The notes beneath the pieces are model-generated. The model was not told where the DNA came from, ran no database searches, and was given only the letters and a program-made list of their open reading frames with translations. Shown here piece by piece: positions 1-64,000 of a stretch of DNA of 64,000 nt. This DNA is from Deferribacterales bacterium (GTDB lineage Bacteria; Chrysiogenota; Deferribacteres; Deferribacterales; Geovibrionaceae). Position 1 is the first letter of the stretch; each line of letters opens with the position of its first letter. A program made the translations under genes and the position numbers. The stretch lies in NCBI GenBank assembly GCA_050251945.1, contig JBFWLW010000008.1:58538-122537 (forward strand), read 5' to 3'.

Positions 1-333
1 ATCCGTAGGCGGTGCTATGAAACGCCACACCATAGCACCGACATCAGTTATAATGCCGTATGCCGCCAGAAGCGTAACCATGCCGAAAACAGTGTATGAA
101 ACCCAGTTTACGGCTATGAACAGCCATGCCATACCCAGCTCGCTCTTAAGACGCGGCAGAAACATTCTGTCGCCAAGAGGTGCGAGCAGTTCCAGCATAA
201 ATATCAGCACTACAACCGACCATGCAACCGCATAATGCTCTTTTGCCCATTGCCATCTGGTTATTATTCTTGAAAACGCGTAAACGTTCATTATTGCAAA
301 AATACTGATGAATATAATAAATCTAAGATTCAT
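1..333 (-). CDS. Partial CDS running off the window start; membrane N-terminus, possibly a YkuE-type metallophosphoesterase
   Basis: Manual translation from ATG at 333 (GGGAGAG upstream) gives MNLRFIIFISIFAIMNVYAF..., open to position 1 with about 3 hydrophobic helices. No catalytic domain is in the window, so the product is tentative. Confidence 0.55.
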   Translation of the reverse strand, partial: MNLRFIIFISIFAIMNVYAFSRIITRWQWAKEHYAVAWSVVVLIFMLELLAPLGDRMFLPRLKSELGMAWLFIAVNWVSYTVFGMVTLLAAYGIITDVGAMVWRFIAPPTD

Positions 334-422
334 CTCTCCCTCTCGTTAATCAATCGTTTATTTAAACCTGTGTCGTTTCTGTTCTTATTGCAAGAACATA
401 TTTAAGTTGTATACAATAACAG

Positions 423-626
423 ATGGGAAACGTTAAAGTTCATGTAATAACAGAAAAATGCAAAGGCTGCGGCGCATGTGTCACCCACTGCCCCACAGGT
501 GCAATTCTGCTTTACACTGACAAAACGAACAGAAAAGTTATAGTCATCAGAACAGAAACGTGCACCGGATGCGGAGAATGCATACCGTTCTGCCGATACG
601 GCGCGCTTATTTTTAAGGGGGAATAA
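423..626 (+). CDS. 2x[4Fe-4S] ferredoxin
   Basis: Two CxxCxxCxxxC motifs (CKGCGACVTHCP, CTGCGECIPFC). Confidence 0.9.
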   Translation: MGNVKVHVITEKCKGCGACVTHCPTGAILLYTDKTNRKVIVIRTETCTGCGECIPFCRYGALIFKGE

Positions 627-1385
627 ATGGAACATCTCGGACACGGCGAACAGAAAGAATTCTGGAACAAAAAGGCGCAGGAGTTTCCCAGATACGAAAA
701 CAGAGAGGGAAACTATGAGCTTGGCATCCTTGACCGCATACGGAAAATGGGTGTGGATTTCAAAGGCAAAACAGTCATCGACGCAGGATGCGGAACGGGC
801 ATGTATTCTCTGCACATAGCGCAGGAGGCGAAATCCGTTCTCGGAGTTGACATCTCCGACGATATGCTTCGGTTTCTGAACGAGGATGCCGCCGCAAACG
901 GCATTAAAAACATTACAACAGTGCGTTCTGACTGGAACGAATATAAACCGGACAAAACGTTCGATATCGCATTCTGCACCATGTCTCCTGCACTTCGCGC
1001 AAGTGAGGCGAGGAAAAAACTTAACGACTGTGCTACAGAGTGTGTCGTTTACATGGGGTTTGACGGACTGCGTTCCTCCGACGTGCTTGAACACCTCTGC
1101 CCTATCTTCGGCATAACCCCTAAAAACTTCTGCGACGCACACAAAATGCGCGCATGGCTTGAGGAGAACGGCATAGCGTACAAATGTGAAAACGTTGAAG
1201 GAGAGTGGAAGCACACAAAATCTCTGGAAGACCTCACCGAAAGCTCAATGAACATGCTCATGGCATACGACGTACCCATTGACAGGGAAAAGGTTAAAGC
1301 AAATCTCGAAAAATTCGGAAACGCTGACGGAACTTACACCGAAACGGTAAGATACAGAAGCGTGATAATAGTTTGGAATAAATGA
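627..1385 (+). CDS. Class I SAM-dependent methyltransferase
   Basis: Motif I VIDAGCGTG, GVDIS, FDIAF; abuts the ferredoxin stop. Confidence 0.9.
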   Translation: MEHLGHGEQKEFWNKKAQEFPRYENREGNYELGILDRIRKMGVDFKGKTVIDAGCGTGMYSLHIAQEAKSVLGVDISDDMLRFLNEDAAANGIKNITTVRSDWNEYKPDKTFDIAFCTMSPALRASEARKKLNDCATECVVYMGFDGLRSSDVLEHLCPIFGITPKNFCDAHKMRAWLEENGIAYKCENVEGEWKHTKSLEDLTESSMNMLMAYDVPIDREKVKANLEKFGNADGTYTETVRYRSVIIVWNK

Positions 1386-1628
1386 TCATCCCACTTTAAA
1401 CAGTTTGGCGACGCACTGCTCCACGTCCCTTGTACTGGAAAAAAGATTCCCGCAGCCGACGTCGCCGAACGGTTCGTAATTTTCCAGATGATCTATCAGT
1501 TCGCGGATAAGTTCCGGATCGGAATTTTTCCCTTCACAGATGAACCTGATGCTGGCAAACAGCGTGTCAGGAAGATCCTGTTCGTTTGAAGCCTTAAGAG
1601 CCGCCTGAAAAAGTTTTTCATATATCAT
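1386..1628 (-). CDS. Hypothetical protein, 80 aa
   Basis: GAGGTG RBS upstream, protein-like composition, fills the gap; YEPFGDVGCG segment. Confidence 0.7.
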   Translation of the reverse strand: MIYEKLFQAALKASNEQDLPDTLFASIRFICEGKNSDPELIRELIDHLENYEPFGDVGCGNLFSSTRDVEQCVAKLFKVG

Positions 1629-1707
1629 TTCAGCACCTCGTCTGCACTTTTGTTTATAACATTACGAAGCAGTGCCGCGCAATGCCAAAAAAACCACTTG
1701 AGAATTA

Positions 1708-1720
1708 TACCTGACAGGTA
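1708..1720. promoter_or_regulatory. Palindromic operator candidate TACCTG-A-CAGGTA upstream of the old yellow enzyme gene
   Basis: Perfect inverted repeat between TTGAGA (-35-like) and TATTGT (-10-like). Confidence 0.45.
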
Positions 1721-1758
1721 CTATTGTTAGTATATTATTTTATTATTGGAGGATGCTT

Positions 1759-2811
1759 ATGTCAGAATTATTTAAACCAGTCTCGCTGAACGGCGTCACT
1801 CTCCGCAACCGCGTGGTTATCCCGCCCATGTGTCAATACAGCGCAAATGAAGGACTCCCTAACGACTGGCACCTTGTCCATTACGGATCAATGGCAGCGG
1901 GGGGAGCAGGCGCAGTCATTATAGAAGCTACCGCAATCACTCCTGAAGGGCGCATAAGCCCCTACGACCTTGGTCTGTGGAACGATACACAGGCGGACAG
2001 GTTCGCGCGCATCTTTTCCTTTATCGAGTCACAGGGCGCAATTCCCGCCGTTCAGATAGCTCATGCGGGCAGAAAAGCCTGCACCGACAAACCATGGCTC
2101 GGCGGCAAGCCCCTTAAAGACTGGACAAACCTTTTTGCACCCAGCGCCATACCTTTCGACGAAAACTCGCAGACGCCCGCGGCTCTGACCGTTTCGCATA
2201 TACACGAACTCACTGAAAAATTTGCCGAATCAGCAATTCGCGCCGTCCGTGCCGGAGCGCAGATAGTTGAACTGCACGCCGCCCACGGCTATCTCCTGAG
2301 CGAGTTCATCTCACCCGTCTCCAATAAACGCGAGGACAAATACGGCGGCAATCTTGAAAACAGGGCGCGCTTCCTTATAGAGACTGTTAAAGCGGTGCAG
2401 TCTGCCATTGGTGCCAGCGTACCTATATCCGTTCGCATAAGCGCCACGGACTGGCTTCCCGACGGACAGCAGCCGGAAGATTCCGTTAAACTTGTTAATA
2501 TGCTGAAACCTATGGGCGTGGCTCTGATAAACGTTTCCACGGCAGGTGTGGCACCGGCAAAAATCCCAGCAGGACCCGGATTTCAGGTGCCTTTCGCAGA
2601 AAAAATAAAAAAAGAGACCGGAATGACCACTTCGGCGGTCGGACTCATCACCGAACCACAGCAAGCCGAAAACATCATTGCCGAAGGTAAAGCCGACATA
2701 GTTATGATAGGCAGAGGACATCTGCAAAACCATCAGTGGGCTATACACGCCGCAAGAGCGCTTGGAGCGGAAGCACCCATTCCGCCGCAATACCTGCGAA
2801 GTTATAGATGA
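1759..2811 (+). CDS. namA: NADH:flavin oxidoreductase / old yellow enzyme (YqjM/NamA-like)
   Basis: NRVVIPPMCQYSA, QIAHAGRKA, HAAHGYLL, D.YGG..ENR.R and a C-terminal P.QY.R. Start moved to ATG 1759 to fit the GGAGG RBS. Confidence 0.9.
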   Translation: MSELFKPVSLNGVTLRNRVVIPPMCQYSANEGLPNDWHLVHYGSMAAGGAGAVIIEATAITPEGRISPYDLGLWNDTQADRFARIFSFIESQGAIPAVQIAHAGRKACTDKPWLGGKPLKDWTNLFAPSAIPFDENSQTPAALTVSHIHELTEKFAESAIRAVRAGAQIVELHAAHGYLLSEFISPVSNKREDKYGGNLENRARFLIETVKAVQSAIGASVPISVRISATDWLPDGQQPEDSVKLVNMLKPMGVALINVSTAGVAPAKIPAGPGFQVPFAEKIKKETGMTTSAVGLITEPQQAENIIAEGKADIVMIGRGHLQNHQWAIHAARALGAEAPIPPQYLRSYR

Positions 2812-3962
2812 AACAGAGCAGAGAATTTCTTATCCTGCTGTTCGCAACGGTGATGACCATCTCGTCACTGTATGCCCCGCAGCCCGTTCAACCGATTATC
2901 GCGGAGGAATTCAGTCTGACCATGTCGCAGGCGTCACTTCTGACCACAGCCACAATGGTTCCCCTTGCAGTCGCACCCGTATTTTACGGCTACATACTGG
3001 AATCAGTGTCCGCCGGACGCGTTCTGCTGTTTTCGCTGGCGTTTCTGTCAGTCTGCCAGTTCATGTTCTTTTTCTCAAACACGTTCTATCTGCTGGTGGC
3101 TGTCCGCTTTTTGCAGGGATGCGCAATCCCCGCGGTTCTGACAGGCATCATGACCTATATTGCCGACACTTCTGAAAAAAGCAATATTCAGAAAAACATG
3201 GCGCTTTACATATCCGCAACCATTTTCGGAGGCTTTGCCGGACGTTTCTTCTCCGGCATGATAGCGCACTACGCCGGATGGCGCGTTATGTTCCTGATTT
3301 TGGGCATAAGTCTCGCTTTTGCAGTTTATCTAATCAGAACTCTGCCGGAAAACAAAACCACACTGGCAAAAATGAACCCCAGAGCTGCTGCGGATATATT
3401 ATCACAACGTCTCTTCACGATGATTTATATAATGATTTTCTTCATGTTCTTCATGTTCGCCGCTGTACTCAATTTCGTGCCTTTCCGTCTGCGCCAGATC
3501 GACCCGAACTCAGGTGAACTGGTTATCGGCATCATGTACACAGGCTATATAATGGGCATTATAATGTCGGTTAACGTCATGAAGATAATCAAATATCTCG
3601 GTTCGGAACTGCGTACCGTTTTTGCGGGGCTGACAAGCTTCGTGCTTTCGCTGGTACTGTTCGTGTCCGGCGACACGCGGCTAATGTTCCTCGGAATGTT
3701 CGTCTTCTGCGCGAGCATGTTTCTGGCACACACTGCCGCGGCTGGCTATGTGAACAAGATAGCGGACAAACACAAAGGTGTGACCAACGGGCTTTATGTT
3801 GCGTTTTACTATGCAGGCGGTGCACTGGGCTCAGTTCTGCCCGGGCTTATCTATGAAGATTTCGGCTGGCGCAGTTTTATCCTGCTTCTGGGTGTGCTTA
3901 TGACATCAGCAATACTTATGGGGCGATTTGTTCTCAGGGGTTATATGATAAAACACACATAA
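2808..3962 (+). CDS. MFS transporter (YnfM-like)
   Basis: About 12 TM helices; LYAPQP, RFLQG, GLY..FYYAG; ATGA overlap with the upstream gene. Confidence 0.85.
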   Translation: MKQSREFLILLFATVMTISSLYAPQPVQPIIAEEFSLTMSQASLLTTATMVPLAVAPVFYGYILESVSAGRVLLFSLAFLSVCQFMFFFSNTFYLLVAVRFLQGCAIPAVLTGIMTYIADTSEKSNIQKNMALYISATIFGGFAGRFFSGMIAHYAGWRVMFLILGISLAFAVYLIRTLPENKTTLAKMNPRAAADILSQRLFTMIYIMIFFMFFMFAAVLNFVPFRLRQIDPNSGELVIGIMYTGYIMGIIMSVNVMKIIKYLGSELRTVFAGLTSFVLSLVLFVSGDTRLMFLGMFVFCASMFLAHTAAAGYVNKIADKHKGVTNGLYVAFYYAGGALGSVLPGLIYEDFGWRSFILLLGVLMTSAILMGRFVLRGYMIKHT

Positions 3963-3968
3963 TACGCC

Positions 3969-3997
3969 TTGAATTTACACAGCATAATGTGTAACTT
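3969..3997 (+). promoter_or_regulatory. vapBC promoter with autoregulatory palindrome
   Basis: TTGAAT-17-TAACTT with TTACACA-N6-TGTGTAA (3975-3994) across the spacer. Confidence 0.6.
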
Positions 3998-4014
3998 AGT
4001 TTATGGAGGCTGTT

Positions 4015-4215
4015 ATGGCTACAAATCTTGCGATAGACGACGAACTCCTTAAAGAAGCACAGCAGATAAGCGGTTTAAAAACTAAAAAGGATACTGTTAA
4101 TACTGCGCTGAAAGAGTTCATAACTAAAAGAAAACAGGAAGAGATCATTGATCTTTTCGGAACAGTGGATTACGACGACGATTATGATTACAAAAAGCTG
4201 AGAAATCGCGGATGA
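4015..4215 (+). CDS. vapB: VapB-family antitoxin
   Basis: MATNLAIDDELL..A..ISGLKTKKDTVN.AL signature; GGAGG RBS; ATGA overlap with the PIN gene. Confidence 0.88.
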   Translation: MATNLAIDDELLKEAQQISGLKTKKDTVNTALKEFITKRKQEEIIDLFGTVDYDDDYDYKKLRNRG

Positions 4216-4613
4216 AAGTTCTGATAGATACTTCCGTCTGGTCACTCGCCCTGCGCAAACACGCAAATACGGAAAGTGATATTAAAACCGTATCCCGTCT
4301 CACCGATCTGGTCAGGGATTCCCGTGCCGCAATCATCGGAGCGGTACGTCAGGAGCTTCTCTCCGGTATATCTTCAGGTGGAAAATTTAAACTTTTAAAA
4401 GAAAAGATGCGTGCCTTTGAAGACCTTTCCATAAACACTGATATCTATGAACTCGCCGCTGAATTTTCCAATAAATGCCGAACAGGCGGTATTCAGGGTT
4501 CACACACCGACTTTCTGATATGTGCTGTTGCCGCACATTACGACATTCCGGTCTTCACACTGGACAAAGATTTTGAAAACTACAAAAGCTGCATAGATTT
4601 GAAATTGTATTGA
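4212..4613 (+). CDS. vapC: VapC PIN-domain toxin
   Basis: LIDTSVW, QELL, DFLI, TLDKDF acidic PIN residues. Confidence 0.9.
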   Translation: MKVLIDTSVWSLALRKHANTESDIKTVSRLTDLVRDSRAAIIGAVRQELLSGISSGGKFKLLKEKMRAFEDLSINTDIYELAAEFSNKCRTGGIQGSHTDFLICAVAAHYDIPVFTLDKDFENYKSCIDLKLY

Positions 4614-4618
4614 AATGA

Positions 4619-4642
4619 GACTGCCCCCGAAAGGAGGCAGCC
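4619..4642. terminator. Hairpin between convergent vapC and ccmD
   Basis: CTGCCCCC-GAAA-GGAGGCAG stem with a GNRA loop and one mismatch. Confidence 0.55.
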
Positions 4643-4653
4643 GTATTAATAAG

Positions 4654-4782
4654 TTATTTGTTCTCCAGAGATTCAACCCTTGTTTCAAGGTTGTTCAGAC
4701 GTGAACCGAGGCTGAAAAAATATGCCCCGAGAAGCACGAAGATAACTGTATAACCTGCGAAAAGATATCCGAAATTAGCCAT
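4654..4782 (-). CDS. ccmD: CcmD heme exporter small subunit, 42 aa (not in ORF track)
   Basis: MANFGYLFAGYTVIFVLLGAYFFSLGSRLNNLETRVESLENK: one TM helix plus a charged tail. ATG overlaps the end of ccmC, with a GGAG RBS. Confidence 0.85.
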   Translation of the reverse strand: MANFGYLFAGYTVIFVLLGAYFFSLGSRLNNLETRVESLENK

Positions 4783-5443
4783 TGTTCTCTCCTAAAGCAT
4801 CAATTTTTCTTGAGAGTGACGCAATGCGCACTCTTTTCAGCATCATAGCGACATAAAGCACGGAAAATGCGAGGATAGCGAAAAGCATCGCTTTCAGCAT
4901 GTCCGGATGCAGACCGCCGCCGCCCTTCTGTACCACGTTGGGGTGGATTGTTCTCCACCAGCGGATTGAAAAGAAGACTATCGGTACGTCGATGAAACCG
5001 ATAATACCTATCGCCGCCGCAAACTTGGCGCGTTTGTCCGCCTCTTCGATGAACTTGCGAAGCATAATGTAACCCGCATAAATGAACCACAGTATGGTCG
5101 TTGTCGTAAGACGCGGATCCCATGTCCACCACACTCCCCAGATGGGTCTTGCCCAGATGGGTCCTGTGATAAGCACTATCGTACAGAACATAATGCCTAT
5201 CTCTGCGGAGCTTTCAGCTATGTCGTCAAACAGGAAATTCTGTTTGGCAAGAAACAGGATGCTGAAAACGAACGTCACAAAGAAAGCGAAAAAAGCTATC
5301 CATGCGGACGCAACGTGGAAATAGAAAATCTTCTGCACGGCGCCCATCACCCTCTCAAGGGGTGCAAACATGAATGCCATGTAAAGCGCCGCTATGATAA
5401 ACAGTATCGCGGCGATATCCAGAAACTTTTGTAACTTCTTCAT
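4775..5443 (-). CDS. ccmC: CcmC heme exporter
   Basis: WWD motif WARPIWGVWWTWDPRLT, with conserved His in YFHV and RTIHP. Confidence 0.95.
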   Translation of the reverse strand: MKKLQKFLDIAAILFIIAALYMAFMFAPLERVMGAVQKIFYFHVASAWIAFFAFFVTFVFSILFLAKQNFLFDDIAESSAEIGIMFCTIVLITGPIWARPIWGVWWTWDPRLTTTTILWFIYAGYIMLRKFIEEADKRAKFAAAIGIIGFIDVPIVFFSIRWWRTIHPNVVQKGGGGLHPDMLKAMLFAILAFSVLYVAMMLKRVRIASLSRKIDALGENNG

Positions 5444-5444
5444 A

Positions 5445-6122
5445 TCAATCCTCTACAATGAAATCGAAAACAGCAAAGACCACTACCGTAAAGATAGCAT
5501 CAAAAGCCGCAAGAAGCTGCAGCCATTTTGACGCATCCGCCGGATCGTGTCCCAGAATATATATATTCAGCGCCTGAACGGACGACAGAATTATCGGAAC
5601 GATAACAGGCAGAAGCAGAAGAGGAAGCATGACCTCCCTTGTTCTGGTGTTTACGGAAATGATGGAAAACAATGTGCCGAGTATGGCAAAACCATAGGTG
5701 CCTAAAAAGAAAATCACAACCGGCATAGCGCCGTATGCGAAGATGTTTACGTTATAAAGAACCATGAACAGCGGAATGGTGAATATTTCCACCATCGCTA
5801 TAAAGATGAAATTGCTGACAGCCTTGCCGAAAAATATGGCACTGCGGTCAACGGGAGCCAGAAGCAGAGCGGAAAAGTTGCCGCCTGTAACTTCGCTCAT
5901 CATTGATTTGTTAAGTCCCAGAATCCCCGCGAAGACGAAAGACATCCAGAGGATGCCGCCGACGACTTCGTTTTTGAACTGGGAGCCGGGTTCAAAGATA
6001 AAACTGAAAACAACCACCGTAAGCACGGAGAAAAGGAGCATGGAAACCACTATTTCTCTGGATTTCAGCTCGTGCAGAACGTCTTTGCGGACGATGGCGG
6101 ATATTGTATTGAGATACTTCAT
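5445..6122 (-). CDS. ccmB: CcmB heme exporter permease
   Basis: 6 TM helices, REVMLPLLLLP; sits between ccmA and ccmC. Confidence 0.92.
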   Translation of the reverse strand: MKYLNTISAIVRKDVLHELKSREIVVSMLLFSVLTVVVFSFIFEPGSQFKNEVVGGILWMSFVFAGILGLNKSMMSEVTGGNFSALLLAPVDRSAIFFGKAVSNFIFIAMVEIFTIPLFMVLYNVNIFAYGAMPVVIFFLGTYGFAILGTLFSIISVNTRTREVMLPLLLLPVIVPIILSSVQALNIYILGHDPADASKWLQLLAAFDAIFTVVVFAVFDFIVED

Positions 6123-6829
6123 CTGCTCACCGCCTCTATGTAGCGCTCATCGAATTCCTGAACGCTTATTCTCGCCTTTTCCTCGTTGAAAACAAGCCGA
6201 CCGCCCTTGATTATGGCAAGTCTGGAAGCCGCGTCATAGCCCTGTTTCATGTTGTGGGTCACCATGACGATGGTCTTCTGTTCGCCGAAAAGCTCCATGA
6301 GGATACGTGTGAGGATATCGGAGGCGTGTGTATCAAGTCCGGTGTACGGCTCGTCAAGAACCACTATCTCCGGATCGTGCAGGAGCGCTCTTGTTATTGA
6401 AAGGCGCTGGAGCATGCCGCGGGAATAACCGCGAACCTTGTCGTTTCTGCGTTTATAAAGCTCAACCTTGTCCAGAAGCAGCTTTATGCGTTCATCTATG
6501 TTCTGTACGTCGTACATTCTTGCATAGAAACGCAGATTTTCAAGCGCCGTCAGTTCGCTGTAAAGGAACGGAAGGTGCGAGATAACGCCGAAACGGCTGC
6601 GGAAGCTGTCCTGTAATTTGTTGAGGGGTGTATTCTCGTATAGAATCTGTCCGCTTGTGGGCGGAGTCATGGTGCAGAGGAGTTTCAGAAAGGTGGATTT
6701 ACCCGCGCCGTTGGGTCCGAAAACGCTGACAAATTCGCCTTTATTAAGGGAAACGGACACATCCCGCAGTGCGTGGATGTGTCCGTATTTTTTATTTACT
6801 TTCTTAAACTCTACGAGAGTTTCAGACAT
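6119..6829 (-). CDS. ccmA: CcmA ABC ATPase
   Basis: Walker A GPNGAGKS, YSRGMLQR signature, LDEPYTGLD; operon context. Confidence 0.92.
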   Translation of the reverse strand: MSETLVEFKKVNKKYGHIHALRDVSVSLNKGEFVSVFGPNGAGKSTFLKLLCTMTPPTSGQILYENTPLNKLQDSFRSRFGVISHLPFLYSELTALENLRFYARMYDVQNIDERIKLLLDKVELYKRRNDKVRGYSRGMLQRLSITRALLHDPEIVVLDEPYTGLDTHASDILTRILMELFGEQKTIVMVTHNMKQGYDAASRLAIIKGGRLVFNEEKARISVQEFDERYIEAVSR

Positions 6830-8738
6830 TCTTCTTTTTCCTGCCCGAAATGCTGTAAAGTCCGCCGAGAACCATCACAACACAGCCTATCCATATCCAT
6901 GTGATAAACGGCTGGAAAACTGCCTGAATTCCGACGTAGTTTTCAACCTTTGAATAGCTGGCGAGTATCAGATAAAGGTCACCGTGAAGTTTTGAGCTGA
7001 TGGCAACCTCTGCGAAAGCCTGCTCGTTCTTCTCATAAAAGCGTCTTTCAGGTGCAAGCGTCATAAGCTCTTTACCGTTTTTGTAAACGGTCACGGGTGC
7101 ATACACGGAAACGTAGTTCTGCATCTCGTTGGCGTTGAGCTGACCCACCTGAAGGGTGTATCCGCTGAACTCGAATTTTTCACCGGGTGCAACGGTAACG
7201 TCTTTCTTATCGTTATAGAAGGATGAAGCCACGATGCCGTATGCCATCATTACCACGCCTATGTGGACGATAAGACCGCCGTAATACCTTCTGTTTGAAA
7301 GTAGAACCTTTGCTCCGCCTTTCTTGACAGTAGTGAACACTGACACGAGGATGGAAACCAGTGAAAACGTGGTGAATCCCAGCAGAAGCACCGGAAGCAC
7401 CTGTTTATGTCCTGTGGCAACAAGAGCCGCCATAGCCGCTATCATAGCGACTGTTGAGGGCGCGAGCTTTTTGAGAAGCTCTTTTCTGTCCATCTTTCCG
7501 TAGTGCAGAAGCGGAGCAATACCGCCGGCAAGCAGGATAAGAACAAAGAAAGGTGCGGAAACCCTGTTGAAATAAGGGATACCAACAGTGATCTTATCGG
7601 GCATAACCAGACCGGAGATGATGGGCATCATGGTTCCGACTGCGATGACTATGGTGAGTCCGAGGAACAGCCAGTTCGCAAGGAAGAACATTCCGTCTCT
7701 TGAAAAGAAGGTGAAATGATGCTCCTCTTTGTCTGAAAGTTCTTTCAGCATCGGAAACAGATATTTAAGGAATATAGCCGTTGTTATTGTTATAAACGCA
7801 AGGAAGAAATATCCCAGCGAAGATTTAGCAAATGAGTGTACGGAATCCAGAACACCGCTTCTTGTGATGAACGTTCCGAACAGGCAGAGCTGGAAAGAGA
7901 TGAGCGCAAGCATATGCGTCCATATTTTCAGTTTGCCGCGTCTTTCGTATACCATAGCAGAGTGAAGCAGAGCCGTTGATGTTATCCACGGGAGCAGAGA
8001 TGCGTTTTCAACCGGATCCCATGCCCAATAGCCGCCCCAGCCAAGCTCAACGTATGCCCATTCGCCGCCGAGGATGATACCGATGGTAAGGAATATCCAT
8101 GTGATAACTGTCCATTTGCGTGTATCAATAGCCCAGTTTGCAGACGAGTCTTTATTAACAAGCGCCGCAAAAGCGTGTCCGACGGTTATTGTGTAACCCA
8201 CATAACCGAGGAAAAGGGTGGGCGGGTGATACAGCATGCCCGGGTTTTGCAGCAGAGGGTTCATACCCATACCGTCGGCTGGGAAGAAATCCAGTTCCGC
8301 AAAGGGGTTTGTAACAAAAATGGTGAGTATCAGGAAAAAGGTGGATGTCAGAGCTGAAACCGCAAGAACTGCCGCTCTGTATTTTGTGTCATAGTTTCTC
8401 GTACGGAATATTTCTATGACAGCAAAAACAGCAACAAGCCAGCCCCAGAAGAGGAGCGAACCCGCCTGTCCTGCCCACCAGCCGCTTATTTTGTAAACAA
8501 AAGGAAGTTTCGAGTCCGTGTACTGCGCGACGTATTCCATTTTGAAATAGCCTGTCGCCAGCGCATAGACCAGAACGCAGGATGCCAGTGAAAAGGCAAC
8601 CAGCTGACCGATCATTATTGTGTCCGCAAGCTTTGCCGTGGACTTGTTTTGGGTCTGCATGGCGTAAACATACATTACGAAGGCAGCAAAGCCTGAAAGC
8701 AGACCGAGAATCTGAAATAAATTACCTAACTGTCCCAT
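6822..8738 (-). CDS. ccmF: CcmF heme lyase
   Basis: WAGQAGSLL, GMNPLLQ, HPP, WAYVELGWGGYWAWDPVENAS, SVHSF. Confidence 0.95.
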   Translation of the reverse strand: MGQLGNLFQILGLLSGFAAFVMYVYAMQTQNKSTAKLADTIMIGQLVAFSLASCVLVYALATGYFKMEYVAQYTDSKLPFVYKISGWWAGQAGSLLFWGWLVAVFAVIEIFRTRNYDTKYRAAVLAVSALTSTFFLILTIFVTNPFAELDFFPADGMGMNPLLQNPGMLYHPPTLFLGYVGYTITVGHAFAALVNKDSSANWAIDTRKWTVITWIFLTIGIILGGEWAYVELGWGGYWAWDPVENASLLPWITSTALLHSAMVYERRGKLKIWTHMLALISFQLCLFGTFITRSGVLDSVHSFAKSSLGYFFLAFITITTAIFLKYLFPMLKELSDKEEHHFTFFSRDGMFFLANWLFLGLTIVIAVGTMMPIISGLVMPDKITVGIPYFNRVSAPFFVLILLAGGIAPLLHYGKMDRKELLKKLAPSTVAMIAAMAALVATGHKQVLPVLLLGFTTFSLVSILVSVFTTVKKGGAKVLLSNRRYYGGLIVHIGVVMMAYGIVASSFYNDKKDVTVAPGEKFEFSGYTLQVGQLNANEMQNYVSVYAPVTVYKNGKELMTLAPERRFYEKNEQAFAEVAISSKLHGDLYLILASYSKVENYVGIQAVFQPFITWIWIGCVVMVLGGLYSISGRKKKNV

Positions 8739-8844
8739 AATTCTCCCTTATAAATTTGAATAAAGCACGCCCTTATCTTTCAAACGGGCATATGCAAACA
8801 ATAAAAATTATCGCCCGCATAGCAGTCTAAACAGAGACAGGTGA

Positions 8845-9258
8845 TTATGATTTTTGTTCAACATCCGCTTCATATTTTGACGGACATTTTGTCAAAACTG
8901 TGGCGGCGTTGAAAACCTGTTTTTCAGGGTCATATTTTCCTTCAACAATAACGTGGATGTCCTCTTTAAAGGTGTCGGGGATGATCCCGTGGTATTCCAC
9001 TTTCATTGTGTCAGGTTTTCCTTGTATATCCTGAATTGTGAAAAGAAGATACTGATTTTTATAATCCTGTGTTATGGTACCGGGCAAAACGTTTCCTGTA
9101 ATTCTCATTCCCTTTGTGTTATATTTCTCAGGGTTATGAGTGACTTCGTGAACTTCAAGATAGTAAACGCTCTCCTGCTTAAAACTGGACATGAACAGCC
9201 AGCCGACAACACCGACGAACACGACCCCGGCAAGAATAAACTTATACGATTTCTTCAT
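8845..9258 (-). CDS. ccmE: CcmE heme chaperone, CxxxY variant
   Basis: N-terminal TM helix, PDTFKE, C-terminal KCPSKY. Confidence 0.92.
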   Translation of the reverse strand: MKKSYKFILAGVVFVGVVGWLFMSSFKQESVYYLEVHEVTHNPEKYNTKGMRITGNVLPGTITQDYKNQYLLFTIQDIQGKPDTMKVEYHGIIPDTFKEDIHVIVEGKYDPEKQVFNAATVLTKCPSKYEADVEQKS

Positions 9259-9344
9259 TATGACCTCTTTCTGCTTTTATAAAGCTTAGACTATGATGTT
9301 AAAAAAAAGTTGCATAATCAAGTAGAAATTTGTAAATATTGTAT

Positions 9345-10085
9345 ATGGACAATGTTTCTTTTTATACTGCGTTCCTTGCGGGCGTACTTTCCTTTTTGTC
9401 ACCATGCGTTTTGCCTCTTCTCCCCGGATATCTCTCTTTTATGTCCGGCGAATCCATAGAGACCCTCACATCCGGCGATAAAAAGACGGCAAGACTAAAA
9501 GTCTTTCTTGGCGCTGTGTTTTTTGGTTTGGGTTTCATGCTGGTGTTCATACTTCTCGGCGCGGGCGCGACCAAAATAGGCATGTTTTTAAAAGAGTATA
9601 AGCTCATAATCGGAAGAGTTGCGGGTGTGGTTATCATCATACTCGGTCTGCACATGACAGGTATCTTCCGTATTAATAAACTCATGATGCACAAAAAATG
9701 GCACTACAGTTCAAAAAAGGGCGCGCCTTTTTTTGTTAACGCGTTTCTTCTGGGCGTGGCGTTCGTTTTCGGCTGGACACCCTGCATAGGTCCCATCCTT
9801 GCGGGCATCCTGTCACTCGCTGCGGCGAAAGAGACCGTTTCCAGCGGCATCATGCTTCTCGCTGTGTTCGGGTTCGGGCTTTGGATACCATTTCTGCTTT
9901 CGGCTATGGCTGTGGGCTTTGTCTTCTCCACCGTGAGAAAGGCTGGTAAACTTGTCATGGCTGTGGAAAAGATATCCGGCGCACTGCTTATCATCATCGG
10001 CGTTCTGATGGTGACTGACAGCATGCAGACTGTAAGCATCTTCCTTTTCAGGGTATTCCCTGCGCTGGGCAATATAAACTACTGA
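9345..10085 (+). CDS. ccdA: CcdA/DsbD-type cytochrome c biogenesis thiol-disulfide transporter
   Basis: SFLSPCVLP and GWTPCIGP motifs. Confidence 0.92.
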   Translation: MDNVSFYTAFLAGVLSFLSPCVLPLLPGYLSFMSGESIETLTSGDKKTARLKVFLGAVFFGLGFMLVFILLGAGATKIGMFLKEYKLIIGRVAGVVIIILGLHMTGIFRINKLMMHKKWHYSSKKGAPFFVNAFLLGVAFVFGWTPCIGPILAGILSLAAAKETVSSGIMLLAVFGFGLWIPFLLSAMAVGFVFSTVRKAGKLVMAVEKISGALLIIIGVLMVTDSMQTVSIFLFRVFPALGNINY

Positions 10086-10898
10086 TCAGCGGACGATGGT
10101 GTAAGTAACCGTATTGTCCGCCCAGTCCGACGGGTCGAGCCTGTTCAGCCTGCGGACGAGATCACTTATCATGCCCGTTGATGACGCGCTGTAGGTTATG
10201 AACATCCCCTCCTGAAAACCGAGGGTCAGAAGGTCGTCCTTCTTTTTCGTGGCGATTATTTTAATCTTTTCCTCGGCGGACTTACCCTTAAACCCCGGCA
10301 GAAACTGCGCCGTCAGCACAATTCTGCACTCGTTGTCCGGATAGACGTAAGTCTTTCCCTTCTGCGCAAAATTATTTCTCTGAACGCTGTTCGGCAGAAG
10401 AAGCGTAACAGAACCGTCCGTAGCTATTGAAAACAGATAGACGTAGGCATCCTCTGTCACTCTGTAGCTTATGCTGACAATTTCCCCCTGTTTGACCTGC
10501 GACCTCGACATGGCAAGGTCAACTGCAAAACCATCGGTTTTCTCCGGCTGATACGGTTCCACAACAGCCTTTATCCTCACCGTATACTCGCTGTTGCTCC
10601 CATGGGCAAACCCCTGCGAAATAATGTCGTATTTCAGTATGCGCCCCTTCACCGACGCATAGATGAGGTCTTCGGCAAGCTGACTGTTCTGCACAAGGGT
10701 TCTGGACTTTATAAATATCCCGCACGCCGTTTCAAGTGCGTTTCTGCGGGCATCGTTCAGGGCGCGCATGGCTGTCTCCTTCATGGTGTCGGAATCTCCC
10801 ATGACAGAAACACCGTCCGCCTCAACGGTTATAGTGTTTTCCGCACTGTGAGCTGCAAATGCGGCAAAAAGCAGCATGAGAAAGAGAAATCTTTTCAT
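10086..10898 (-). CDS. Exported protein: FlgT-N/LPP20-like N-domain plus DUF4384-like domain
   Basis: Signal peptide; AL.DARRNALE..G segment; GE...I......DAYVYLFSI..DGSVTLLLPN pattern typical of DUF4384. Confidence 0.7.
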   Translation of the reverse strand: MKRFLFLMLLFAAFAAHSAENTITVEADGVSVMGDSDTMKETAMRALNDARRNALETACGIFIKSRTLVQNSQLAEDLIYASVKGRILKYDIISQGFAHGSNSEYTVRIKAVVEPYQPEKTDGFAVDLAMSRSQVKQGEIVSISYRVTEDAYVYLFSIATDGSVTLLLPNSVQRNNFAQKGKTYVYPDNECRIVLTAQFLPGFKGKSAEEKIKIIATKKKDDLLTLGFQEGMFITYSASSTGMISDLVRRLNRLDPSDWADNTVTYTIVR

Positions 10899-12946
10899 CA
10901 GTACAGTTCCCCGAAACTCTTGTCGTCAATCTTTCCTTTAAGAAAAGCATCCATAAGTTTGGATTTCACTGGCTTTTTCAGCTCATCCATGCCTTTGGAA
11001 AGCTGAGCGGAGTTAATAAGCCCCTTTTCAAAGAGCGCTTTCAGTTTATTTTTCCCTGTCTCTTCGTCCATCAGTCTGGATTTTTCCCAGTTGCGGCTGA
11101 CAGTGAAATCACCGTTGCCTATCACCTGCGGATCCTGCTGCTGCCCTTTAAGCCGGAAAGCAGCCTTCGCAACGTTATTCTTTATGTATTCCGATATGTC
11201 GTTTATGGTCACCCATACGCCGCTTCCGCCTTTCCCTGTGAGTCCTTCCTTAAAGAAATGGCTGAACAGACCGGATTTATACTCGCTGTCGTCCTCCCAC
11301 GACTGCTGGTTTGCAGCCGAAGAGGTTATTATCACTCTGCCGGAACCCACTGTCTTTATTATGTCAGGTGCCGCCATCATACCCACAATTGGCTTGCCGC
11401 CCTTTGCCACGATGGATTTTCCGCTGCCTGTGAAACATGCATCGAGCGCAACAAGAACTCCCTTCGCGTTGGAGTTATCCACCATATCCTCAATATAGCT
11501 GACCCTGACCGCAGTGTCCGACAGCGAATCGGGATCGGAAAGAACGCTGTCATAGGGTACGATGAGCGCATCCGTTACTTTTTCGCCGGATGTGACAGGC
11601 GCTCCGTGACCGGAAAAATAGACATACATGTATCCGTCCCATGTCCTTATTTTGCGCAATGCCGCAACTATGTTGTTGCGGGTGGCGTTTTCGTTGAGCA
11701 GAAGAACCGCGTTCTCTTTGGGGATGCCGCCGTATCTTCTGTCCGTCAGTATGTTATATACGTCCTGCGCATCCGCAGAGGCGTATTTCAGTGTCGGTAT
11801 ATCGCTGCGACCTTTATAGTCTATACCTATCACCACCGCATAAGCGTCTGTTCTGTAAGGCGGCAGTTCGCTCTCTGCCGTCTGTGGTTCAGCAGCCGGA
11901 ACTGGAACTGCGGCATAGGTCTGCTGAGCGGGCTTGCCTGCGTCCGCAGTTGAGCCGAGCACCACGTCAAAATATGAAGGGCGGGTTCCGCGGATAACGT
12001 ACAGAGTTATCTTTGCGGACGGAGCCTGAGAACCTATGAATGAAACGAAATTTTCAGCGGAGGTCACAGGCGTTCCGTTGACATCGGCGATGATGTCGCC
12101 CGTGTGTATTCCGGCAGTTTCCGCAGGACTATTCGGCATTACACCGACGACCTCAACGCCGGACAGACCTGCCCTGAACCGCGTATTCGACGTGACCAGC
12201 CTTGTTATCATAAGCTGTTTTTCCGCGCTTAGAGCCTGAATATTCACACCGAGATATCCGCCGTTCTGCTGCACTGTCTGCGCGGTCTGCACAGGAGCGG
12301 CATAGGTCGGGAGTGCGGACGCAACCACAACCGTCGGCTGTTTTTTGAGATTGGAGGCATACGCCCTAAGCTCGCCGGAGAGCGCTATCTCCTCGTTCAG
12401 TTTTTTAAAGCAGGCGTCCATGGCAGCAGAGAGTGCCTCCGCCATAAGTGTTTTATACGGAATGACCGGAGATACCACCGACCTGCTCTCTTTCACGCTT
12501 CTGGCTGTGGTCTCCCAGATGGTCATACGGTTTTTATCGGTTACGGTGGCTTTTACACCGAGGTTAACGCGGTATTTCATTCCGAATCCTGCGGCAACCT
12601 GTACTCCTTCGAATGAAAAGTCCTGAACGTCAGCAGATATCAGCGCATCCACGTTATCAGGAAAACTGCCCGGCGCAGCCGCTACAGCCGATGTGAACGC
12701 AACCGGGAAATACTTTTTCTCCATGATCCTAAGATGTTTTCCGGAGGGAATATTCTCTGTGGCGCTGCCTATGACATAGGACTTAACCAGATTCTCATCG
12801 GGCAGCACGATACCCACCCGCATATTCACCGTGTTCACCCTGTCGGGCACAGAACCTGCGTTCTCCACCATGGGGACGTCTATGACACTTGCGCAGCCTG
12901 ACAGCATAACCATTGATAATATAAAAAAATATCTGAGCGTTTTCAT
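10898..12946 (-). CDS. Lipoprotein with PDZ domain and caspase-like (peptidase C14) domain
   Basis: Lipobox LSGC; PDZ (GYLGV...NSPAETAGIHTGDII..VNG); caspase YAVVIGIDY, YFSGHG (His), LDACFTG (Cys), SSAANQQS, GLFSH. Confidence 0.9.
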   Translation of the reverse strand: MKTLRYFFILSMVMLSGCASVIDVPMVENAGSVPDRVNTVNMRVGIVLPDENLVKSYVIGSATENIPSGKHLRIMEKKYFPVAFTSAVAAAPGSFPDNVDALISADVQDFSFEGVQVAAGFGMKYRVNLGVKATVTDKNRMTIWETTARSVKESRSVVSPVIPYKTLMAEALSAAMDACFKKLNEEIALSGELRAYASNLKKQPTVVVASALPTYAAPVQTAQTVQQNGGYLGVNIQALSAEKQLMITRLVTSNTRFRAGLSGVEVVGVMPNSPAETAGIHTGDIIADVNGTPVTSAENFVSFIGSQAPSAKITLYVIRGTRPSYFDVVLGSTADAGKPAQQTYAAVPVPAAEPQTAESELPPYRTDAYAVVIGIDYKGRSDIPTLKYASADAQDVYNILTDRRYGGIPKENAVLLLNENATRNNIVAALRKIRTWDGYMYVYFSGHGAPVTSGEKVTDALIVPYDSVLSDPDSLSDTAVRVSYIEDMVDNSNAKGVLVALDACFTGSGKSIVAKGGKPIVGMMAAPDIIKTVGSGRVIITSSAANQQSWEDDSEYKSGLFSHFFKEGLTGKGGSGVWVTINDISEYIKNNVAKAAFRLKGQQQDPQVIGNGDFTVSRNWEKSRLMDEETGKNKLKALFEKGLINSAQLSKGMDELKKPVKSKLMDAFLKGKIDDKSFGELY

Positions 12947-13767
12947 CAGTAGAGTTCTCCGAATTTTTTAGCGTCAATCTTATCGCTAAGGAACGATTCC
13001 AGAAGTTTTGACCTATCGCCGCCAAGCTCGCCGATGGCTTTGGTGAGCTGTGCGGAATCTATATATCCGTGTTCAAAGGCGGCGCGCAGTCTGTCTTTTT
13101 CCGTTGCGCCGTCCGGAACGTAGGGTTCCGGTTCAGGGACTTTCTCACCGGACTGCCCCCTGAGATAATTGCTGACGGCGTAGGAATTGAGCATACTATC
13201 CAGCGCTTTCATGAAAGCATCACCGGCGGCGGCATACAATCCGGTGTTCCAGACCTCCTGCGCCTTTTTTGTGTCGGTACAGCTGTATTCGACGTTGGAT
13301 ATGGACGAAACCGTGTCGGAGCGGTAAAGTTCGCGTCCGCTATTATCCATGAAGTGGGTGCGGAGGTTCAGTCTGGGTGTTACGCCGCAGGTGTTGAAAC
13401 CTCTGACTGTCGTATTGAAATCGAAATCGTGAAGCTCAACGGAGATTATTAGCCCTTTGTCCGAATTTGGTGACTGTAAAACCTCCGTTTCGGTGAAATA
13501 CTGCGGCAAAATATCTTTCGCAGCCTTATTTATCTGTTTAGCTATAGGCATGACCATAAGCTGCTTAACACCGGAACCGTTGTCTTCCAGCTTCTGCGAA
13601 GGGTTGTTCTCATCCATCGGCAGATACGCAGCCTTAACGTACATCTTCTGCATAGCGTGCGCGGCAGGAAGTTTGGATGCGGACACATCCTGATAGGGCA
13701 CTTCGTATCTGAAAGTACATGCGGAAATGACAAATGATACTAATAGAAAAGCGAAAATACGGAACAT
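12946..13767 (-). CDS. Lipoprotein paralogous to the N- and C-terminal domains of the adjacent caspase
   Basis: Lipobox ISAC; the last ~50 aa align with the caspase C-terminus and both end FGELY; TGATG coupling. Confidence 0.8.
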   Translation of the reverse strand: MFRIFAFLLVSFVISACTFRYEVPYQDVSASKLPAAHAMQKMYVKAAYLPMDENNPSQKLEDNGSGVKQLMVMPIAKQINKAAKDILPQYFTETEVLQSPNSDKGLIISVELHDFDFNTTVRGFNTCGVTPRLNLRTHFMDNSGRELYRSDTVSSISNVEYSCTDTKKAQEVWNTGLYAAAGDAFMKALDSMLNSYAVSNYLRGQSGEKVPEPEPYVPDGATEKDRLRAAFEHGYIDSAQLTKAIGELGGDRSKLLESFLSDKIDAKKFGELY

Positions 13768-13870
13768 TTCCCACCTATGTTTGTTTATTTATCTGATTGT
13801 ACCGCTGACTGTTTAAGAAATAAAGGGGTAGTTTTTATTAATGAGGTGGCTTCGAAAGAACTTAAATCTT

Positions 13871-14037
13871 CCGTCTTCGCAAGGGCTGTTCGCCTGACGC
13901 AACCTGAACCTTTCAGATTGCTTCGTCATTTCATTCCTCGCAAAGACGGAATAAAAATCACGTCTCTGCGAACCCCATAGGGGTGAAGCAGTCTCGTCTT
14001 TTTTCCATACGACATAACATATGAAAAATGCTCTAGA
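13871..14037. repeat. Cluster of three CGTC-type REP-like units in alternating orientation, ending in a TGCTCTA tail
   Basis: 13961-14037 is a close reverse-complement match to 20107-20180. Similar units occur at 32675 and 43315. Confidence 0.75.
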
Positions 14038-14276
14038 ACCAAGTAGTTCAGGGAAGATTTTGTGTTGCGAGCGAACAAAAGCTGACGACGAAATACGACG
14101 GTTATAAAAACCGATATTGTGTCGGCGATCAGATGCAAGCAGTACTGAGTGACCTGTCGGTTTTTAGAACCGAGCAGTTCGAGAAAGATTTTGCGAGGCG
14201 AGCAAAAGCGTACGTACTCTGTACGTGTTGCGAACGAACAAAAGCTGACGAAGAAATACGAAGGTTATAAAAAGCG
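14034..14276. repeat. Two direct copies of a TAGAACC...GGTTATA element separated by an inverted-repeat spacer
   Basis: Copy 1 at 14034-14113 and copy 2 at 14165-14276 share TGTTGCGA.CGAACAAAAGCTGACGA.GAAATACGA.GGTTATAAAAA. Copy 2 has a ~30-nt insert. The spacer is bounded by AAAAACCGA/TCGGTTTTT. Confidence 0.75.
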
Positions 14277-14277
14277 G

Positions 14278-15486
14278 CTAAGTGGGCATGCTGGAGATTA
14301 GGGTGAAAATGGGCCCCATCAGCCCTATCATTATGACCAGCATGAACAACCCCACAACCCCTATGACTATAGGCTCTATCATCTTGGAAATGTTCTGCGC
14401 TATGGTATCGACTTTATAGTAATAGTATTCAGCTACGTTGCCCAGCTGATTGTCAAGGTTTCCGGTCTGCTCCCCTATCCCCACCATTCTGGTGATTATC
14501 TTCGGATACATCTTCTGTTCCGCCAGAGCGGATGAAAACGACCGTCCGCCTGCTATCATATCCCTCGCCGCGGCTATCGAACGCTTGTAAACAAGGTTTG
14601 GAAGGCTCTCTTCCATTATGTTCAGCGCGGAATAAAGCGGCAGTCCGGCGGATATCATAAGTCTGATATATTCGGCAATAAAGGCATAGTTATAATTTTT
14701 GACTATCATCCCGAAGACCGGCAGACGCGTGATTATCCTGTCGGTGACAAACCTGTATTCCTCAACCTTTCTGCGCAGGATGCCGTTCAGGGTGATAACC
14801 CCGAAAACAACCAGCGCCACCAGAATTATGTAGTTTTCCAGAAATCCGGAAAGACCCATTATGAATCTGGTGGTGGGCGGAAGCTCTATGTTGAACGATT
14901 TGAACGCCTCTATCATTTTCGGCATGACAACCACAAGCCAGAAAACCATCACGCCTATCATGGCGACGAAAGCGAACGAAGGGTAGATAAGTGCCGATTT
15001 TGTTTTTGTTTTAAGGTCTGATATTTTTTTAAGGTGCTCGGCGGCATTCTTAAGGGTGTTGTCCAGCTGTCCCGTCTCCTCGCCGATACGCACAAGGTTC
15101 ACCACCATTCCGGTAAAGACCTTTTCATATTTTGACATGGCGCGGGAAAATGTCATTCCAGTCTGTATGCGGTAGCTCATATCATTCAGCATATCTGCCA
15201 CGGCTGGGTTTTCGCTGTCCGCAGCAAGATCCATCAGACCGGAGTTAACAGGCAGACCGGATTTCACAATCATATGGAGGTTGTCGATTACCTCCACTAT
15301 TTCGGATGTCTGTATCTTCTTCTTTCTGTTCAGAAATCTTGCGTACGAAGGGAGTTTGGCAACCCCGATGACGTTTGAGCCGAAACTTAAGACATAGCCG
15401 TTTATGTCGGCATCGCTTTCGACCTCAATTATTTTTGACGTAATCCTGCCTGTATGGTCAAGCAGTCTTATCCTGTAGACCTGCAT
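14278..15486 (-). CDS. pilC: Type IV pilus/T2SS inner-membrane platform (PilC/GspF/MshG)
   Basis: Two GEETG.LD / GEQTG.LD repeats, SALIYP, MIEP. Confidence 0.9.
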   Translation of the reverse strand: MQVYRIRLLDHTGRITSKIIEVESDADINGYVLSFGSNVIGVAKLPSYARFLNRKKKIQTSEIVEVIDNLHMIVKSGLPVNSGLMDLAADSENPAVADMLNDMSYRIQTGMTFSRAMSKYEKVFTGMVVNLVRIGEETGQLDNTLKNAAEHLKKISDLKTKTKSALIYPSFAFVAMIGVMVFWLVVVMPKMIEAFKSFNIELPPTTRFIMGLSGFLENYIILVALVVFGVITLNGILRRKVEEYRFVTDRIITRLPVFGMIVKNYNYAFIAEYIRLMISAGLPLYSALNIMEESLPNLVYKRSIAAARDMIAGGRSFSSALAEQKMYPKIITRMVGIGEQTGNLDNQLGNVAEYYYYKVDTIAQNISKMIEPIVIGVVGLFMLVIMIGLMGPIFTLISSMPT

Positions 15487-17156
15487 TAAAGTGCGACCCT
15501 CAGAATCTCTTCGGGAGTAGTGATGCCTTTCATCATCTTAAGCAGCCCCGCTTCAAGTATAGGTATCATACCGGATTCAACAGCCTTGGTGTATATCTTA
15601 AGTGGTGAAGCGCCGGATACTATAAGGTCTCCCACTTCGTCGGTTATCTCCAGCAGTTCGCTTATGACCCCCCTGCCGGAATATCCAGTACCTTTGCACA
15701 TCTCACATCCGTCTCCGCGCATATATTTAACGTCGTAATCAGGGGAGATGCCGTTTCGTGCCAGCATCTCTTCGGGGATCCCCATCTTGATAAGCTCGGA
15801 ACCCTTTATCACAGCCTCTTTGCGGCAGAAGATGCAGACCTTGCGAACCAGTCTCTGGGCAAGTATCCCGCCCACGCCTGACGCTATCATGTAATCTTTT
15901 ATATTCATCTCAAGCAGTCTAGGGATAGCAGTTACCGCATCGTTTGTGTGCAGTGTTGAAAGCACAAGGTGACCTGTTATAGCGGCGCGCATAGCCATTT
16001 CGGCTGTCTCTTCGTCGCGCATCTCGCCCAGGAGGATAACGTCGGGATCCTGACGCAGAAACGCACGCATGGCGCGGGCGAACGTATAGCCCGCCTTTTC
16101 GTTTACCTGCGTCTGCTTGATGAAAGGGAATTTGTATTCTATTGGGTCTTCCGCCGTGAGCACTTTTCTTTGCAGGGAATTTATCTTACGCAGTGATGCG
16201 TACAGCGTGGTAGTCTTACCGGAACCTGTGGGTCCTGTGACCAGCAGGATGCCGTGGGGACGGGCAAGCTGTTTTTCAAGTCTTATCTGAGTGGACTTTT
16301 CAAAGCCGAGGCTGTCGAGGTTGAACAGCGAAACGTTCTTGCTGAGAATCCTCATAACAATGCCCTCGCCGTGTATGGTCGGGATGGAGGACACCCTTAT
16401 ATCGAAGTTCTCATCGAAAAAAGTATGGCTCATGGAGCCGTCCTGCGGAAGTCGCTGTTCGGCAATATCCATGTTCGACAATATCTTTATCCGCGAAGAG
16501 AGAGCCATGTGCATTTCGCTCTGGAAAACGTAAAAATGGCGGAGTATGCCGTCCACCCTGAAAAAAACATGTGTCGCCATGCTCTCCGGAGATATGTGGA
16601 CGTCGGTTGCGCGGGTTATGATGGCGCTGTTAAGAATATGCTCCAGAAGCTGCGGAATCTCCGCAGACGAGCCTGACGAGGAATAGCGTTTCACTATTCT
16701 GTCAATCTCTTCATCTATGGGTTTTTCCAGAAGGAAATAATTAATCTCTATATTTTTAAGAATTGAATCCCTGTCGCAGACGTATATATCGACCTCTTTT
16801 CCCGCCTTTCTTTTAAGGATGTCGATGGTATTGATATTGAACGGGTCGGCGACTGCGACAACAAGTTTTTCGGGTCTGTTCTCAAGTGGTATTATCTCAA
16901 GCTGTTTTGCCACGCTTTTGTCGAAGAGGCGCAGCGCGTCCTTTGACGGCGGGTGTTCGCTGATGTCCATGTAGGGTTTGCCGGACTGTTTCGCAACGAC
17001 GAGAGCTATCTCTCTGGGCGAAACGAAGGAAAGTTCTATGAGTATCTCGCCGAGCAGCCTGTCTCTGATCTTTTTAACATCCAGTGCGACCTGAATCTGC
17101 TCTTCCGTAACATATCCCAGCTCTTTAAGGAGCTGCCCCACTGTTTTTTTAGACAT
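15486..17156 (-). CDS. pilB: Pilus assembly ATPase (PilB/GspE/MshE) with MshEN-like N-terminus
   Basis: GPTGSGKTT, EDPIEY, LRQDPD, GEMRD, STLHTND, Zn CxxC pairs; N-terminal VGQLL..LG / RLLGEIL. Confidence 0.92.
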   Translation of the reverse strand: MSKKTVGQLLKELGYVTEEQIQVALDVKKIRDRLLGEILIELSFVSPREIALVVAKQSGKPYMDISEHPPSKDALRLFDKSVAKQLEIIPLENRPEKLVVAVADPFNINTIDILKRKAGKEVDIYVCDRDSILKNIEINYFLLEKPIDEEIDRIVKRYSSSGSSAEIPQLLEHILNSAIITRATDVHISPESMATHVFFRVDGILRHFYVFQSEMHMALSSRIKILSNMDIAEQRLPQDGSMSHTFFDENFDIRVSSIPTIHGEGIVMRILSKNVSLFNLDSLGFEKSTQIRLEKQLARPHGILLVTGPTGSGKTTTLYASLRKINSLQRKVLTAEDPIEYKFPFIKQTQVNEKAGYTFARAMRAFLRQDPDVILLGEMRDEETAEMAMRAAITGHLVLSTLHTNDAVTAIPRLLEMNIKDYMIASGVGGILAQRLVRKVCIFCRKEAVIKGSELIKMGIPEEMLARNGISPDYDVKYMRGDGCEMCKGTGYSGRGVISELLEITDEVGDLIVSGASPLKIYTKAVESGMIPILEAGLLKMMKGITTPEEILRVAL

Positions 17157-17286
17157 GTTCAACCCTCGGATAATAGGTCATAAAAATTTATTTCTTCACA
17201 CGCGCATCGATATAGAATATGATTAGCGCTGGTATCCACAGCCGGATTATGTTATAGATTTTTCTTTTTATCAAGGAGAGATAAAA

Positions 17287-19002
17287 ATGAGATACAGCAG
17301 ATTTTTCATCCCCACCCTGCGCGAGGTTCCCGCAGAGGCGGAGGTTGTAAGCCATAAACTGATGCTCAGGGCGGGCATGATAAAAAAGCTGGCGTCGGGG
17401 GTTTATAACTATCTGCCGCTCGGGCTTATCGTCATCCGCAAGGTTGAGGACATAGTACGCAGATGCATGAACGAAGCTGGAGCAATTGAGCTTTTGATGC
17501 CCTCCGTTCAGCCCGCAGAACTCTGGAAAGAATCAGGACGATGGAACTATTACGGCAAAGAGCTTCTGCGCATCAAAGACCGCCACGACAGAGAATTCTG
17601 TTACGGTCCCACCCACGAAGAGGTAATCACCGACGTGGTGCGCAGCTTCATCAGCTCATACAAAAACCTGCCTATCAATCTTTATCAGATACAGACAAAA
17701 TTCCGCGACGAGGTTCGACCCCGTTTCGGTCTCATGCGCGGACGCGAATTCGTTATGAAGGATGCATACTCGTTCGATATGGACGATGCGGGCGCGAACA
17801 CCAGCTATGAAAACATGCGTCAGGCATACTGCCGCATTTTCGAGGCGTGCGGACTTAAATATAAAGTCGTCGATGCTGACACAGGCTCCATCGGCGGTTC
17901 ATTCTCACACGAATTCATGGTTCTTGCCGACACAGGCGAGGACTTCGTTATAAGCTGTGATTCATGCGACTATTCGGCAAACCTTGAAAAAGCCGTATGC
18001 GTCGATGAATATACAAAACCTTCGGACGAGCTTAAGCCGTCCGAAGACGTCGACACCCCAAAGGCAAAAACAGTCGAAGAGGTTGCGGCGTTCCTTAACC
18101 TCCCCTCGTCTTCCATAGCCAAAACAATGATCGTCCGCGTTGACGATAAGCTCGTCGGCATCATGGTGCGCGGCGACCACGAAATGAACATGGCGAAGGT
18201 GAAAAACTATTTCAGCGCAACCACGGTTGAGCTTGCAAGCCACGAAGAGATAGAAGAAGCCACCGGCGGTCCAATGGGCTTTTCCGGCCCCGTCGGCATG
18301 AAGGTTCCCGTTTACGGCGATTTTGCCGTTGCCTCAATGGTTAACTACTGCGTGGGTGCAAACCTGAAAGAGAAGCACACACTGAATGTCAACCACGGCA
18401 GAGATTTTGACTTTGCAGACATTGACGACTTCCGCAACGCAAACCCAGGCGACAGATGCTGTAAATGCGGCGGAAAATACGTTATTACAAAAGGTATCGA
18501 GGTCGGGCACATCTTCAAACTCGGTACAAAATACTCCGCATCAATGAACGCCACTTTCCTTGACAAAGAAGGCAAAAGACAGCCTTTCATCATGGGATGC
18601 TACGGAATAGGCGTAACCCGCGTAGCCGCATCGGCCATTGAACAGAACCACGACGAGAAAGGCATCGTATGGCCCGTTCAGCTGGCACCCTTTAAGGTCT
18701 GCGTGGTTCCTCTCGCTGTCAAAGACGAAGAGGTTATGAAAAATGCGGAAGCAATATACAATATTCTGAACCGGATGGGGCTTGAACCCATCATAGATGA
18801 CAGGGACGAACGCGCAGGCGTTAAATTCAACGACGCTGAGCTTATCGGCATTCCGGTGCGCATCACAATTGGAAAGAAAACTCTGGAAAAGGGATGCGTT
18901 GAGATCACTGTCAGAAAGACCGGAATAACGGAAGAAATATCCGTTGAGAATTGCACGGAACGTGCAGCGGCAATAATACAGGAATTGTCACAAAACTGTT
19001 AA
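17287..19002 (+). CDS. proS: Proline--tRNA ligase, bacterial type with editing domain
   Basis: GPTHEE, FRDEVRPRFGLMRGREF, GIEVGHIF, MGCYGIG. Confidence 0.97.
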   Translation: MRYSRFFIPTLREVPAEAEVVSHKLMLRAGMIKKLASGVYNYLPLGLIVIRKVEDIVRRCMNEAGAIELLMPSVQPAELWKESGRWNYYGKELLRIKDRHDREFCYGPTHEEVITDVVRSFISSYKNLPINLYQIQTKFRDEVRPRFGLMRGREFVMKDAYSFDMDDAGANTSYENMRQAYCRIFEACGLKYKVVDADTGSIGGSFSHEFMVLADTGEDFVISCDSCDYSANLEKAVCVDEYTKPSDELKPSEDVDTPKAKTVEEVAAFLNLPSSSIAKTMIVRVDDKLVGIMVRGDHEMNMAKVKNYFSATTVELASHEEIEEATGGPMGFSGPVGMKVPVYGDFAVASMVNYCVGANLKEKHTLNVNHGRDFDFADIDDFRNANPGDRCCKCGGKYVITKGIEVGHIFKLGTKYSASMNATFLDKEGKRQPFIMGCYGIGVTRVAASAIEQNHDEKGIVWPVQLAPFKVCVVPLAVKDEEVMKNAEAIYNILNRMGLEPIIDDRDERAGVKFNDAELIGIPVRITIGKKTLEKGCVEITVRKTGITEEISVENCTERAAAIIQELSQNC

Positions 19003-19109
19003 TAAAAGCACAGCAATGATTTACGCCTGAACAGCCTATGTCGGATAATATCTTGATATAATCGGCAGTTTCGGGTAAAATTGATAATTAAATTTTTAAC
19101 GGAGGCGGA

Positions 19110-20030
19110 ATGAAGAAGAAATATACGGTCATGATTTTCGATGAGTCACGACTCGGCGAAGTAAAGACCCGTAAGTTCAGCGGACGCGTTGTTGCCGGTG
19201 TTCTTGCCTTCAGCGCCGTTTTTGCCGCTGTATCGTGTGTCGGATTTTACAAACTCAGCCAGCTCCACAAAGAAAAAGCAGTTCTCCTCACATATAAATC
19301 AGAAAATGAAAAACTCAAAAATCAGATTGCCGGCTACGAAAACCAGATGGTCGTTATCAACGACAAGCTGGCTTCCGTTGTCGAGCTTGAGGAGAAGGTC
19401 AGAGGTCTTGCATCTTTCGGGGGCAAAGCTCTCGGCGAAAAGAAACAGCTCGCAATGGGCGGTAAAGAGCTTGACCCGGTTACTGACATAACAAAAGCAA
19501 ACGAGCAGAAGGATAAGGACTATTTCAAAGACCTTTCCAACACCCTTTCAAGCCTCGGTTCAGACCTTGAAAAAAGAGCGATGAGCCTCACAGAGCTTGC
19601 CGACATGCTCGAAAAGCAGAAACTCGTTTTAAGTTCAACACCTTCCATCTGGCCGACAAGCGGCTGGATATCAAGCCGTTTCGGCTACAGAATATCTCCC
19701 TTTACAGGAAGACGCGTATTCCACGAAGGTCTTGACATAGCTGCAAAATACGGCGCACCTGTCCGCGCAGCGGCAAAAGGCACCGTTATTTTCTCCGGAC
19801 GCAAGAACGGATACGGCAAGATCGTCATAATAGACCACGGATTCGGCTATATGACAAAATATGCTCACAACAGCAATATACTTGTTAAGGCGGGACAGAG
19901 AGTTTCCAAAGGTGACAGGATAGCTCAGGTGGGCAACACAGGACGAAGCACAGGACCCCACGTCCACTACGAAGTGCTTGTTAACGGAGTTCCGGTGAAT
20001 CCGGCGCGCTTCATTGTCGGAGCGAAATAA
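19110..20030 (+). CDS. M23 family peptidase with coiled coil
   Basis: HEGLD, YAH, GRSTGPHVHYEV; N-terminal TM helix. Confidence 0.92.
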   Translation: MKKKYTVMIFDESRLGEVKTRKFSGRVVAGVLAFSAVFAAVSCVGFYKLSQLHKEKAVLLTYKSENEKLKNQIAGYENQMVVINDKLASVVELEEKVRGLASFGGKALGEKKQLAMGGKELDPVTDITKANEQKDKDYFKDLSNTLSSLGSDLEKRAMSLTELADMLEKQKLVLSSTPSIWPTSGWISSRFGYRISPFTGRRVFHEGLDIAAKYGAPVRAAAKGTVIFSGRKNGYGKIVIIDHGFGYMTKYAHNSNILVKAGQRVSKGDRIAQVGNTGRSTGPHVHYEVLVNGVPVNPARFIVGAK

Positions 20031-20043
20031 GACACATCATCAC

Positions 20044-20069
20044 AGCCCGCTTTCAAGCGGGCTTTTTTT
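20044..20069 (+). terminator. Intrinsic terminator
   Basis: AGCCCGCT-TTCA-AGCGGGCT followed by a T-run. Confidence 0.85.
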
Positions 20070-20106
20070 ATCACATATTTACAGTTCAGGTTTGAAGTGA
20101 AATCCC

Positions 20107-20276
20107 TAGAGCACTTAACGCAGGTTATGTCGTATACCGAAAGACGGGATTGCTTCACCCTAAAGGGGTTCGCAAAGACGAATAGAAAGCCCGTCTTCGC
20201 GAGGAGCACAGCGACGACGCGATCCCGCATTTATCTTTTTGCTCGGCATATGACATCTATTTCGTTAAATGCTCTA
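20107..20276. mobile_element. 170-bp MITE-like element carrying two REP-like units
   Basis: Terminal inverted repeats TAGAGCACTTAACG / CGTTAAATGCTCTA (13/14 match) with TA at both ends; internal opposed CGTC units. Confidence 0.65.
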
Positions 20277-20279
20277 AAT

Positions 20280-20930
20280 TTATATTCCGCTGAATATATA
20301 TGCAACATTGGTCGTGTTGCTGCCCGTTACTTTTCCGCCGGAAACACAGTCACCGTTTGAAGCGGTCCAACTTGCTCCTGCAAAGGCGTTTCCGCTCAAG
20401 CGCCTTATCTTCCCCGTTGATGCACCGTTATCGGAAGCGGGCGTATCTGAATCGACACTTATCTCCAGAGCAAAAGCGGCGGCACATTCCACATTGCGAA
20501 GAACAACCATATTCATCGGCACACTGTTTCCAGCGCTGTCGGTGATCGTTGTTCCTGCGAAATACATATACCCGCCCCGCTGTGTCGATGAAAGCTGGCT
20601 GTTCGGAGTGCCGGAGGGTAAAAACCCGAGATTTTTGAGTTCGTCAAAGGCAAAATCCGCATCGCCTGAGTTTCCTGACGTATTATCGGGAATTGCGGAA
20701 TTAAGGGTCTGAAAATCTATGATACCGTCGTCATCGCTGTCTCCGGCGTATCTTCCTGTTCTTTCAATGAATTTATTCTGCGCATCTACAAACACAGTAA
20801 CATCTGCGGCAACCTTTTTTCCTCTGGAATTTTCTATCAGTCCCAGTCCCCTGATAGCCATCGTTATGATAATACCGATTATAACCAGCACAATGGCAAG
20901 CTCTACCAGAGTGAAGCCCTTCGCAGACAT
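20280..20930 (-). CDS. Type IV pilin-like protein
   Basis: KG|FTLVELAIVLVIIG class III signal peptide; C-terminal Cys pair; GAGGTG RBS. Confidence 0.9.
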   Translation of the reverse strand: MSAKGFTLVELAIVLVIIGIIITMAIRGLGLIENSRGKKVAADVTVFVDAQNKFIERTGRYAGDSDDDGIIDFQTLNSAIPDNTSGNSGDADFAFDELKNLGFLPSGTPNSQLSSTQRGGYMYFAGTTITDSAGNSVPMNMVVLRNVECAAAFALEISVDSDTPASDNGASTGKIRRLSGNAFAGASWTASNGDCVSGGKVTGSNTTNVAYIFSGI

Positions 20931-20938
20931 TGAACACC

Positions 20939-21994
20939 TCATCTGTTTATAACAAGCATAAATACAGGACCCTCGCCGGTATTTTCAGCGGTAAGCTTTC
21001 CGCCCATGCCTGCCGCGACGTTTCGGCAGTGAAAAAGCCCTATGCCCAGTCCGTTCACCTTGCCGGAGAAGAATGGTTCAAATATCTTTTCGCAGTCGGC
21101 AATTGGCGAGCCTGTGTCTCTGAACTTCATCACATAACCGGAATCATTCTCCGAAACATCAACGAAAAGGCTGATCCCGCGTTCCGATATGCTCTTATCA
21201 TAGAAGTTCTTTATGATATTTTCAATAATAACGGTAAGACCTCTTTTGCGCGCAGTTATGACCATATCAGCAGGCGTGGCGGAATGGATGCTCACCCCGT
21301 ATATCCCCGCCGCGTCGGATACTATTGTCATAGGCGTAAGCTTTTCCGGCAGACTGTCCATCTCCGGCTGTGTACTGTTGAGAGCTGACAGTATCTTGTC
21401 CGCACGCACCTTAAGACCCGGCAGGCTCTTCTGCATATATCGCACAAGTCTGCGGTATCCGGCGTCGTCTTCCACCTGTTTCAGATTGAATTCAAGCACG
21501 TTGACAAACTGGATGAGATTTTTAACATCATGATTGATAAAGGTCTGAAGCTCAACTGATTTACGAAACGCTTTCTGTGCCGCCGTGGTCTGTATGTTAA
21601 CATCCGCTTTCAGCAGGAGGAATATGACCTCCACAAGCACCTTGGTTATAAAATCCGACTCTATGAACCTGAATCCCGGAACGATATCAATATATACCGT
21701 GTATTCCGCGGTATGAACGAACTTTGTCATGGATTTTTTCTGCGAAACGTTTCTGCGAACATATTCAACATTATGATAGAAAAGATAATATCCGAAATCT
21801 ATGATACCCGCCTTTTTAAGGAACGGTTCAAGGTGGCGCAGAAGCATAACGGGATCGAATCCGTCCACCTCGTTCATTTTAATAAGCTGGGAAATTATAC
21901 CTAAATATCTGTTGGTGACGTACTTTACTGAAAGATGGCTTAATATGATTATCAAACCGGCAGTGACAAGGGCAATGACGAGATAATCAAGCAT
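20939..21994 (-). CDS. Sensor histidine kinase (PrsK-like H box)
   Basis: HDVKN, ENIIKN, DTG, IFEPFF, GLGIGL; N-terminal TM helix. Confidence 0.88.
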   Translation of the reverse strand: MLDYLVIALVTAGLIIILSHLSVKYVTNRYLGIISQLIKMNEVDGFDPVMLLRHLEPFLKKAGIIDFGYYLFYHNVEYVRRNVSQKKSMTKFVHTAEYTVYIDIVPGFRFIESDFITKVLVEVIFLLLKADVNIQTTAAQKAFRKSVELQTFINHDVKNLIQFVNVLEFNLKQVEDDAGYRRLVRYMQKSLPGLKVRADKILSALNSTQPEMDSLPEKLTPMTIVSDAAGIYGVSIHSATPADMVITARKRGLTVIIENIIKNFYDKSISERGISLFVDVSENDSGYVMKFRDTGSPIADCEKIFEPFFSGKVNGLGIGLFHCRNVAAGMGGKLTAENTGEGPVFMLVINR

Positions 21995-22586
21995 CTGGCT
22001 TTCTGGAGAGGTTGAATTTTTTTATGAAATAATAAAGGCTCTCCCGTTTAACGCCGAGTATCTTTGCAGACTGGTAAACGTTGAACCCCGTGTCGTTAAG
22101 AACTTTGAGAATAATATTTTTCTCTGCAAGCTCTCTCAGCTTTTGCAGACCGTCGCCTATCTTAACCTGAAACTCTATCTTTTCGACGCCCTGTTTCTGG
22201 AGTTCCTTTTCAGTGGAGATAAAAAGTTCCGCCCGCTCTATGGAATAAAAGAGCTGTTCCATCTTTACAGGTTTCAGCAGGAAATCAAACACTCCGCGCT
22301 CCAGAGCGCTCATTGCGCACTCTTTCGTGGACTGTCCTGTCAGCACTATTATCTTGCATTGGGATATGGAAAGAAGGTTTTCTATGACCTTAAGACCTTC
22401 AATGGGGCTTTGCTCGTTAGGCGGCAGACCGAGATCCACAACAGCCACGTCAAAAGTCGTCTTTTCAGCTTCCGCAATGGCATCGGGAGCATTTGAAGCC
22501 TCTGTCACATCATATTTTTTTTCCATGGCGAAACAAAGCTGGCTTCTTATCGCCTCGTCGTCTTCGACTACTAATATTCGCAGCAT
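21987..22586 (-). CDS. Response regulator, REC plus Fis-type HTH, no AAA+ domain
   Basis: VEDD, DLGLPP, LTG, KP; C-terminal NVYQSAKILGVKRESLY. Confidence 0.9.
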   Translation of the reverse strand: MLRILVVEDDEAIRSQLCFAMEKKYDVTEASNAPDAIAEAEKTTFDVAVVDLGLPPNEQSPIEGLKVIENLLSISQCKIIVLTGQSTKECAMSALERGVFDFLLKPVKMEQLFYSIERAELFISTEKELQKQGVEKIEFQVKIGDGLQKLRELAEKNIILKVLNDTGFNVYQSAKILGVKRESLYYFIKKFNLSRKPDA

Positions 22587-22636
22587 TTTAACATCAATTC
22601 TCTTGAAATAGTTTGATTGCCATAGTATTGTTGCTT

Positions 22637-24016
22637 ATGAAATTATTCAGTGCCGAACTGTCGGGTTCCGGCGGGACAACAACTGCTAAAGCCGTGGTAA
22701 TGCAGAAAAAAGGCAGAGCCTTTTCCATGCTTAAATATTATACCACGGATGTTGATAATATCCAGCATCTTTCCAAAGGAATGCCCTTAAACATTGGAAT
22801 AAATTATTTCGATACCATAGAGGAAACGGTCACACTCCCTCCTGTAAAGGATTCCGAAACGTTCAGAATAATTTCGATGAACAAGCTGAAAGAGAACATG
22901 GATCCGTCTGTGGAATACCTTATGGCTTACAAAGCGAACGCGTCCGCTCTGCCGGATTCATCGGGCAGTCTGACATATAAAGTCCTGCTGGTTCCCTCCT
23001 CAATGCTTTACGAAGATTCCGGATTGCCGGAAGAGACCATGGGACAGCTCAATATGTTTACTGTTTCCGACTTTGCACTGTGCGCGCTGGTAAACAAATA
23101 TTTCCCTGACAGGACAGTGTTCCACGCATTTGCAGACGAAACAAGGATATGCGTGACTATCTGCGTCAACGACTACATTCTGTACACAAGAAACAACCCC
23201 ACCGAAAAAGGATCGAACCTTTTAAGTGCATATTACGAATATCTTAACCTGACATACATGTACGCGACAAAAAACCTGAGGCTGAAAATTGACAATATCG
23301 TATTTTCCGGCAAACTTGCCGATATGAGCGAGCTTGTCACCATGTTTTATGAGTTCTCCGGAGTCGCGCAATCCACCCTTATCCCTGCCGGAGTGGTGGA
23401 AAACTGCCCCAACGACATCTTTCAGGAATACATGATACCCATCTCGCTGTGTTATCTGGACAGCGCATACGACATGACCCCAGCACCAATCATAAAAAAA
23501 CAGGCGACGTCCTATGCGACAGGCATAATGAACGTCGCGGCACTGCTCTGCATCATGCTGCTTCTGTTTATGAATATGTCCGCACTGGCAAATCTTTACG
23601 AAAACAGAGAAACTATGACACTGCAGGCGCAGGCGCTTAGCGGAAGGATAAAAAACTATCTCACGGAAGTGTCAACGGGACACGGAAAGCATTTCGACCT
23701 GCACTATTACCGCACGCTGGAAAAGAGACAGCAGAGCGTCCCGAGGGAATTCGGCATGTTCGCCCCTCTTCTGGCTCTCGGGAACTTTGACATAGTCACC
23801 TTCGACGCGTCAAAAGACGGCGAAAAAACCGTTGAGATAGGCGGCACTCTCCATTTCGGAAAACTGGCGCAGATGGAGAATTTCAAAGAATCGCTCGAAA
23901 GCAAACTTGCCGGAATAACAAACGGAAGCGGCTATTCACTGGATAACGGAACCGTTTTCAAAACAAACGAAATGTCTGTCACCGTAAAACTCCTCTTTAA
24001 GAAAGGGGGCGAGTGA
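22637..24016 (+). CDS. Pilus alignment-complex protein (PilM/PilN- or MshI-like)
   Basis: First gene of the secretin operon; cytoplasmic domain, one TM helix, periplasmic domain. Start codon uncertain. Confidence 0.55.
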   Translation: MKLFSAELSGSGGTTTAKAVVMQKKGRAFSMLKYYTTDVDNIQHLSKGMPLNIGINYFDTIEETVTLPPVKDSETFRIISMNKLKENMDPSVEYLMAYKANASALPDSSGSLTYKVLLVPSSMLYEDSGLPEETMGQLNMFTVSDFALCALVNKYFPDRTVFHAFADETRICVTICVNDYILYTRNNPTEKGSNLLSAYYEYLNLTYMYATKNLRLKIDNIVFSGKLADMSELVTMFYEFSGVAQSTLIPAGVVENCPNDIFQEYMIPISLCYLDSAYDMTPAPIIKKQATSYATGIMNVAALLCIMLLLFMNMSALANLYENRETMTLQAQALSGRIKNYLTEVSTGHGKHFDLHYYRTLEKRQQSVPREFGMFAPLLALGNFDIVTFDASKDGEKTVEIGGTLHFGKLAQMENFKESLESKLAGITNGSGYSLDNGTVFKTNEMSVTVKLLFKKGGE

Positions 24017-24543
24017 TGCACCGCATCAGGCAGGCGTTTCAAAGTTATAAGCTTCTGATAGCGTTCAGCAGTATGATATTTACCCTTTCCGTTCTGCTGA
24101 TATGCATTGAGACAGTCAACAGCTCCATGGAAGATAACATTACAGACCTGCGCAGAACCGCCGCGCAATACAAGCCCGATAAAACCCGTGAAAAGCTCAC
24201 TGAGCTTGAAAATGCGCTTGATGCCGCAAATCCGCCGTATCCCGCGCAAATTGAGGCGAAAAGGCTTCTGCTTGAAACACTGGAAAATTTCCGCACTCTT
24301 TACGGCGGAAAGATTCTCAACGATATAACGGATCAAGGCGGCTCTTTCAGCGCCGATCTGGAATTTGAGATACAGCCCACAGACCCCTCGCAGATAACCG
24401 GTATAATCAACTATCTCGAAAACAGCATAGCTCCGGTTATAACAGTAAAAAAACTCTCTTTTTCAAGGTCTAACGACAAAAATACCGTACGTTTTCTCAT
24501 AAGCGCAAACCAACCGTATTACGGCGGGGTCTATGAATATTAA
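24013..24543 (+). CDS. PilO/MshJ-like membrane protein
   Basis: N-terminal TM helix plus coiled coil; operon position. Confidence 0.55.
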   Translation: MMHRIRQAFQSYKLLIAFSSMIFTLSVLLICIETVNSSMEDNITDLRRTAAQYKPDKTREKLTELENALDAANPPYPAQIEAKRLLLETLENFRTLYGGKILNDITDQGGSFSADLEFEIQPTDPSQITGIINYLENSIAPVITVKKLSFSRSNDKNTVRFLISANQPYYGGVYEY

Positions 24544-25075
24544 AAAACTTAAAAAGCTGACCACTGCCTCATATATCAAACTGTCGCTCCCCCTGGCAGT
24601 GCTTTTCTGTGTCTTTTTCCTCAGGTCTGTGCTAGAGTCTTCCATTGGCAACATGGCTTCTGAGAGGTTCGACAGGATGCTTCAGGTGTTTAATATCTCC
24701 ATTCCGGAAGATGACGCAAAATTCACCAAAGCACTGACAACAGGAAAAGATCCACAGGTCATGAAGCCTTTCAACATGTCGGTTTATCTTACAAATCCGT
24801 TTATCAGCAGTTTTTTCAACAGAGTCTGGCAGCAGCCCGTTCAGGAAACACCGCAAGGCGCTCCTTCGGGTCTTCAGGCTGTACAGCCGCCCGCTCCGGC
24901 ATACAAAATATCCGCCGTTATGAACGGCAGAAATAAGAAATGCGCAGTTATCAACGGCAGGCTTGTTAATCTCGGCGGAAATGTCGACGGCACAGTCCGC
25001 CTGACAGCGGTCGGCGATTCAAAGGTTTTGCTGGAAGGGGATTGGGGGAAAAAATGGTATTACGTTCAGTATTGA
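24533..25075 (+). CDS. MshK/PilP-like protein
   Basis: NPF motif and AVINGRLV.LG..V C-terminal domain; precedes the secretin. Confidence 0.6.
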   Translation: MNIKKLKKLTTASYIKLSLPLAVLFCVFFLRSVLESSIGNMASERFDRMLQVFNISIPEDDAKFTKALTTGKDPQVMKPFNMSVYLTNPFISSFFNRVWQQPVQETPQGAPSGLQAVQPPAPAYKISAVMNGRNKKCAVINGRLVNLGGNVDGTVRLTAVGDSKVLLEGDWGKKWYYVQY

Positions 25076-26664
25076 TCTTTCTTCTGGCACTCTCGCTCGT
25101 TTCATGCGCAACAACAGAGGAAAAGAGACAGACAGCAGTAATGATGCCCGATTTTTCAAAGGCACAGCCCGTTAAACAGCTTGCGCCGCCTCCTCCGCCT
25201 GTGATAGCAAAACCCGTGATAGAGAACGATCCGCTTGAAAACGTCTACGTTTCCGTTGACGCAGTTGAGCAGAATCTCTCCGCCGTGCTTTACATGATAG
25301 CCGCGGAATCCGGTCTGAACCTCATCATCGGACCCGAAGTCAACGTCAGCAAACCTTTCACCCTGACAGTCAAGAACATGCCCGCCAGAGACGCTCTGGA
25401 CAGCGTATGTGAAAATGCAGGCGTCGCATATACGATAACAGGCAGTACGTTAAAAATTTCAGCTTATGTGGCAAAAACATACAAGATACCGTACACAACT
25501 GTGACCGCTGACCAGACCTCCACCATAGGCGGTAACATATTCGGTTCGGATTCGACCTCCACCGAGCTTAGCGGCGATTATAAGATAACCTATTCAAAAT
25601 CCGGGATACTGGCAAACATGCAGGCAAACGTACTTGCAGCGGTATACGGGATGATCTTCCCTGACACAGCCGACGAAAACGGACAGCCGCAATCGGATTC
25701 AGGCGGCTCTGCACAGCAGAGCGGAGACACACAGCCGGCTTCCGGCAGTTCCGGCAAGTCCGGTTCAAAATCAAAAACTGACAGTTCCGCATCATCATCA
25801 TCAGGCACCATGCAGACAAAACTTTCATATTACAGAGGTCTGCGCGGATACTCCTTCAATACTCTTACAGGGCTTTTAAGGGTTTATGCGCCGCCCCACG
25901 TTGTACATATGATCGACGAATATATCGAGCAGACCGTTAAGGACGCTTCCAAGCAGGTTCTCATAGAGGCGAAGATAATGGAAGTGGTGCTTACCGATTC
26001 CAGCGCTTACGGCATCAACTGGACAAGCGAAAACGGAAGGTACGGAGTTAACCTCATCGGCGACATCATCGGCTCTCAGACACCAGTGGGCGTTGTGCAG
26101 TCATATGACAACCTGTTCGAGTTCATAGCCACACAGGGGAGGATAGAATCACTCGGCAACCCCCGCATAAGAGTGCTGAACGGACAGAGCGCAATGATAA
26201 CCTCCGGTCAGCTCAATCCCTTCTGGGAAAAGAAGGTTGACAACGACACGGAAGAGGACACCCAGACTATAACATACGAGCGCTCCACGGTGCTTGACGG
26301 AATAACACTGGGCGTCACCGCAAACGTTATGGACGACAACAGGATAACCCTCCACGTTGTTCCGATACTCTCAAGCATCGAAGACGTTGAATATCAGTAC
26401 GAACTGGATGAGCAGGGCAACTCATACTCGGTCGCCAGCTACCCAAAAGTAAACATGAAAGAGGCGGGAACCGTCCTTACCGTCCAGAACGGCACAACAA
26501 TAGTCATGGGCGGTCTCATAACCAATAAAGATGTTGTAAGCGAGCGCAGGATTCCCATTCTTGGAGACATACCCGGTCTGGGGATGCTTTTCAAAGCGCG
26601 CTCAACGGAAAAAGAAAGACGTGAACTCGTGATATTTATTACAACGACGCTGATAGACGGGTAA
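25054..26664 (+). CDS. mshL: Secretin, MshL-like lipoprotein
   Basis: Lipobox LVSC; QVLIEAKIMEV, GINW, NPRIRVLNGQ, IPILGDIPGLG.LF, ELVIFIT; Ser/Gly-rich insert. Confidence 0.88.
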   Translation: MVLRSVLIFLLALSLVSCATTEEKRQTAVMMPDFSKAQPVKQLAPPPPPVIAKPVIENDPLENVYVSVDAVEQNLSAVLYMIAAESGLNLIIGPEVNVSKPFTLTVKNMPARDALDSVCENAGVAYTITGSTLKISAYVAKTYKIPYTTVTADQTSTIGGNIFGSDSTSTELSGDYKITYSKSGILANMQANVLAAVYGMIFPDTADENGQPQSDSGGSAQQSGDTQPASGSSGKSGSKSKTDSSASSSSGTMQTKLSYYRGLRGYSFNTLTGLLRVYAPPHVVHMIDEYIEQTVKDASKQVLIEAKIMEVVLTDSSAYGINWTSENGRYGVNLIGDIIGSQTPVGVVQSYDNLFEFIATQGRIESLGNPRIRVLNGQSAMITSGQLNPFWEKKVDNDTEEDTQTITYERSTVLDGITLGVTANVMDDNRITLHVVPILSSIEDVEYQYELDEQGNSYSVASYPKVNMKEAGTVLTVQNGTTIVMGGLITNKDVVSERRIPILGDIPGLGMLFKARSTEKERRELVIFITTTLIDG

Positions 26665-26666
26665 AC

Positions 26667-27794
26667 ATGAGCCTTATACTTGACAGCCTTAAAAAAGTGA
26701 ACAGCACGAAAAAGGCAGGAAACGCGGTACCCCCAAGCCTGCTCAACCTGAAACCTTCAGGCGGCAGAGGCAAAGGACCGAGAAAATCACTTCTGGTTCT
26801 GCTCGCCGTTACCGTTATCGGCTTTCTCGCTGTGCTCTTCATACCCACGGGCGACAGCAGATATAAGGTGAACGCCGCAGACGATATTAAAAAAGATATC
26901 CCGCAGGCGGCGCAGCCGGTTGCTGTCAAAACACCCGCCACGGACATTCAGCCGAAAGAAGCTCCCGCACCCGAATACGACCCCACTGCTGTCAACAGAC
27001 AGAGACTTGCCGCGATGAACAGTCTTCCGGAGATAAATAAACCCGGGCCTGCCGCCGCTGCGGTTCCTATTCCCGAACCACAGCAGACTGCACCCGCACC
27101 GATACCGGAACCCCAACCGGCAGCACCAGCAGCAGTGCCGGCACAGACGGTTCAGCAGAGCAACCCTTCGTTTGTTCTGACAGGGCGCGCAAAAAAAGAA
27201 TACGACCGTATGATAGACTACAATACAATGACAGCGCAGGCGGCATCCGCCCTTCGTTCCGGCAACAGCAGAAAAGCAGAGGAGTTTTATGCGAAAGCAC
27301 TGACTGAAAAGGTGACAAAACCCTCTGTAACAGGACTTCTCACCGCAAAAATACGGCAGGGCAAGGTGAACGAGGTGCAAAACGTCCTCAATAACTACTC
27401 ATACACTGCCGATTCGTCTGTCATAAGCGCCGCGGCTCTTGAAATGTCGGATATGGGATACACGGAACAGGCGCTGAACCTGCTTTCTGCGAATTCATCT
27501 AAAGCGGGCAGCGGACAGATATACTACACGGCGGGGATAATTCAGGAAAACTCCGGCGACTACGCCAAAGCGGAAACCGCATATAAAAAGGCTGTACAAA
27601 ACGTACCCGGCGACAGTTATTTTCTTTATGCCTATGCGCGCATACTGGACGTTCAGAAAAAATATGAAGATGCACTGATAAGCTATGCAAGACTTGCCGA
27701 AATGCCTTCCGCTGAAAGCGGACTGAGAAACAGCGCACAGCAGCGCGCGGCGGCGATTCAGACATATCTGGATTCTATAAGAAAGGATAAATGA
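26667..27794 (+). CDS. TPR protein (MshN/GspB-like)
   Basis: MSLILDSLKK N-terminus, TM helix, Pro/Ala linker, TPR-like repeats. Confidence 0.7.
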   Translation: MSLILDSLKKVNSTKKAGNAVPPSLLNLKPSGGRGKGPRKSLLVLLAVTVIGFLAVLFIPTGDSRYKVNAADDIKKDIPQAAQPVAVKTPATDIQPKEAPAPEYDPTAVNRQRLAAMNSLPEINKPGPAAAAVPIPEPQQTAPAPIPEPQPAAPAAVPAQTVQQSNPSFVLTGRAKKEYDRMIDYNTMTAQAASALRSGNSRKAEEFYAKALTEKVTKPSVTGLLTAKIRQGKVNEVQNVLNNYSYTADSSVISAAALEMSDMGYTEQALNLLSANSSKAGSGQIYYTAGIIQENSGDYAKAETAYKKAVQNVPGDSYFLYAYARILDVQKKYEDALISYARLAEMPSAESGLRNSAQQRAAAIQTYLDSIRKDK

Positions 27795-28208
27795 TCAGGA
27801 ACAGAACCCGCCCTCTTTCATAAACCGAGCAAGCTTTTTGTCATAACCCATTATGTGTTCCACAAGCCATTCCTGCAAAAGCACTCTGAGCCTTTCCACC
27901 ACCTCTTCGCTATGCCCTTCCGCGATAAGTACCTTGTAGCAGGTCATAAGCTCGTCCACAAGTCTTCTGTGGTCGTTCAGGTGTTCGTTAAAATCGGGGT
28001 ATCCGTATCTCTTCATCAGGTCTTCTTCCGTTCCGAAATGGAAGCGGACATATTTCAGAAGATAGTTAAGGGTTTTGATGGTAACTTCATGACCGTACAG
28101 TCTTTCGAGACTTTCAAAGTATGAATTTATGTGCTTGAACAGATCCTTGTGCTGGGAGTCTATGGTCTCGTTTCCGCTGACAAGGCTTTCACTCCATTCA
28201 GCTTTCAT
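27795..28208 (-). CDS. Bacteriohemerythrin
   Basis: IDSQH, HFGTEE, H..DH, HI..YD iron ligands; GGAGG RBS before ATG 28208. Confidence 0.92.
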   Translation of the reverse strand: MKAEWSESLVSGNETIDSQHKDLFKHINSYFESLERLYGHEVTIKTLNYLLKYVRFHFGTEEDLMKRYGYPDFNEHLNDHRRLVDELMTCYKVLIAEGHSEEVVERLRVLLQEWLVEHIMGYDKKLARFMKEGGFCS

Positions 28209-28268
28209 AATTCCTCCGATATTAAGTAATAAAAACTGATTATAGCGGATATTTATCAAAATGCGAAA

Positions 28269-28604
28269 TTATTTTTTGTATTTTTTATGGCAGCTTTCAC
28301 ATTTAAGCATGGGTGCGTGGTTTCCGTCCTTCGGCCATTGTTTGTGGCAATCGAAGCAGTTATCACCGCATCCTTCGGAGCTTGAGCCGAACTCAAAAAG
28401 CTTTTTATTAGTCGGAGTGTGGCATTTAATGCAGGTTGTAAGCGCAACGTGGTCTTTGCTCCCTTTCAGTTTCGGGTGGCATGTCATGCAGTCCCCTGCG
28501 CATCCGGCGTAAACCGTCAGGGCAAACAATCCCACAAATATTCCTGCACAGAATCCAAAAGCAGTTCTCCCTTTTCCGTAAGTTTTAATCTGTCCTTTTG
28601 CCAT
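28269..28604 (-). CDS. Small tetraheme cytochrome c
   Basis: Four CxxCH motifs (CMTCH, CIKCH, CFDCH, CESCH); signal-peptide-like N-terminus overlapping the end of hemW. Start codon uncertain. Confidence 0.82.
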   Translation of the reverse strand: MAKGQIKTYGKGRTAFGFCAGIFVGLFALTVYAGCAGDCMTCHPKLKGSKDHVALTTCIKCHTPTNKKLFEFGSSSEGCGDNCFDCHKQWPKDGNHAPMLKCESCHKKYKK

Positions 28605-29608
28605 GTCAGCATCCCTTCCGCGACAAGCGTTTCAATGCGCCCGTCAAATATATTCATCATATCGCCGTATCTGTATTTTAACGAAGAAACATCAACTCCG
28701 TCAAGCATCCTGAGACCGAAAACAAGTTCCTGCCCCATCGCCTCCGCACCTTCTGCCCTGTCTGTTTCTGTATACACCTCAGGCTCTGCAATATATGAGC
28801 CTATGTCGCTTACCTTGCCGTAAAGAACCCGCCCGCCGCTGAAATTTTCCAGTGACCATGCCGCACAGCCAAGCCCGTCGTAATCCTCAAGCTTCCAGTA
28901 TCCTATGTTGTGCCTGCTCTCATGCCCCGCCTTTGCAAAGTTGGATATCTCATATTTTCCGTAGCCCGAAGCCGCAAGCGTCCTCTTAACATCTATGAAA
29001 GCGCTTTCACCGCAAGGTTCGGCATCTTTCAAAAATTCCGTGTCAAAACTGTAAGAATAAGCGGAAACGTGTTCTGGTGAGAGTGAAATAATATCCGCAA
29101 GCGTCCGCATCTGCACAGAATTTTCAACTGCTGGAATGTCGAATATCATGTCCAGATTGAGCGCAGTGTCAGGACATATTTTTCGGACAAGCTCAGCCGC
29201 TTTAAAAATATCATCACGACCGTGTATCCTGCCAAGCAGTTTCAGAAGGCTTTCGTCCGTACTCTGGCACCCTACGCTCAGACGTGAAAAGCCGAAATCT
29301 TTCACAACCGACAGAAAATCTTCCGAAATACTTTCGGGATTCGCCTCTATGGTGGATTCGGCAAAGTCAGAACCGGCGGCTGAAAACAACCTTTCCAGAA
29401 AAGCGGATAAAAGAACAGGGGACACCGACGATGGCGTTCCCCCTCCGATATATAAAGTGTCGTATTTTTTCTTTTTGCGTGCCGAAAGATCCTTTAAAAC
29501 AGCATCAAAGTACCTTCCGGTCAGATGGTATGCGTCCGGCGCGGAATAGAACCCGCAGTAGCCGCATTTGCTTTTGCAGAACGGGACGTGGATGTATAAT
29601 CCGGTCAC
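28517..29608 (-). CDS. hemW: Radical SAM heme chaperone HemW (HemN-like)
   Basis: YIHVPFCKSKCGYCGF, GGGTPS, EANP, YEISNF, HN..YW. Confidence 0.9.
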   Translation of the reverse strand: MTGLYIHVPFCKSKCGYCGFYSAPDAYHLTGRYFDAVLKDLSARKKKKYDTLYIGGGTPSSVSPVLLSAFLERLFSAAGSDFAESTIEANPESISEDFLSVVKDFGFSRLSVGCQSTDESLLKLLGRIHGRDDIFKAAELVRKICPDTALNLDMIFDIPAVENSVQMRTLADIISLSPEHVSAYSYSFDTEFLKDAEPCGESAFIDVKRTLAASGYGKYEISNFAKAGHESRHNIGYWKLEDYDGLGCAAWSLENFSGGRVLYGKVSDIGSYIAEPEVYTETDRAEGAEAMGQELVFGLRMLDGVDVSSLKYRYGDMMNIFDGRIETLVAEGMLTWQKDRLKLTEKGELLLDSVQEYLWDCLP

Positions 29609-30408
29609 TTTCCGATCGCCGCCCTTATGTCTATGACAGTTTTGAGGATTTCTTTAAGCTTATCGGGTGTCACCATGTTGGGGCCGTCTGAAAGCGCTTT
29701 TTCAGGGTCTTCGTGTGTCTCGAAGAAGAAACCGTCAACGCCCACAGCAGCAGCCGCTTTCGCGAGATAAGGAACATAGCCTCTGTCTCCGCCGCTTTTA
29801 CCGCCCAGTCCGCCGGGTTTCTGAACAGAGTGGGTAACGTCCATCACAACCGGAAACCCGAACTGCGCCATGTCCACAAGGTTTCTGTAGTCAACCACAA
29901 GATTGCCGTAACCCAGCATTGTGCCGCGTTCCGTAAGCATTACCTTGTCGTTGCCGCTGTCAGTCACCTTTTTGCAGGGGTGTCCCATATCGTTTCCAGG
30001 AAGAAACTGCGCCTTTTTTATGTTCACTATCTTATCTGTCTTCGCCGCCGCAACCAGCAGGTCTGTCTGGCGGCAGAGGAACGCGGGGATCTGTAAAATA
30101 TCCGCAACTTCCGCCACAGGTGCCGCCTGATACGCCTCATGGATGTCGGTGAGGATGGGAAGCCCCGTCTCCGCCTTCACCTTCGCCAGCATCTTAAGTC
30201 CCTCTTCCATCCCGGGACCGCGGAAACTTGTGACCGAGGTTCTGTTAGCCTTGTCAAAAGATGCCTTGAATATATATTTTATTCCTAGTTCATCCGTTAT
30301 CTTCTGCACCTTGCCCGCTATGCGAAGCAGCATATCCTGATCTTCTATCACACAGGGACCCGATATCAGAAACAATCCGTTCTTTATTTCACTGTAAAGG
30401 TTTTTCAT
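29605..30408 (-). CDS. kdsA: KDO 8-phosphate synthase
   Basis: GPCVIE, KASFDKANRTS, QIPAFLCRQT, SDGPN. Confidence 0.96.
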   Translation of the reverse strand: MKNLYSEIKNGLFLISGPCVIEDQDMLLRIAGKVQKITDELGIKYIFKASFDKANRTSVTSFRGPGMEEGLKMLAKVKAETGLPILTDIHEAYQAAPVAEVADILQIPAFLCRQTDLLVAAAKTDKIVNIKKAQFLPGNDMGHPCKKVTDSGNDKVMLTERGTMLGYGNLVVDYRNLVDMAQFGFPVVMDVTHSVQKPGGLGGKSGGDRGYVPYLAKAAAAVGVDGFFFETHEDPEKALSDGPNMVTPDKLKEILKTVIDIRAAIGK

Positions 30409-30565
30409 CTTTATCCTGTTCTTTCTCTTTTTCTTTCTTAATTTTTTTGTATCGATCCTCGATACTGCAGCTTCCGCCGATGGAGCCTCAGCCCGCGCCC
30501 GGTTTCAGTCTGGCAACAAATATCACCAGAACTATGAAGACTATAAGTCCTATGAAATCTTCCAT
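30389..30565 (-). CDS. Candidate 58-aa single-TM selenoprotein with in-frame UGA at codon 26 (not in ORF track)
   Basis: AGGAG RBS; MEDFIGLIVFIVLVIFVARLKPGAG-UGA-GSIGGSCSIEDRYKKIKKEKEKEQDKDEKPLQ; downstream hairpin; readthrough product overlaps the kdsA start. Confidence 0.62.
30449..30465 (-). other. SECIS-like hairpin
   Basis: GUAUCGA-GGA-UCGAUAC, a perfect 7-bp stem whose G-starting loop begins 29 nt after the UGA at 30490-30488. Confidence 0.45.
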
Positions 30566-30573
30566 TCCGTCTC

Positions 30574-32634
30574 CTATTCCACAAACCCTTCGTAAGGTGT
30601 GCCGTCAATAGTATATCTGTAAGTTATCCTTTCGTTCTTTTCCGGTTTATAGTTTCCGTTTACGCAAAGGCTGAACTGCTCTTTCGGTTTTGTGAGCATG
30701 ATGTTCAGACTTCCGTCCTTTCTGTTCAGCAGTGTGTTATCCCTTACAATACCGATGAGCGGATAAATGTCAACGGGATTGGTGTTGAACACCCGCTTGA
30801 TAGAGCCGCTTATCTCCAGCTCGAAAGATGTAAGCCGTCCGCCCGGATATGCGAAGACACCGCTGTAGCAAATGTCCTCAACTCCGTCCTGCTGAGGTTT
30901 ATTCCTGTCGCCGGCATAGTCGCCGCCCTTTACTGCATTCGGTATAAAGGTAAACTGTTTTTCAGTGCGCGCTTTGCCCTTGTCGGAATACTCGGTTATC
31001 AGAAAATAGGGTTTCAGCGTGTCATACTGCTCTGACGAACCGGAAAACACATGAAAACCTGCGGTCTTCGCTTCCTGAACGGTTCCCAATGCAAACGGTT
31101 TTCCGTCTTTTATCATGTCATAAACCTCAAATTCAGCTTTATAAGGCTCTTCCGAAGTTACGACCTGACCGGAATAGGTTCCTCTGCCCGTTCTGACCTT
31201 CTTATCGGAGGCTTCGGCATCCATGAGGAAAACAGAGAGACTGCCCGCCTGATTTTTCGGAACGTGGGTCAGCACCAGCTTAACACCCGCCGTTGTTACC
31301 TCGTCCAGTCCGAGTTTTTTAACATCCGGCACCGCATATATGATGGCGTTGTTGTTCGCATTTGAAGAGACCACCAGCGAAGGGGTGTCTGCCTGAGTAT
31401 ATATTCCGTTGTTGTTGGATATCATAGTTCTGATGTCAGCAACATCTTTTGTTATCATGACTTTACGACTAACAGTAGAATACTTTGAAAGGTCTGATTC
31501 AAAAGTTCCGCCGCCGCCTGTTCCGCTCCATTTACCCTGCAGTTTTCCCGATTTTATCTGTCCGGTGAAAACCTGCTGACATTTGAAATCTATCCCCGTG
31601 TTGGAACAGTCAAGGGTCAGATTCAGCTGACCGTTCTTCATTATTTTGCCCGTTATGGGGTATCCGTTCGTTCCTTTCGATGTCTTAATGTATGCCGTGC
31701 CGAAATAGGTGTCCGTAACACTGTCCATTTTCCACAGCTGGGTGCGTTCCGAGCCGTCCGCATCTTTAAGAACGGTTTCCACCAGCCCGCTGGCAAATCT
31801 GCCTGACCTCGACGCCGCGTCCATATCCATGTAAAAATTCGCTGAAAGTTCTATATCTTTTATGCCGTCCAGAAGCAGAGTCTTTGAGAAACTGCCGTCC
31901 GCGGCGGTCAGAACGGAATCTCCCGTTTCAAGCACGGTGACTCTTACGTTCTGCATGGGAATTGTCCTGTTATTGAACACCTTGCCCGAAAGCTTAATGC
32001 TGGCGGGAAAATCCGTAGTGAATTCAATCCTTTTGGTCTGTGTTTCATACCCGCTGCCGGACGCCTGAAGGTGAATAGCCTTCGTCATGTACAGCTTAGG
32101 GTTGTCGGCTATGAATTTTCTGATAGCGTCGTTAACGGGGTTTGCAATGTCCATAATGGCAAATCCGTCGTCCGCCTGAATCCATACCACGAAAGTTCTG
32201 TTTATGAATACCAGATAGAAATCGGCGTCGTTTATGTTGGATGATTTCGGAAAGATGAAGAACAGCCCGCGCTCGCCGAAACGAACCATCTGCGAACGGT
32301 TTTTGGGCGCGTCGTTTGTGAGCTGTTTGAAAAGCTTTTCGGCATCGACAAAATTGTTGAAAGAGTATATTGCCACATTTGTCTTATACTGATCACGGCG
32401 GACTATATTCATGAGTTTTTCGGATTTGCCCGAATAATACGAATATGTTGCGCTGTAGGCAGTGTTATTTTTGCCCGGGGTTGAACGCACTCCGGTGCCA
32501 AGCCAAAGTTCCGAACCGCCCGGCAGATCATCCGCCTTCGGAAAAAACCCGCGGATATCGTTGTCTGTGATTCCCGCGGCAAATCCGGCCGCAGAGATAA
32601 GAAGAACTGCAAGCAGCAGCAAAAGTCGTTTCAC
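30574..32634 (-). CDS. Large exported hypothetical protein, about 686 aa
   Basis: GTG start with GGGGA RBS; signal peptide MKRLLLLLAVLLISAAGFA; beta-rich, with a possible carboxypeptidase-regulatory-like segment. Confidence 0.75.
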   Translation of the reverse strand: MKRLLLLLAVLLISAAGFAAGITDNDIRGFFPKADDLPGGSELWLGTGVRSTPGKNNTAYSATYSYYSGKSEKLMNIVRRDQYKTNVAIYSFNNFVDAEKLFKQLTNDAPKNRSQMVRFGERGLFFIFPKSSNINDADFYLVFINRTFVVWIQADDGFAIMDIANPVNDAIRKFIADNPKLYMTKAIHLQASGSGYETQTKRIEFTTDFPASIKLSGKVFNNRTIPMQNVRVTVLETGDSVLTAADGSFSKTLLLDGIKDIELSANFYMDMDAASRSGRFASGLVETVLKDADGSERTQLWKMDSVTDTYFGTAYIKTSKGTNGYPITGKIMKNGQLNLTLDCSNTGIDFKCQQVFTGQIKSGKLQGKWSGTGGGGTFESDLSKYSTVSRKVMITKDVADIRTMISNNNGIYTQADTPSLVVSSNANNNAIIYAVPDVKKLGLDEVTTAGVKLVLTHVPKNQAGSLSVFLMDAEASDKKVRTGRGTYSGQVVTSEEPYKAEFEVYDMIKDGKPFALGTVQEAKTAGFHVFSGSSEQYDTLKPYFLITEYSDKGKARTEKQFTFIPNAVKGGDYAGDRNKPQQDGVEDICYSGVFAYPGGRLTSFELEISGSIKRVFNTNPVDIYPLIGIVRDNTLLNRKDGSLNIMLTKPKEQFSLCVNGNYKPEKNERITYRYTIDGTPYEGFVE

Positions 32635-32674
32635 ACAATCCCCCGTAAAATTAAAAAAACTGTTCAATTTTAAA

Positions 32675-32752
32675 AGATCGCGTCGTCGCAAAACCCCTCG
32701 CGAAGACGCTCTTTGTCTCTGCGAGGAAGCCCTAAGGCTGACGCGGCAGTCT
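32675..32752. repeat. Pair of opposed CGTC-type REP-like units
   Basis: CCTCGCGAAGACG ... GTCTCTGCGAGG, the same family as 13871, 20145 and 43315. Confidence 0.7.
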
Positions 32753-32761
32753 AAAAAATTT

Positions 32762-32798
32762 AAAAAACAGAGGGTTCCCCGAATGAAACAGGGAACCC
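32762..32798 (-). terminator. Intrinsic terminator after the aldehyde dehydrogenase
   Basis: GGGTTCCC/GGGAACCC stem followed by a T-run on the minus strand. Confidence 0.7.
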
Positions 32799-32804
32799 GT
32801 CATA

Positions 32805-34223
32805 TTAATTCAGATTGAACATCACTGTCTTAAGTTCAGTCATTTCCTCAACCGCAAATCTGGGACCCTCTCTGCCCGTACCGGAAAGCTTCACACCTCC
32901 GTAAGGCATCTGATCCACCCTGAACGTGGGCATATCGTTTATCATAACGCCGCCCACCTCAAGCCTGTCTATGGCTTTGAAGGCGTTTTGTATATTGTCC
33001 GTAAAGATACCCGCCTGAAGTCCGAACTGGGAATCGTTCACCCGTTCGATAACCTCGTCCAGCGTCTTATATTTCATAATGCACACGACGGGTCCGAAGA
33101 CCTCCTCGCGCACAATGGTCATTTTTTCATCTGTGTTCTCAAGGACTGTCGCCTCAAGGAGAGTTCCCTTGCGGTGTCCGCCAACTGCAACAACAGCTCC
33201 CTGCGAAACCGCTTCTTTTATCCATCCTTCCGCCCGTACCGCCTCTCTCTCCTCGATCATGGGACCAACGAGGGTCTTCTCGTCCTTCGGGTCACCATTG
33301 CGGCTGGCTTTAACAGCATCAACAAACATATTGCGGAACTCGTCGTATCTGCTTTCATGGATGTATATCCTCTGAATGGAGATGCATACCTGACCGCTGT
33401 TTGCAAAAGCGCCTATGACGCATTTCGGCACGGCGTAGCGGATATCCGCATCCTCGTGAACTATCGCCGCAGAGTTTGAACCAAGCTCCAGAGTAACCTT
33501 TTTTATGCCCGCTTTCGCTTTTATGTCCAGTCCCACGGAGGGCGAACCCGTGAACGTTATCATGGCTATCTTATCGGATTCAACCATAGTGTTTCCGACA
33601 ACCGAACCTGAGCCGGCCACAAGGTTTATCCCGCAGGAGGGAAGTCCCGCTTCAAGCAGCAGTTCCGTGACCTTATGGGCTGTCAGCGGTGTTGTGGACG
33701 CAGGTTTCAGCACAATGGGGCATCCTGCCGCTATGGCAGGTCCCACTTTATGCGCAACCAGATTCAGAGGAAAATTAAAAGGTGTGATGGCGCCGATAAC
33801 GCCTATGGGATATCTTTTGAAATATCCGAAACGGTTGGTTCCGGATTCGGAAGCGTCATAGGGAACAAGCTCCCCGCTCAGTCTGCGCGCCTCGTCTGCG
33901 GCAAATTTGAAGTTTTCACCCGTTCTGCCCGCCTCGCCTCTGGCAAACATTATGCCTTTGCCCGCCTCTGCACAGAGCAGGGCGGCTATCTCTTCCTTAT
34001 CGCGTTCAATGAGAGCCGCCATGTTGTCCAAAATCTTCCCGCGTCTTGCCGCCGAAAGATGCTTCATGGTGTCTCTTGCCTCAAATGCCGCGTCTATCGC
34101 CTCTTTGGTGAGTTCTGACGATGCCGTGCAGATGGTATCCACAAGGGAACCGTCGTATGGGTTAAGAACTTCCATATATGTTCCGGTGTCAACCCACTGA
34201 CCGCCGATGAAAAGTTTTTTCAT
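32805..34223 (-). CDS. NAD(P)-dependent aldehyde dehydrogenase
   Basis: ITPFNFP, KPA, FTGS, LELG, GQVCIS, EEVFGP, PYGG.K.SG. Confidence 0.93.
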   Translation of the reverse strand: MKKLFIGGQWVDTGTYMEVLNPYDGSLVDTICTASSELTKEAIDAAFEARDTMKHLSAARRGKILDNMAALIERDKEEIAALLCAEAGKGIMFARGEAGRTGENFKFAADEARRLSGELVPYDASESGTNRFGYFKRYPIGVIGAITPFNFPLNLVAHKVGPAIAAGCPIVLKPASTTPLTAHKVTELLLEAGLPSCGINLVAGSGSVVGNTMVESDKIAMITFTGSPSVGLDIKAKAGIKKVTLELGSNSAAIVHEDADIRYAVPKCVIGAFANSGQVCISIQRIYIHESRYDEFRNMFVDAVKASRNGDPKDEKTLVGPMIEEREAVRAEGWIKEAVSQGAVVAVGGHRKGTLLEATVLENTDEKMTIVREEVFGPVVCIMKYKTLDEVIERVNDSQFGLQAGIFTDNIQNAFKAIDRLEVGGVMINDMPTFRVDQMPYGGVKLSGTGREGPRFAVEEMTELKTVMFNLN

Positions 34224-34297
34224 ATGAGCCTCCGTGAACCTATGTTTTATATATAATATTCAATATACCGCCATTAACCCACGGAGGCAAACATAAT

Positions 34298-35512
34298 CTA
34301 TTCGTGTCTGAGCGCGTCTATGGGGTCGAGCCTCGCCGCCTTAAGCGCGGGGAAATATCCGAAAATAATACCCACCGCAACAGAAAACAGGAACGAAAGC
34401 ATCACAACCCCGCCGTCAAAAACATACGGCACACTTATCACCGATGAAATTGTATACGACGCAACAATGGCTATTATGATACCTATTATACCGCCCATTG
34501 ATGAAAGAACCACCGCTTCCACAAGAAACTGAAGCAGAACCTCCCTCTCCATCGCGCCGATGGCAAGCCTGATACCTATCTCGCGCGTGCGCTCCGTAAC
34601 GGAAACCAGCATAATGTTCATGATACCTATGCCGCCCACAAGAAGGCTCACCGCGGCAACCGCACCCAACAGAGCCGTCAGCACCTTTGTAGTGCTGGTG
34701 AGCATCTGGGTGATCTCTTTCATGTCCATAACGTTGAAGTCGTTATCCTCGTTGAACGAAAGGTGCCTGCGTTCGCGCATCACGCTTTCAATATCTGTGG
34801 TCGCCCTATCGGTGGACTCGCCGTCCTTCACCGATATCTGTATCATATTTACGTCTTTGCTTCCCGTCAGCCTGCGCTGTACGGTTTTAAGGGGCATAAC
34901 GATGACATCGTCCTGATCAGTTCCCATACTGGACTGACCTTTAACGTCAATAAGCCCTATCACTTTGCAGGAGAAGGTATTTATTCTTATGGAAAGTCCC
35001 AGTGGATCCTGCGCGCCGAACAGTTCTTTGCGCACCGTCTCCCCTATTATGCAGACAGAGCGTCCGCCGGAAGTCTCAGCTTCCTCAAACATCCGCCCGC
35101 TGGTTATCGCCCTGTTCCTTATAGGAAAAAATTCGTTATCGGTTCCGGTGACAGTGGTCTGCCAGTTGGCGTTGCCATTAACGGCAGTAACTGACGATGA
35201 CGCTGTCGGGGTTACAGCGGCGACAGAGTTCACCTCGCGTTTGATGGCAATGCTGTCTTCCATGGAAAAAGCGGGAGCGGTCGATCTGTCCGGTCCGCCC
35301 ATCCTTTTTCCCGTGGTAAGAATCAGCATGTTGTTTCCCATGCTGGCTATCTGCTGTGTAACCTGTTCCGTTGTTCCGTTGCCCACTGTAACAAGTGTTA
35401 TTACGGCGGCAACACCTATAACTATGCCCAGAACCGTCAGGAATGAACGCAGAACGTTTCTGCGTATCTCCCGCAGCGCGAGCAGAATTGTATTGAAAAG
35501 CATTATTCTCAT
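34298..35512 (-). CDS. MacB-family ABC permease
   Basis: RSFLTVLGIVIG, GGIGIMNIMLVSVTERTREIG.R.A.GA. Confidence 0.92.
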   Translation of the reverse strand: MRIMLFNTILLALREIRRNVLRSFLTVLGIVIGVAAVITLVTVGNGTTEQVTQQIASMGNNMLILTTGKRMGGPDRSTAPAFSMEDSIAIKREVNSVAAVTPTASSSVTAVNGNANWQTTVTGTDNEFFPIRNRAITSGRMFEEAETSGGRSVCIIGETVRKELFGAQDPLGLSIRINTFSCKVIGLIDVKGQSSMGTDQDDVIVMPLKTVQRRLTGSKDVNMIQISVKDGESTDRATTDIESVMRERRHLSFNEDNDFNVMDMKEITQMLTSTTKVLTALLGAVAAVSLLVGGIGIMNIMLVSVTERTREIGIRLAIGAMEREVLLQFLVEAVVLSSMGGIIGIIIAIVASYTISSVISVPYVFDGGVVMLSFLFSVAVGIIFGYFPALKAARLDPIDALRHE

Positions 35513-36198
35513 GACACCACCAGCCCGTCTTTGAAATGTACGGAACGCTTTGCGTATCCAGCCATTTCAGGTTCGTGGGTGACCATTACAACTGTTATCC
35601 CTTTTTTCTGATTAAGCTGTGTCAGAAGCTCCATAATCTCGATGCTTCGGGCTGAATCAAGGTTTCCGGTTGGTTCATCGGCAAAAAGCACCGAGGGGTC
35701 TGTTACGATAGCTCTTGCTATCGCCACCCTTTGCTGCTGACCGCCGGAAAGCTCGTTCGGGTTGTGCTTCTCCCAGCCTGTCAGCCCCACAAGGTTAAGC
35801 GCTCTTTTCGCCGCCTCTTTTCTGTTGGCGGATGAAACGCCTCTGTAAAGGAGCGGAAGCTCAACGTTTTCCAGAGCATTGGTTCGGTTTAAAAGGTTAA
35901 ACCCCTGAAACACGAACCCTATGTAGTTTCTGCGCAGTCTGGCAAGCTGATCGCGCTCCAGTCCGCACACTTCCAGCCCTCCGAATTTATAAGAACCAGC
36001 CGTCGGAGTATCCAGACAGCCGAGGATGTTCATGCAGGTGGATTTTCCTGAACCGCTGGGTCCCATAACGGCAACGAAATCTCCGCTTTCTATGGTCAGG
36101 TCGATGCCGCGCAGTGCGTGCATCTCCGACTGTCCCATTCCGTAGACCTTCGTCACACCCTTAAGCTGTATCAGCGGTGTGTCTGAATTTCCCATCAC
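35509..36198 (-). CDS. MacB/LolD-type ABC ATPase
   Basis: GPSGSGKS, LSGGQQQR, ADEPTGNLD. Confidence 0.93.
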   Translation of the reverse strand: MMGNSDTPLIQLKGVTKVYGMGQSEMHALRGIDLTIESGDFVAVMGPSGSGKSTCMNILGCLDTPTAGSYKFGGLEVCGLERDQLARLRRNYIGFVFQGFNLLNRTNALENVELPLLYRGVSSANRKEAAKRALNLVGLTGWEKHNPNELSGGQQQRVAIARAIVTDPSVLFADEPTGNLDSARSIEIMELLTQLNQKKGITVVMVTHEPEMAGYAKRSVHFKDGLVVS

Positions 36199-37460
36199 TA
36201 TTCCTTCGCTGTTACAGTGCCGACAACAAGCATATCGCCGGCTTTTATATCGCCCTCTAAAAGCTCTCTGCTGCTTCCGTTAGATTCGCCTGTCTTAACC
36301 TGAACAGGCTCAGGCACACCGTTCACAAGTTTGTAAATAGTCTGCATGCCTTCCTGTTTGACAACCTTGGTCTGCTGACCTCTTCTCGGAGGTCTGGGCA
36401 TCAGCTTGCTTATGAAAGATTCTTTATTTTCGTCCATGGCAGGCGGTGCATAGCGGAACGCTTCGTTGGGAATCATTACAGCGTCCTTCTGTTCTTTGAC
36501 GATTATGTCAGCCGTTGCCGTCATCCCCGGGCGCAAAAGTAATTCTTTATTTTCAACTTGGATAACAGTGGTGTATGTGACGACGTTGTCTGTTGTCTCT
36601 GAACCGTATCTCGCCTGTATTATGTCGCCTTTGAAAACCCTGTCGGGGTACGCGTCAACAGTGAACTCCGCGCGCATACCGTCGCGCACCTGTCCTATGT
36701 CCGCCTCATCCACATCGACGTTAAGCTCCATTTCACGCAGATCCTCTGCCAGTGTAAAAAGTTCCGGCGCAGAATAGGATGCGGCGATGGTCTGACCAGC
36801 CTCGACACTTTTTGTAAGTACTATGCCGTTGACAGGAGAAACAATCTTCGCTTTTACCAGATCGGTCTGCGCTGATTTAACGTTTGCCCTTGCCTTATCG
36901 GCCTGCGCAAATGCTGACGCTGTGTCTGCAACTGCTCTGTCATATTCCGCCTGAGCGGCTTCCATGTCGGTTTTTGAAGGTGATTTGCCGCCTGTTATAT
37001 CATAAAGATTTTTAAGCCTGTTAAGCTTCGCCAGAGTTTCTTTTTCTGTCGCCTGCGACTGAAGAATGGTCGCTTCCTCAACTTTCAGCGCCGCCAGATA
37101 CTGAGTAAGCGTACTTTCCAGCTTTGTTGTGTCAAGTTCTGCAAGGAGCTGACCCTTTTGAACCACGCTGTTGTAATCCACGTACACGGCTTTTATTGTT
37201 CCCGAAAGCTCACTGCTCACTTCAACTTCGTTGGTAGGTTCAATTGTTCCCGTGGCGGATATTTTAACCGTAAAATTGCCTTTTTCCGCTTTAACAGTCT
37301 TAAACTGCGGCATTTCTCCGCGTCCGCCGCCGAAAAACCTCAGCAGCAGTAAAACGACCACAACGGCAATGACGCCTGTCCAGATGAGTTTTTTACGACT
37401 TTTGCCTTTTTTCCCGCTGCCCACGTTGGCGGCTATATCTGAAGGATTTATATTGCTCAT
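36198..37460 (-). CDS. MacA-type periplasmic adaptor
   Basis: N-terminal TM helix, lipoyl and alpha-hairpin pattern, VDEADIG, LRPGMTA. Confidence 0.92.
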   Translation of the reverse strand: MSNINPSDIAANVGSGKKGKSRKKLIWTGVIAVVVVLLLLRFFGGGRGEMPQFKTVKAEKGNFTVKISATGTIEPTNEVEVSSELSGTIKAVYVDYNSVVQKGQLLAELDTTKLESTLTQYLAALKVEEATILQSQATEKETLAKLNRLKNLYDITGGKSPSKTDMEAAQAEYDRAVADTASAFAQADKARANVKSAQTDLVKAKIVSPVNGIVLTKSVEAGQTIAASYSAPELFTLAEDLREMELNVDVDEADIGQVRDGMRAEFTVDAYPDRVFKGDIIQARYGSETTDNVVTYTTVIQVENKELLLRPGMTATADIIVKEQKDAVMIPNEAFRYAPPAMDENKESFISKLMPRPPRRGQQTKVVKQEGMQTIYKLVNGVPEPVQVKTGESNGSSRELLEGDIKAGDMLVVGTVTAKE

Positions 37461-38878
37461 TTATTTTTCTCTCCTGTTTCTGTGGATTCCCAGCCGCCGC
37501 CCAGCGCTTTGTAAAGTGCGACCAGATCTGTTCCCGCAGTACCTTTTCCTGCGGAAAGCTGTTTAACATAGCTTATATATGACTGCTGTGCGGTCATGAC
37601 ATCCGAATAATCGGAAAGACCTGCCTGATAGCTGTTCTTTGTGAGGTCATAGGCATCCTTTGCCGCATCCGCCGCTTTCGCAAGCTGAAGCGTTTTCGCA
37701 TAATCCTCGGAATATGACTTCATGGCGTTCTCGGATTCCTCCATAGCGGTCAGCACTGCGGATTCATATGCCGCCAGATACTGCTTTCTGGTCTCGTCCT
37801 GCACCTTTATATTATTTTTTATGGCTCCGAAATCGAAAAGCATCCACGAGAGGCTTGGACCGATAGAGGCACTGGCGCTGTTCTTTTCAAACAGACTGCC
37901 CGTATCCGGTGATGAAAACCCTATTGAACCGGTGAGAGTCAGTTTCGGATATTTATCCGCCTCTGCCACGCCCACACGCGCCGTCTGCGCGGCAAGCTCG
38001 CGCTCCGCCTGACGAACGTCAGGTCTGCGGCGGAGCATATCCGCAGGAACACCCACTGCCGCCGTTACAGGAACCAGAGGAACAGGCTTGACGCTTTTCA
38101 GCATTTCGTCCAGACTGCCCGGTGTCTGTCCTGTCAGCACGGCGAGACGGTTAAGATATTCACCTATCTCAATGCGCAGGTCGTTAAGTCCGGTCTTTGC
38201 GTATTCCAGAGAATAGAGCGCTGTCTTAACGTCCGCCTCCGTTCCGGTTCCCGCCTGATATTTCCAGTTTGTTATATTGTAAAGCTCTGTCTTTGTGGCT
38301 ATATCCTGCTGTGTGAATGTCATGCTGTTCTGTGCGACACGCAGTGATATATAATTCTTTGCAGTTTCCGCCGAAAGCGACACAAGAACGTCGTGCAGAG
38401 CCTCTTTTGAGGCTTCGGCATCGGCATAAGCCGCCTCGACACTTCGTCTGACACCGCCGAAAAGGTCTATCTCCCACGATGAGTCAAATCCTGCGGTATA
38501 GCTGTCCGAAGAACTCTCTGTTCTTCCGGAATAGTCTCCCGTTGCCGATGCGGATGCCGAAAGATTCGGTTTTCCGTCAGCTTCCGTAACGCCAATCTGA
38601 GCTCTTGACGCGGCGAGAACCGCATACGCTTTTTTGATGTCAAGATTGCCGTCAACTGTCATCCCGACCAGTTTGTTCAGCATATCGTCGCCGAACACTG
38701 TCCACCACTGTCCTATCAGCTGCGGGTTGTCCGCTTCCGCTTTAACAGGATTGCCTAAAGCCGTGTGCCAGCCTGCAGGCAGGTTAGCATCCGGACGCAC
38801 GTAATCGCGCCCCACGGATGCACAGCCGTAAACAGAAAGGACAGCAGACAAATACAAAAAAAATCTTAATAATGTCAT
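37457..38878 (-). CDS. Outer-membrane efflux lipoprotein (NodT/OprM family)
   Basis: Lipobox VYGC, WW..F.D, SWEIDLFG, RRPDV, LYKALGGGW. Confidence 0.92.
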   Translation of the reverse strand: MTLLRFFLYLSAVLSVYGCASVGRDYVRPDANLPAGWHTALGNPVKAEADNPQLIGQWWTVFGDDMLNKLVGMTVDGNLDIKKAYAVLAASRAQIGVTEADGKPNLSASASATGDYSGRTESSSDSYTAGFDSSWEIDLFGGVRRSVEAAYADAEASKEALHDVLVSLSAETAKNYISLRVAQNSMTFTQQDIATKTELYNITNWKYQAGTGTEADVKTALYSLEYAKTGLNDLRIEIGEYLNRLAVLTGQTPGSLDEMLKSVKPVPLVPVTAAVGVPADMLRRRPDVRQAERELAAQTARVGVAEADKYPKLTLTGSIGFSSPDTGSLFEKNSASASIGPSLSWMLFDFGAIKNNIKVQDETRKQYLAAYESAVLTAMEESENAMKSYSEDYAKTLQLAKAADAAKDAYDLTKNSYQAGLSDYSDVMTAQQSYISYVKQLSAGKGTAGTDLVALYKALGGGWESTETGEKNK

Positions 38879-39233
38879 CGATGTTTCTCTCTTAAACAAT
38901 CATTTGTAACGTATATGACAGTATATATTACATTTTGTTCTTTGGGGGCTATGTTTTTCCTGTGGATTCAAACTTCTTTGACATTGTAACATTTAAACCA
39001 ATAGTTTTTTTGCGGAATAAAACGAAAAAATAGTTTGTATTAACTTTTTTTTATGCTACTTTACATGATTGTAAACGCCGTTTGTTTCCTGTGTTCATAA
39101 TAACGCAAAACCCGCACAGGAAGCATGTGCGCTGGTATTCCCACCTTTATTATTATGCCACAGAACTCACTCAGAGAGAAATGTACAACGCCCGAAACAC
39201 AATACGGCGTGAAATGACATATATGAGGTAGTT

Positions 39234-40046
39234 ATGCAGGTCATAGCATGTATCAAACAGGTACCTGACACCACACAGGTGCAGATCGACCCTAAGACAA
39301 ACACTCTGGTCAGAGACGGTATCCCATTCATCGTAAACCCGTACGACACACACGCACTGGAGGAATGTCTGAGACTCAAGGACAGATACGGATTTAAGGT
39401 CACTGCGGTATCAATGGGCCCTCCCAACGCAGAGGCTGCATTGCGCAAGGCTCTGTCTTTGGGTGCGGACAGAGCGGTTCTGGTGTCCGACAGGGTATTC
39501 GGCGGCGCCGACACCCTTGCGACAAGCAACGTTCTCACCGCGGCAATACGAAAACTTGCCGAAGACGAAGAGGTCGGGATAGTTTTCTGCGGAAAACAGA
39601 CAATCGACGGCGACACCGCACAGGTCGGTCCCGGCATCGCAACACGTATGGAGCTGGAGCAGCTCACACTTGTGGACAAAATTATCGAACTTGACATCGA
39701 ATCCAAAAAACTCATCGTCCGCAGAAAGCTTGAAGGCAGATACGAAACGGTTCAGACAGTGCTTCCGGCAATGATAACCGTTGTGCGGGAGATAAACCGC
39801 CCCAGATACCCCACAGTTCCCATGAGACTGCACTCCAAAGAGGCACAGGTCGAAATGTGGAACAATGAGGTTCTTCAGCTCGATGTGAACAAAATAGGTC
39901 TGAAAGGCTCCCCAACATGGGTCAGCAAGATATTCTCACCCCAGAGGGACAAAGGAGAAATGATCGGCACGGGCATCAGCGACCCGAAAGACGTGGCTTC
40001 GCTGCTTTTGGACAAAATGATATCAAAAGACATTATTACAGTATAA
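39234..40046 (+). CDS. etfB: Electron transfer flavoprotein beta subunit
   Basis: CIKQVPD, NPYD, GADTLAT, GKQTIDGDTAQVG. Confidence 0.95.
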   Translation: MQVIACIKQVPDTTQVQIDPKTNTLVRDGIPFIVNPYDTHALEECLRLKDRYGFKVTAVSMGPPNAEAALRKALSLGADRAVLVSDRVFGGADTLATSNVLTAAIRKLAEDEEVGIVFCGKQTIDGDTAQVGPGIATRMELEQLTLVDKIIELDIESKKLIVRRKLEGRYETVQTVLPAMITVVREINRPRYPTVPMRLHSKEAQVEMWNNEVLQLDVNKIGLKGSPTWVSKIFSPQRDKGEMIGTGISDPKDVASLLLDKMISKDIITV

Positions 40047-40058
40047 GGAACTGACAAG

Positions 40059-41387
40059 ATGGCAGAAAAGATAAAAAAACCGAGAGGCAAGGCGAGACTT
40101 AAGCCCGACACCTGCATAGCCTGCGGTGCAAGGTGCGAAAGCGCCTGCCCCGTTGACGCAGTTAAAATGGACGGCGAAGGCTCACCGATAATAGATGAGG
40201 AAAAATGTATAGGCTGCGACAAGTGCGTCAAGGTATGTCCCGCCGATGCACTGTATATGTTTCTCACGGACGGACAGAAAGCACAGCTTGAGGCGTGGGA
40301 AAAGCAAAAAGCCGCAGGCGCCGCAGAAGAGGAGCTTTCCGACGAGGATAAAAAGCTTAAGGATTATCTGGCGCAATACAGAGGCGTATGGGTGTTCGTC
40401 GAGCAGACCGAAGGGGTTGCCGCGGACGTTTCATGGGAGCTTCTCGGCGAAGGAAGGAAACTCGCAGACAAGCTCGGTGTTGAACTCTGCGCGGTAGTGA
40501 TGGGTGAAAACGTTGCCCACATCGCCGAGGACGCGGGCAGATACGGAGCGGAAAAGGTATATCTTGCCGATATGCCGGTATTCAGAAACTACAGAACACA
40601 GAGCTACCACAAAGCTATGTACTGGCTCGTGGAAAGATACAGACCCGAAGTCATCCTCATGGGTGCAACAGGCATGGGACGCGACCTTGCGGGTGCCGTG
40701 GCAACAGAGGTTGCAACCGGACTTACGGCGGACTGCACAGGGCTTGACATAGACGACAAGCGCAACCTGATGCAGACACGACCCGCTTTCGGCGGAAACA
40801 TCATGGCAACCATCATGTGCGACAAATACCGTCCCCAGATGGCAACCGTCCGCCCCCGCGTCATGGGCATGCCCAAAAAAGCCGACGCATCCAAAGCAGT
40901 CATAATCACAGAACAGCCCCCCGTCGTTGAAGAGGATATTCTCAGCAAGGTTCTGAGCATTGTATCAGACAAAAAGGCAGACGACGTGGACATCTCCGGT
41001 GCCGAGATACTGGTTTCCGGCGGAAGGGGTGTCATGGCGCCTCAGAACTTCAAAATACTTCAGGAGCTTGCTGATGAACTCGGCGGAACGGTATCCGCTT
41101 CCCGCTCTGCTGTGGATGCAGGATGGATGGCACACTCCAGACAGGTCGGACAGACGGGCAAGACCGTCAGACCTAAAATATACGTCGCCTGCGGAATATC
41201 CGGAGCCATACAGCACCTTGTGGGTATGCAGGATTCCGACGTTATCATCGCAATAAACAAGGACAAGGACGCGCCCATCTTTGAGGTGGCGACATACGGC
41301 ATCGTCGGCGACCTGTTCGAGATAGTTCCCGCTCTCACAGAAGAGATAAGAAGAAGAAGAGCTGAAAAAGGTGGCAGAAATGGTTAA
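40059..41387 (+). CDS. etfA: Electron transfer flavoprotein alpha subunit with N-terminal 2x[4Fe-4S] domain
   Basis: Two Cys clusters at the N-terminus; GLTADCT, RPAFGGN, QVGQTGK, GISGAIQH. Confidence 0.95.
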   Translation: MAEKIKKPRGKARLKPDTCIACGARCESACPVDAVKMDGEGSPIIDEEKCIGCDKCVKVCPADALYMFLTDGQKAQLEAWEKQKAAGAAEEELSDEDKKLKDYLAQYRGVWVFVEQTEGVAADVSWELLGEGRKLADKLGVELCAVVMGENVAHIAEDAGRYGAEKVYLADMPVFRNYRTQSYHKAMYWLVERYRPEVILMGATGMGRDLAGAVATEVATGLTADCTGLDIDDKRNLMQTRPAFGGNIMATIMCDKYRPQMATVRPRVMGMPKKADASKAVIITEQPPVVEEDILSKVLSIVSDKKADDVDISGAEILVSGGRGVMAPQNFKILQELADELGGTVSASRSAVDAGWMAHSRQVGQTGKTVRPKIYVACGISGAIQHLVGMQDSDVIIAINKDKDAPIFEVATYGIVGDLFEIVPALTEEIRRRRAEKGGRNG

Positions 41388-43305
41388 TATACCTTTCATC
41401 ATATTATTTGCTGTATCAATGATCTTTTTTGCATACAGCGTAACAAAAAAGATAGGTCTGGTCAGACAGGGTAAATCACTCAACAGAACCGACAGAGGCG
41501 GCATAAGAACAGCCGGAACGCTCATCAACGCAATATTTCAGAAGAGCGTCATAAAAGGAAGCTTCGGCATAAACCACGCGCTTCTGTTCTGGTCGTTCCT
41601 CATCCTTCTGCTGGCAAACGGAGAATTCCTCCTCAGCGGACTTTTCCCGCGTCTCTCCTTCGGGATGCTTCCCGCACCCGTACACCACTGGCTGAAACTG
41701 GTGTTCGACATCGTTTCCGTACTGGTGCTTATCGCCGTCATAGCAGCGGCACTCAGAAAGATTTTCCACCCGCTCTATAAAGAATCCCGCACAGCGGAAG
41801 CCTTCATAATCCTCGGGGTTATCGGCGCGCTGATGCTTGCATATTTCGGAATGACCACATTTGAAATAATGATGGGCTGGCTTCCGTGGAAATTCGCCCC
41901 CTTCTCCGCACTGTTCTCCGTTGTGTACCTCGGACTTGATACGGAAGGTATACACAAACTTGCAGTGTTCTTCTGGTGGGCGCACGCGGTGCTTCTGCTG
42001 GGCTTCATAAATTTCCTGCCATACAGCAAACACATGCACATACTTACGGCTATCCCAAACGTATTCTTTAAACTGCTGGACAAACCTGCTATCCCCCAGC
42101 GCGAAAACTTTGAGACAGTTCAGGTGCTCGGTGCTGAAAAATATCAGGATCTCACTTGGAAAGACCTTCTGGACAGTCTTACCTGTACGGAATGCGGAAG
42201 ATGTCAGGTAAACTGCCCCGCAAACCTCACGGGAAAACCGCTGAACCCCAGAACCCTTATCCATAAAATTAAAGAGAACATGAACGCCAGAGAGGCGGTA
42301 CTTGTTGGCGAAGGCGAACACCAGATATCAAAAGACACCATATGGGCATGCGTAACCTGCGGAGCCTGCATGGAAGTCTGTCCGGTGTTCATTGAGCATG
42401 CGCCAAAGATAATTAAAATGCGCAGAAACATGGTGCAGATGAACTCCGACTTCCCCGAAGAACTGCTGAACCTGTTCGAGAACATGGAACAGAGAAGCAA
42501 CCCTTGGGGTATCGCTCCCACCGAGCGCACGAAAGTGTTCTCAAGCCTTAAGGTGAAGGACTTTAACCCCGAAGAAACAGAATACCTCTTCTTCGTCGGA
42601 TGCGCCGGAGCGTTCGATTCGCGCAGCAAGCAGATAACACTTGCAATTGCGATGCTCATGGACGAAGCAAAAGTTACATGGGGAACTCTGGGCAAGGATG
42701 AACTCTGCTGCGGCGACAGCCTGCGCAGACTGGGCAATGAATACGTTTTCGAGCAGATGGCTCTTAAAAACGTTGAGATGTTCAAAGCCCGCGGCGTAAA
42801 GAAGATAGTGACACAATGCCCCCACTGCTTCACAACACTTAAGAACGATTACAAACAATACGGACTTGATATCGAGGTCATTCACCATACACAGCTTCTG
42901 GACGAGCTTGTTCGCGACGGCAGGCTGAAAGTGAACGACAACCATAAAAAATCCGTCATAACATACCACGATTCATGCTATCTGGGCAGACACAACGGTG
43001 TTTACGAACAGCCCAGAAACATCATCAAAGCCATCACAGGCAAAGCGCCCGTTGAGATGGAACGTACAAAAGACACAGCCTTCTGCTGCGGAGCAGGCGG
43101 CGGACGCATGTGGATGGAAGAAAATCTGGGCGAACGCATCAACGTGAACCGCGCTCAGCAGGCTCTGGACACCAACGCAGGAACACTCTGCACAGCCTGT
43201 CCCTACTGCATGACGATGATGTCAGACGGTATGAAAGACCTTAATGCAAAAAGCATATTTGTTAAAGATATAGCGGAAGTTCTGGCAGAGTCCGTCCTTC
43301 TGTAA
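41380..43305 (+). CDS. Membrane Fe-S oxidoreductase with CCG domains (FadF/EMO-like)
   Basis: TM region with His residues (HALLFW, WWAH, SKHMH), two CxxCxxCxxxCP motifs, two CCG motifs, YHDSCYLGR. Confidence 0.9.
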   Translation: MVNIPFIILFAVSMIFFAYSVTKKIGLVRQGKSLNRTDRGGIRTAGTLINAIFQKSVIKGSFGINHALLFWSFLILLLANGEFLLSGLFPRLSFGMLPAPVHHWLKLVFDIVSVLVLIAVIAAALRKIFHPLYKESRTAEAFIILGVIGALMLAYFGMTTFEIMMGWLPWKFAPFSALFSVVYLGLDTEGIHKLAVFFWWAHAVLLLGFINFLPYSKHMHILTAIPNVFFKLLDKPAIPQRENFETVQVLGAEKYQDLTWKDLLDSLTCTECGRCQVNCPANLTGKPLNPRTLIHKIKENMNAREAVLVGEGEHQISKDTIWACVTCGACMEVCPVFIEHAPKIIKMRRNMVQMNSDFPEELLNLFENMEQRSNPWGIAPTERTKVFSSLKVKDFNPEETEYLFFVGCAGAFDSRSKQITLAIAMLMDEAKVTWGTLGKDELCCGDSLRRLGNEYVFEQMALKNVEMFKARGVKKIVTQCPHCFTTLKNDYKQYGLDIEVIHHTQLLDELVRDGRLKVNDNHKKSVITYHDSCYLGRHNGVYEQPRNIIKAITGKAPVEMERTKDTAFCCGAGGGRMWMEENLGERINVNRAQQALDTNAGTLCTACPYCMTMMSDGMKDLNAKSIFVKDIAEVLAESVLL

Positions 43306-43314
43306 AAATCACAT

Positions 43315-43442
43315 GAGACTGCTTCGTCACTTCGTTCCTCGCAGAGACTTGAATTTGATTCCGTCTTCGCGAGGAACGGCCGGACGAAGGCTGAATGAGT
43401 CCGCTCTTAACTGATTATCGAATACAGCGACGCGGCGATCTC
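43315..43442. repeat. Pair of CGTC-type REP-like units between convergent genes; second unit has an expanded loop
   Basis: GAGACTGCTTCGTC...CCTCGCAGAGAC followed by CGTCTTCGCGAGG...CGACGCGGCGATCTC. Confidence 0.7.
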
Positions 43443-43448
43443 ATTAAT

Positions 43449-44408
43449 TTATTCAGGGATGCAGACATCCCTTTTCGTCACAGCATAAACCGTTCTCACC
43501 AGCACAAGCACAACAACACACGTCGTAACAGCCAGCAGAACAAAAGCCATAGACTTGAAGAACACAGCTCCGGTCATTTTATACATCAGTATCGTCGCAA
43601 TGGTCATCGCGTCCATAGGGAAGGTATAAGCCCACCAAGACATATAAAATGGAGTCTTGCGAAGCCGCGGGAACATTGAAACAAGTATCAGCGTTGTGAA
43701 CACCGCGAAATAGAAAAGGATCCTGCCGAACGAATCCAGCCCGCCAGTCAGCTTTGAATATGATATGAAACCAACGGCGGGGGGCGCTATCATAATGAAC
43801 AGCGTAGGCAGGAATTTCTGCACAAGGGCGTCGTGAAATATAACTCTGTAAATCACTATTGTATAAAGCACAACCCACAACACAAGCCCTATTGAGAAGA
43901 AGAACCACGACATTTCGGTTCCGCCGAAATTCGCCCCCACCACAGGCACAAGTATGTTGCCCACCACTGGAATGAACCATGCTGGGTTCATGGCGTGTAT
44001 CTTATACTCCCTGAAAAACCACATATTTATGATAACAAAGGTGAATGTGATGTGTACAAGCGAACCCGCCCACCAGAGTGCAGACGCGAAAGGGTGGCAT
44101 ATGTTCTCGTATCCGATGCTTAAAAGCAGCATTGAAATTGATATTGTGGGGAAAAAATTCATCCGCACAGGGTGAAGGAACTCGTGCCTGACCTCTGACG
44201 GATATTTTATCAGCTTAAGCGCATAGATAAGAACAAGAACGGCAAACCACACGGTCACCGCATAAAGGAAATACTTTGAAAAACCGGTGTCGGTCTTCAT
44301 CACAGACCCATAGCGCATATATGCTATGGCAAGTCCCGAAAGCCCCATAACCGTTGAAAAAAGCGTTATGGGGAAATTCTTTAAACGATTTGCTTCTGTT
44401 TCTTCCAT
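43449..44408 (-). CDS. TDT/SLAC1 (TehA-like) anion channel
   Basis: F...MGL.GL, E..HPVR.NF, NPAWFIPVVG, SWWAYTFP. Confidence 0.9.
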   Translation of the reverse strand: MEETEANRLKNFPITLFSTVMGLSGLAIAYMRYGSVMKTDTGFSKYFLYAVTVWFAVLVLIYALKLIKYPSEVRHEFLHPVRMNFFPTISISMLLLSIGYENICHPFASALWWAGSLVHITFTFVIINMWFFREYKIHAMNPAWFIPVVGNILVPVVGANFGGTEMSWFFFSIGLVLWVVLYTIVIYRVIFHDALVQKFLPTLFIMIAPPAVGFISYSKLTGGLDSFGRILFYFAVFTTLILVSMFPRLRKTPFYMSWWAYTFPMDAMTIATILMYKMTGAVFFKSMAFVLLAVTTCVVVLVLVRTVYAVTKRDVCIPE

Positions 44409-44481
44409 CTGAACCTCGGTAATTGTTATTTATTCAGAAACCAATATATACCGATTATTCAGATTGTCATGTAAAATCTTG

Positions 44482-44886
44482 TTAAAGCGCCGCCCAGTCC
44501 AGAATCTTTTTCCGTATAGCGTCCCGCACCGTGCGGGCAAAGGCGAGCTTCTCCTCATCTGTTCCCTGAAATGAGGACGGATCGGGAAACTCCCAGTGGA
44601 GTTTTTCGCCGGAAACCGGAACCACAGGACATCTGTCCGCCGCCTCTTTATCGCAGACTGCAATTACGTAGTCGAAATCCTGCCCGACAAATTCCGTCAC
44701 GCTCTTTGTGCGGCTGCCGGAAATATCTATTCCCGCTTCCGCCATCGCCCGTACAACGAACGGATTAAGACTGCCGGGTTCAAGCCCCGCACTATGCGCC
44801 GAAAAGCCGGACAGCCCGTTGAGAAAGCTCTCCGCCATCTGGCTTCTGGCGCTGTTATGTACACATACGAAAAGTACGCGCTTCAT
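44482..44886 (-). CDS. arsC: Thioredoxin-coupled arsenate reductase (LMWP family)
   Basis: [13 protein letters not shown]-loop, VCD...CP, HW.FPDP; ATG at 44886. Confidence 0.88.
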
Positions 44887-44887
44887 A

Positions 44888-45172
44888 TTAACCGCAGCAG
44901 CCCGAACAGCCGCAGCTGCTTCCGCCGGCTGCCGATGTTTTCTGTTTAATGAGTATCTTGATATCATTTACAGTGGGGAGCGGTTTGCCTTCATGAACGA
45001 CAACCTCGTCCACAACCAGTCCGGGAGTGACCATTATATAGTTGGATATCTCGGTCATATCGTTGACATATTCGATATCCGCATCAATCCCCAGCTCTTT
45101 AACCGCCTGCAGAGTCATTTCGTGCATTTTCTTACAGTTTACGCATCCGGGACCTAATACTTTTATTTTCAT
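44888..45172 (-). CDS. Small thioredoxin-like protein (MTH895 type) with Cys-rich tail
   Basis: [18 protein letters not shown]; tail [10 protein letters not shown]. Confidence 0.88.
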
Positions 45173-45180
45173 GATTCACC

Positions 45181-46332
45181 TCACATATTTCCGTATATCA
45201 TTCCTGCCGTACAAGACATAATAACCACCAGAAGAACGTATGCCACTGTTTTTTTAAGCCCGATGACACTGCGTATCACCAGCATGCTGGGCAGACTGAG
45301 TGCGGGACCTGAAAGCAGAAGCGCCAGCGCGGGACCTTTGCCCATTCCGGCACCCATCAGACCCTGCAGGATAGGTATCTCGGTCAGAGTTGCAAAATAC
45401 ATCAGCGCGCCTGCCACAGAGGCAAAAAGTGTCGCACCGAATCCGTTGCCGCCCACCAGCATATAAATGTATTTTGAGGGTATCACTCCGTCATGTCCGG
45501 GACGCCCTAAAAGAAAACCTGCAGCCAGAACACCTATGAAAAGAAGAGGAATTATCTGTTTCGCATAGCCCCACGTCTCCTCCAGCCAGAGTTTTCGCTG
45601 ATCGGCGTTCAGCACATAAAAACTCATGACTGCCACGACGCACAGACTCAAAAACGTCAGATACCATTTCATGCCGTATATCACGGCGAAAAGAGTTCCT
45701 TCCGTCTCAGGACGCGCCCATGTGGCGAATATAAGAACCGCCGTCATGGCGACAAAAAACAATATCTGTAAAAGAACGTTCTCCGCTTTCACATCCCGCA
45801 TGGCAAGCGCCTGACGCTCCGCCTCTTCACCGCGGAACAGAAACGCCATCACGACGCCTATGACCACTGAAAAGAGAATGGCAAGAACACCTCTGGCAAG
45901 TCCCATTTCAAGTCCGAGAACTCTCGCCGTAAGCACTATGGCAAGAATATTTATGGCGGGACCGGAATAAACGAACGCAATGGCGGGACCAAGCCCCGCG
46001 CCGCGCTTATAGATACCTGCGAACAGCGGGAGGATAGTGCATGAGCAAACGGCAAGCACAGCGCCCGAAACGGACGCAACGCCATAGGCAGCGACACGCT
46101 TTGCATCGGCACCGAAATATTTAATTACAGAAGCCTGTGAAATAAGAACGCTTATGGCTCCCGCAATGAAAAGCGCGGGGATAAGGCAGGTGAGCGTATG
46201 CTGACGAACATATTCCGACAGCAGATAGAAGCCCTCCAGAATTGCGGATGAAACACGAACCGATTCAAAAGGCGTAAAATACAGCACAGCGAACAATGCC
46301 GCCAGCGAGACAAACTTGTATATTTCTTTCAT
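45181..46332 (-). CDS. arsP: ArsP/DUF318 permease
   Basis: LAVCSC, GPAIN, MYFATLTE.PI, GPALSLP. Confidence 0.85.
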   Translation of the reverse strand: MKEIYKFVSLAALFAVLYFTPFESVRVSSAILEGFYLLSEYVRQHTLTCLIPALFIAGAISVLISQASVIKYFGADAKRVAAYGVASVSGAVLAVCSCTILPLFAGIYKRGAGLGPAIAFVYSGPAINILAIVLTARVLGLEMGLARGVLAILFSVVIGVVMAFLFRGEEAERQALAMRDVKAENVLLQILFFVAMTAVLIFATWARPETEGTLFAVIYGMKWYLTFLSLCVVAVMSFYVLNADQRKLWLEETWGYAKQIIPLLFIGVLAAGFLLGRPGHDGVIPSKYIYMLVGGNGFGATLFASVAGALMYFATLTEIPILQGLMGAGMGKGPALALLLSGPALSLPSMLVIRSVIGLKKTVAYVLLVVIMSCTAGMIYGNM

Positions 46333-46350
46333 AATATATCTCCTGACTGA

Positions 46351-46379
46351 TGTATAATACCATCCGCAGAAGATGTCAA
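46351..46379 (-). promoter_or_regulatory. Sigma70-type promoter of the arsP operon
   Basis: TTGACA-17-TATACA. Confidence 0.65.
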
Positions 46380-46401
46380 TTATATTTCTAAGAATGTAAT
46401 A

Positions 46402-49029
46402 TTATATCATCTCCTTGAGTTTCCCGATTATTCCTTCCGGTCTCAAAACCATGAGCATCTCTCCGTTGGGCTGTGTCTGGTCGGGCTTTACGATGCACTC
46501 GGTATATTTACTGTTGTCAAGTATGTGGTCGGAACACTCCACCCTGTCAAGGGGTATCTGCGGTATTTCCCCCAGTGCATCCGCTATGAGACCAAAAAGC
46601 TGATCGTCCCTGTAGCGCAGAACAATTATCTGGCTGTCGTTGTCCACGTCTTTCTCCGGCAGGTCAAGCACACTGCGTATGTCCACCACCAAAAGCGGCA
46701 GATCTTTATATATCCGTCTGCCCTTCACAAATTTATGACTGCCCGGTACTGTTGTAAGTCCCTCGGGATTGATTGCCTCCACAACGTTTTCTGTCTTTAT
46801 GCCAAGCCATTTTGTACCGATGAAGAACGTTGCCACCTCTATGCTGTCCTTGCTGCCTGCCGCACCTTTAACGCGCACGCTTTCACCGCGCCTGCGTATA
46901 TTGTACGCTTTTTCCGCCGACACCTTCGCAAGCGGTGTGAATATAAGAGCTATGACATCGTTTTCGTACCCGTCGCCCTGTTTATATTCTCTGTATCCGC
47001 TGCCTGTATGGGCGCCGACGGCATAATAGTAACCGCCGTATTCAATTATCTTTGAAATCCCCTGACCGTTCTTCATATTGAGGAACTCTTTATCAACGGA
47101 GATTGTATCGCCCGTTTTCAGGTCGGCGCAGGTGGAGCTTATCACATAGCCTTTCCTGTCGGCGAACACGCCGAAAACTCCATCTTCGACCTCTCCGCGT
47201 TCGTTTCGCGGAAGCGCATCGTGTAACATAGCCTCAAACTGAGGTTCGCTGTCGAATACGATGCCTATACCCCCGAGAACGTTCTTGCCATGTTTGAAAG
47301 ATGTAATGCTTGCGCCGTAGATGTATGTGTGTCTGTCGCCGTAAAGCTCGCTTGCCTCAAACTTTGAAACGCTGTACTGGCAACTCTCTCTTAGAGCAAG
47401 AGTATTGCGCACGAAATCCTTGCTCAGAACGGAGCCGACTATATGCTCTTCCGTTGGGTTTGAAACAGCAATCACTCTTCCGTAGGAATCGTACACGAAC
47501 AGGTTGGTATATACGGTGTAAAGCCCGTTTATATATTGGAGAATTCCGGTTATCTTCTCTTTGTCCCCGTCTTCAATCTTCGGCTTGTCCAGTATGCGCT
47601 TAAAGGCGGATGTCAGCGCCCACCAGCGGCAGTCGTTCGCTCTCTCGTAGAGGTTTCTGTCCATGATATCCACAGCAAGCGCCGCCCAGAACCATACGTT
47701 TGAAAGTATGGAATCTATGACCGTCTTGTGCAGGTTGCCTATGGACTGTTCAAATATCTTTTTGGTTTTGGCACCCGTTCCTGAGATGCTCCAGAGAAGC
47801 ACTTTTGAAGAGGGGTCGCTCTCTTTAACGTTTCCGTTCCAAACTGTTCGCTCAAGGTCGCTCTGTATCTTTTCCGCCTGCAGGGGGATACTGCGCAGTT
47901 CCCCGGAAAACAGCCGCGGGTCGCTCATCACGGCTTCCAATATCTTCTCGTTAATGTTCTTTTTCGCAGAACTCTCTTCTGATATCTCAAAAGCACTCTC
48001 GATGGGCATCATAACGTGTCCATACCACCCAAGCCCGAAAAAGCCCTGATATCCTTTCGTCGGGCATGTTTTCGCTATATATTTCTTTCCGGCAAAGATG
48101 ACCATGCCGTATTCTTTGTTAAGCACCATATCCATCTTAGCCCCGACAGGAACATGGTACCTGTCCGAACTGGCGATTACATGACCATCCGCATCAAGGA
48201 TAAGCTTAACCGACCAGTCGTCTTTCGACGAGAGATTGCGGAATATGCCCTCCATCTCGTTCTGAAAGCGGAAGCAGAGGCAAAGAACGCCGAGAACGTC
48301 ATCTTTGTCATCGTTGCTCCTTGTGACCCTGTATGCGTAAATAAGCGATTTTTCGTTCTGCGGCAGAAGGTCGCAGTATCTGTACACTTCAAGATATTCT
48401 CCGTCAACCTCCGCAGCGTCCTTAACAAGCGGATCAGAAGTTTTTGCAACTTTGTTCTCCTGATCCATCTGCACAAGCACGTTGCCGTCCGTATCCAGAA
48501 GAATGATGTTGAAATATACCGAATATTTAGCGACGTATTCGCGGAAACGCTCAATGAGCGCCTGTCTCATTTCTTCGCGAAGCTGTGTTCTGTTCAGCGT
48601 GTCGCACACGGGTTCCTCGCTGCCGCCCCGGCAGAGGATATCCAGTTCTTCGTTTTTTATGATAAAATCTCTGATGTCGTCGTCTGTGGCAAGAAAGCCT
48701 ATATCTGCGGTGCGCTCGAAAAGATTGCGTATGAGTATATCAACAGCCACCTGCGCCTTTGAAGCTATCTCCTGAACCGTCTTTCGTATGTTTTCCAGTG
48801 CAAGCTGACAGAGCAGTTTATTAGTAAGGTCGAGAAAGCCTTTCCGGGTTCCCGTCATATCGGTTCCCGTGCCGACCATCTGCCCCAGAATGGTGAGCAG
48901 ATCCCACTGAGCGCCCAGCCGCAGCAGTTCTTCGCGGTATTCGTCAACGCTGTCCATGTGGTTTATGACCCCAAGCAGCGATTTAGGTATTTCGATATCT
49001 TTATACGTGACCATTTCTTCAGCAGACAT
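46402..49029 (-). CDS. Large soluble protein: two Cache-like repeats plus C-terminal CheW domain
   Basis: Internal repeats AVDILIRNLFERTAD / AVDIMDRNLYERAND; C-terminal CheW-like sequence; no TM helix. Confidence 0.8.
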   Translation of the reverse strand: MSAEEMVTYKDIEIPKSLLGVINHMDSVDEYREELLRLGAQWDLLTILGQMVGTGTDMTGTRKGFLDLTNKLLCQLALENIRKTVQEIASKAQVAVDILIRNLFERTADIGFLATDDDIRDFIIKNEELDILCRGGSEEPVCDTLNRTQLREEMRQALIERFREYVAKYSVYFNIILLDTDGNVLVQMDQENKVAKTSDPLVKDAAEVDGEYLEVYRYCDLLPQNEKSLIYAYRVTRSNDDKDDVLGVLCLCFRFQNEMEGIFRNLSSKDDWSVKLILDADGHVIASSDRYHVPVGAKMDMVLNKEYGMVIFAGKKYIAKTCPTKGYQGFFGLGWYGHVMMPIESAFEISEESSAKKNINEKILEAVMSDPRLFSGELRSIPLQAEKIQSDLERTVWNGNVKESDPSSKVLLWSISGTGAKTKKIFEQSIGNLHKTVIDSILSNVWFWAALAVDIMDRNLYERANDCRWWALTSAFKRILDKPKIEDGDKEKITGILQYINGLYTVYTNLFVYDSYGRVIAVSNPTEEHIVGSVLSKDFVRNTLALRESCQYSVSKFEASELYGDRHTYIYGASITSFKHGKNVLGGIGIVFDSEPQFEAMLHDALPRNERGEVEDGVFGVFADRKGYVISSTCADLKTGDTISVDKEFLNMKNGQGISKIIEYGGYYYAVGAHTGSGYREYKQGDGYENDVIALIFTPLAKVSAEKAYNIRRRGESVRVKGAAGSKDSIEVATFFIGTKWLGIKTENVVEAINPEGLTTVPGSHKFVKGRRIYKDLPLLVVDIRSVLDLPEKDVDNDSQIIVLRYRDDQLFGLIADALGEIPQIPLDRVECSDHILDNSKYTECIVKPDQTQPNGEMLMVLRPEGIIGKLKEMI

Positions 49030-49059
49030 AAATTACCCCCATCCTCGGAGAGGTAAAAT

Positions 49060-49075
49060 AGCATGAAGCGTGCCA
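49060..49075 (-). promoter_or_regulatory. Sigma54 (-24/-12) promoter
   Basis: TGGCACG-CTTC-ATGCT versus consensus TGGCACG-N4-TTGCW; ends about 30 nt upstream of the CheW-gene start. Confidence 0.7.
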
Positions 49076-49388
49076 CATCATATTTACCAATACCATCATC
49101 CAATTAAAGTCCGGTTGTTAAATTTTACTCAAATATTTAACTTTAAACAGATTCACCGGCTGACAACATTGCTTGCCGGCGGCGGGACATGCAAAAAGAA
49201 AACAGATTTTAGCTGAAAAATAAAAAAGAGTTACAAAATTCCGCCATTATTTGTCTGGAACAACACTGATCATATTTCTACAAACAATGTAAATATCGTG
49301 ATATTGATATTCCCTATAGGCATATATGGAACTCATATGAAACCGATCAAAATATTGATTAAAAATTAATCATAAGATTAAAAAATAA

Positions 49389-50420
49389 TCACTGTCTTAC
49401 TGAAAGAATAATATTCCTGACGAAAACAAGTTTATCGTAAACTTCACTGCTGAGAACGAACGGATAGGCGTCCGGCTTTCCCACACTGCGGTTCAGCGAG
49501 TTCATTATAACTGTCAGCTCAACCCACTTGTTTATCACCGATCTGAAATCACCGTGCTCAATATCAACGTCCAGCACCCTGAACGAAATTGCGGTTTCCA
49601 ATGTATCCATCATATGCATGTAATGAGCCCATGTCTCCGCCCAGTCCTCCAGCGGGTGCATGGATGCATACGCGCTTATGTGGTGTTCCTGCCAGTCCGG
49701 AGCGGGTCCATTGGCATAATAGGCTTTCAAAGAGTCGTCATAATTTTTTCTGTGATCGCCGAAAAGCACGTCGAACTGACGTTCCCACTTTGTTCCATCA
49801 ACAAGAGTCATAAAGAAATAATGCCCTATCTCGTGGCGGAAATGCCCCAGAGTTGTCCGGTATCGTTCATTCATCTCCTCACGCATGGAAACGCGGTATT
49901 CAGGATCGGCTTCGGCGGCGTTTATGGTTATAACACCGCTGGAGTGTCCGGTATAGACCACATCCTGAGAAACGTTCGGGTTAGAGCGTCTGTCCTCAAG
50001 AAAGTCGAAGCAAAGACCTTTTACGGGGTCTTCCTCCCTGTTCTTAAAAGGGAGATGGTGGCGGTACATATTGAAAACCATACGCCTTTTCGCTTCCTCA
50101 AGGGTGCGCCAGCGTTTAACATTCCTCGGTATGTCCTGAACTGGAACGGTTCTGGTCAGCCTGCACGAAACGCATTGCGTATGCGGGTCGTCTTCTCTAA
50201 TCAGCAGATTGCACCCGAGCAGATCGGGCGAACGGTTCTCGCAAAAGCGGTAATAGCGGATGTTTGAACCCACCGTGGCGGCAAGGAAACCGTTGCCTTT
50301 GTGTCTGAGCGTAAACATCTCCGAACCGACAACATCAATACCCACTAGCTTACCGCAGGCAAAGCATATCGTATTATCAAAAAAAATTTCTGTCCCGCAG
50401 GAACAGTAAAATCTTTTCAT
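49389..50420 (-). CDS. Zinc-ribbon plus putative Zn-metallopeptidase (DUF2248-like)
   Basis: CSCG..IFFDN..C..C; YRT.LGHFRHEIGHY (HExxH); YASMHP.EDWAETWAHY. Confidence 0.88.
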   Translation of the reverse strand: MKRFYCSCGTEIFFDNTICFACGKLVGIDVVGSEMFTLRHKGNGFLAATVGSNIRYYRFCENRSPDLLGCNLLIREDDPHTQCVSCRLTRTVPVQDIPRNVKRWRTLEEAKRRMVFNMYRHHLPFKNREEDPVKGLCFDFLEDRRSNPNVSQDVVYTGHSSGVITINAAEADPEYRVSMREEMNERYRTTLGHFRHEIGHYFFMTLVDGTKWERQFDVLFGDHRKNYDDSLKAYYANGPAPDWQEHHISAYASMHPLEDWAETWAHYMHMMDTLETAISFRVLDVDIEHGDFRSVINKWVELTVIMNSLNRSVGKPDAYPFVLSSEVYDKLVFVRNIILSVRQ

Positions 50421-51346
50421 CAGCCTATAGCCGCGTTAAACCATGTGTCGGAAATTGCAGCATCTATTTCGTATAAAGCTATCTGTGTTCTGTCCATAAA
50501 ATCATGTATATCCTTAACGTCCGCTTTTTTCGCTGAAAACCCCTCCAGAAGCCTGTTAACAGCCTTCGCTTTTTCAGCAACGGGTGCGGAGTTCGGCAGC
50601 CTTTCCCCCAGAATGGCAACACTCTGGGCGCAATAGGCAACCGCTCTGGGAAACATAGCATCTTTAAGAAGAAAGTCAATGACATCGGTGCTGTCGACTC
50701 TGCGGCGCACCGCCTGACGATACATCTGATAAGCGTTCATAGCTTTCAGCAGGTTCATCCAGACTATCCCTTCCGTACCTTTAAGCTTGCTGCTGCGCAG
50801 AAGGAGGGAACCGGCGTCAAGAATACGGGTGGTGGTATCCGCCCGTTCAAGAAGCCTGCCTATCTGTAAAAAGTTATATGTGGAATTACGGGAAAGACCG
50901 CTCACAAGCATGCCCTCAAGCCTCTGCCCGCCTTTGATTATCTGCGTGAGAAACTGATAGCGTCTGCTTCTTGTCCCGACACAGTCGTTCTCTTTCTTTG
51001 CCAGAAGATAGAGTTCGTTAACCACTTCCCATGCTTCGCTGGGCAGTATATCTCTGGAAGTTCTGGCGTTCTCTCTGGCAAACGCCAAAGAACTGAACAG
51101 TGAACTCGGGTTGCGGGCGTCGCTTATGAGATAGCTCATGACGCTGGTTTCAGACCTGTCGTCATAAAGCTCCGCGAAAGATTCCTCCGCATCCATGATG
51201 GTTATCAGGTTATACCAAACAATGTCCGTACCCTTCGGCATGTCCAGCATCAGGTTGGCGTAAACGTTCGCCAGCTTCGCCATATTCTCCGCACGCTCCA
51301 TGTAGCGCGCCAGCCAGTAAACTCTGTTTGCAACTCTCGACAGCAT
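50420..51346 (-). CDS. Alpha-E domain protein (DUF403)
   Basis: MLSRVA...YW..RYMERAE, ARENAR, GR.LERAD, FPR. Confidence 0.9.
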   Translation of the reverse strand: MLSRVANRVYWLARYMERAENMAKLANVYANLMLDMPKGTDIVWYNLITIMDAEESFAELYDDRSETSVMSYLISDARNPSSLFSSLAFARENARTSRDILPSEAWEVVNELYLLAKKENDCVGTRSRRYQFLTQIIKGGQRLEGMLVSGLSRNSTYNFLQIGRLLERADTTTRILDAGSLLLRSSKLKGTEGIVWMNLLKAMNAYQMYRQAVRRRVDSTDVIDFLLKDAMFPRAVAYCAQSVAILGERLPNSAPVAEKAKAVNRLLEGFSAKKADVKDIHDFMDRTQIALYEIDAAISDTWFNAAIG

Positions 51347-51347
51347 C

Positions 51348-52802
51348 TTACGCCTCCTCCGGATCAATTATCCATGTATCCTTGCTTCCGCCGCCCTGTG
51401 AAGAGTTTACCACAAGAGAACCTTCGCGCAGGGCGACGCGGGTAAGTCCGCCCGCCGTGCAGTATGAGCTTTCGCCCTGAAGGATGAACGGGCGCAGGTC
51501 AACATGCCGTCCGGCAAGTGTGCCTTTGTCTGTGAGCGTCGGCGTCACAGAAAGCGAAAGAGTCGGCTGTGCTATATAATTTCTGGGATTTTCGTTTATG
51601 AGATACCGGAACTGATCTATCTGTTCCTCTGTTGCATGGGGACCCACCAACATTCCGTAACCGCCGGATTCGTTGGCTGGCTTTACGACCAGTTTTTCAA
51701 GATTGTCCAGAACATAAAGCCTCTGGTCGTCGTCGCGGCAGAGATAGGTTTCAACGTTCGGTATCAGCGGCTTTTCGCCAAGATAAAACTCTATCATCTG
51801 CGGCACGTAAGAATACACGACTTTATCGTCGGCAACGCCTGTTCCGGGGGCGTTTGCGATGGCAACGTTCCCCTTTTTCCATGCGCGCATAAGCCCCGGT
51901 ACGCCCAGAGCCGAATCTGCCCTGAACACTTCCGGATCAATGAAGTCGTCGTCTATCCTGCGGTAGATAACGTCCACCTGAGTGAGACCGTATATTGTCT
52001 TCATATAAACCTTGTCGTCAGTATCAACGAACAGGTCTGCGCCTTCCACAAGCTCCGCGCCCATCTGCTGGGCAAGGAAGGCGTGCTCAAAATATGCCGA
52101 GTTGAATATTCCGGGGGTAAGAACCACTATCTCCGGTTCCCTGTCGCAGACAGGAGAGATGGAGGTGAGCATATCAAACAGCTTGGCAGGGTAGTCGTCA
52201 ACGGGTATGATATTGATATCTTTGAACAGTTCAGGGAAAACGCGTTTTGTTATCTTGCGGTTTTCAAGCATATAGGAAACACCGGACGGAACGCGGAGAT
52301 TATCCTCCAGAACATAAAGTGTTCCGCTGTCATCGCGCACTATGTCGCTTCCGCATATATTCGCCCATGCCCCGTGGACAGGCGTCATGCCTATACACTC
52401 TTTCCTGAAATTTTTAGATGTCATTATCACATCCGCAGGCACTACGTTGCTGTTTATGATCTCCTGACCGTTGTAAAGGTCGTTTATGAACATATTCAGC
52501 GCCTTAAGTCTCTGTTTCAGCCCCTCTTCCGCGCGTTTCCACTCCATTCCGCAGATAACTCTGGGTATGATATCAAACGGCCATGCGCGGTCGATGTTCG
52601 TGCTGTCGCCATACACCGTAAAGGTGATGCCAAGCTCCACAATGGCTGCATCCGCCGTCCTTTTTCTTCTGTAGATGTCCTGCGTGGAAAGGTTTTGCAG
52701 GTGGCGGAAAACATCACGGCTCGCCTCTCTAGGCACTCCCTTTGATTGGAAAAGCTCGTCGTAAAATCTCCCGGGTTCGTATTCGTTCCAGTTGATGGAC
52801 AT
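51348..52802 (-). CDS. Circularly permuted type 2 ATP-grasp protein (DUF404/407)
   Basis: GITFTVY, LEDNLRVPSGVSY, NSAYFEH, YRRIDD, GVADDK, SGGYG, HVDLRPF, VVNSSQGGGSKDTW. Confidence 0.93.
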   Translation of the reverse strand: MSINWNEYEPGRFYDELFQSKGVPREASRDVFRHLQNLSTQDIYRRKRTADAAIVELGITFTVYGDSTNIDRAWPFDIIPRVICGMEWKRAEEGLKQRLKALNMFINDLYNGQEIINSNVVPADVIMTSKNFRKECIGMTPVHGAWANICGSDIVRDDSGTLYVLEDNLRVPSGVSYMLENRKITKRVFPELFKDINIIPVDDYPAKLFDMLTSISPVCDREPEIVVLTPGIFNSAYFEHAFLAQQMGAELVEGADLFVDTDDKVYMKTIYGLTQVDVIYRRIDDDFIDPEVFRADSALGVPGLMRAWKKGNVAIANAPGTGVADDKVVYSYVPQMIEFYLGEKPLIPNVETYLCRDDDQRLYVLDNLEKLVVKPANESGGYGMLVGPHATEEQIDQFRYLINENPRNYIAQPTLSLSVTPTLTDKGTLAGRHVDLRPFILQGESSYCTAGGLTRVALREGSLVVNSSQGGGSKDTWIIDPEEA

Positions 52803-52828
52803 ATTTGCCTCCAAACATTTACGCGGTA

Positions 52829-52857
52829 ATTTTAAACCGAGGAAAAATGATTGTCAA
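52829..52857 (-). promoter_or_regulatory. Near-consensus sigma70 promoter of the ATP-grasp operon
   Basis: TTGACA-17-TAAAAT. Confidence 0.7.
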
Positions 52858-52949
52858 CTAACCATGGTTATCATCCATTCTACACCGGTCCGATTAAACT
52901 TGTTGAGATAAATATGTAATGTGCTAAATTATTTATTTCGGAGGATGTA

Positions 52950-53804
52950 ATGTCGAAGTCAGGATCATACCGTCTGCTGGACAGCGGACACGGAAGAAAA
53001 CTTGAGGACGTAGGCGGGTTTATCATAGACAGACCCTGCGGACAGGCTGTCTGGGAAAAGACGCTGAAAGACAACAGATGGCAGGACTCTCATGCGGTTT
53101 TCTCCCGCGAGGGCGGAAGCAGCTGGTCATACAGGAAAAACATGCCTGCTGAGTGGGTGATTGACCTCGACGGGCTTAAATTTTACATCTCCCCCACAGA
53201 CTTCGGACATCTGGGAGTCTTCCCCGAACACAGATATTCGTGGAGTTGGGTGCGCGAACGCATACAAAACGCCAAAAGACCTCTGCGAGTGCTGAACCTC
53301 TTTTCATATTCCGGTGCGGCAACCATCGCCGCCGCTAGTGAAGGTGCCGACGTTACACATGTTGACGCGTCGCAGAAGATAAACGACCTCGCGAAACGCA
53401 ACACAAAACTAAACGAAATAAATCAGTCAAAAGTGCGCTTTATCACCGACGACGTTATCAAATATCTGAAACGCGAGGAGAAACGCAACTCAAAATACGA
53501 CGGGGTTATCCTTGACCCGCCCAGCTTCGGAAGAGGCAGCAAAGGCGAGGTGTTCAAGATAGACACCCACCTTCCGGAAATACTCAAACTGATAAAGAAA
53601 GTGCTGAGCAATAATCCTGCTTTTGTGGTTCTCACATGCCATACGCCCGGATACACACCCATGACGCTGAAAAACCTGCTTACACAGATGATGGCTGGAA
53701 CAAACGGCGAGATAGAGACATCCGAACTTACACTGGACAGAGGTGAAACAGAAATACCGGTTCCGGCGGGATTCTTCGCCGCATGGAAACAGCAGGGGCT
53801 TTGA
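52950..53804 (+). CDS. SAM-dependent methyltransferase (RlmI/RlmK-like)
   Basis: HLGVFPE, VLNLFSYSG, HVDAS, ILDPPSFG. Confidence 0.88.
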   Translation: MSKSGSYRLLDSGHGRKLEDVGGFIIDRPCGQAVWEKTLKDNRWQDSHAVFSREGGSSWSYRKNMPAEWVIDLDGLKFYISPTDFGHLGVFPEHRYSWSWVRERIQNAKRPLRVLNLFSYSGAATIAAASEGADVTHVDASQKINDLAKRNTKLNEINQSKVRFITDDVIKYLKREEKRNSKYDGVILDPPSFGRGSKGEVFKIDTHLPEILKLIKKVLSNNPAFVVLTCHTPGYTPMTLKNLLTQMMAGTNGEIETSELTLDRGETEIPVPAGFFAAWKQQGL

Positions 53805-54478
53805 TGGATATCCTTTTCGCTGACAACCATGTCATAGCCGCATCCAAACCCGCAGGCATCCCCACACAGCCTTCGGACGGACACAAAGACAGCTTTGAGG
53901 ACAGAATAAAACTCTGGCTTCGCGAGCGGGACGGCAAAACGGGCAACGTTTTCCTCCACGCACTGCACAGACTGGACACACCGGTGAGCGGCGCGGTGCT
54001 TTTCGCAAAAACAGACAAGGCGCTTTCACGTCTCAACGCGTCAATGCGGGACAAAAAGCATAAAAAAGTATATATGGCTGTTGTGGAAGGAACTTTCAAG
54101 AATCCTCAGGGAATCCTGAAGCATCATCATTCGCATATGAGGTTCATGGCAAGAATCACAGATAAACCCCACGAGGGTTCCAAAGAGGCGGTGTTAAGCT
54201 ATGAAGTCAAGGGGGTCGACGGCGGCAGGTCGCTTGCGGAAGTGACGCTGGACACAGGCAGATATCATCAGATACGCGGTCAGTTTTCGCACATCGGGCA
54301 TCCTGTATTCGGTGATGAAAAATACGGCAGCAAAGGACGAATGGATAACGGCGCAATAGCACTCCATCACTTTAAGATGGCTTTTATCCATCCGGTATCG
54401 AAAGAATTTATAACAGTAACTGCGCCTCTGCCGGACGTTTTCCCATTCAACCGTTTTTCAGACCAAGATACTTTTTAA
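53804..54478 (+). CDS. RluA-family pseudouridine synthase
   Basis: KPAG, HRLD.PVSG, TGRYHQIR, GD.KYG. Confidence 0.92.
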   Translation: MDILFADNHVIAASKPAGIPTQPSDGHKDSFEDRIKLWLRERDGKTGNVFLHALHRLDTPVSGAVLFAKTDKALSRLNASMRDKKHKKVYMAVVEGTFKNPQGILKHHHSHMRFMARITDKPHEGSKEAVLSYEVKGVDGGRSLAEVTLDTGRYHQIRGQFSHIGHPVFGDEKYGSKGRMDNGAIALHHFKMAFIHPVSKEFITVTAPLPDVFPFNRFSDQDTF

Positions 54479-54959
54479 TATCGTCCATATGCTCTGCAAC
54501 GTATGCATTCGACGGTTCGTGTCCGCATTTGCGGCATTTCAGGTCATATGCAGAGTTGGGATATCCGCAGGCGGGACATGAATATCTGTCGCGCATTTCA
54601 AGCACCCACTGGTGCGCACCGATCTCTGAGATACGGGCGAAATCTCTGTAAACGTCCTTTCTATGCGGTCTTGCCACCTGAAACGTGGCGAAAAGTTCGC
54701 AGGGAACCGCTTCGCACTCTCCGCAGGAATTCACACCTTTGGATTTGGCGCATTTCACCATCTCGCAGTTGCGGCAATACCCGTTTACCCTGCCGGAACG
54801 GCATCCGTCACACTTGACATTATCAACGTCCGTGCCGAACATTTCAGCGAAATATTCCAGTTTTTCAGTATCGTTGTTTTCAGTTGCAAGATATAATGCA
54901 CATCCGCCGCAGTATAACCCGCAAACCGCCGCCAGAACCGGCTGCCCGTTATTTGCCAT
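54447..54959 (-). CDS. DUF3795-like Cys-rich protein with C-terminal zinc ribbon
   Basis: CGLYCGGC, CDGC, C..C...C, CGEC...PC, CPACG...CRKCG. Confidence 0.82.
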   Translation of the reverse strand: MANNGQPVLAAVCGLYCGGCALYLATENNDTEKLEYFAEMFGTDVDNVKCDGCRSGRVNGYCRNCEMVKCAKSKGVNSCGECEAVPCELFATFQVARPHRKDVYRDFARISEIGAHQWVLEMRDRYSCPACGYPNSAYDLKCRKCGHEPSNAYVAEHMDDIKKYLGLKNG

Positions 54960-54971
54960 AAAACACCTGTA

Positions 54972-55292
54972 TTATAAAACCAATCTGTTAAAAAGAATAT
55001 CCTCGGCATTGCGTCTGCCGTCTATAATTCCAAGAACATACACTTTATCATCGCCGATATAAATTATTACCCGCCAAACAGAGACAAGCAGTTCTCTGTA
55101 TGTCGCAATATTCTTGCGGAGAAGTTCAGGAACATATCTTGCCCGCCCGGGCATTTCCCGCAATGATTCAACGGCGGCAATTATCTGACGCGCAACAGAA
55201 TCTGCTTTAAGTTTGTCATCCACGGCTATGTAGTCGTAGGTGGAATCCAAATCAGCCTCTGCTCTTTTTGTCCAGATAATATCAAAGGGCAT
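54972..55292 (-). CDS. RelE/ParE-family toxin
   Basis: A..DL...YDYIA.D, L..MP.R, RE, DGRR; downstream of the Phd-like gene. Confidence 0.88.
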   Translation of the reverse strand: MPFDIIWTKRAEADLDSTYDYIAVDDKLKADSVARQIIAAVESLREMPGRARYVPELLRKNIATYRELLVSVWRVIIYIGDDKVYVLGIIDGRRNAEDILFNRLVL

Positions 55293-55557
55293 TTATTTTC
55301 TCTTCCAAACGTTTTTTAACGTCTTCATGTGACGAAACCCTGCCCTCGGCAATGTCCTTTTCGCCCATAGCAATTATTTTCAGCATCGCCATGGCATCCA
55401 TCATTTCCTGATAAGATCCCGCGTCCATCAGAACGGCTTTGGATTCTCCGTTCTGGGTTATAACTATAGGGCTTCTGGTCTCGTTGACCTGTTTAAGAAC
55501 CTCAGCGGCGTTAGCTTTTATATATGAAATAGGCTTAATGTTGTTTTTAATATCCAT
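55282..55557 (-). CDS. Phd/YefM-family antitoxin
   Basis: IKPISY.KAN, PIVITQNG..KAVLM. Confidence 0.9.
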   Translation of the reverse strand: MDIKNNIKPISYIKANAAEVLKQVNETRSPIVITQNGESKAVLMDAGSYQEMMDAMAMLKIIAMGEKDIAEGRVSSHEDVKKRLEEKINAL

Positions 55558-55568
55558 AGCATCCTCCT

Positions 55569-55594
55569 GTCTTAATATGATACTAAATTAAGAC
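55569..55594. promoter_or_regulatory. TA autoregulatory operator
   Basis: GTCTTAAT-N10-ATTAAGAC perfect inverted repeat next to the AGGAGG RBS. Confidence 0.6.
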
Positions 55595-55612
55595 CTCAAA
55601 ATCAATATAAAC

Positions 55613-56338
55613 TCACACAGCGTACTGTTTGAGAGATTTCCGCAGGCACGCATAGTTTGGAATATAACGTTCCACAAGTGCCCAGAAGTGTTTGCCGTGG
55701 TTATGATGCGCAAGGTGTGCAAGCTCGTGAACCACAACGTATTCGATACATTCCGCAGGGAGTTTAGCCAGATAGATGTTAAATGAAAGCCCGCCTTTGG
55801 AAGAACAGCTTCCCCAGCGGCTTTTAGCCTTGCGAAAGGTCACGGATTCCGGTTTTAACCCCATGACGGCAGACCACTTATCCACCAACGGAGGCACGAT
55901 GTTTTTTACCTCTTTTCTGTAAAAAGCGTTCAGTTTCTCAAGCAGTATCTCATCACGCATCATTTTCGGATTATATTCAAAAATGCATTTATCTGCATGA
56001 AAACCTATTTTTACGGAGCCTATTCCCATTTTTTCGTTAAATATCCACTGATTTTCGTACTCAACCCCAAGATAGTGCATGTTCAGGAGGGGGTCTGACG
56101 GCACTTTCTCCACTATTTTGTCTAATTTAGTCCGAATCCATGCCGATTTTGATATAATTATGGACACAGCGTCTTTTTCCGACATTGGTGCAGAACGTAA
56201 AATTACGCGTCTGTCTCTGCTGATGCGGATATAAACCCTTTTCAGTTGAGGTTTTATTTCATGGGTAAAGGTGATGCCGCCCGCAGTGAGCTCTTTCGTG
56301 CTAGCGGCTGTTGTTGATGATCTTCGCCAGAGCTTCAC
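55613..56338 (-). CDS. M48/DUF45 (YgjP-like) metal-dependent hydrolase
   Basis: KSRWGSCS, YVVVHELAH, NH...FW. Confidence 0.88.
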   Translation of the reverse strand: MKLWRRSSTTAASTKELTAGGITFTHEIKPQLKRVYIRISRDRRVILRSAPMSEKDAVSIIISKSAWIRTKLDKIVEKVPSDPLLNMHYLGVEYENQWIFNEKMGIGSVKIGFHADKCIFEYNPKMMRDEILLEKLNAFYRKEVKNIVPPLVDKWSAVMGLKPESVTFRKAKSRWGSCSSKGGLSFNIYLAKLPAECIEYVVVHELAHLAHHNHGKHFWALVERYIPNYACLRKSLKQYAV

Positions 56339-56765
56339 AGGATTCCTTCACGGATTCGGTCATTTTATGCATAAAATCGACACAGGCGGGCTGTATTCCG
56401 CAGATAACTATCTCCGCGCCGGTTTCTTCTCGAATGAGTTTGGTTATCAGCGGCAAAGGCACCTTATGTGTGCTGACACCACGCATGGACAGCGTATCTT
56501 CATAAACCATCTGAACAGTTCCCGCCGGAAGCCTCATATCCGCCGCATCAAAAAACACAGCCTTAACGGGTTTGACCTCCAGCGCTTTGTCATAAGCAGT
56601 CTCGGTCTTTTCTCCGGCGTCAAAAATGACAATATTGTCATGCGGCTCTATCATGGTTATGACAAGCGAGCCAGCAAAATCATCTCCGCGCAGGGAGCTT
56701 CCAAGCCCGACATACATGGTGATCCCGTTTTCGGCAGGCAGTATTTCTCTGACAGTATCAGACAA
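56301..56765 (-). CDS. Hydrogenase maturation protease (HycI-like)
   Basis: GLGS.LRGDD.AG, DAAD, STH..PL, GIQP; likely TTG start at 56765 after GGAGG. Confidence 0.85.
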   Translation of the reverse strand: MSDTVREILPAENGITMYVGLGSSLRGDDFAGSLVITMIEPHDNIVIFDAGEKTETAYDKALEVKPVKAVFFDAADMRLPAGTVQMVYEDTLSMRGVSTHKVPLPLITKLIREETGAEIVICGIQPACVDFMHKMTESVKESCEALAKIINNSR

Positions 56766-58074
56766 AATCCACCTCCAGCACGTGTGTGGAACAGGAGATG
56801 CAGGGGTCATATGCCCTGACCATCATCTCAAACAGAAGTGTGGCTTCATCCTGCGGCTTGTCGCAAACCATGGAGGCAAGCTGTCTCATATCAAGCTCTA
56901 TATTGCTCAGATTCTGCCCCGTAGGAATAACGCAGTCGGCGGAAAGTATAGTTCCTTTGTCGTCCACTTCATAGCTGTGGTAAAGCAGTCCCCGCGGCAC
57001 CTCTACGGCACCTACGCCTTTGCCCGCACGAACCTTTATGACCTCGTTCTCATTCAGTCCCACGATTATCGCCTCAGACTTATCGGTTCCTTTTTCAAGC
57101 AGTCTGTCGATTATCTGTATGGCATCATCGGCGAAATGGAAACATTCCACTATCTGCGCCGCCGTATTCAGATAAGCGTTTGAACAAACAGGCTTTAATT
57201 TGAGTTCGTCCGCAGCGTATTTCGCCAGCGGATGAAGCATGTCGTAATTATTATTGAACCTCGCCAGCGCGCCAACCATATAGGAATCACCTGACAGTTT
57301 GCAGTGTTTCGCAGTGGAGTGCGGCACAAGATATTCATTCGTAAGGGTTTTATACTCGGACTTATCTTTCAGAATACCTTTGCTGGATTTCACTTTTCCG
57401 TTCAGAAGGGCGTATTCCGTATCGCTTGAGAGTGAAACGTACTCAGTCTCGCGCTCAAATTCAGGAAACACAAAGGTTTTCGCCAGTTCCAGCGTCGGCA
57501 GCAGATCCTGCTTTATCGCCGAAAAATGTTTTTTCATTTCAAGCAGGTCGGCTTCCGAAGGTATCTTTGTGAACCCGCCTACAGTGGACGAAATGGGGTG
57601 AACGTGCCGTCCCACAAGCACAGCACAGGCATCGTTACAGCATTTTTTCATTCTGAGCGCGCGGCGTACCGCGTCTCCGTGTGTCGCAGTGAGTGCAAGG
57701 GCGCTCTTTTTGCCGAGCATATCGGGAGCCGCCAGCATATATATGTGAAGTATGTGACTGTCAAGATTTTCAAGGTGAAGCAGTATCTTGCGAAGCATCA
57801 CAGTCTGTTCTGACGGTGTGAAACCGATGGCATCCTCCGCCGCCTGAATGCTTGCAAGGCTGTGACCGCACGAACAGATTCCGCAGATGCGGCATGTGAT
57901 GTGCTGCAGTTCAAATATACTTCTGCCTCGCACCATCGCCTCGAAAAAGCGCGGAGCCTCGGCTATTTTCAGTTCACACCTGTTCAGTTTTCCGTTCTTC
58001 ATGTCGACGACGATGTGTCCGTGTCCCTCAACGCGGGTGAGGAATTCAACGTTCACAGAGAGGTTCTTACTCAT
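56758..58074 (-). CDS. Group 3b [NiFe] hydrogenase large (alpha) subunit
   Basis: TRVEGHG, RFFE, L1 RICGIC, EVPRG, L2 YDPCISCSTH plus a short cleavable tail. Confidence 0.93.
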   Translation of the reverse strand: MSKNLSVNVEFLTRVEGHGHIVVDMKNGKLNRCELKIAEAPRFFEAMVRGRSIFELQHITCRICGICSCGHSLASIQAAEDAIGFTPSEQTVMLRKILLHLENLDSHILHIYMLAAPDMLGKKSALALTATHGDAVRRALRMKKCCNDACAVLVGRHVHPISSTVGGFTKIPSEADLLEMKKHFSAIKQDLLPTLELAKTFVFPEFERETEYVSLSSDTEYALLNGKVKSSKGILKDKSEYKTLTNEYLVPHSTAKHCKLSGDSYMVGALARFNNNYDMLHPLAKYAADELKLKPVCSNAYLNTAAQIVECFHFADDAIQIIDRLLEKGTDKSEAIIVGLNENEVIKVRAGKGVGAVEVPRGLLYHSYEVDDKGTILSADCVIPTGQNLSNIELDMRQLASMVCDKPQDEATLLFEMMVRAYDPCISCSTHVLEVDFV

Positions 58075-58813
58075 CTTTACCTCCCGTCGCCGCATTGTAC
58101 ATGTCGATTGATTTCAGTATCACGTCGGGATCGAGGTCGTATTTCTTCATAACGTCCCTTGCTCCGTGTATGTTCGGGTTGCTGAGCAGTCCGCGGCATC
58201 CGTAGCATCTGTTTCCGTTGTTCAGACACCAGCTGTTGCATCCCGCCCTTGTTATGGGACCCATGCAGTTTATACCCTTTTCGTACATACACTCGTTCTC
58301 GTTGAAACGGCATTCAACGCACACCGCATGGTCGGGTATAATATATTCAAGTCCTGCCAGAGCGCTTTTCAGCACTTTTAAAAACTCCGGCGGATATATC
58401 GGACAGCCCGGCACAATGTAGTCGACCTCAATTATATCCCCCACAGCTCTGGTCGGCTTGCTGGGGTAATCTTTGAATCTGTCGCCGTAAACTATCATCC
58501 CGTTTTCGTCCATAGGTCTTTTGTTCTTTATGCCGTTGATGCCGCCGTTAACGGCGCAGGCACCGTATGCCATGACCATTTTTGAACGTCGGCGTATCTC
58601 TTTAACCTTATCTTCGGCTTCATCGTTTGTGACGCTTCCCTCAATAATGGCGAGGTCGTATTCGCCCTCCCATTTTTCGCTCATAAGTTCCCGAAACTCC
58701 ACAACCTCTATGTGACCAAGCAGGTCAAGAAGCTCTTCGCCGAGATTCGCCACCTGCAGCTGGCAGCCTTCACAGCAGGCCAGGTCGAAAAATGCCACCT
58801 TAGGCTTGCTCAT
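58067..58813 (-). CDS. Group 3b hydrogenase small (delta) subunit
   Basis: CCEGCQ, IEGS, GACA..GG, PGCP, C.GP.T.AGC, CYGCRG. Confidence 0.92.
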   Translation of the reverse strand: MSKPKVAFFDLACCEGCQLQVANLGEELLDLLGHIEVVEFRELMSEKWEGEYDLAIIEGSVTNDEAEDKVKEIRRRSKMVMAYGACAVNGGINGIKNKRPMDENGMIVYGDRFKDYPSKPTRAVGDIIEVDYIVPGCPIYPPEFLKVLKSALAGLEYIIPDHAVCVECRFNENECMYEKGINCMGPITRAGCNSWCLNNGNRCYGCRGLLSNPNIHGARDVMKKYDLDPDVILKSIDMYNAATGGKDE

Positions 58814-59643
58814 ATAGCCCCCTCAAGGTCTTTAACCTTGTCATAGGGGAACACGGGACCGTCCATACAGCAGTAATACTGGTGTATCTGGCAGTGTCCG
58901 CATCTGCCCATTCCGCATTTCATATGTCTTTCCAGAGAAACATATATTCTGTTCTCCGGCATGCCTTTTTTCAGAAGCTCCTGTATGACGTAAATATACA
59001 TCTCAGGCGGACCGCACACCACCGCAAAGGTGTTGTCAGGATTGAAATTCACCCCGGGAATAAGGGTTGTGATAAGCCCCACGTTGCCTTTCCATTCCGG
59101 GTCGGACTTATCCACCGTACAGCAGAAGTTCACGTCCATACGCTCCGCCCAGACTGCGACCTCTGTGCCGAAAAGCATCTTGTCGGGGGTTTTGCAGCCA
59201 AGCAGTATGTCCACCTTTCCGAAGTCGCGGCGCTCGTCCAGAACATAATTTATAAGCGAACGCAGGGGAGCTATGCCGAGTCCGCCCGCAATGAATATCA
59301 TATCCCTGCCTTTCAGCAGATTAACAGGAAACCCCACTCCGAAGGGTCCGCGGATGCCAATTTCGTCGCCGGCCTTCAGGTTGTGCAGAACGGAAGTCAT
59401 GCGACCCGCTTTGCGGATACAAAGCTCGAACGTGTCCTGATTCGTCGGTGAAGAACAGACAGATATGGGAGCCTCGCCCGCACCGAATATAGACACCTCA
59501 ACGAACTGACCGGGGTCGTGGTCAAGGTTTTCGCCGTTCTTAAGCTTTATCTCATAAAGCTTTTCCGTGGCGGTCATAGGTGTTATCTTAATCACCTCCG
59601 CCTTGATTACCTCGTATCCGGATTTTTTCAGCGGTATTCTCAT
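58810..59643 (-). CDS. Group 3b hydrogenase gamma subunit (FAD/NAD(P), 2Fe-2S)
   Basis: PGQF, GEAPIS, RGPFG, AGGLG.APL, CGP, MKCG.G.CGHC, C.DGPVF. Confidence 0.92.
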   Translation of the reverse strand: MRIPLKKSGYEVIKAEVIKITPMTATEKLYEIKLKNGENLDHDPGQFVEVSIFGAGEAPISVCSSPTNQDTFELCIRKAGRMTSVLHNLKAGDEIGIRGPFGVGFPVNLLKGRDMIFIAGGLGIAPLRSLINYVLDERRDFGKVDILLGCKTPDKMLFGTEVAVWAERMDVNFCCTVDKSDPEWKGNVGLITTLIPGVNFNPDNTFAVVCGPPEMYIYVIQELLKKGMPENRIYVSLERHMKCGMGRCGHCQIHQYYCCMDGPVFPYDKVKDLEGAI

Positions 59644-60680
59644 ATCTCACCCCACGATCTTTTGAGGTTCGATATGGTCTCTTTCAGATTTATTGAAGCC
59701 ATGCACTGCCTGCTGCATCTTCCGCATCCTGTGCAGAAGAATTTGCCGTATCGCACGACAGGATATTTGAATTTACGGAAAAATCTGTGTCTTGTGCGCT
59801 GGGCGCGTTTCGGACGGAAATTCTCGCCGCCTGCTATGATGGCGAACGTTTCGTTCTGGCAGGAATCCCAGACGCGCACCCGCCGCCCTTTCGCAAGGTT
59901 AAGCTCCGGTTCGTCGTTAACGTCGAAACAGTAGCAGGTCGGGCATACATTCGTGCAGTTGCCGCAGGACAGGCATTTTTCAGCCGTTCTGTCCCAGACG
60001 TGGCTGTCGAATCCCCACTCAAATATTGAGGGTATCTCCGAAAGGCTCACGTCGGTCTCGTTTCTGAACAGCTTTTTCTTATCCGAGCGCAGTTTTTTCA
60101 GCGTCTTTTCGGCTGTGATGTCTGCAAGCTCGAACCCGTCGAAAAGCTGAACCATGCCCTTGCCGTTGAACGTGTTAATGCTGAAATAGTAATGATCGCC
60201 CATATCCGTCATGAATATGTCATAGCCGCCTGTGGGCGTGTGCGTCTGCATCAGCCCGCATGAAGCGAATCCGTCGCATTTTTTCAGACATTCATAGCCT
60301 ATCAGCAGTATCTTGTCGTGGCGCGCCTGATAGTGGTAGTCCTTCGGTCTGTCCATGAAAACATGGTTCAGACACTGTATACCCGCTATATCGCAGGAGT
60401 GTACGCCAATGATAACCATCGGTTCAATCTCAACAAAAGCCTGCATGTTCTGTCCTTCGGTGGTATCATATTCCAGAAGGGTTTCATGCTGCGGAAGAAA
60501 ATATTTTTTCGGCGGCAGAATTGTGGGGATATGGTCAAGACAGACCTCCGCCGGATCGGTTATGAAATCGAACGCAAAACTTTTATCGCCGCGTTTTGTC
60601 GGTGCGGCTACCTTATATGAGTTCATAAGAGCTTCAACGAAACCGTTGAAAAGCTCTTTTTTAAGCAGGACGTCTTTCAT
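59640..60680 (-). CDS. Group 3b hydrogenase beta subunit (Fe-S)
   Basis: CLSCGNCTNVCPTCYCF, WDSC, CTGCGRCSRQC. Confidence 0.92.
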   Translation of the reverse strand: MKDVLLKKELFNGFVEALMNSYKVAAPTKRGDKSFAFDFITDPAEVCLDHIPTILPPKKYFLPQHETLLEYDTTEGQNMQAFVEIEPMVIIGVHSCDIAGIQCLNHVFMDRPKDYHYQARHDKILLIGYECLKKCDGFASCGLMQTHTPTGGYDIFMTDMGDHYYFSINTFNGKGMVQLFDGFELADITAEKTLKKLRSDKKKLFRNETDVSLSEIPSIFEWGFDSHVWDRTAEKCLSCGNCTNVCPTCYCFDVNDEPELNLAKGRRVRVWDSCQNETFAIIAGGENFRPKRAQRTRHRFFRKFKYPVVRYGKFFCTGCGRCSRQCMASINLKETISNLKRSWGEI

Positions 60681-60764
60681 TAACAAGCCTCGTCATTATT
60701 TGCAGATTATACACCAGCGTGGCTTTAAATGAAACCTCATAAATGAGTTGGTTCAGAGGTGACA

Positions 60765-61538
60765 ATGAACACAGAGGAAACTGCATTCGGCACCGAGCTT
60801 GGCAGGTGCATCCAGCTGGTGATATTTCTCGGCAGCAGACTGCTGGAAAGCGGCGCGGAGAGCAATCTGATCCGCGAGCTTATGCTTCGCACAGCAAGGA
60901 TAATGGGCGCGGACGATACGGAGATTTCCCTTTCATCAAGCTCAATGGTGCTGACGATATACAAGAACGGAAAATGGACCACGCTGACGTCGCGATGCCC
61001 CGAACGCGGGGTGAATATGAACATCGTCACACAGCTTCAACAGGCTGTGGTTCATTGCGAACGGGGCGAGATATCCCGCATTGAGATGGAACAACACATC
61101 AGGAACGTCAGCCGCAAAAGATACGGCATATGGGTGACAGTTCCGGCGATAGGACTTTCATGCGCTTTTTTCAGCCTTCTGGCGGGCGGCGATATTCCTG
61201 TTTTCATCACGACGTTCATAGCCGCTTCTCTGGGCAAACTGATATTTACAGCTCTCTCCAAAGACAGGTTCAACCCGCTGATAGGCTCGTTTGCGGCGGC
61301 GCTTGTCTGCACGCTTCTGGCGGGGTTCGCAATGCTGAAACATTTCGGTGCGGAACCTGAAACGGCAATATACTCATCCGTGCTGATGCTGGTTCCGGGC
61401 TTTCCGCTGGTGAACTCGTTCTCCGACATGCTGAAAGGCTTCAAAAACATGGGCGTGGCAAGGCTTGTCTCAGCGACACTGCTGACACTGGCAACAGCTT
61501 TGGGGATACTCTCCGCCATGGGAATTCTAGGGATATGA
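60765..61538 (+). CDS. ThrE-family exporter large subunit (YjjP-like)
   Basis: G..LLESGAE, FS.L.GG, LVPGFPLVN. Confidence 0.88.
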   Translation: MNTEETAFGTELGRCIQLVIFLGSRLLESGAESNLIRELMLRTARIMGADDTEISLSSSSMVLTIYKNGKWTTLTSRCPERGVNMNIVTQLQQAVVHCERGEISRIEMEQHIRNVSRKRYGIWVTVPAIGLSCAFFSLLAGGDIPVFITTFIAASLGKLIFTALSKDRFNPLIGSFAAALVCTLLAGFAMLKHFGAEPETAIYSSVLMLVPGFPLVNSFSDMLKGFKNMGVARLVSATLLTLATALGILSAMGILGI

Positions 61539-62002
61539 TAATGGAAATATACGATATAGCAGTCAAATGCCTTTTCGCCGCCGTTCCCGCCGTCGGATTC
61601 GCGGTGGCGTTCAACGTTCCCGCGAAATATCTGAAATTCTGCGCGGTTGGCGGTGCTTTCGGATACCTTATCAGGGAACTGCTGATGGGTTACGGAGTGC
61701 AGATACCGCTTTCAACATTTCTGGCATCAGTAATGGTAAGTTTTTACGCCGTTATTTGGGCGCAAAAGAGCATGGCTCATCCGCGGGTTATAAGCGTTGC
61801 GTCTATAATACCAATGATACCCGGCGTTTACGCCTATAAAACCATGATAGCTGTGGTGGAGCTTGCCGACAGAGGCTATGACATGAACATGATGCAGTCC
61901 GCAGTCGAAAACGGATTAAAAACGTTTTTCATACTGGGCGCAATTGCCTTCGGGCTGGCTATTCCGGGGCTTATAATTTACAGGGGCAAACCTGTGGTAT
62001 AA
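61535..62002 (+). CDS. ThrE-family exporter small subunit (YjjB-like)
   Basis: PAVGFA..FNVP, IPMIPG..AY. Confidence 0.88.
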   Translation: MIMEIYDIAVKCLFAAVPAVGFAVAFNVPAKYLKFCAVGGAFGYLIRELLMGYGVQIPLSTFLASVMVSFYAVIWAQKSMAHPRVISVASIIPMIPGVYAYKTMIAVVELADRGYDMNMMQSAVENGLKTFFILGAIAFGLAIPGLIIYRGKPVV

Positions 62003-62066
62003 CAAATACCGGAGCCTGAGCGTATCCCTATTCAAGTCCCCTCTTCCGCCCAGACTCACAGTATCC

Positions 62067-62091
62067 AAAAAATCCCCGCTTACGCAGGAGG
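62067..62091 (-). terminator. Intrinsic terminator after metY
   Basis: CTCCTGC-GTAA-GCGGGG followed by ATTTTTT on the minus strand. Confidence 0.7.
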
Positions 62092-62093
62092 TG

Positions 62094-63377
62094 TTACGCG
62101 TTTAGAGCCTGTTCAAGATCGGCGATGATATCACTCACATCCTCAAGCCCGATGGAAAGACGGATGAAATCGTCCGTTACACCCGCAGAAAGCCTTTGCT
62201 CAGGCGAAAGCTGCTGGTGGGTTGTGCTTGCAGGGTGAATGATAAGCGAACGCGAATCGCCTATATTCGCAAGGTTTGAGAACAGCTTAACGTTGTTGAT
62301 AACCTTCTCGCCCGCCGCGAATCCGCCCTTAACTCCGAAACCTATGATGGCTCCGTAACCTTTGGGCAGGTATTTTTTCGCCCTTTCGTGATCTTTGTGG
62401 CTTTCAAGCCCGGGATAGTTCACCCATGCAACTTTCGGGTGGTTCTCAAGATAAACGGCTACTTTCTGTGCATTTTCGCAATGTTTCGCGATGCGCAGCG
62501 TCAGCGTTTCAAGTCCCAGAATTATCTGATGGGAATTGAAAGGGCTGATGCATGAACCCATGTCGCGAAGAAGCTGCACGCGGGCTTTGATGGCATATGC
62601 AATGCCTTTCACAACTGCGCCGTCGTGACTGCCGAATGCTCCCCAGTAGCTGAGTCCGTGGTAGCTGGGATCCGGTTCCGTGAGTTCGGGGAACTTGCCG
62701 TTCGCCCAGTTAAAATCGCCCTTTTCAACTATCGCGCCTCCGATTGACGTTCCGTTTCCGCTGATGAATTTTGTCAGCGAGAACACGGCGATGTCCGCAC
62801 CATGGGCAAAAACGTCATAGATGTGCGGAGCGACAGTGTTGTCAACGATAAGGGGGATATTTATGCCGTGAGCCAGTTCTGATATTTTGTCTATGTCGTC
62901 AACGTTGTTTTTCGGGTTGCCGATGGATTCGATGTAAAACGCTCTGGTGTTTTCGTCCGCCGCTTTGATGAAATTTTCGGGATCGGATGAATCTACAAAA
63001 CGAACCTCGATGCCGAGGCGTTTCAGAGTATATTTGAACAGATTATATGTTCCGCCATAAAGATTTGTGGTACTTACAATGTTTTGTCCGGCTTCCGCGA
63101 TGTTCAGAATTGAATAGGTTATCGCCGCCTGACCGGAAGAGAGTGCCAGCGCAGCCGTTCCGCCTGTCAGCGCCGCGAGACGTGCCTCAAGAACAGCCGT
63201 TGTGGGGTTTGTTATACGGGTATATATGTTTCCGAACTCTTTAAGCCCGAACAGGTTAGCCGCATGCTCATTTGATTTGAAAACGTAGCTGGTGGTCTGG
63301 AAAAGGGGTACGGCTCTTGAACCGTCCTCCCCGGGTGTGTATCCGAAATGAAGAAGCTGTGTGTCTGTGTGGCTCAT
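62094..63377 (-). CDS. metY: O-acetylhomoserine/O-acetylserine sulfhydrylase
   Basis: QTTSY, GNIYTRI.NPT, SGQAA, SLTKF (PLP Lys), [15 protein letters not shown]. Confidence 0.93.
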
Positions 63378-63429
63378 AGTGATCTCCTATTTATATCACA
63401 GATTTTATGATATTTTTAATAAAAAATTT

Positions 63430-63852
63430 TTAAATGATGTAGTTTAAAACCTTCGCATCATTTCTGCAGGACTCTGCAAGCTCAAGTAAAGTTGTGTTGT
63501 TGAGGTAATTAAATATAACTGCACGGAGACCGTGCATATATTCCTTGAGCATACATTCTCCGGTGGTCACTTTGTCGCAGTCCACCATGACAAGTTCGCC
63601 GTCTATGGCTTTAAAAATGTCGTAAACCCTTATCTCCGAAGGTACGGTTTTAAGTGAAAATCCGCCGTCGGCACCGCGTTTCGACTCGACTATCTCCGCG
63701 CTTTTAAGATCGCCCAGAATAAGCTCCAGAAAACGAACGGGGATACCGTGGGTTTCGGCTATCTTTGCCGCCCTCACAGGTCCTTTTCCGTAGCTTCCTG
63801 AAAGTTCAACCGCCGCGATAAGTGCGTAGTAGCATTTTGCTGTAATTTTCAT
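63430..63852 (-). CDS. Rrf2-family regulator (CymR/IscR-like)
   Basis: IA....IP.RFLE.IL..L, VESKRG..GG; C-terminal NYII; upstream of metY. Confidence 0.88.
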   Translation of the reverse strand: MKITAKCYYALIAAVELSGSYGKGPVRAAKIAETHGIPVRFLELILGDLKSAEIVESKRGADGGFSLKTVPSEIRVYDIFKAIDGELVMVDCDKVTTGECMLKEYMHGLRAVIFNYLNNTTLLELAESCRNDAKVLNYII

Positions 63853-63935
63853 TCATCACCTTTATCATGATAATAGAGCATATCACGAAATAATTAACGT
63901 ATATTATAATTTGTCCGATATGCTATGAATGAAAC

Positions 63936-64000
63936 ATGCAAACAAAGATACCCGACAACGAGCCTTATCAGCATATGAACAAGGCAGTAGAACACAGGCA
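63936..64000 (+). CDS. Possible start of a CDS running off the window end
   Basis: ATG with an open frame (MQTKIPDNEPYQHM...) to the window edge; no clear RBS. Confidence 0.25.
   Translation, partial: MQTKIPDNEPYQHMNKAVEHR

Follow-up and report, generated by a model that had tools for sequence, protein, structure and literature searches.

A conserved, protease-less predicted lipoprotein encoded beside a caspase homologue in a Deferribacterales genome: a candidate partner subunit of a predicted periplasmic caspase

Analysis of a 64,000-nucleotide stretch of the genome of a Deferribacterales bacterium (contig JBFWLW010000008.1, positions 58,538 to 122,537; hereafter "the window") showed that a short gene for a predicted lipoprotein, lying directly upstream of a caspase gene, is real, conserved, and under selection. 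Its product, P0001, has no protease domain and shares a C-terminal tail with the neighbouring caspase homologue, P0002. In our preferred reading, to which we assign a probability of about 45%, P0001 would bind the caspase in the periplasm and form, as a sensor or scaffold, a second subunit of the complex without catalytic activity of its own.

The minus strand of the window at positions 10086–13767 carries three genes, encoding P0001 (273 aa), P0002 (682 aa), and P0003 (270 aa). The stop codon of the P0001 gene and the start codon of the P0002 gene overlap by one base, as do those of the P0002 and P0003 genes, and these overlaps are of the translational-coupling type. A promoter-like site was looked for directly upstream of the cassette on the minus strand, and none was found. 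The features are as follows (window positions).

12946–13767, minus strand: P0001, short lipoprotein gene (273 aa), with signal, N-domain, linker, and tail, and without a protease domain
13717–13767, minus strand: predicted lipoprotein signal of P0001, ending in ISAC17; all 14 of the short forms aligned have Cys17
13153–13716, minus strand: N-domain of P0001 (residues 18–205), with a predicted PqiC/LptE/CsgG/PelC-type alpha/beta fold, "B" subfamily
13105–13152, minus strand: Pro-rich linker of P0001 (residues 206–221), variable, with low model confidence
12949–13104, minus strand: tail domain of P0001 (residues 222–273), four short helices with a conserved FGELY end, common to the caspase P0002
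10898–12946, minus strand: P0002, lipoprotein caspase gene (682 aa), with signal, "A" N-domain, PDZ, Peptidase_C14, and tail
12332–12892, minus strand: N-domain of P0002 (residues 19–205), a distant homologue of the P0001 N-domain
11942–12268, minus strand: HtrA-like PDZ domain of P0002 (residues 227–335)
11123–11842, minus strand: Peptidase_C14 domain of P0002 (residues 369–608), with intact FSGHG and DACF motifs
10901–11059, minus strand: tail domain of P0002 (residues 630–682)
10086–10898, minus strand: P0003, third gene (270 aa), with a signal peptide, a small N-domain, and DUF4384; it follows caspases with or without the tail

The lipobox-like signal of P0001 was read by eye, and the LPAM_1 model matched one relative weakly. 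P0002 also carries a lipobox-like signal, and both proteins are predicted to be lipid-anchored outside the cytoplasm. P0001 had no match in Pfam, PADLOC, or NCBIfam, and P0002 matched both the PDZ and the Peptidase_C14 families, in agreement with the initial annotation of this DNA, according to which P0001 omits these two domains. In the structure model of P0001 (mean pLDDT 84.7, built from a 14-row alignment), the N-domain is alpha/beta, the linker is disordered, and the helical tail stands apart. The best structural match of residues 20–205 was 2iqi (Z 11.7, rmsd 4.2, 155 aligned residues), with further matches to Cj1090c (Z 10.5), CsgG (9.9), PelC (9.7), LptE (9.1), and PqiC (8.8); the best Foldseek match of the N-domain had an E-value of 3e-6, and nearly all of the top 20 rows of the structural search were envelope proteins with the PqiC/LptE/CsgG/PelC fold. 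On the basis of the model, the P0001 N-domain is predicted to have the outer-membrane lipoprotein fold of the PqiC (DUF330)/LptE/CsgG/PelC group, and the same fold would follow for the P0002 N-domain from its homology. In sequence, the P0001 N-domain differs from the PqiC/LptE/CsgG/PelC/FlgT lipoproteins, with 5–14% identity and no Pfam hit. Several lipoproteins of this fold form rings, among them PelC, a dodecamer according to its structure entry titles, and LptE is the single partner of a barrel; the fold therefore does not fix the oligomeric state. The leads from an atlas search with the whole of P0001 were clusters in which 34% of the members carry Lipoprotein_16 and 33% carry SHOCT. The nearest named relatives of P0001 were from Seleniivibrio woodruffii, none of its relatives occurred in the viral contigs or plasmids searched, and its own genome held no extra copy of either N-domain or of the tail.

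The Peptidase_C14 domain of P0002 (PF00656, residues 369–608) scored 44.4 bits against a curated cut-off of 21.4, and the PDZ domain (about residues 227–328 in the Pfam match) was also above its curated cut-off. The His-Cys dyad is present, with His447 in FSGHG and Cys504 in DACF. Judged by domain and dyad, P0002 is a Peptidase_C14 caspase homologue whose proteolytic activity is predicted; the caspase alignment found no match among solved structures at an E-value of 0.01. The DUF4384 gene was present within 21 of the 35 metagenome loci having at least 700 bp downstream, directly downstream in 14 (by a script rule), and also occurred after tail-less caspases. It was absent from one metagenome locus, L047 (about 8 kb on each side), at which a short partner is present. 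This absence and its position behind tail-less caspases make a role as the tail's binding partner unlikely, and that candidate was disfavoured; the DUF4384 protein probably partners the protease domain instead.

The initial annotation had placed four motif pairs of the P0001 and P0002 N-domains in register. When single sequences were compared, the likeness was marginal (E 0.01 for the whole proteins and 0.16 for the N-domains alone), and profiles built with the six closest orthologues gave a probability of 35% (E 4e-4). Profiles of nine short and five long sequences matched with a probability of 94.3% (E 1e-7, 171 columns, 18% identity), and all four motif pairs fell in register in the profile–profile alignment. 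A reversed profile reached 0.1% and the best of 30 column shuffles 1.1%. Furthermore, three bridging proteins (P0012, P0016, and P0042) were matched by both N-domain HMMs at E-values of 2e-8 or below (Z = 1e6). By these comparisons, the two N-domains are true, distant homologues. Secondary N-domain matches inside the caspase domains of metagenome loci were discarded as an artefact of one mis-cut training row.

The tail is far more similar between the two proteins. The claim that P0001 passes through a Pro-rich linker to a C-terminal domain shared with the caspase holds: the linker (residues 206–221, a low-confidence part of the structure model) has 4 Pro among 16 residues, and residues 219–273 of P0001 and 627–682 of P0002 share 30 of 56 positions (54% identity, E 2e-13). 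The tail of P0001 was nevertheless 58% identical to that of another metagenome locus (L076), and tails in general were not clearly closer in sequence to that of their own caspase than to those of other caspases. The same positions were conserved in 24 short-form and 39 caspase tails, with Gln, Phe, and the last Tyr present in all, a uniformity that partly reflects how the set was chosen, since the proteins were found via the tail. Modelled alone (52 residues), the P0001 tail forms four short helices (pLDDT 83.3); by eye, it reads as two helix hairpins in the SHOCT register. The SHOCT family (PF09851) matched five of 36 tails weakly (best E 0.0075) and matched neither P0001 nor P0002. When the 36 tails were compared with Pfam at E-values up to 5, 21 families were hit, with no described EAD or bDLD family among them; fold searches reached a best Z of 3.7, Foldseek gave no match at an E-value of 0.001 or better, comparison with PDB sequences yielded nothing convincing, and an atlas search gave one match at 0.79. 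Thus, the tail falls in no curated family or solved fold by these searches, from which neither novelty of the fold nor the absence of a known one follows. Weak matches to PilB/PilF N-termini suggested an MshEN c-di-GMP motif in the tail; this candidate was dropped because of a different spacing and the predicted export of the protein. Binding of the tail's C-terminus to a neighbour's PDZ domain was also considered: the terminal Tyr is invariant, yet at L047, where a short partner is present, the caspase lacks a PDZ domain. A complex prediction with P0002 residues 353–682 and the P0001 tail (PDZ and N-domains left out) scored 0.00 and 0.00, which speaks neither for nor against binding.

A profile search over 1.84 billion representatives recovered 40 proteins, comprising 18 tail-bearing caspases, 16 tail-bearing proteins or fragments that have no caspase domain, three caspase tail fragments, one protein with the N-domain and a different C-terminus, and two probable chance matches (P0044 and P0046), which were dropped. 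The N-termini of the 18 tail-bearing caspases included the lipoprotein N-domain, TPR, WD40, ankyrin, PEGA, and PDZ, and the caspase-less proteins included forms with PEGA plus tail and with DUF4410, SHOCT, and tail, indicating that the caspase-less layout spans more than one sensor type. A search with the tail added nine proteins, all short forms and some named Syntrophales. When metagenomes were scanned with the caspase alignment, 42 loci were obtained, 39 of which had a tail-bearing caspase (20 sequence clusters). An adjacent short form occurred at three of these 39 loci, in one of the 20 clusters, and at one of the 16 loci whose flanks extend at least 1.2 kb each way, so a short partner is optional. 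Loci L047–L049 represent a second, separate lineage in which a caspase is paired with an adjacent short form. At another locus, L041, the same three genes stand in the same order as in the window, except that the product of gene 1 includes a caspase domain whose dyad is intact; the gene-1 slot of L054–L059 is likewise filled by an intact-dyad caspase. Where two N-domain genes stand in tandem, one is A-type and the other non-A in four of four lineages. B-type caspases also stand alone at L056 and L075, so pairing of the two types is not obligate.

Among 63 genomes of the order, five have the three-gene cassette, always with the short gene directly upstream of the caspase gene and the DUF4384 gene. 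Across 68 genomes of the phylum, the tail occurred in the same five, exactly twice in each, once on a P0001-type and once on a P0002-type protein. Four of the cassettes lie between pilC and ccdA, and the fifth (genome G021, of another genus) is at a different locus; these five count as one inherited unit and not as independent events. All five of the cassette-free relatives examined have pilC beside ccdA and none of the three genes. The joint presence and these empty sites indicate that the three genes move as one accessory unit, to which the flanking cytochrome c and pilus genes do not belong. Where dS was estimable, the dN/dS of the short gene was 0.055 and 0.098 for the N-domain and 0.030, 0.055, and 0.141 for the tail, and in all four comparisons the tail was better conserved than the N-domain (identities of 94, 94, 73, and 52% against 87, 72, 57, and 34%). 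The short gene is under purifying selection. One could suppose that it is instead the decaying remnant of a duplicated caspase gene: tandem caspase duplicates are common in the family, and one short form, P0017, ends halfway through the tail. The short gene is, however, intact in five of five cassettes from two genera, with N-domain identity down to 34% and dN/dS between 0.03 and 0.14, by which decay is largely refuted and becomes highly improbable.

A tree of the N-domains (35 rows, after three of 38 had been dropped as more than 95% identical) placed P0001 and its orthologues as sister to a group containing L041 gene 1 (97/99), and grouped P0002 with L041 gene 2 (96/95). The presence of the caspase domain changes six times on this tree, and well-supported branches force at least four of these changes; a topology with all short forms in one clade was rejected (p-AU 7e-50). 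Matched pairs with and without the caspase shared 48% (P0016/P0015), 49% (P0019/P0035), and 41% (P0017/P0011) identity over about 205 residues, and a PEGA pair with and without the caspase (P0038/P0022) shared 33% over 67 residues (E 1e-8). Across the family, the caspase domain has been gained or lost between sensor and tail at least four times, gain and loss being indistinguishable in an unrooted tree. Tandem caspases share 91–99% DNA identity over about 960 bp, covering the protease and most of the tail, and differ in their N-domains, a pattern suggesting that modules are exchanged within tandem arrays; the pair with 99% is that of L041, which may be an assembly artefact, although the cluster of L041 gene 1 has three members. 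P0001 had been described at the outset as a protease-less paralogue of the caspase. The membership in one modular family stood, but the N-domain belongs to another subfamily; that P0001 is a trimmed copy of P0002 was rejected, because the two genes resemble each other in DNA only over the tail (68% over 138 bp) and their N-domains fall in separate parts of the tree. Read from these comparisons, P0001 is an old second member of the family without its protease, and is not derived from its neighbour.

The same observations bear on the possibility, raised in the initial annotation, that P0001 is a decoy inhibitor, which would occupy tail or ring positions, hold the caspase domains apart, and guard against accidental activation, as short cFLIP or CARD-only proteins do. 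P0001 has the architecture of the caspase minus its protease, the caspase-less form arose or was kept repeatedly, and the short gene is the first in the operon. In addition, the family includes a dyad-less pseudo-caspase, P0015, which has Tyr for His and Gly for Cys and retains the N-domain and the tail; such a protein would parallel long cFLIP, and cFLIP itself descended from an active paralogue. On the other hand, P0001 keeps a full N-domain of the other subfamily under purifying selection, which is beyond the needs of a decoy, and the majority of the family's caspases lack a neighbour of this kind and so need no adjacent inhibitor. The intact-dyad caspases that fill the same slot in L041 and L054–L059 also speak against a decoy, and the L041 counterpart fits the "alternative sensor or scaffold" reading better. 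We therefore regard the decoy as unlikely.

A further possibility is that P0001 works independently of the caspase, its tail binding a common envelope target (the membrane, the cell wall, or a factor for export or for folding) or simply stabilising the protein, and that the genes travel together because they stem from one tandem array and serve the same pathway. The tail is found on many unrelated N-termini (TPR, WD40, ankyrin, PEGA, PDZ, and DUF4410), most tail-bearing caspases have no short neighbour, and the tails show no cognate specificity. SHOCT-like domains have been proposed to be membrane anchors (bioRxiv 2020.09.24.301986), and for one SHOCT domain examined experimentally, self-association was not supported (PMC3581485). 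However, in the 68 phylum genomes the tail is restricted to these two proteins, unlike a general targeting tag, the short form adjoins a tail-bearing caspase in both lineages with known context, and P0001 and P0002 each already have a predicted lipid anchor. An independent role thus appears somewhat improbable, and a partner role is reasonable, given that the two proteins belong to the same family, that the short gene is under purifying selection, and that it travels with the caspase. The simplest account of a tail kept without an adjoining protease and of tandem pairs of A and non-A types is a tail that binds in trans and a short protein that is a partner subunit.

In the partner-subunit reading, P0001 would assemble in the periplasm with the caspase encoded next to it. 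The probable contact is the tail present on both, which may bind either another tail or the caspase itself. The A and B N-domain types may co-assemble or may sense different inputs, clustering would bring the caspase domains together, the PDZ domain could provide a further trigger, and the DUF4384 protein could be a substrate or a regulator of the protease domain. Whatever goes beyond co-occurrence and conservation here, including hetero-oligomerisation of P0001 with the caspase and any effect on caspase activity, is what we infer. A broader and rather speculative extension, which we hold to be doubtful, is that anaerobic Gram-negative bacteria possess a periplasmic caspase network, in which the four-helix tail would serve as a death fold linking interchangeable sensors (lipoprotein rings, TPR, WD40, ankyrin, PEGA, and PDZ) to caspases, and in which caspase-less forms and dyad-less pseudo-caspases would tune activation, convergent with short and long cFLIP.

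The cassette can be compared with several known systems, which it would resemble by analogy if a partner role holds and of none of which it is a member. With the Peptidase_C14 homologues (orthocaspases and metacaspases), it shares the C14 domain and His-Cys dyad of P0002 and relatives with WD40, TPR, and ankyrin repeats; it differs in the constant C-terminal tail, the lipoprotein N-domain of the PqiC/CsgG fold, and the dedicated caspase-less forms. Varied accessory domains, likely signal peptides or exported forms, and an association with DUF4384 have been described for bacterial C14 peptidases (PMC3501461, PMC7475262), and the parts of these surveys that were searched mention neither PDZ domains nor the periplasm. 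In bacterial caspase systems, small helical domains common to the genes of an operon have been proposed to act as adaptors through homotypic binding (Kaur et al. 2020, PMC7159879; also PMC8195603). Like these EAD and bacterial death-like systems, the cassette has a small helical domain on separate operon genes, one of which encodes a caspase; unlike them, it has no NTPase core, and its tail hits no Pfam EAD or death-like model, is C-terminal, and is carried by predicted exported lipoproteins. In E. coli, the lipoprotein NlpI acts as an adaptor of Prc, a PDZ protease of the periplasm (PMC5686067). The likeness lies in the pairing of a lipoprotein with a PDZ-bearing protease in the periplasm, and NlpI–Prc may serve as a model for how the cassette could work; NlpI, however, is a TPR protein unrelated to Prc, whereas the partner here is a paralogue, and the protease here is a C14 cysteine peptidase with a predicted lipid anchor. 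In eukaryotes, short cFLIP and CARD-only proteins are caspase-like paralogues without a protease that act as decoys, and P0001 resembles them in being a caspase paralogue that lacks the protease and retains non-catalytic domains. A death-fold domain has six helices, whereas the P0001 tail has four in 52 residues and is no death fold, and its N-domain is alpha/beta; P0001 also keeps both protease flanks, and its N-domain falls in a different subfamily.

No description of the cassette or of the tail was found in the literature covered (mostly open-access articles, supplements such as the source data of Kaur et al. aside). What is new here is a recurrent caspase-less layout and an undescribed tail, and not a demonstrated mechanism. 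The cassette bears on the function and activation of exported bacterial caspase homologues, and, being small (three genes), self-contained, and patchy within one genus, it lends itself to expression as a unit and to experiment. Should the tail be an anchor only, these proteins would make up an ordinary family of modular lipoproteins in which one domain is undescribed. Should it be a homotypic adaptor, bacterial caspase biology would gain a new interaction domain, and protease-less caspase regulators would have arisen repeatedly, independently of the animal death-fold system.

Tandem caspase genes occur at four metagenome loci:

L041, 2964–6592: tandem caspase genes
L054, 7389–10751: tandem caspase genes
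L055: tandem caspase genes
L059: tandem caspase genes

Within these tandems, the DNA encoding the protease and the C-terminal four-helix tail was 91–99% identical and the N-domains differed; the near-identity of the protease and tail DNA suggests gene conversion or a recent duplication of this module. Exported caspase-like genes also occurred in clusters of two to five per locus (L042, L043, L044, L054, L056, L075, and L080), with members both with and without the tail; other predicted lipoproteins surrounded these clusters, and a single DUF4384 gene usually accompanied them.

P0015 is a pseudo-caspase from the cassette caspase's family: the catalytic His is replaced by Tyr and the catalytic Cys by Gly, with the N-domain and tail intact. 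Its N-domain shares 48% identity with that of P0016, a short form (a caspase-less relative with the tail). For two different short forms, P0013 and P0059, the longest contig has the same length, 62460 bases; they could be paralogues that share a single contig. The short form P0017 ends halfway through the tail, despite its 147 kb contig, and its gene is possibly broken.

The N-terminal part of P0003, the third cassette protein, matches a possibly FlgT-like protein of ~370 aa present in most genomes of the order, including a sequence match in its own genome:

C1:480266–480634: match to the P0003 N-terminal region

Upstream of the cassette, the spacer (window 13768–14277) contains short REP- or MITE-like repeats, copies of which are dispersed over most contigs of the same genome:

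14074 and 14237: 37-base direct repeat within the spacer

In genome G029, where the site between pilC and ccdA lacks the cassette, another ORF occupies its place:

L036, 6084–6344: 86-aa ORF

By eye, this ORF looks like a ParD-type antitoxin. Because it fills the cassette-less site, the pilC–ccdA gap accepts different accessory DNA.
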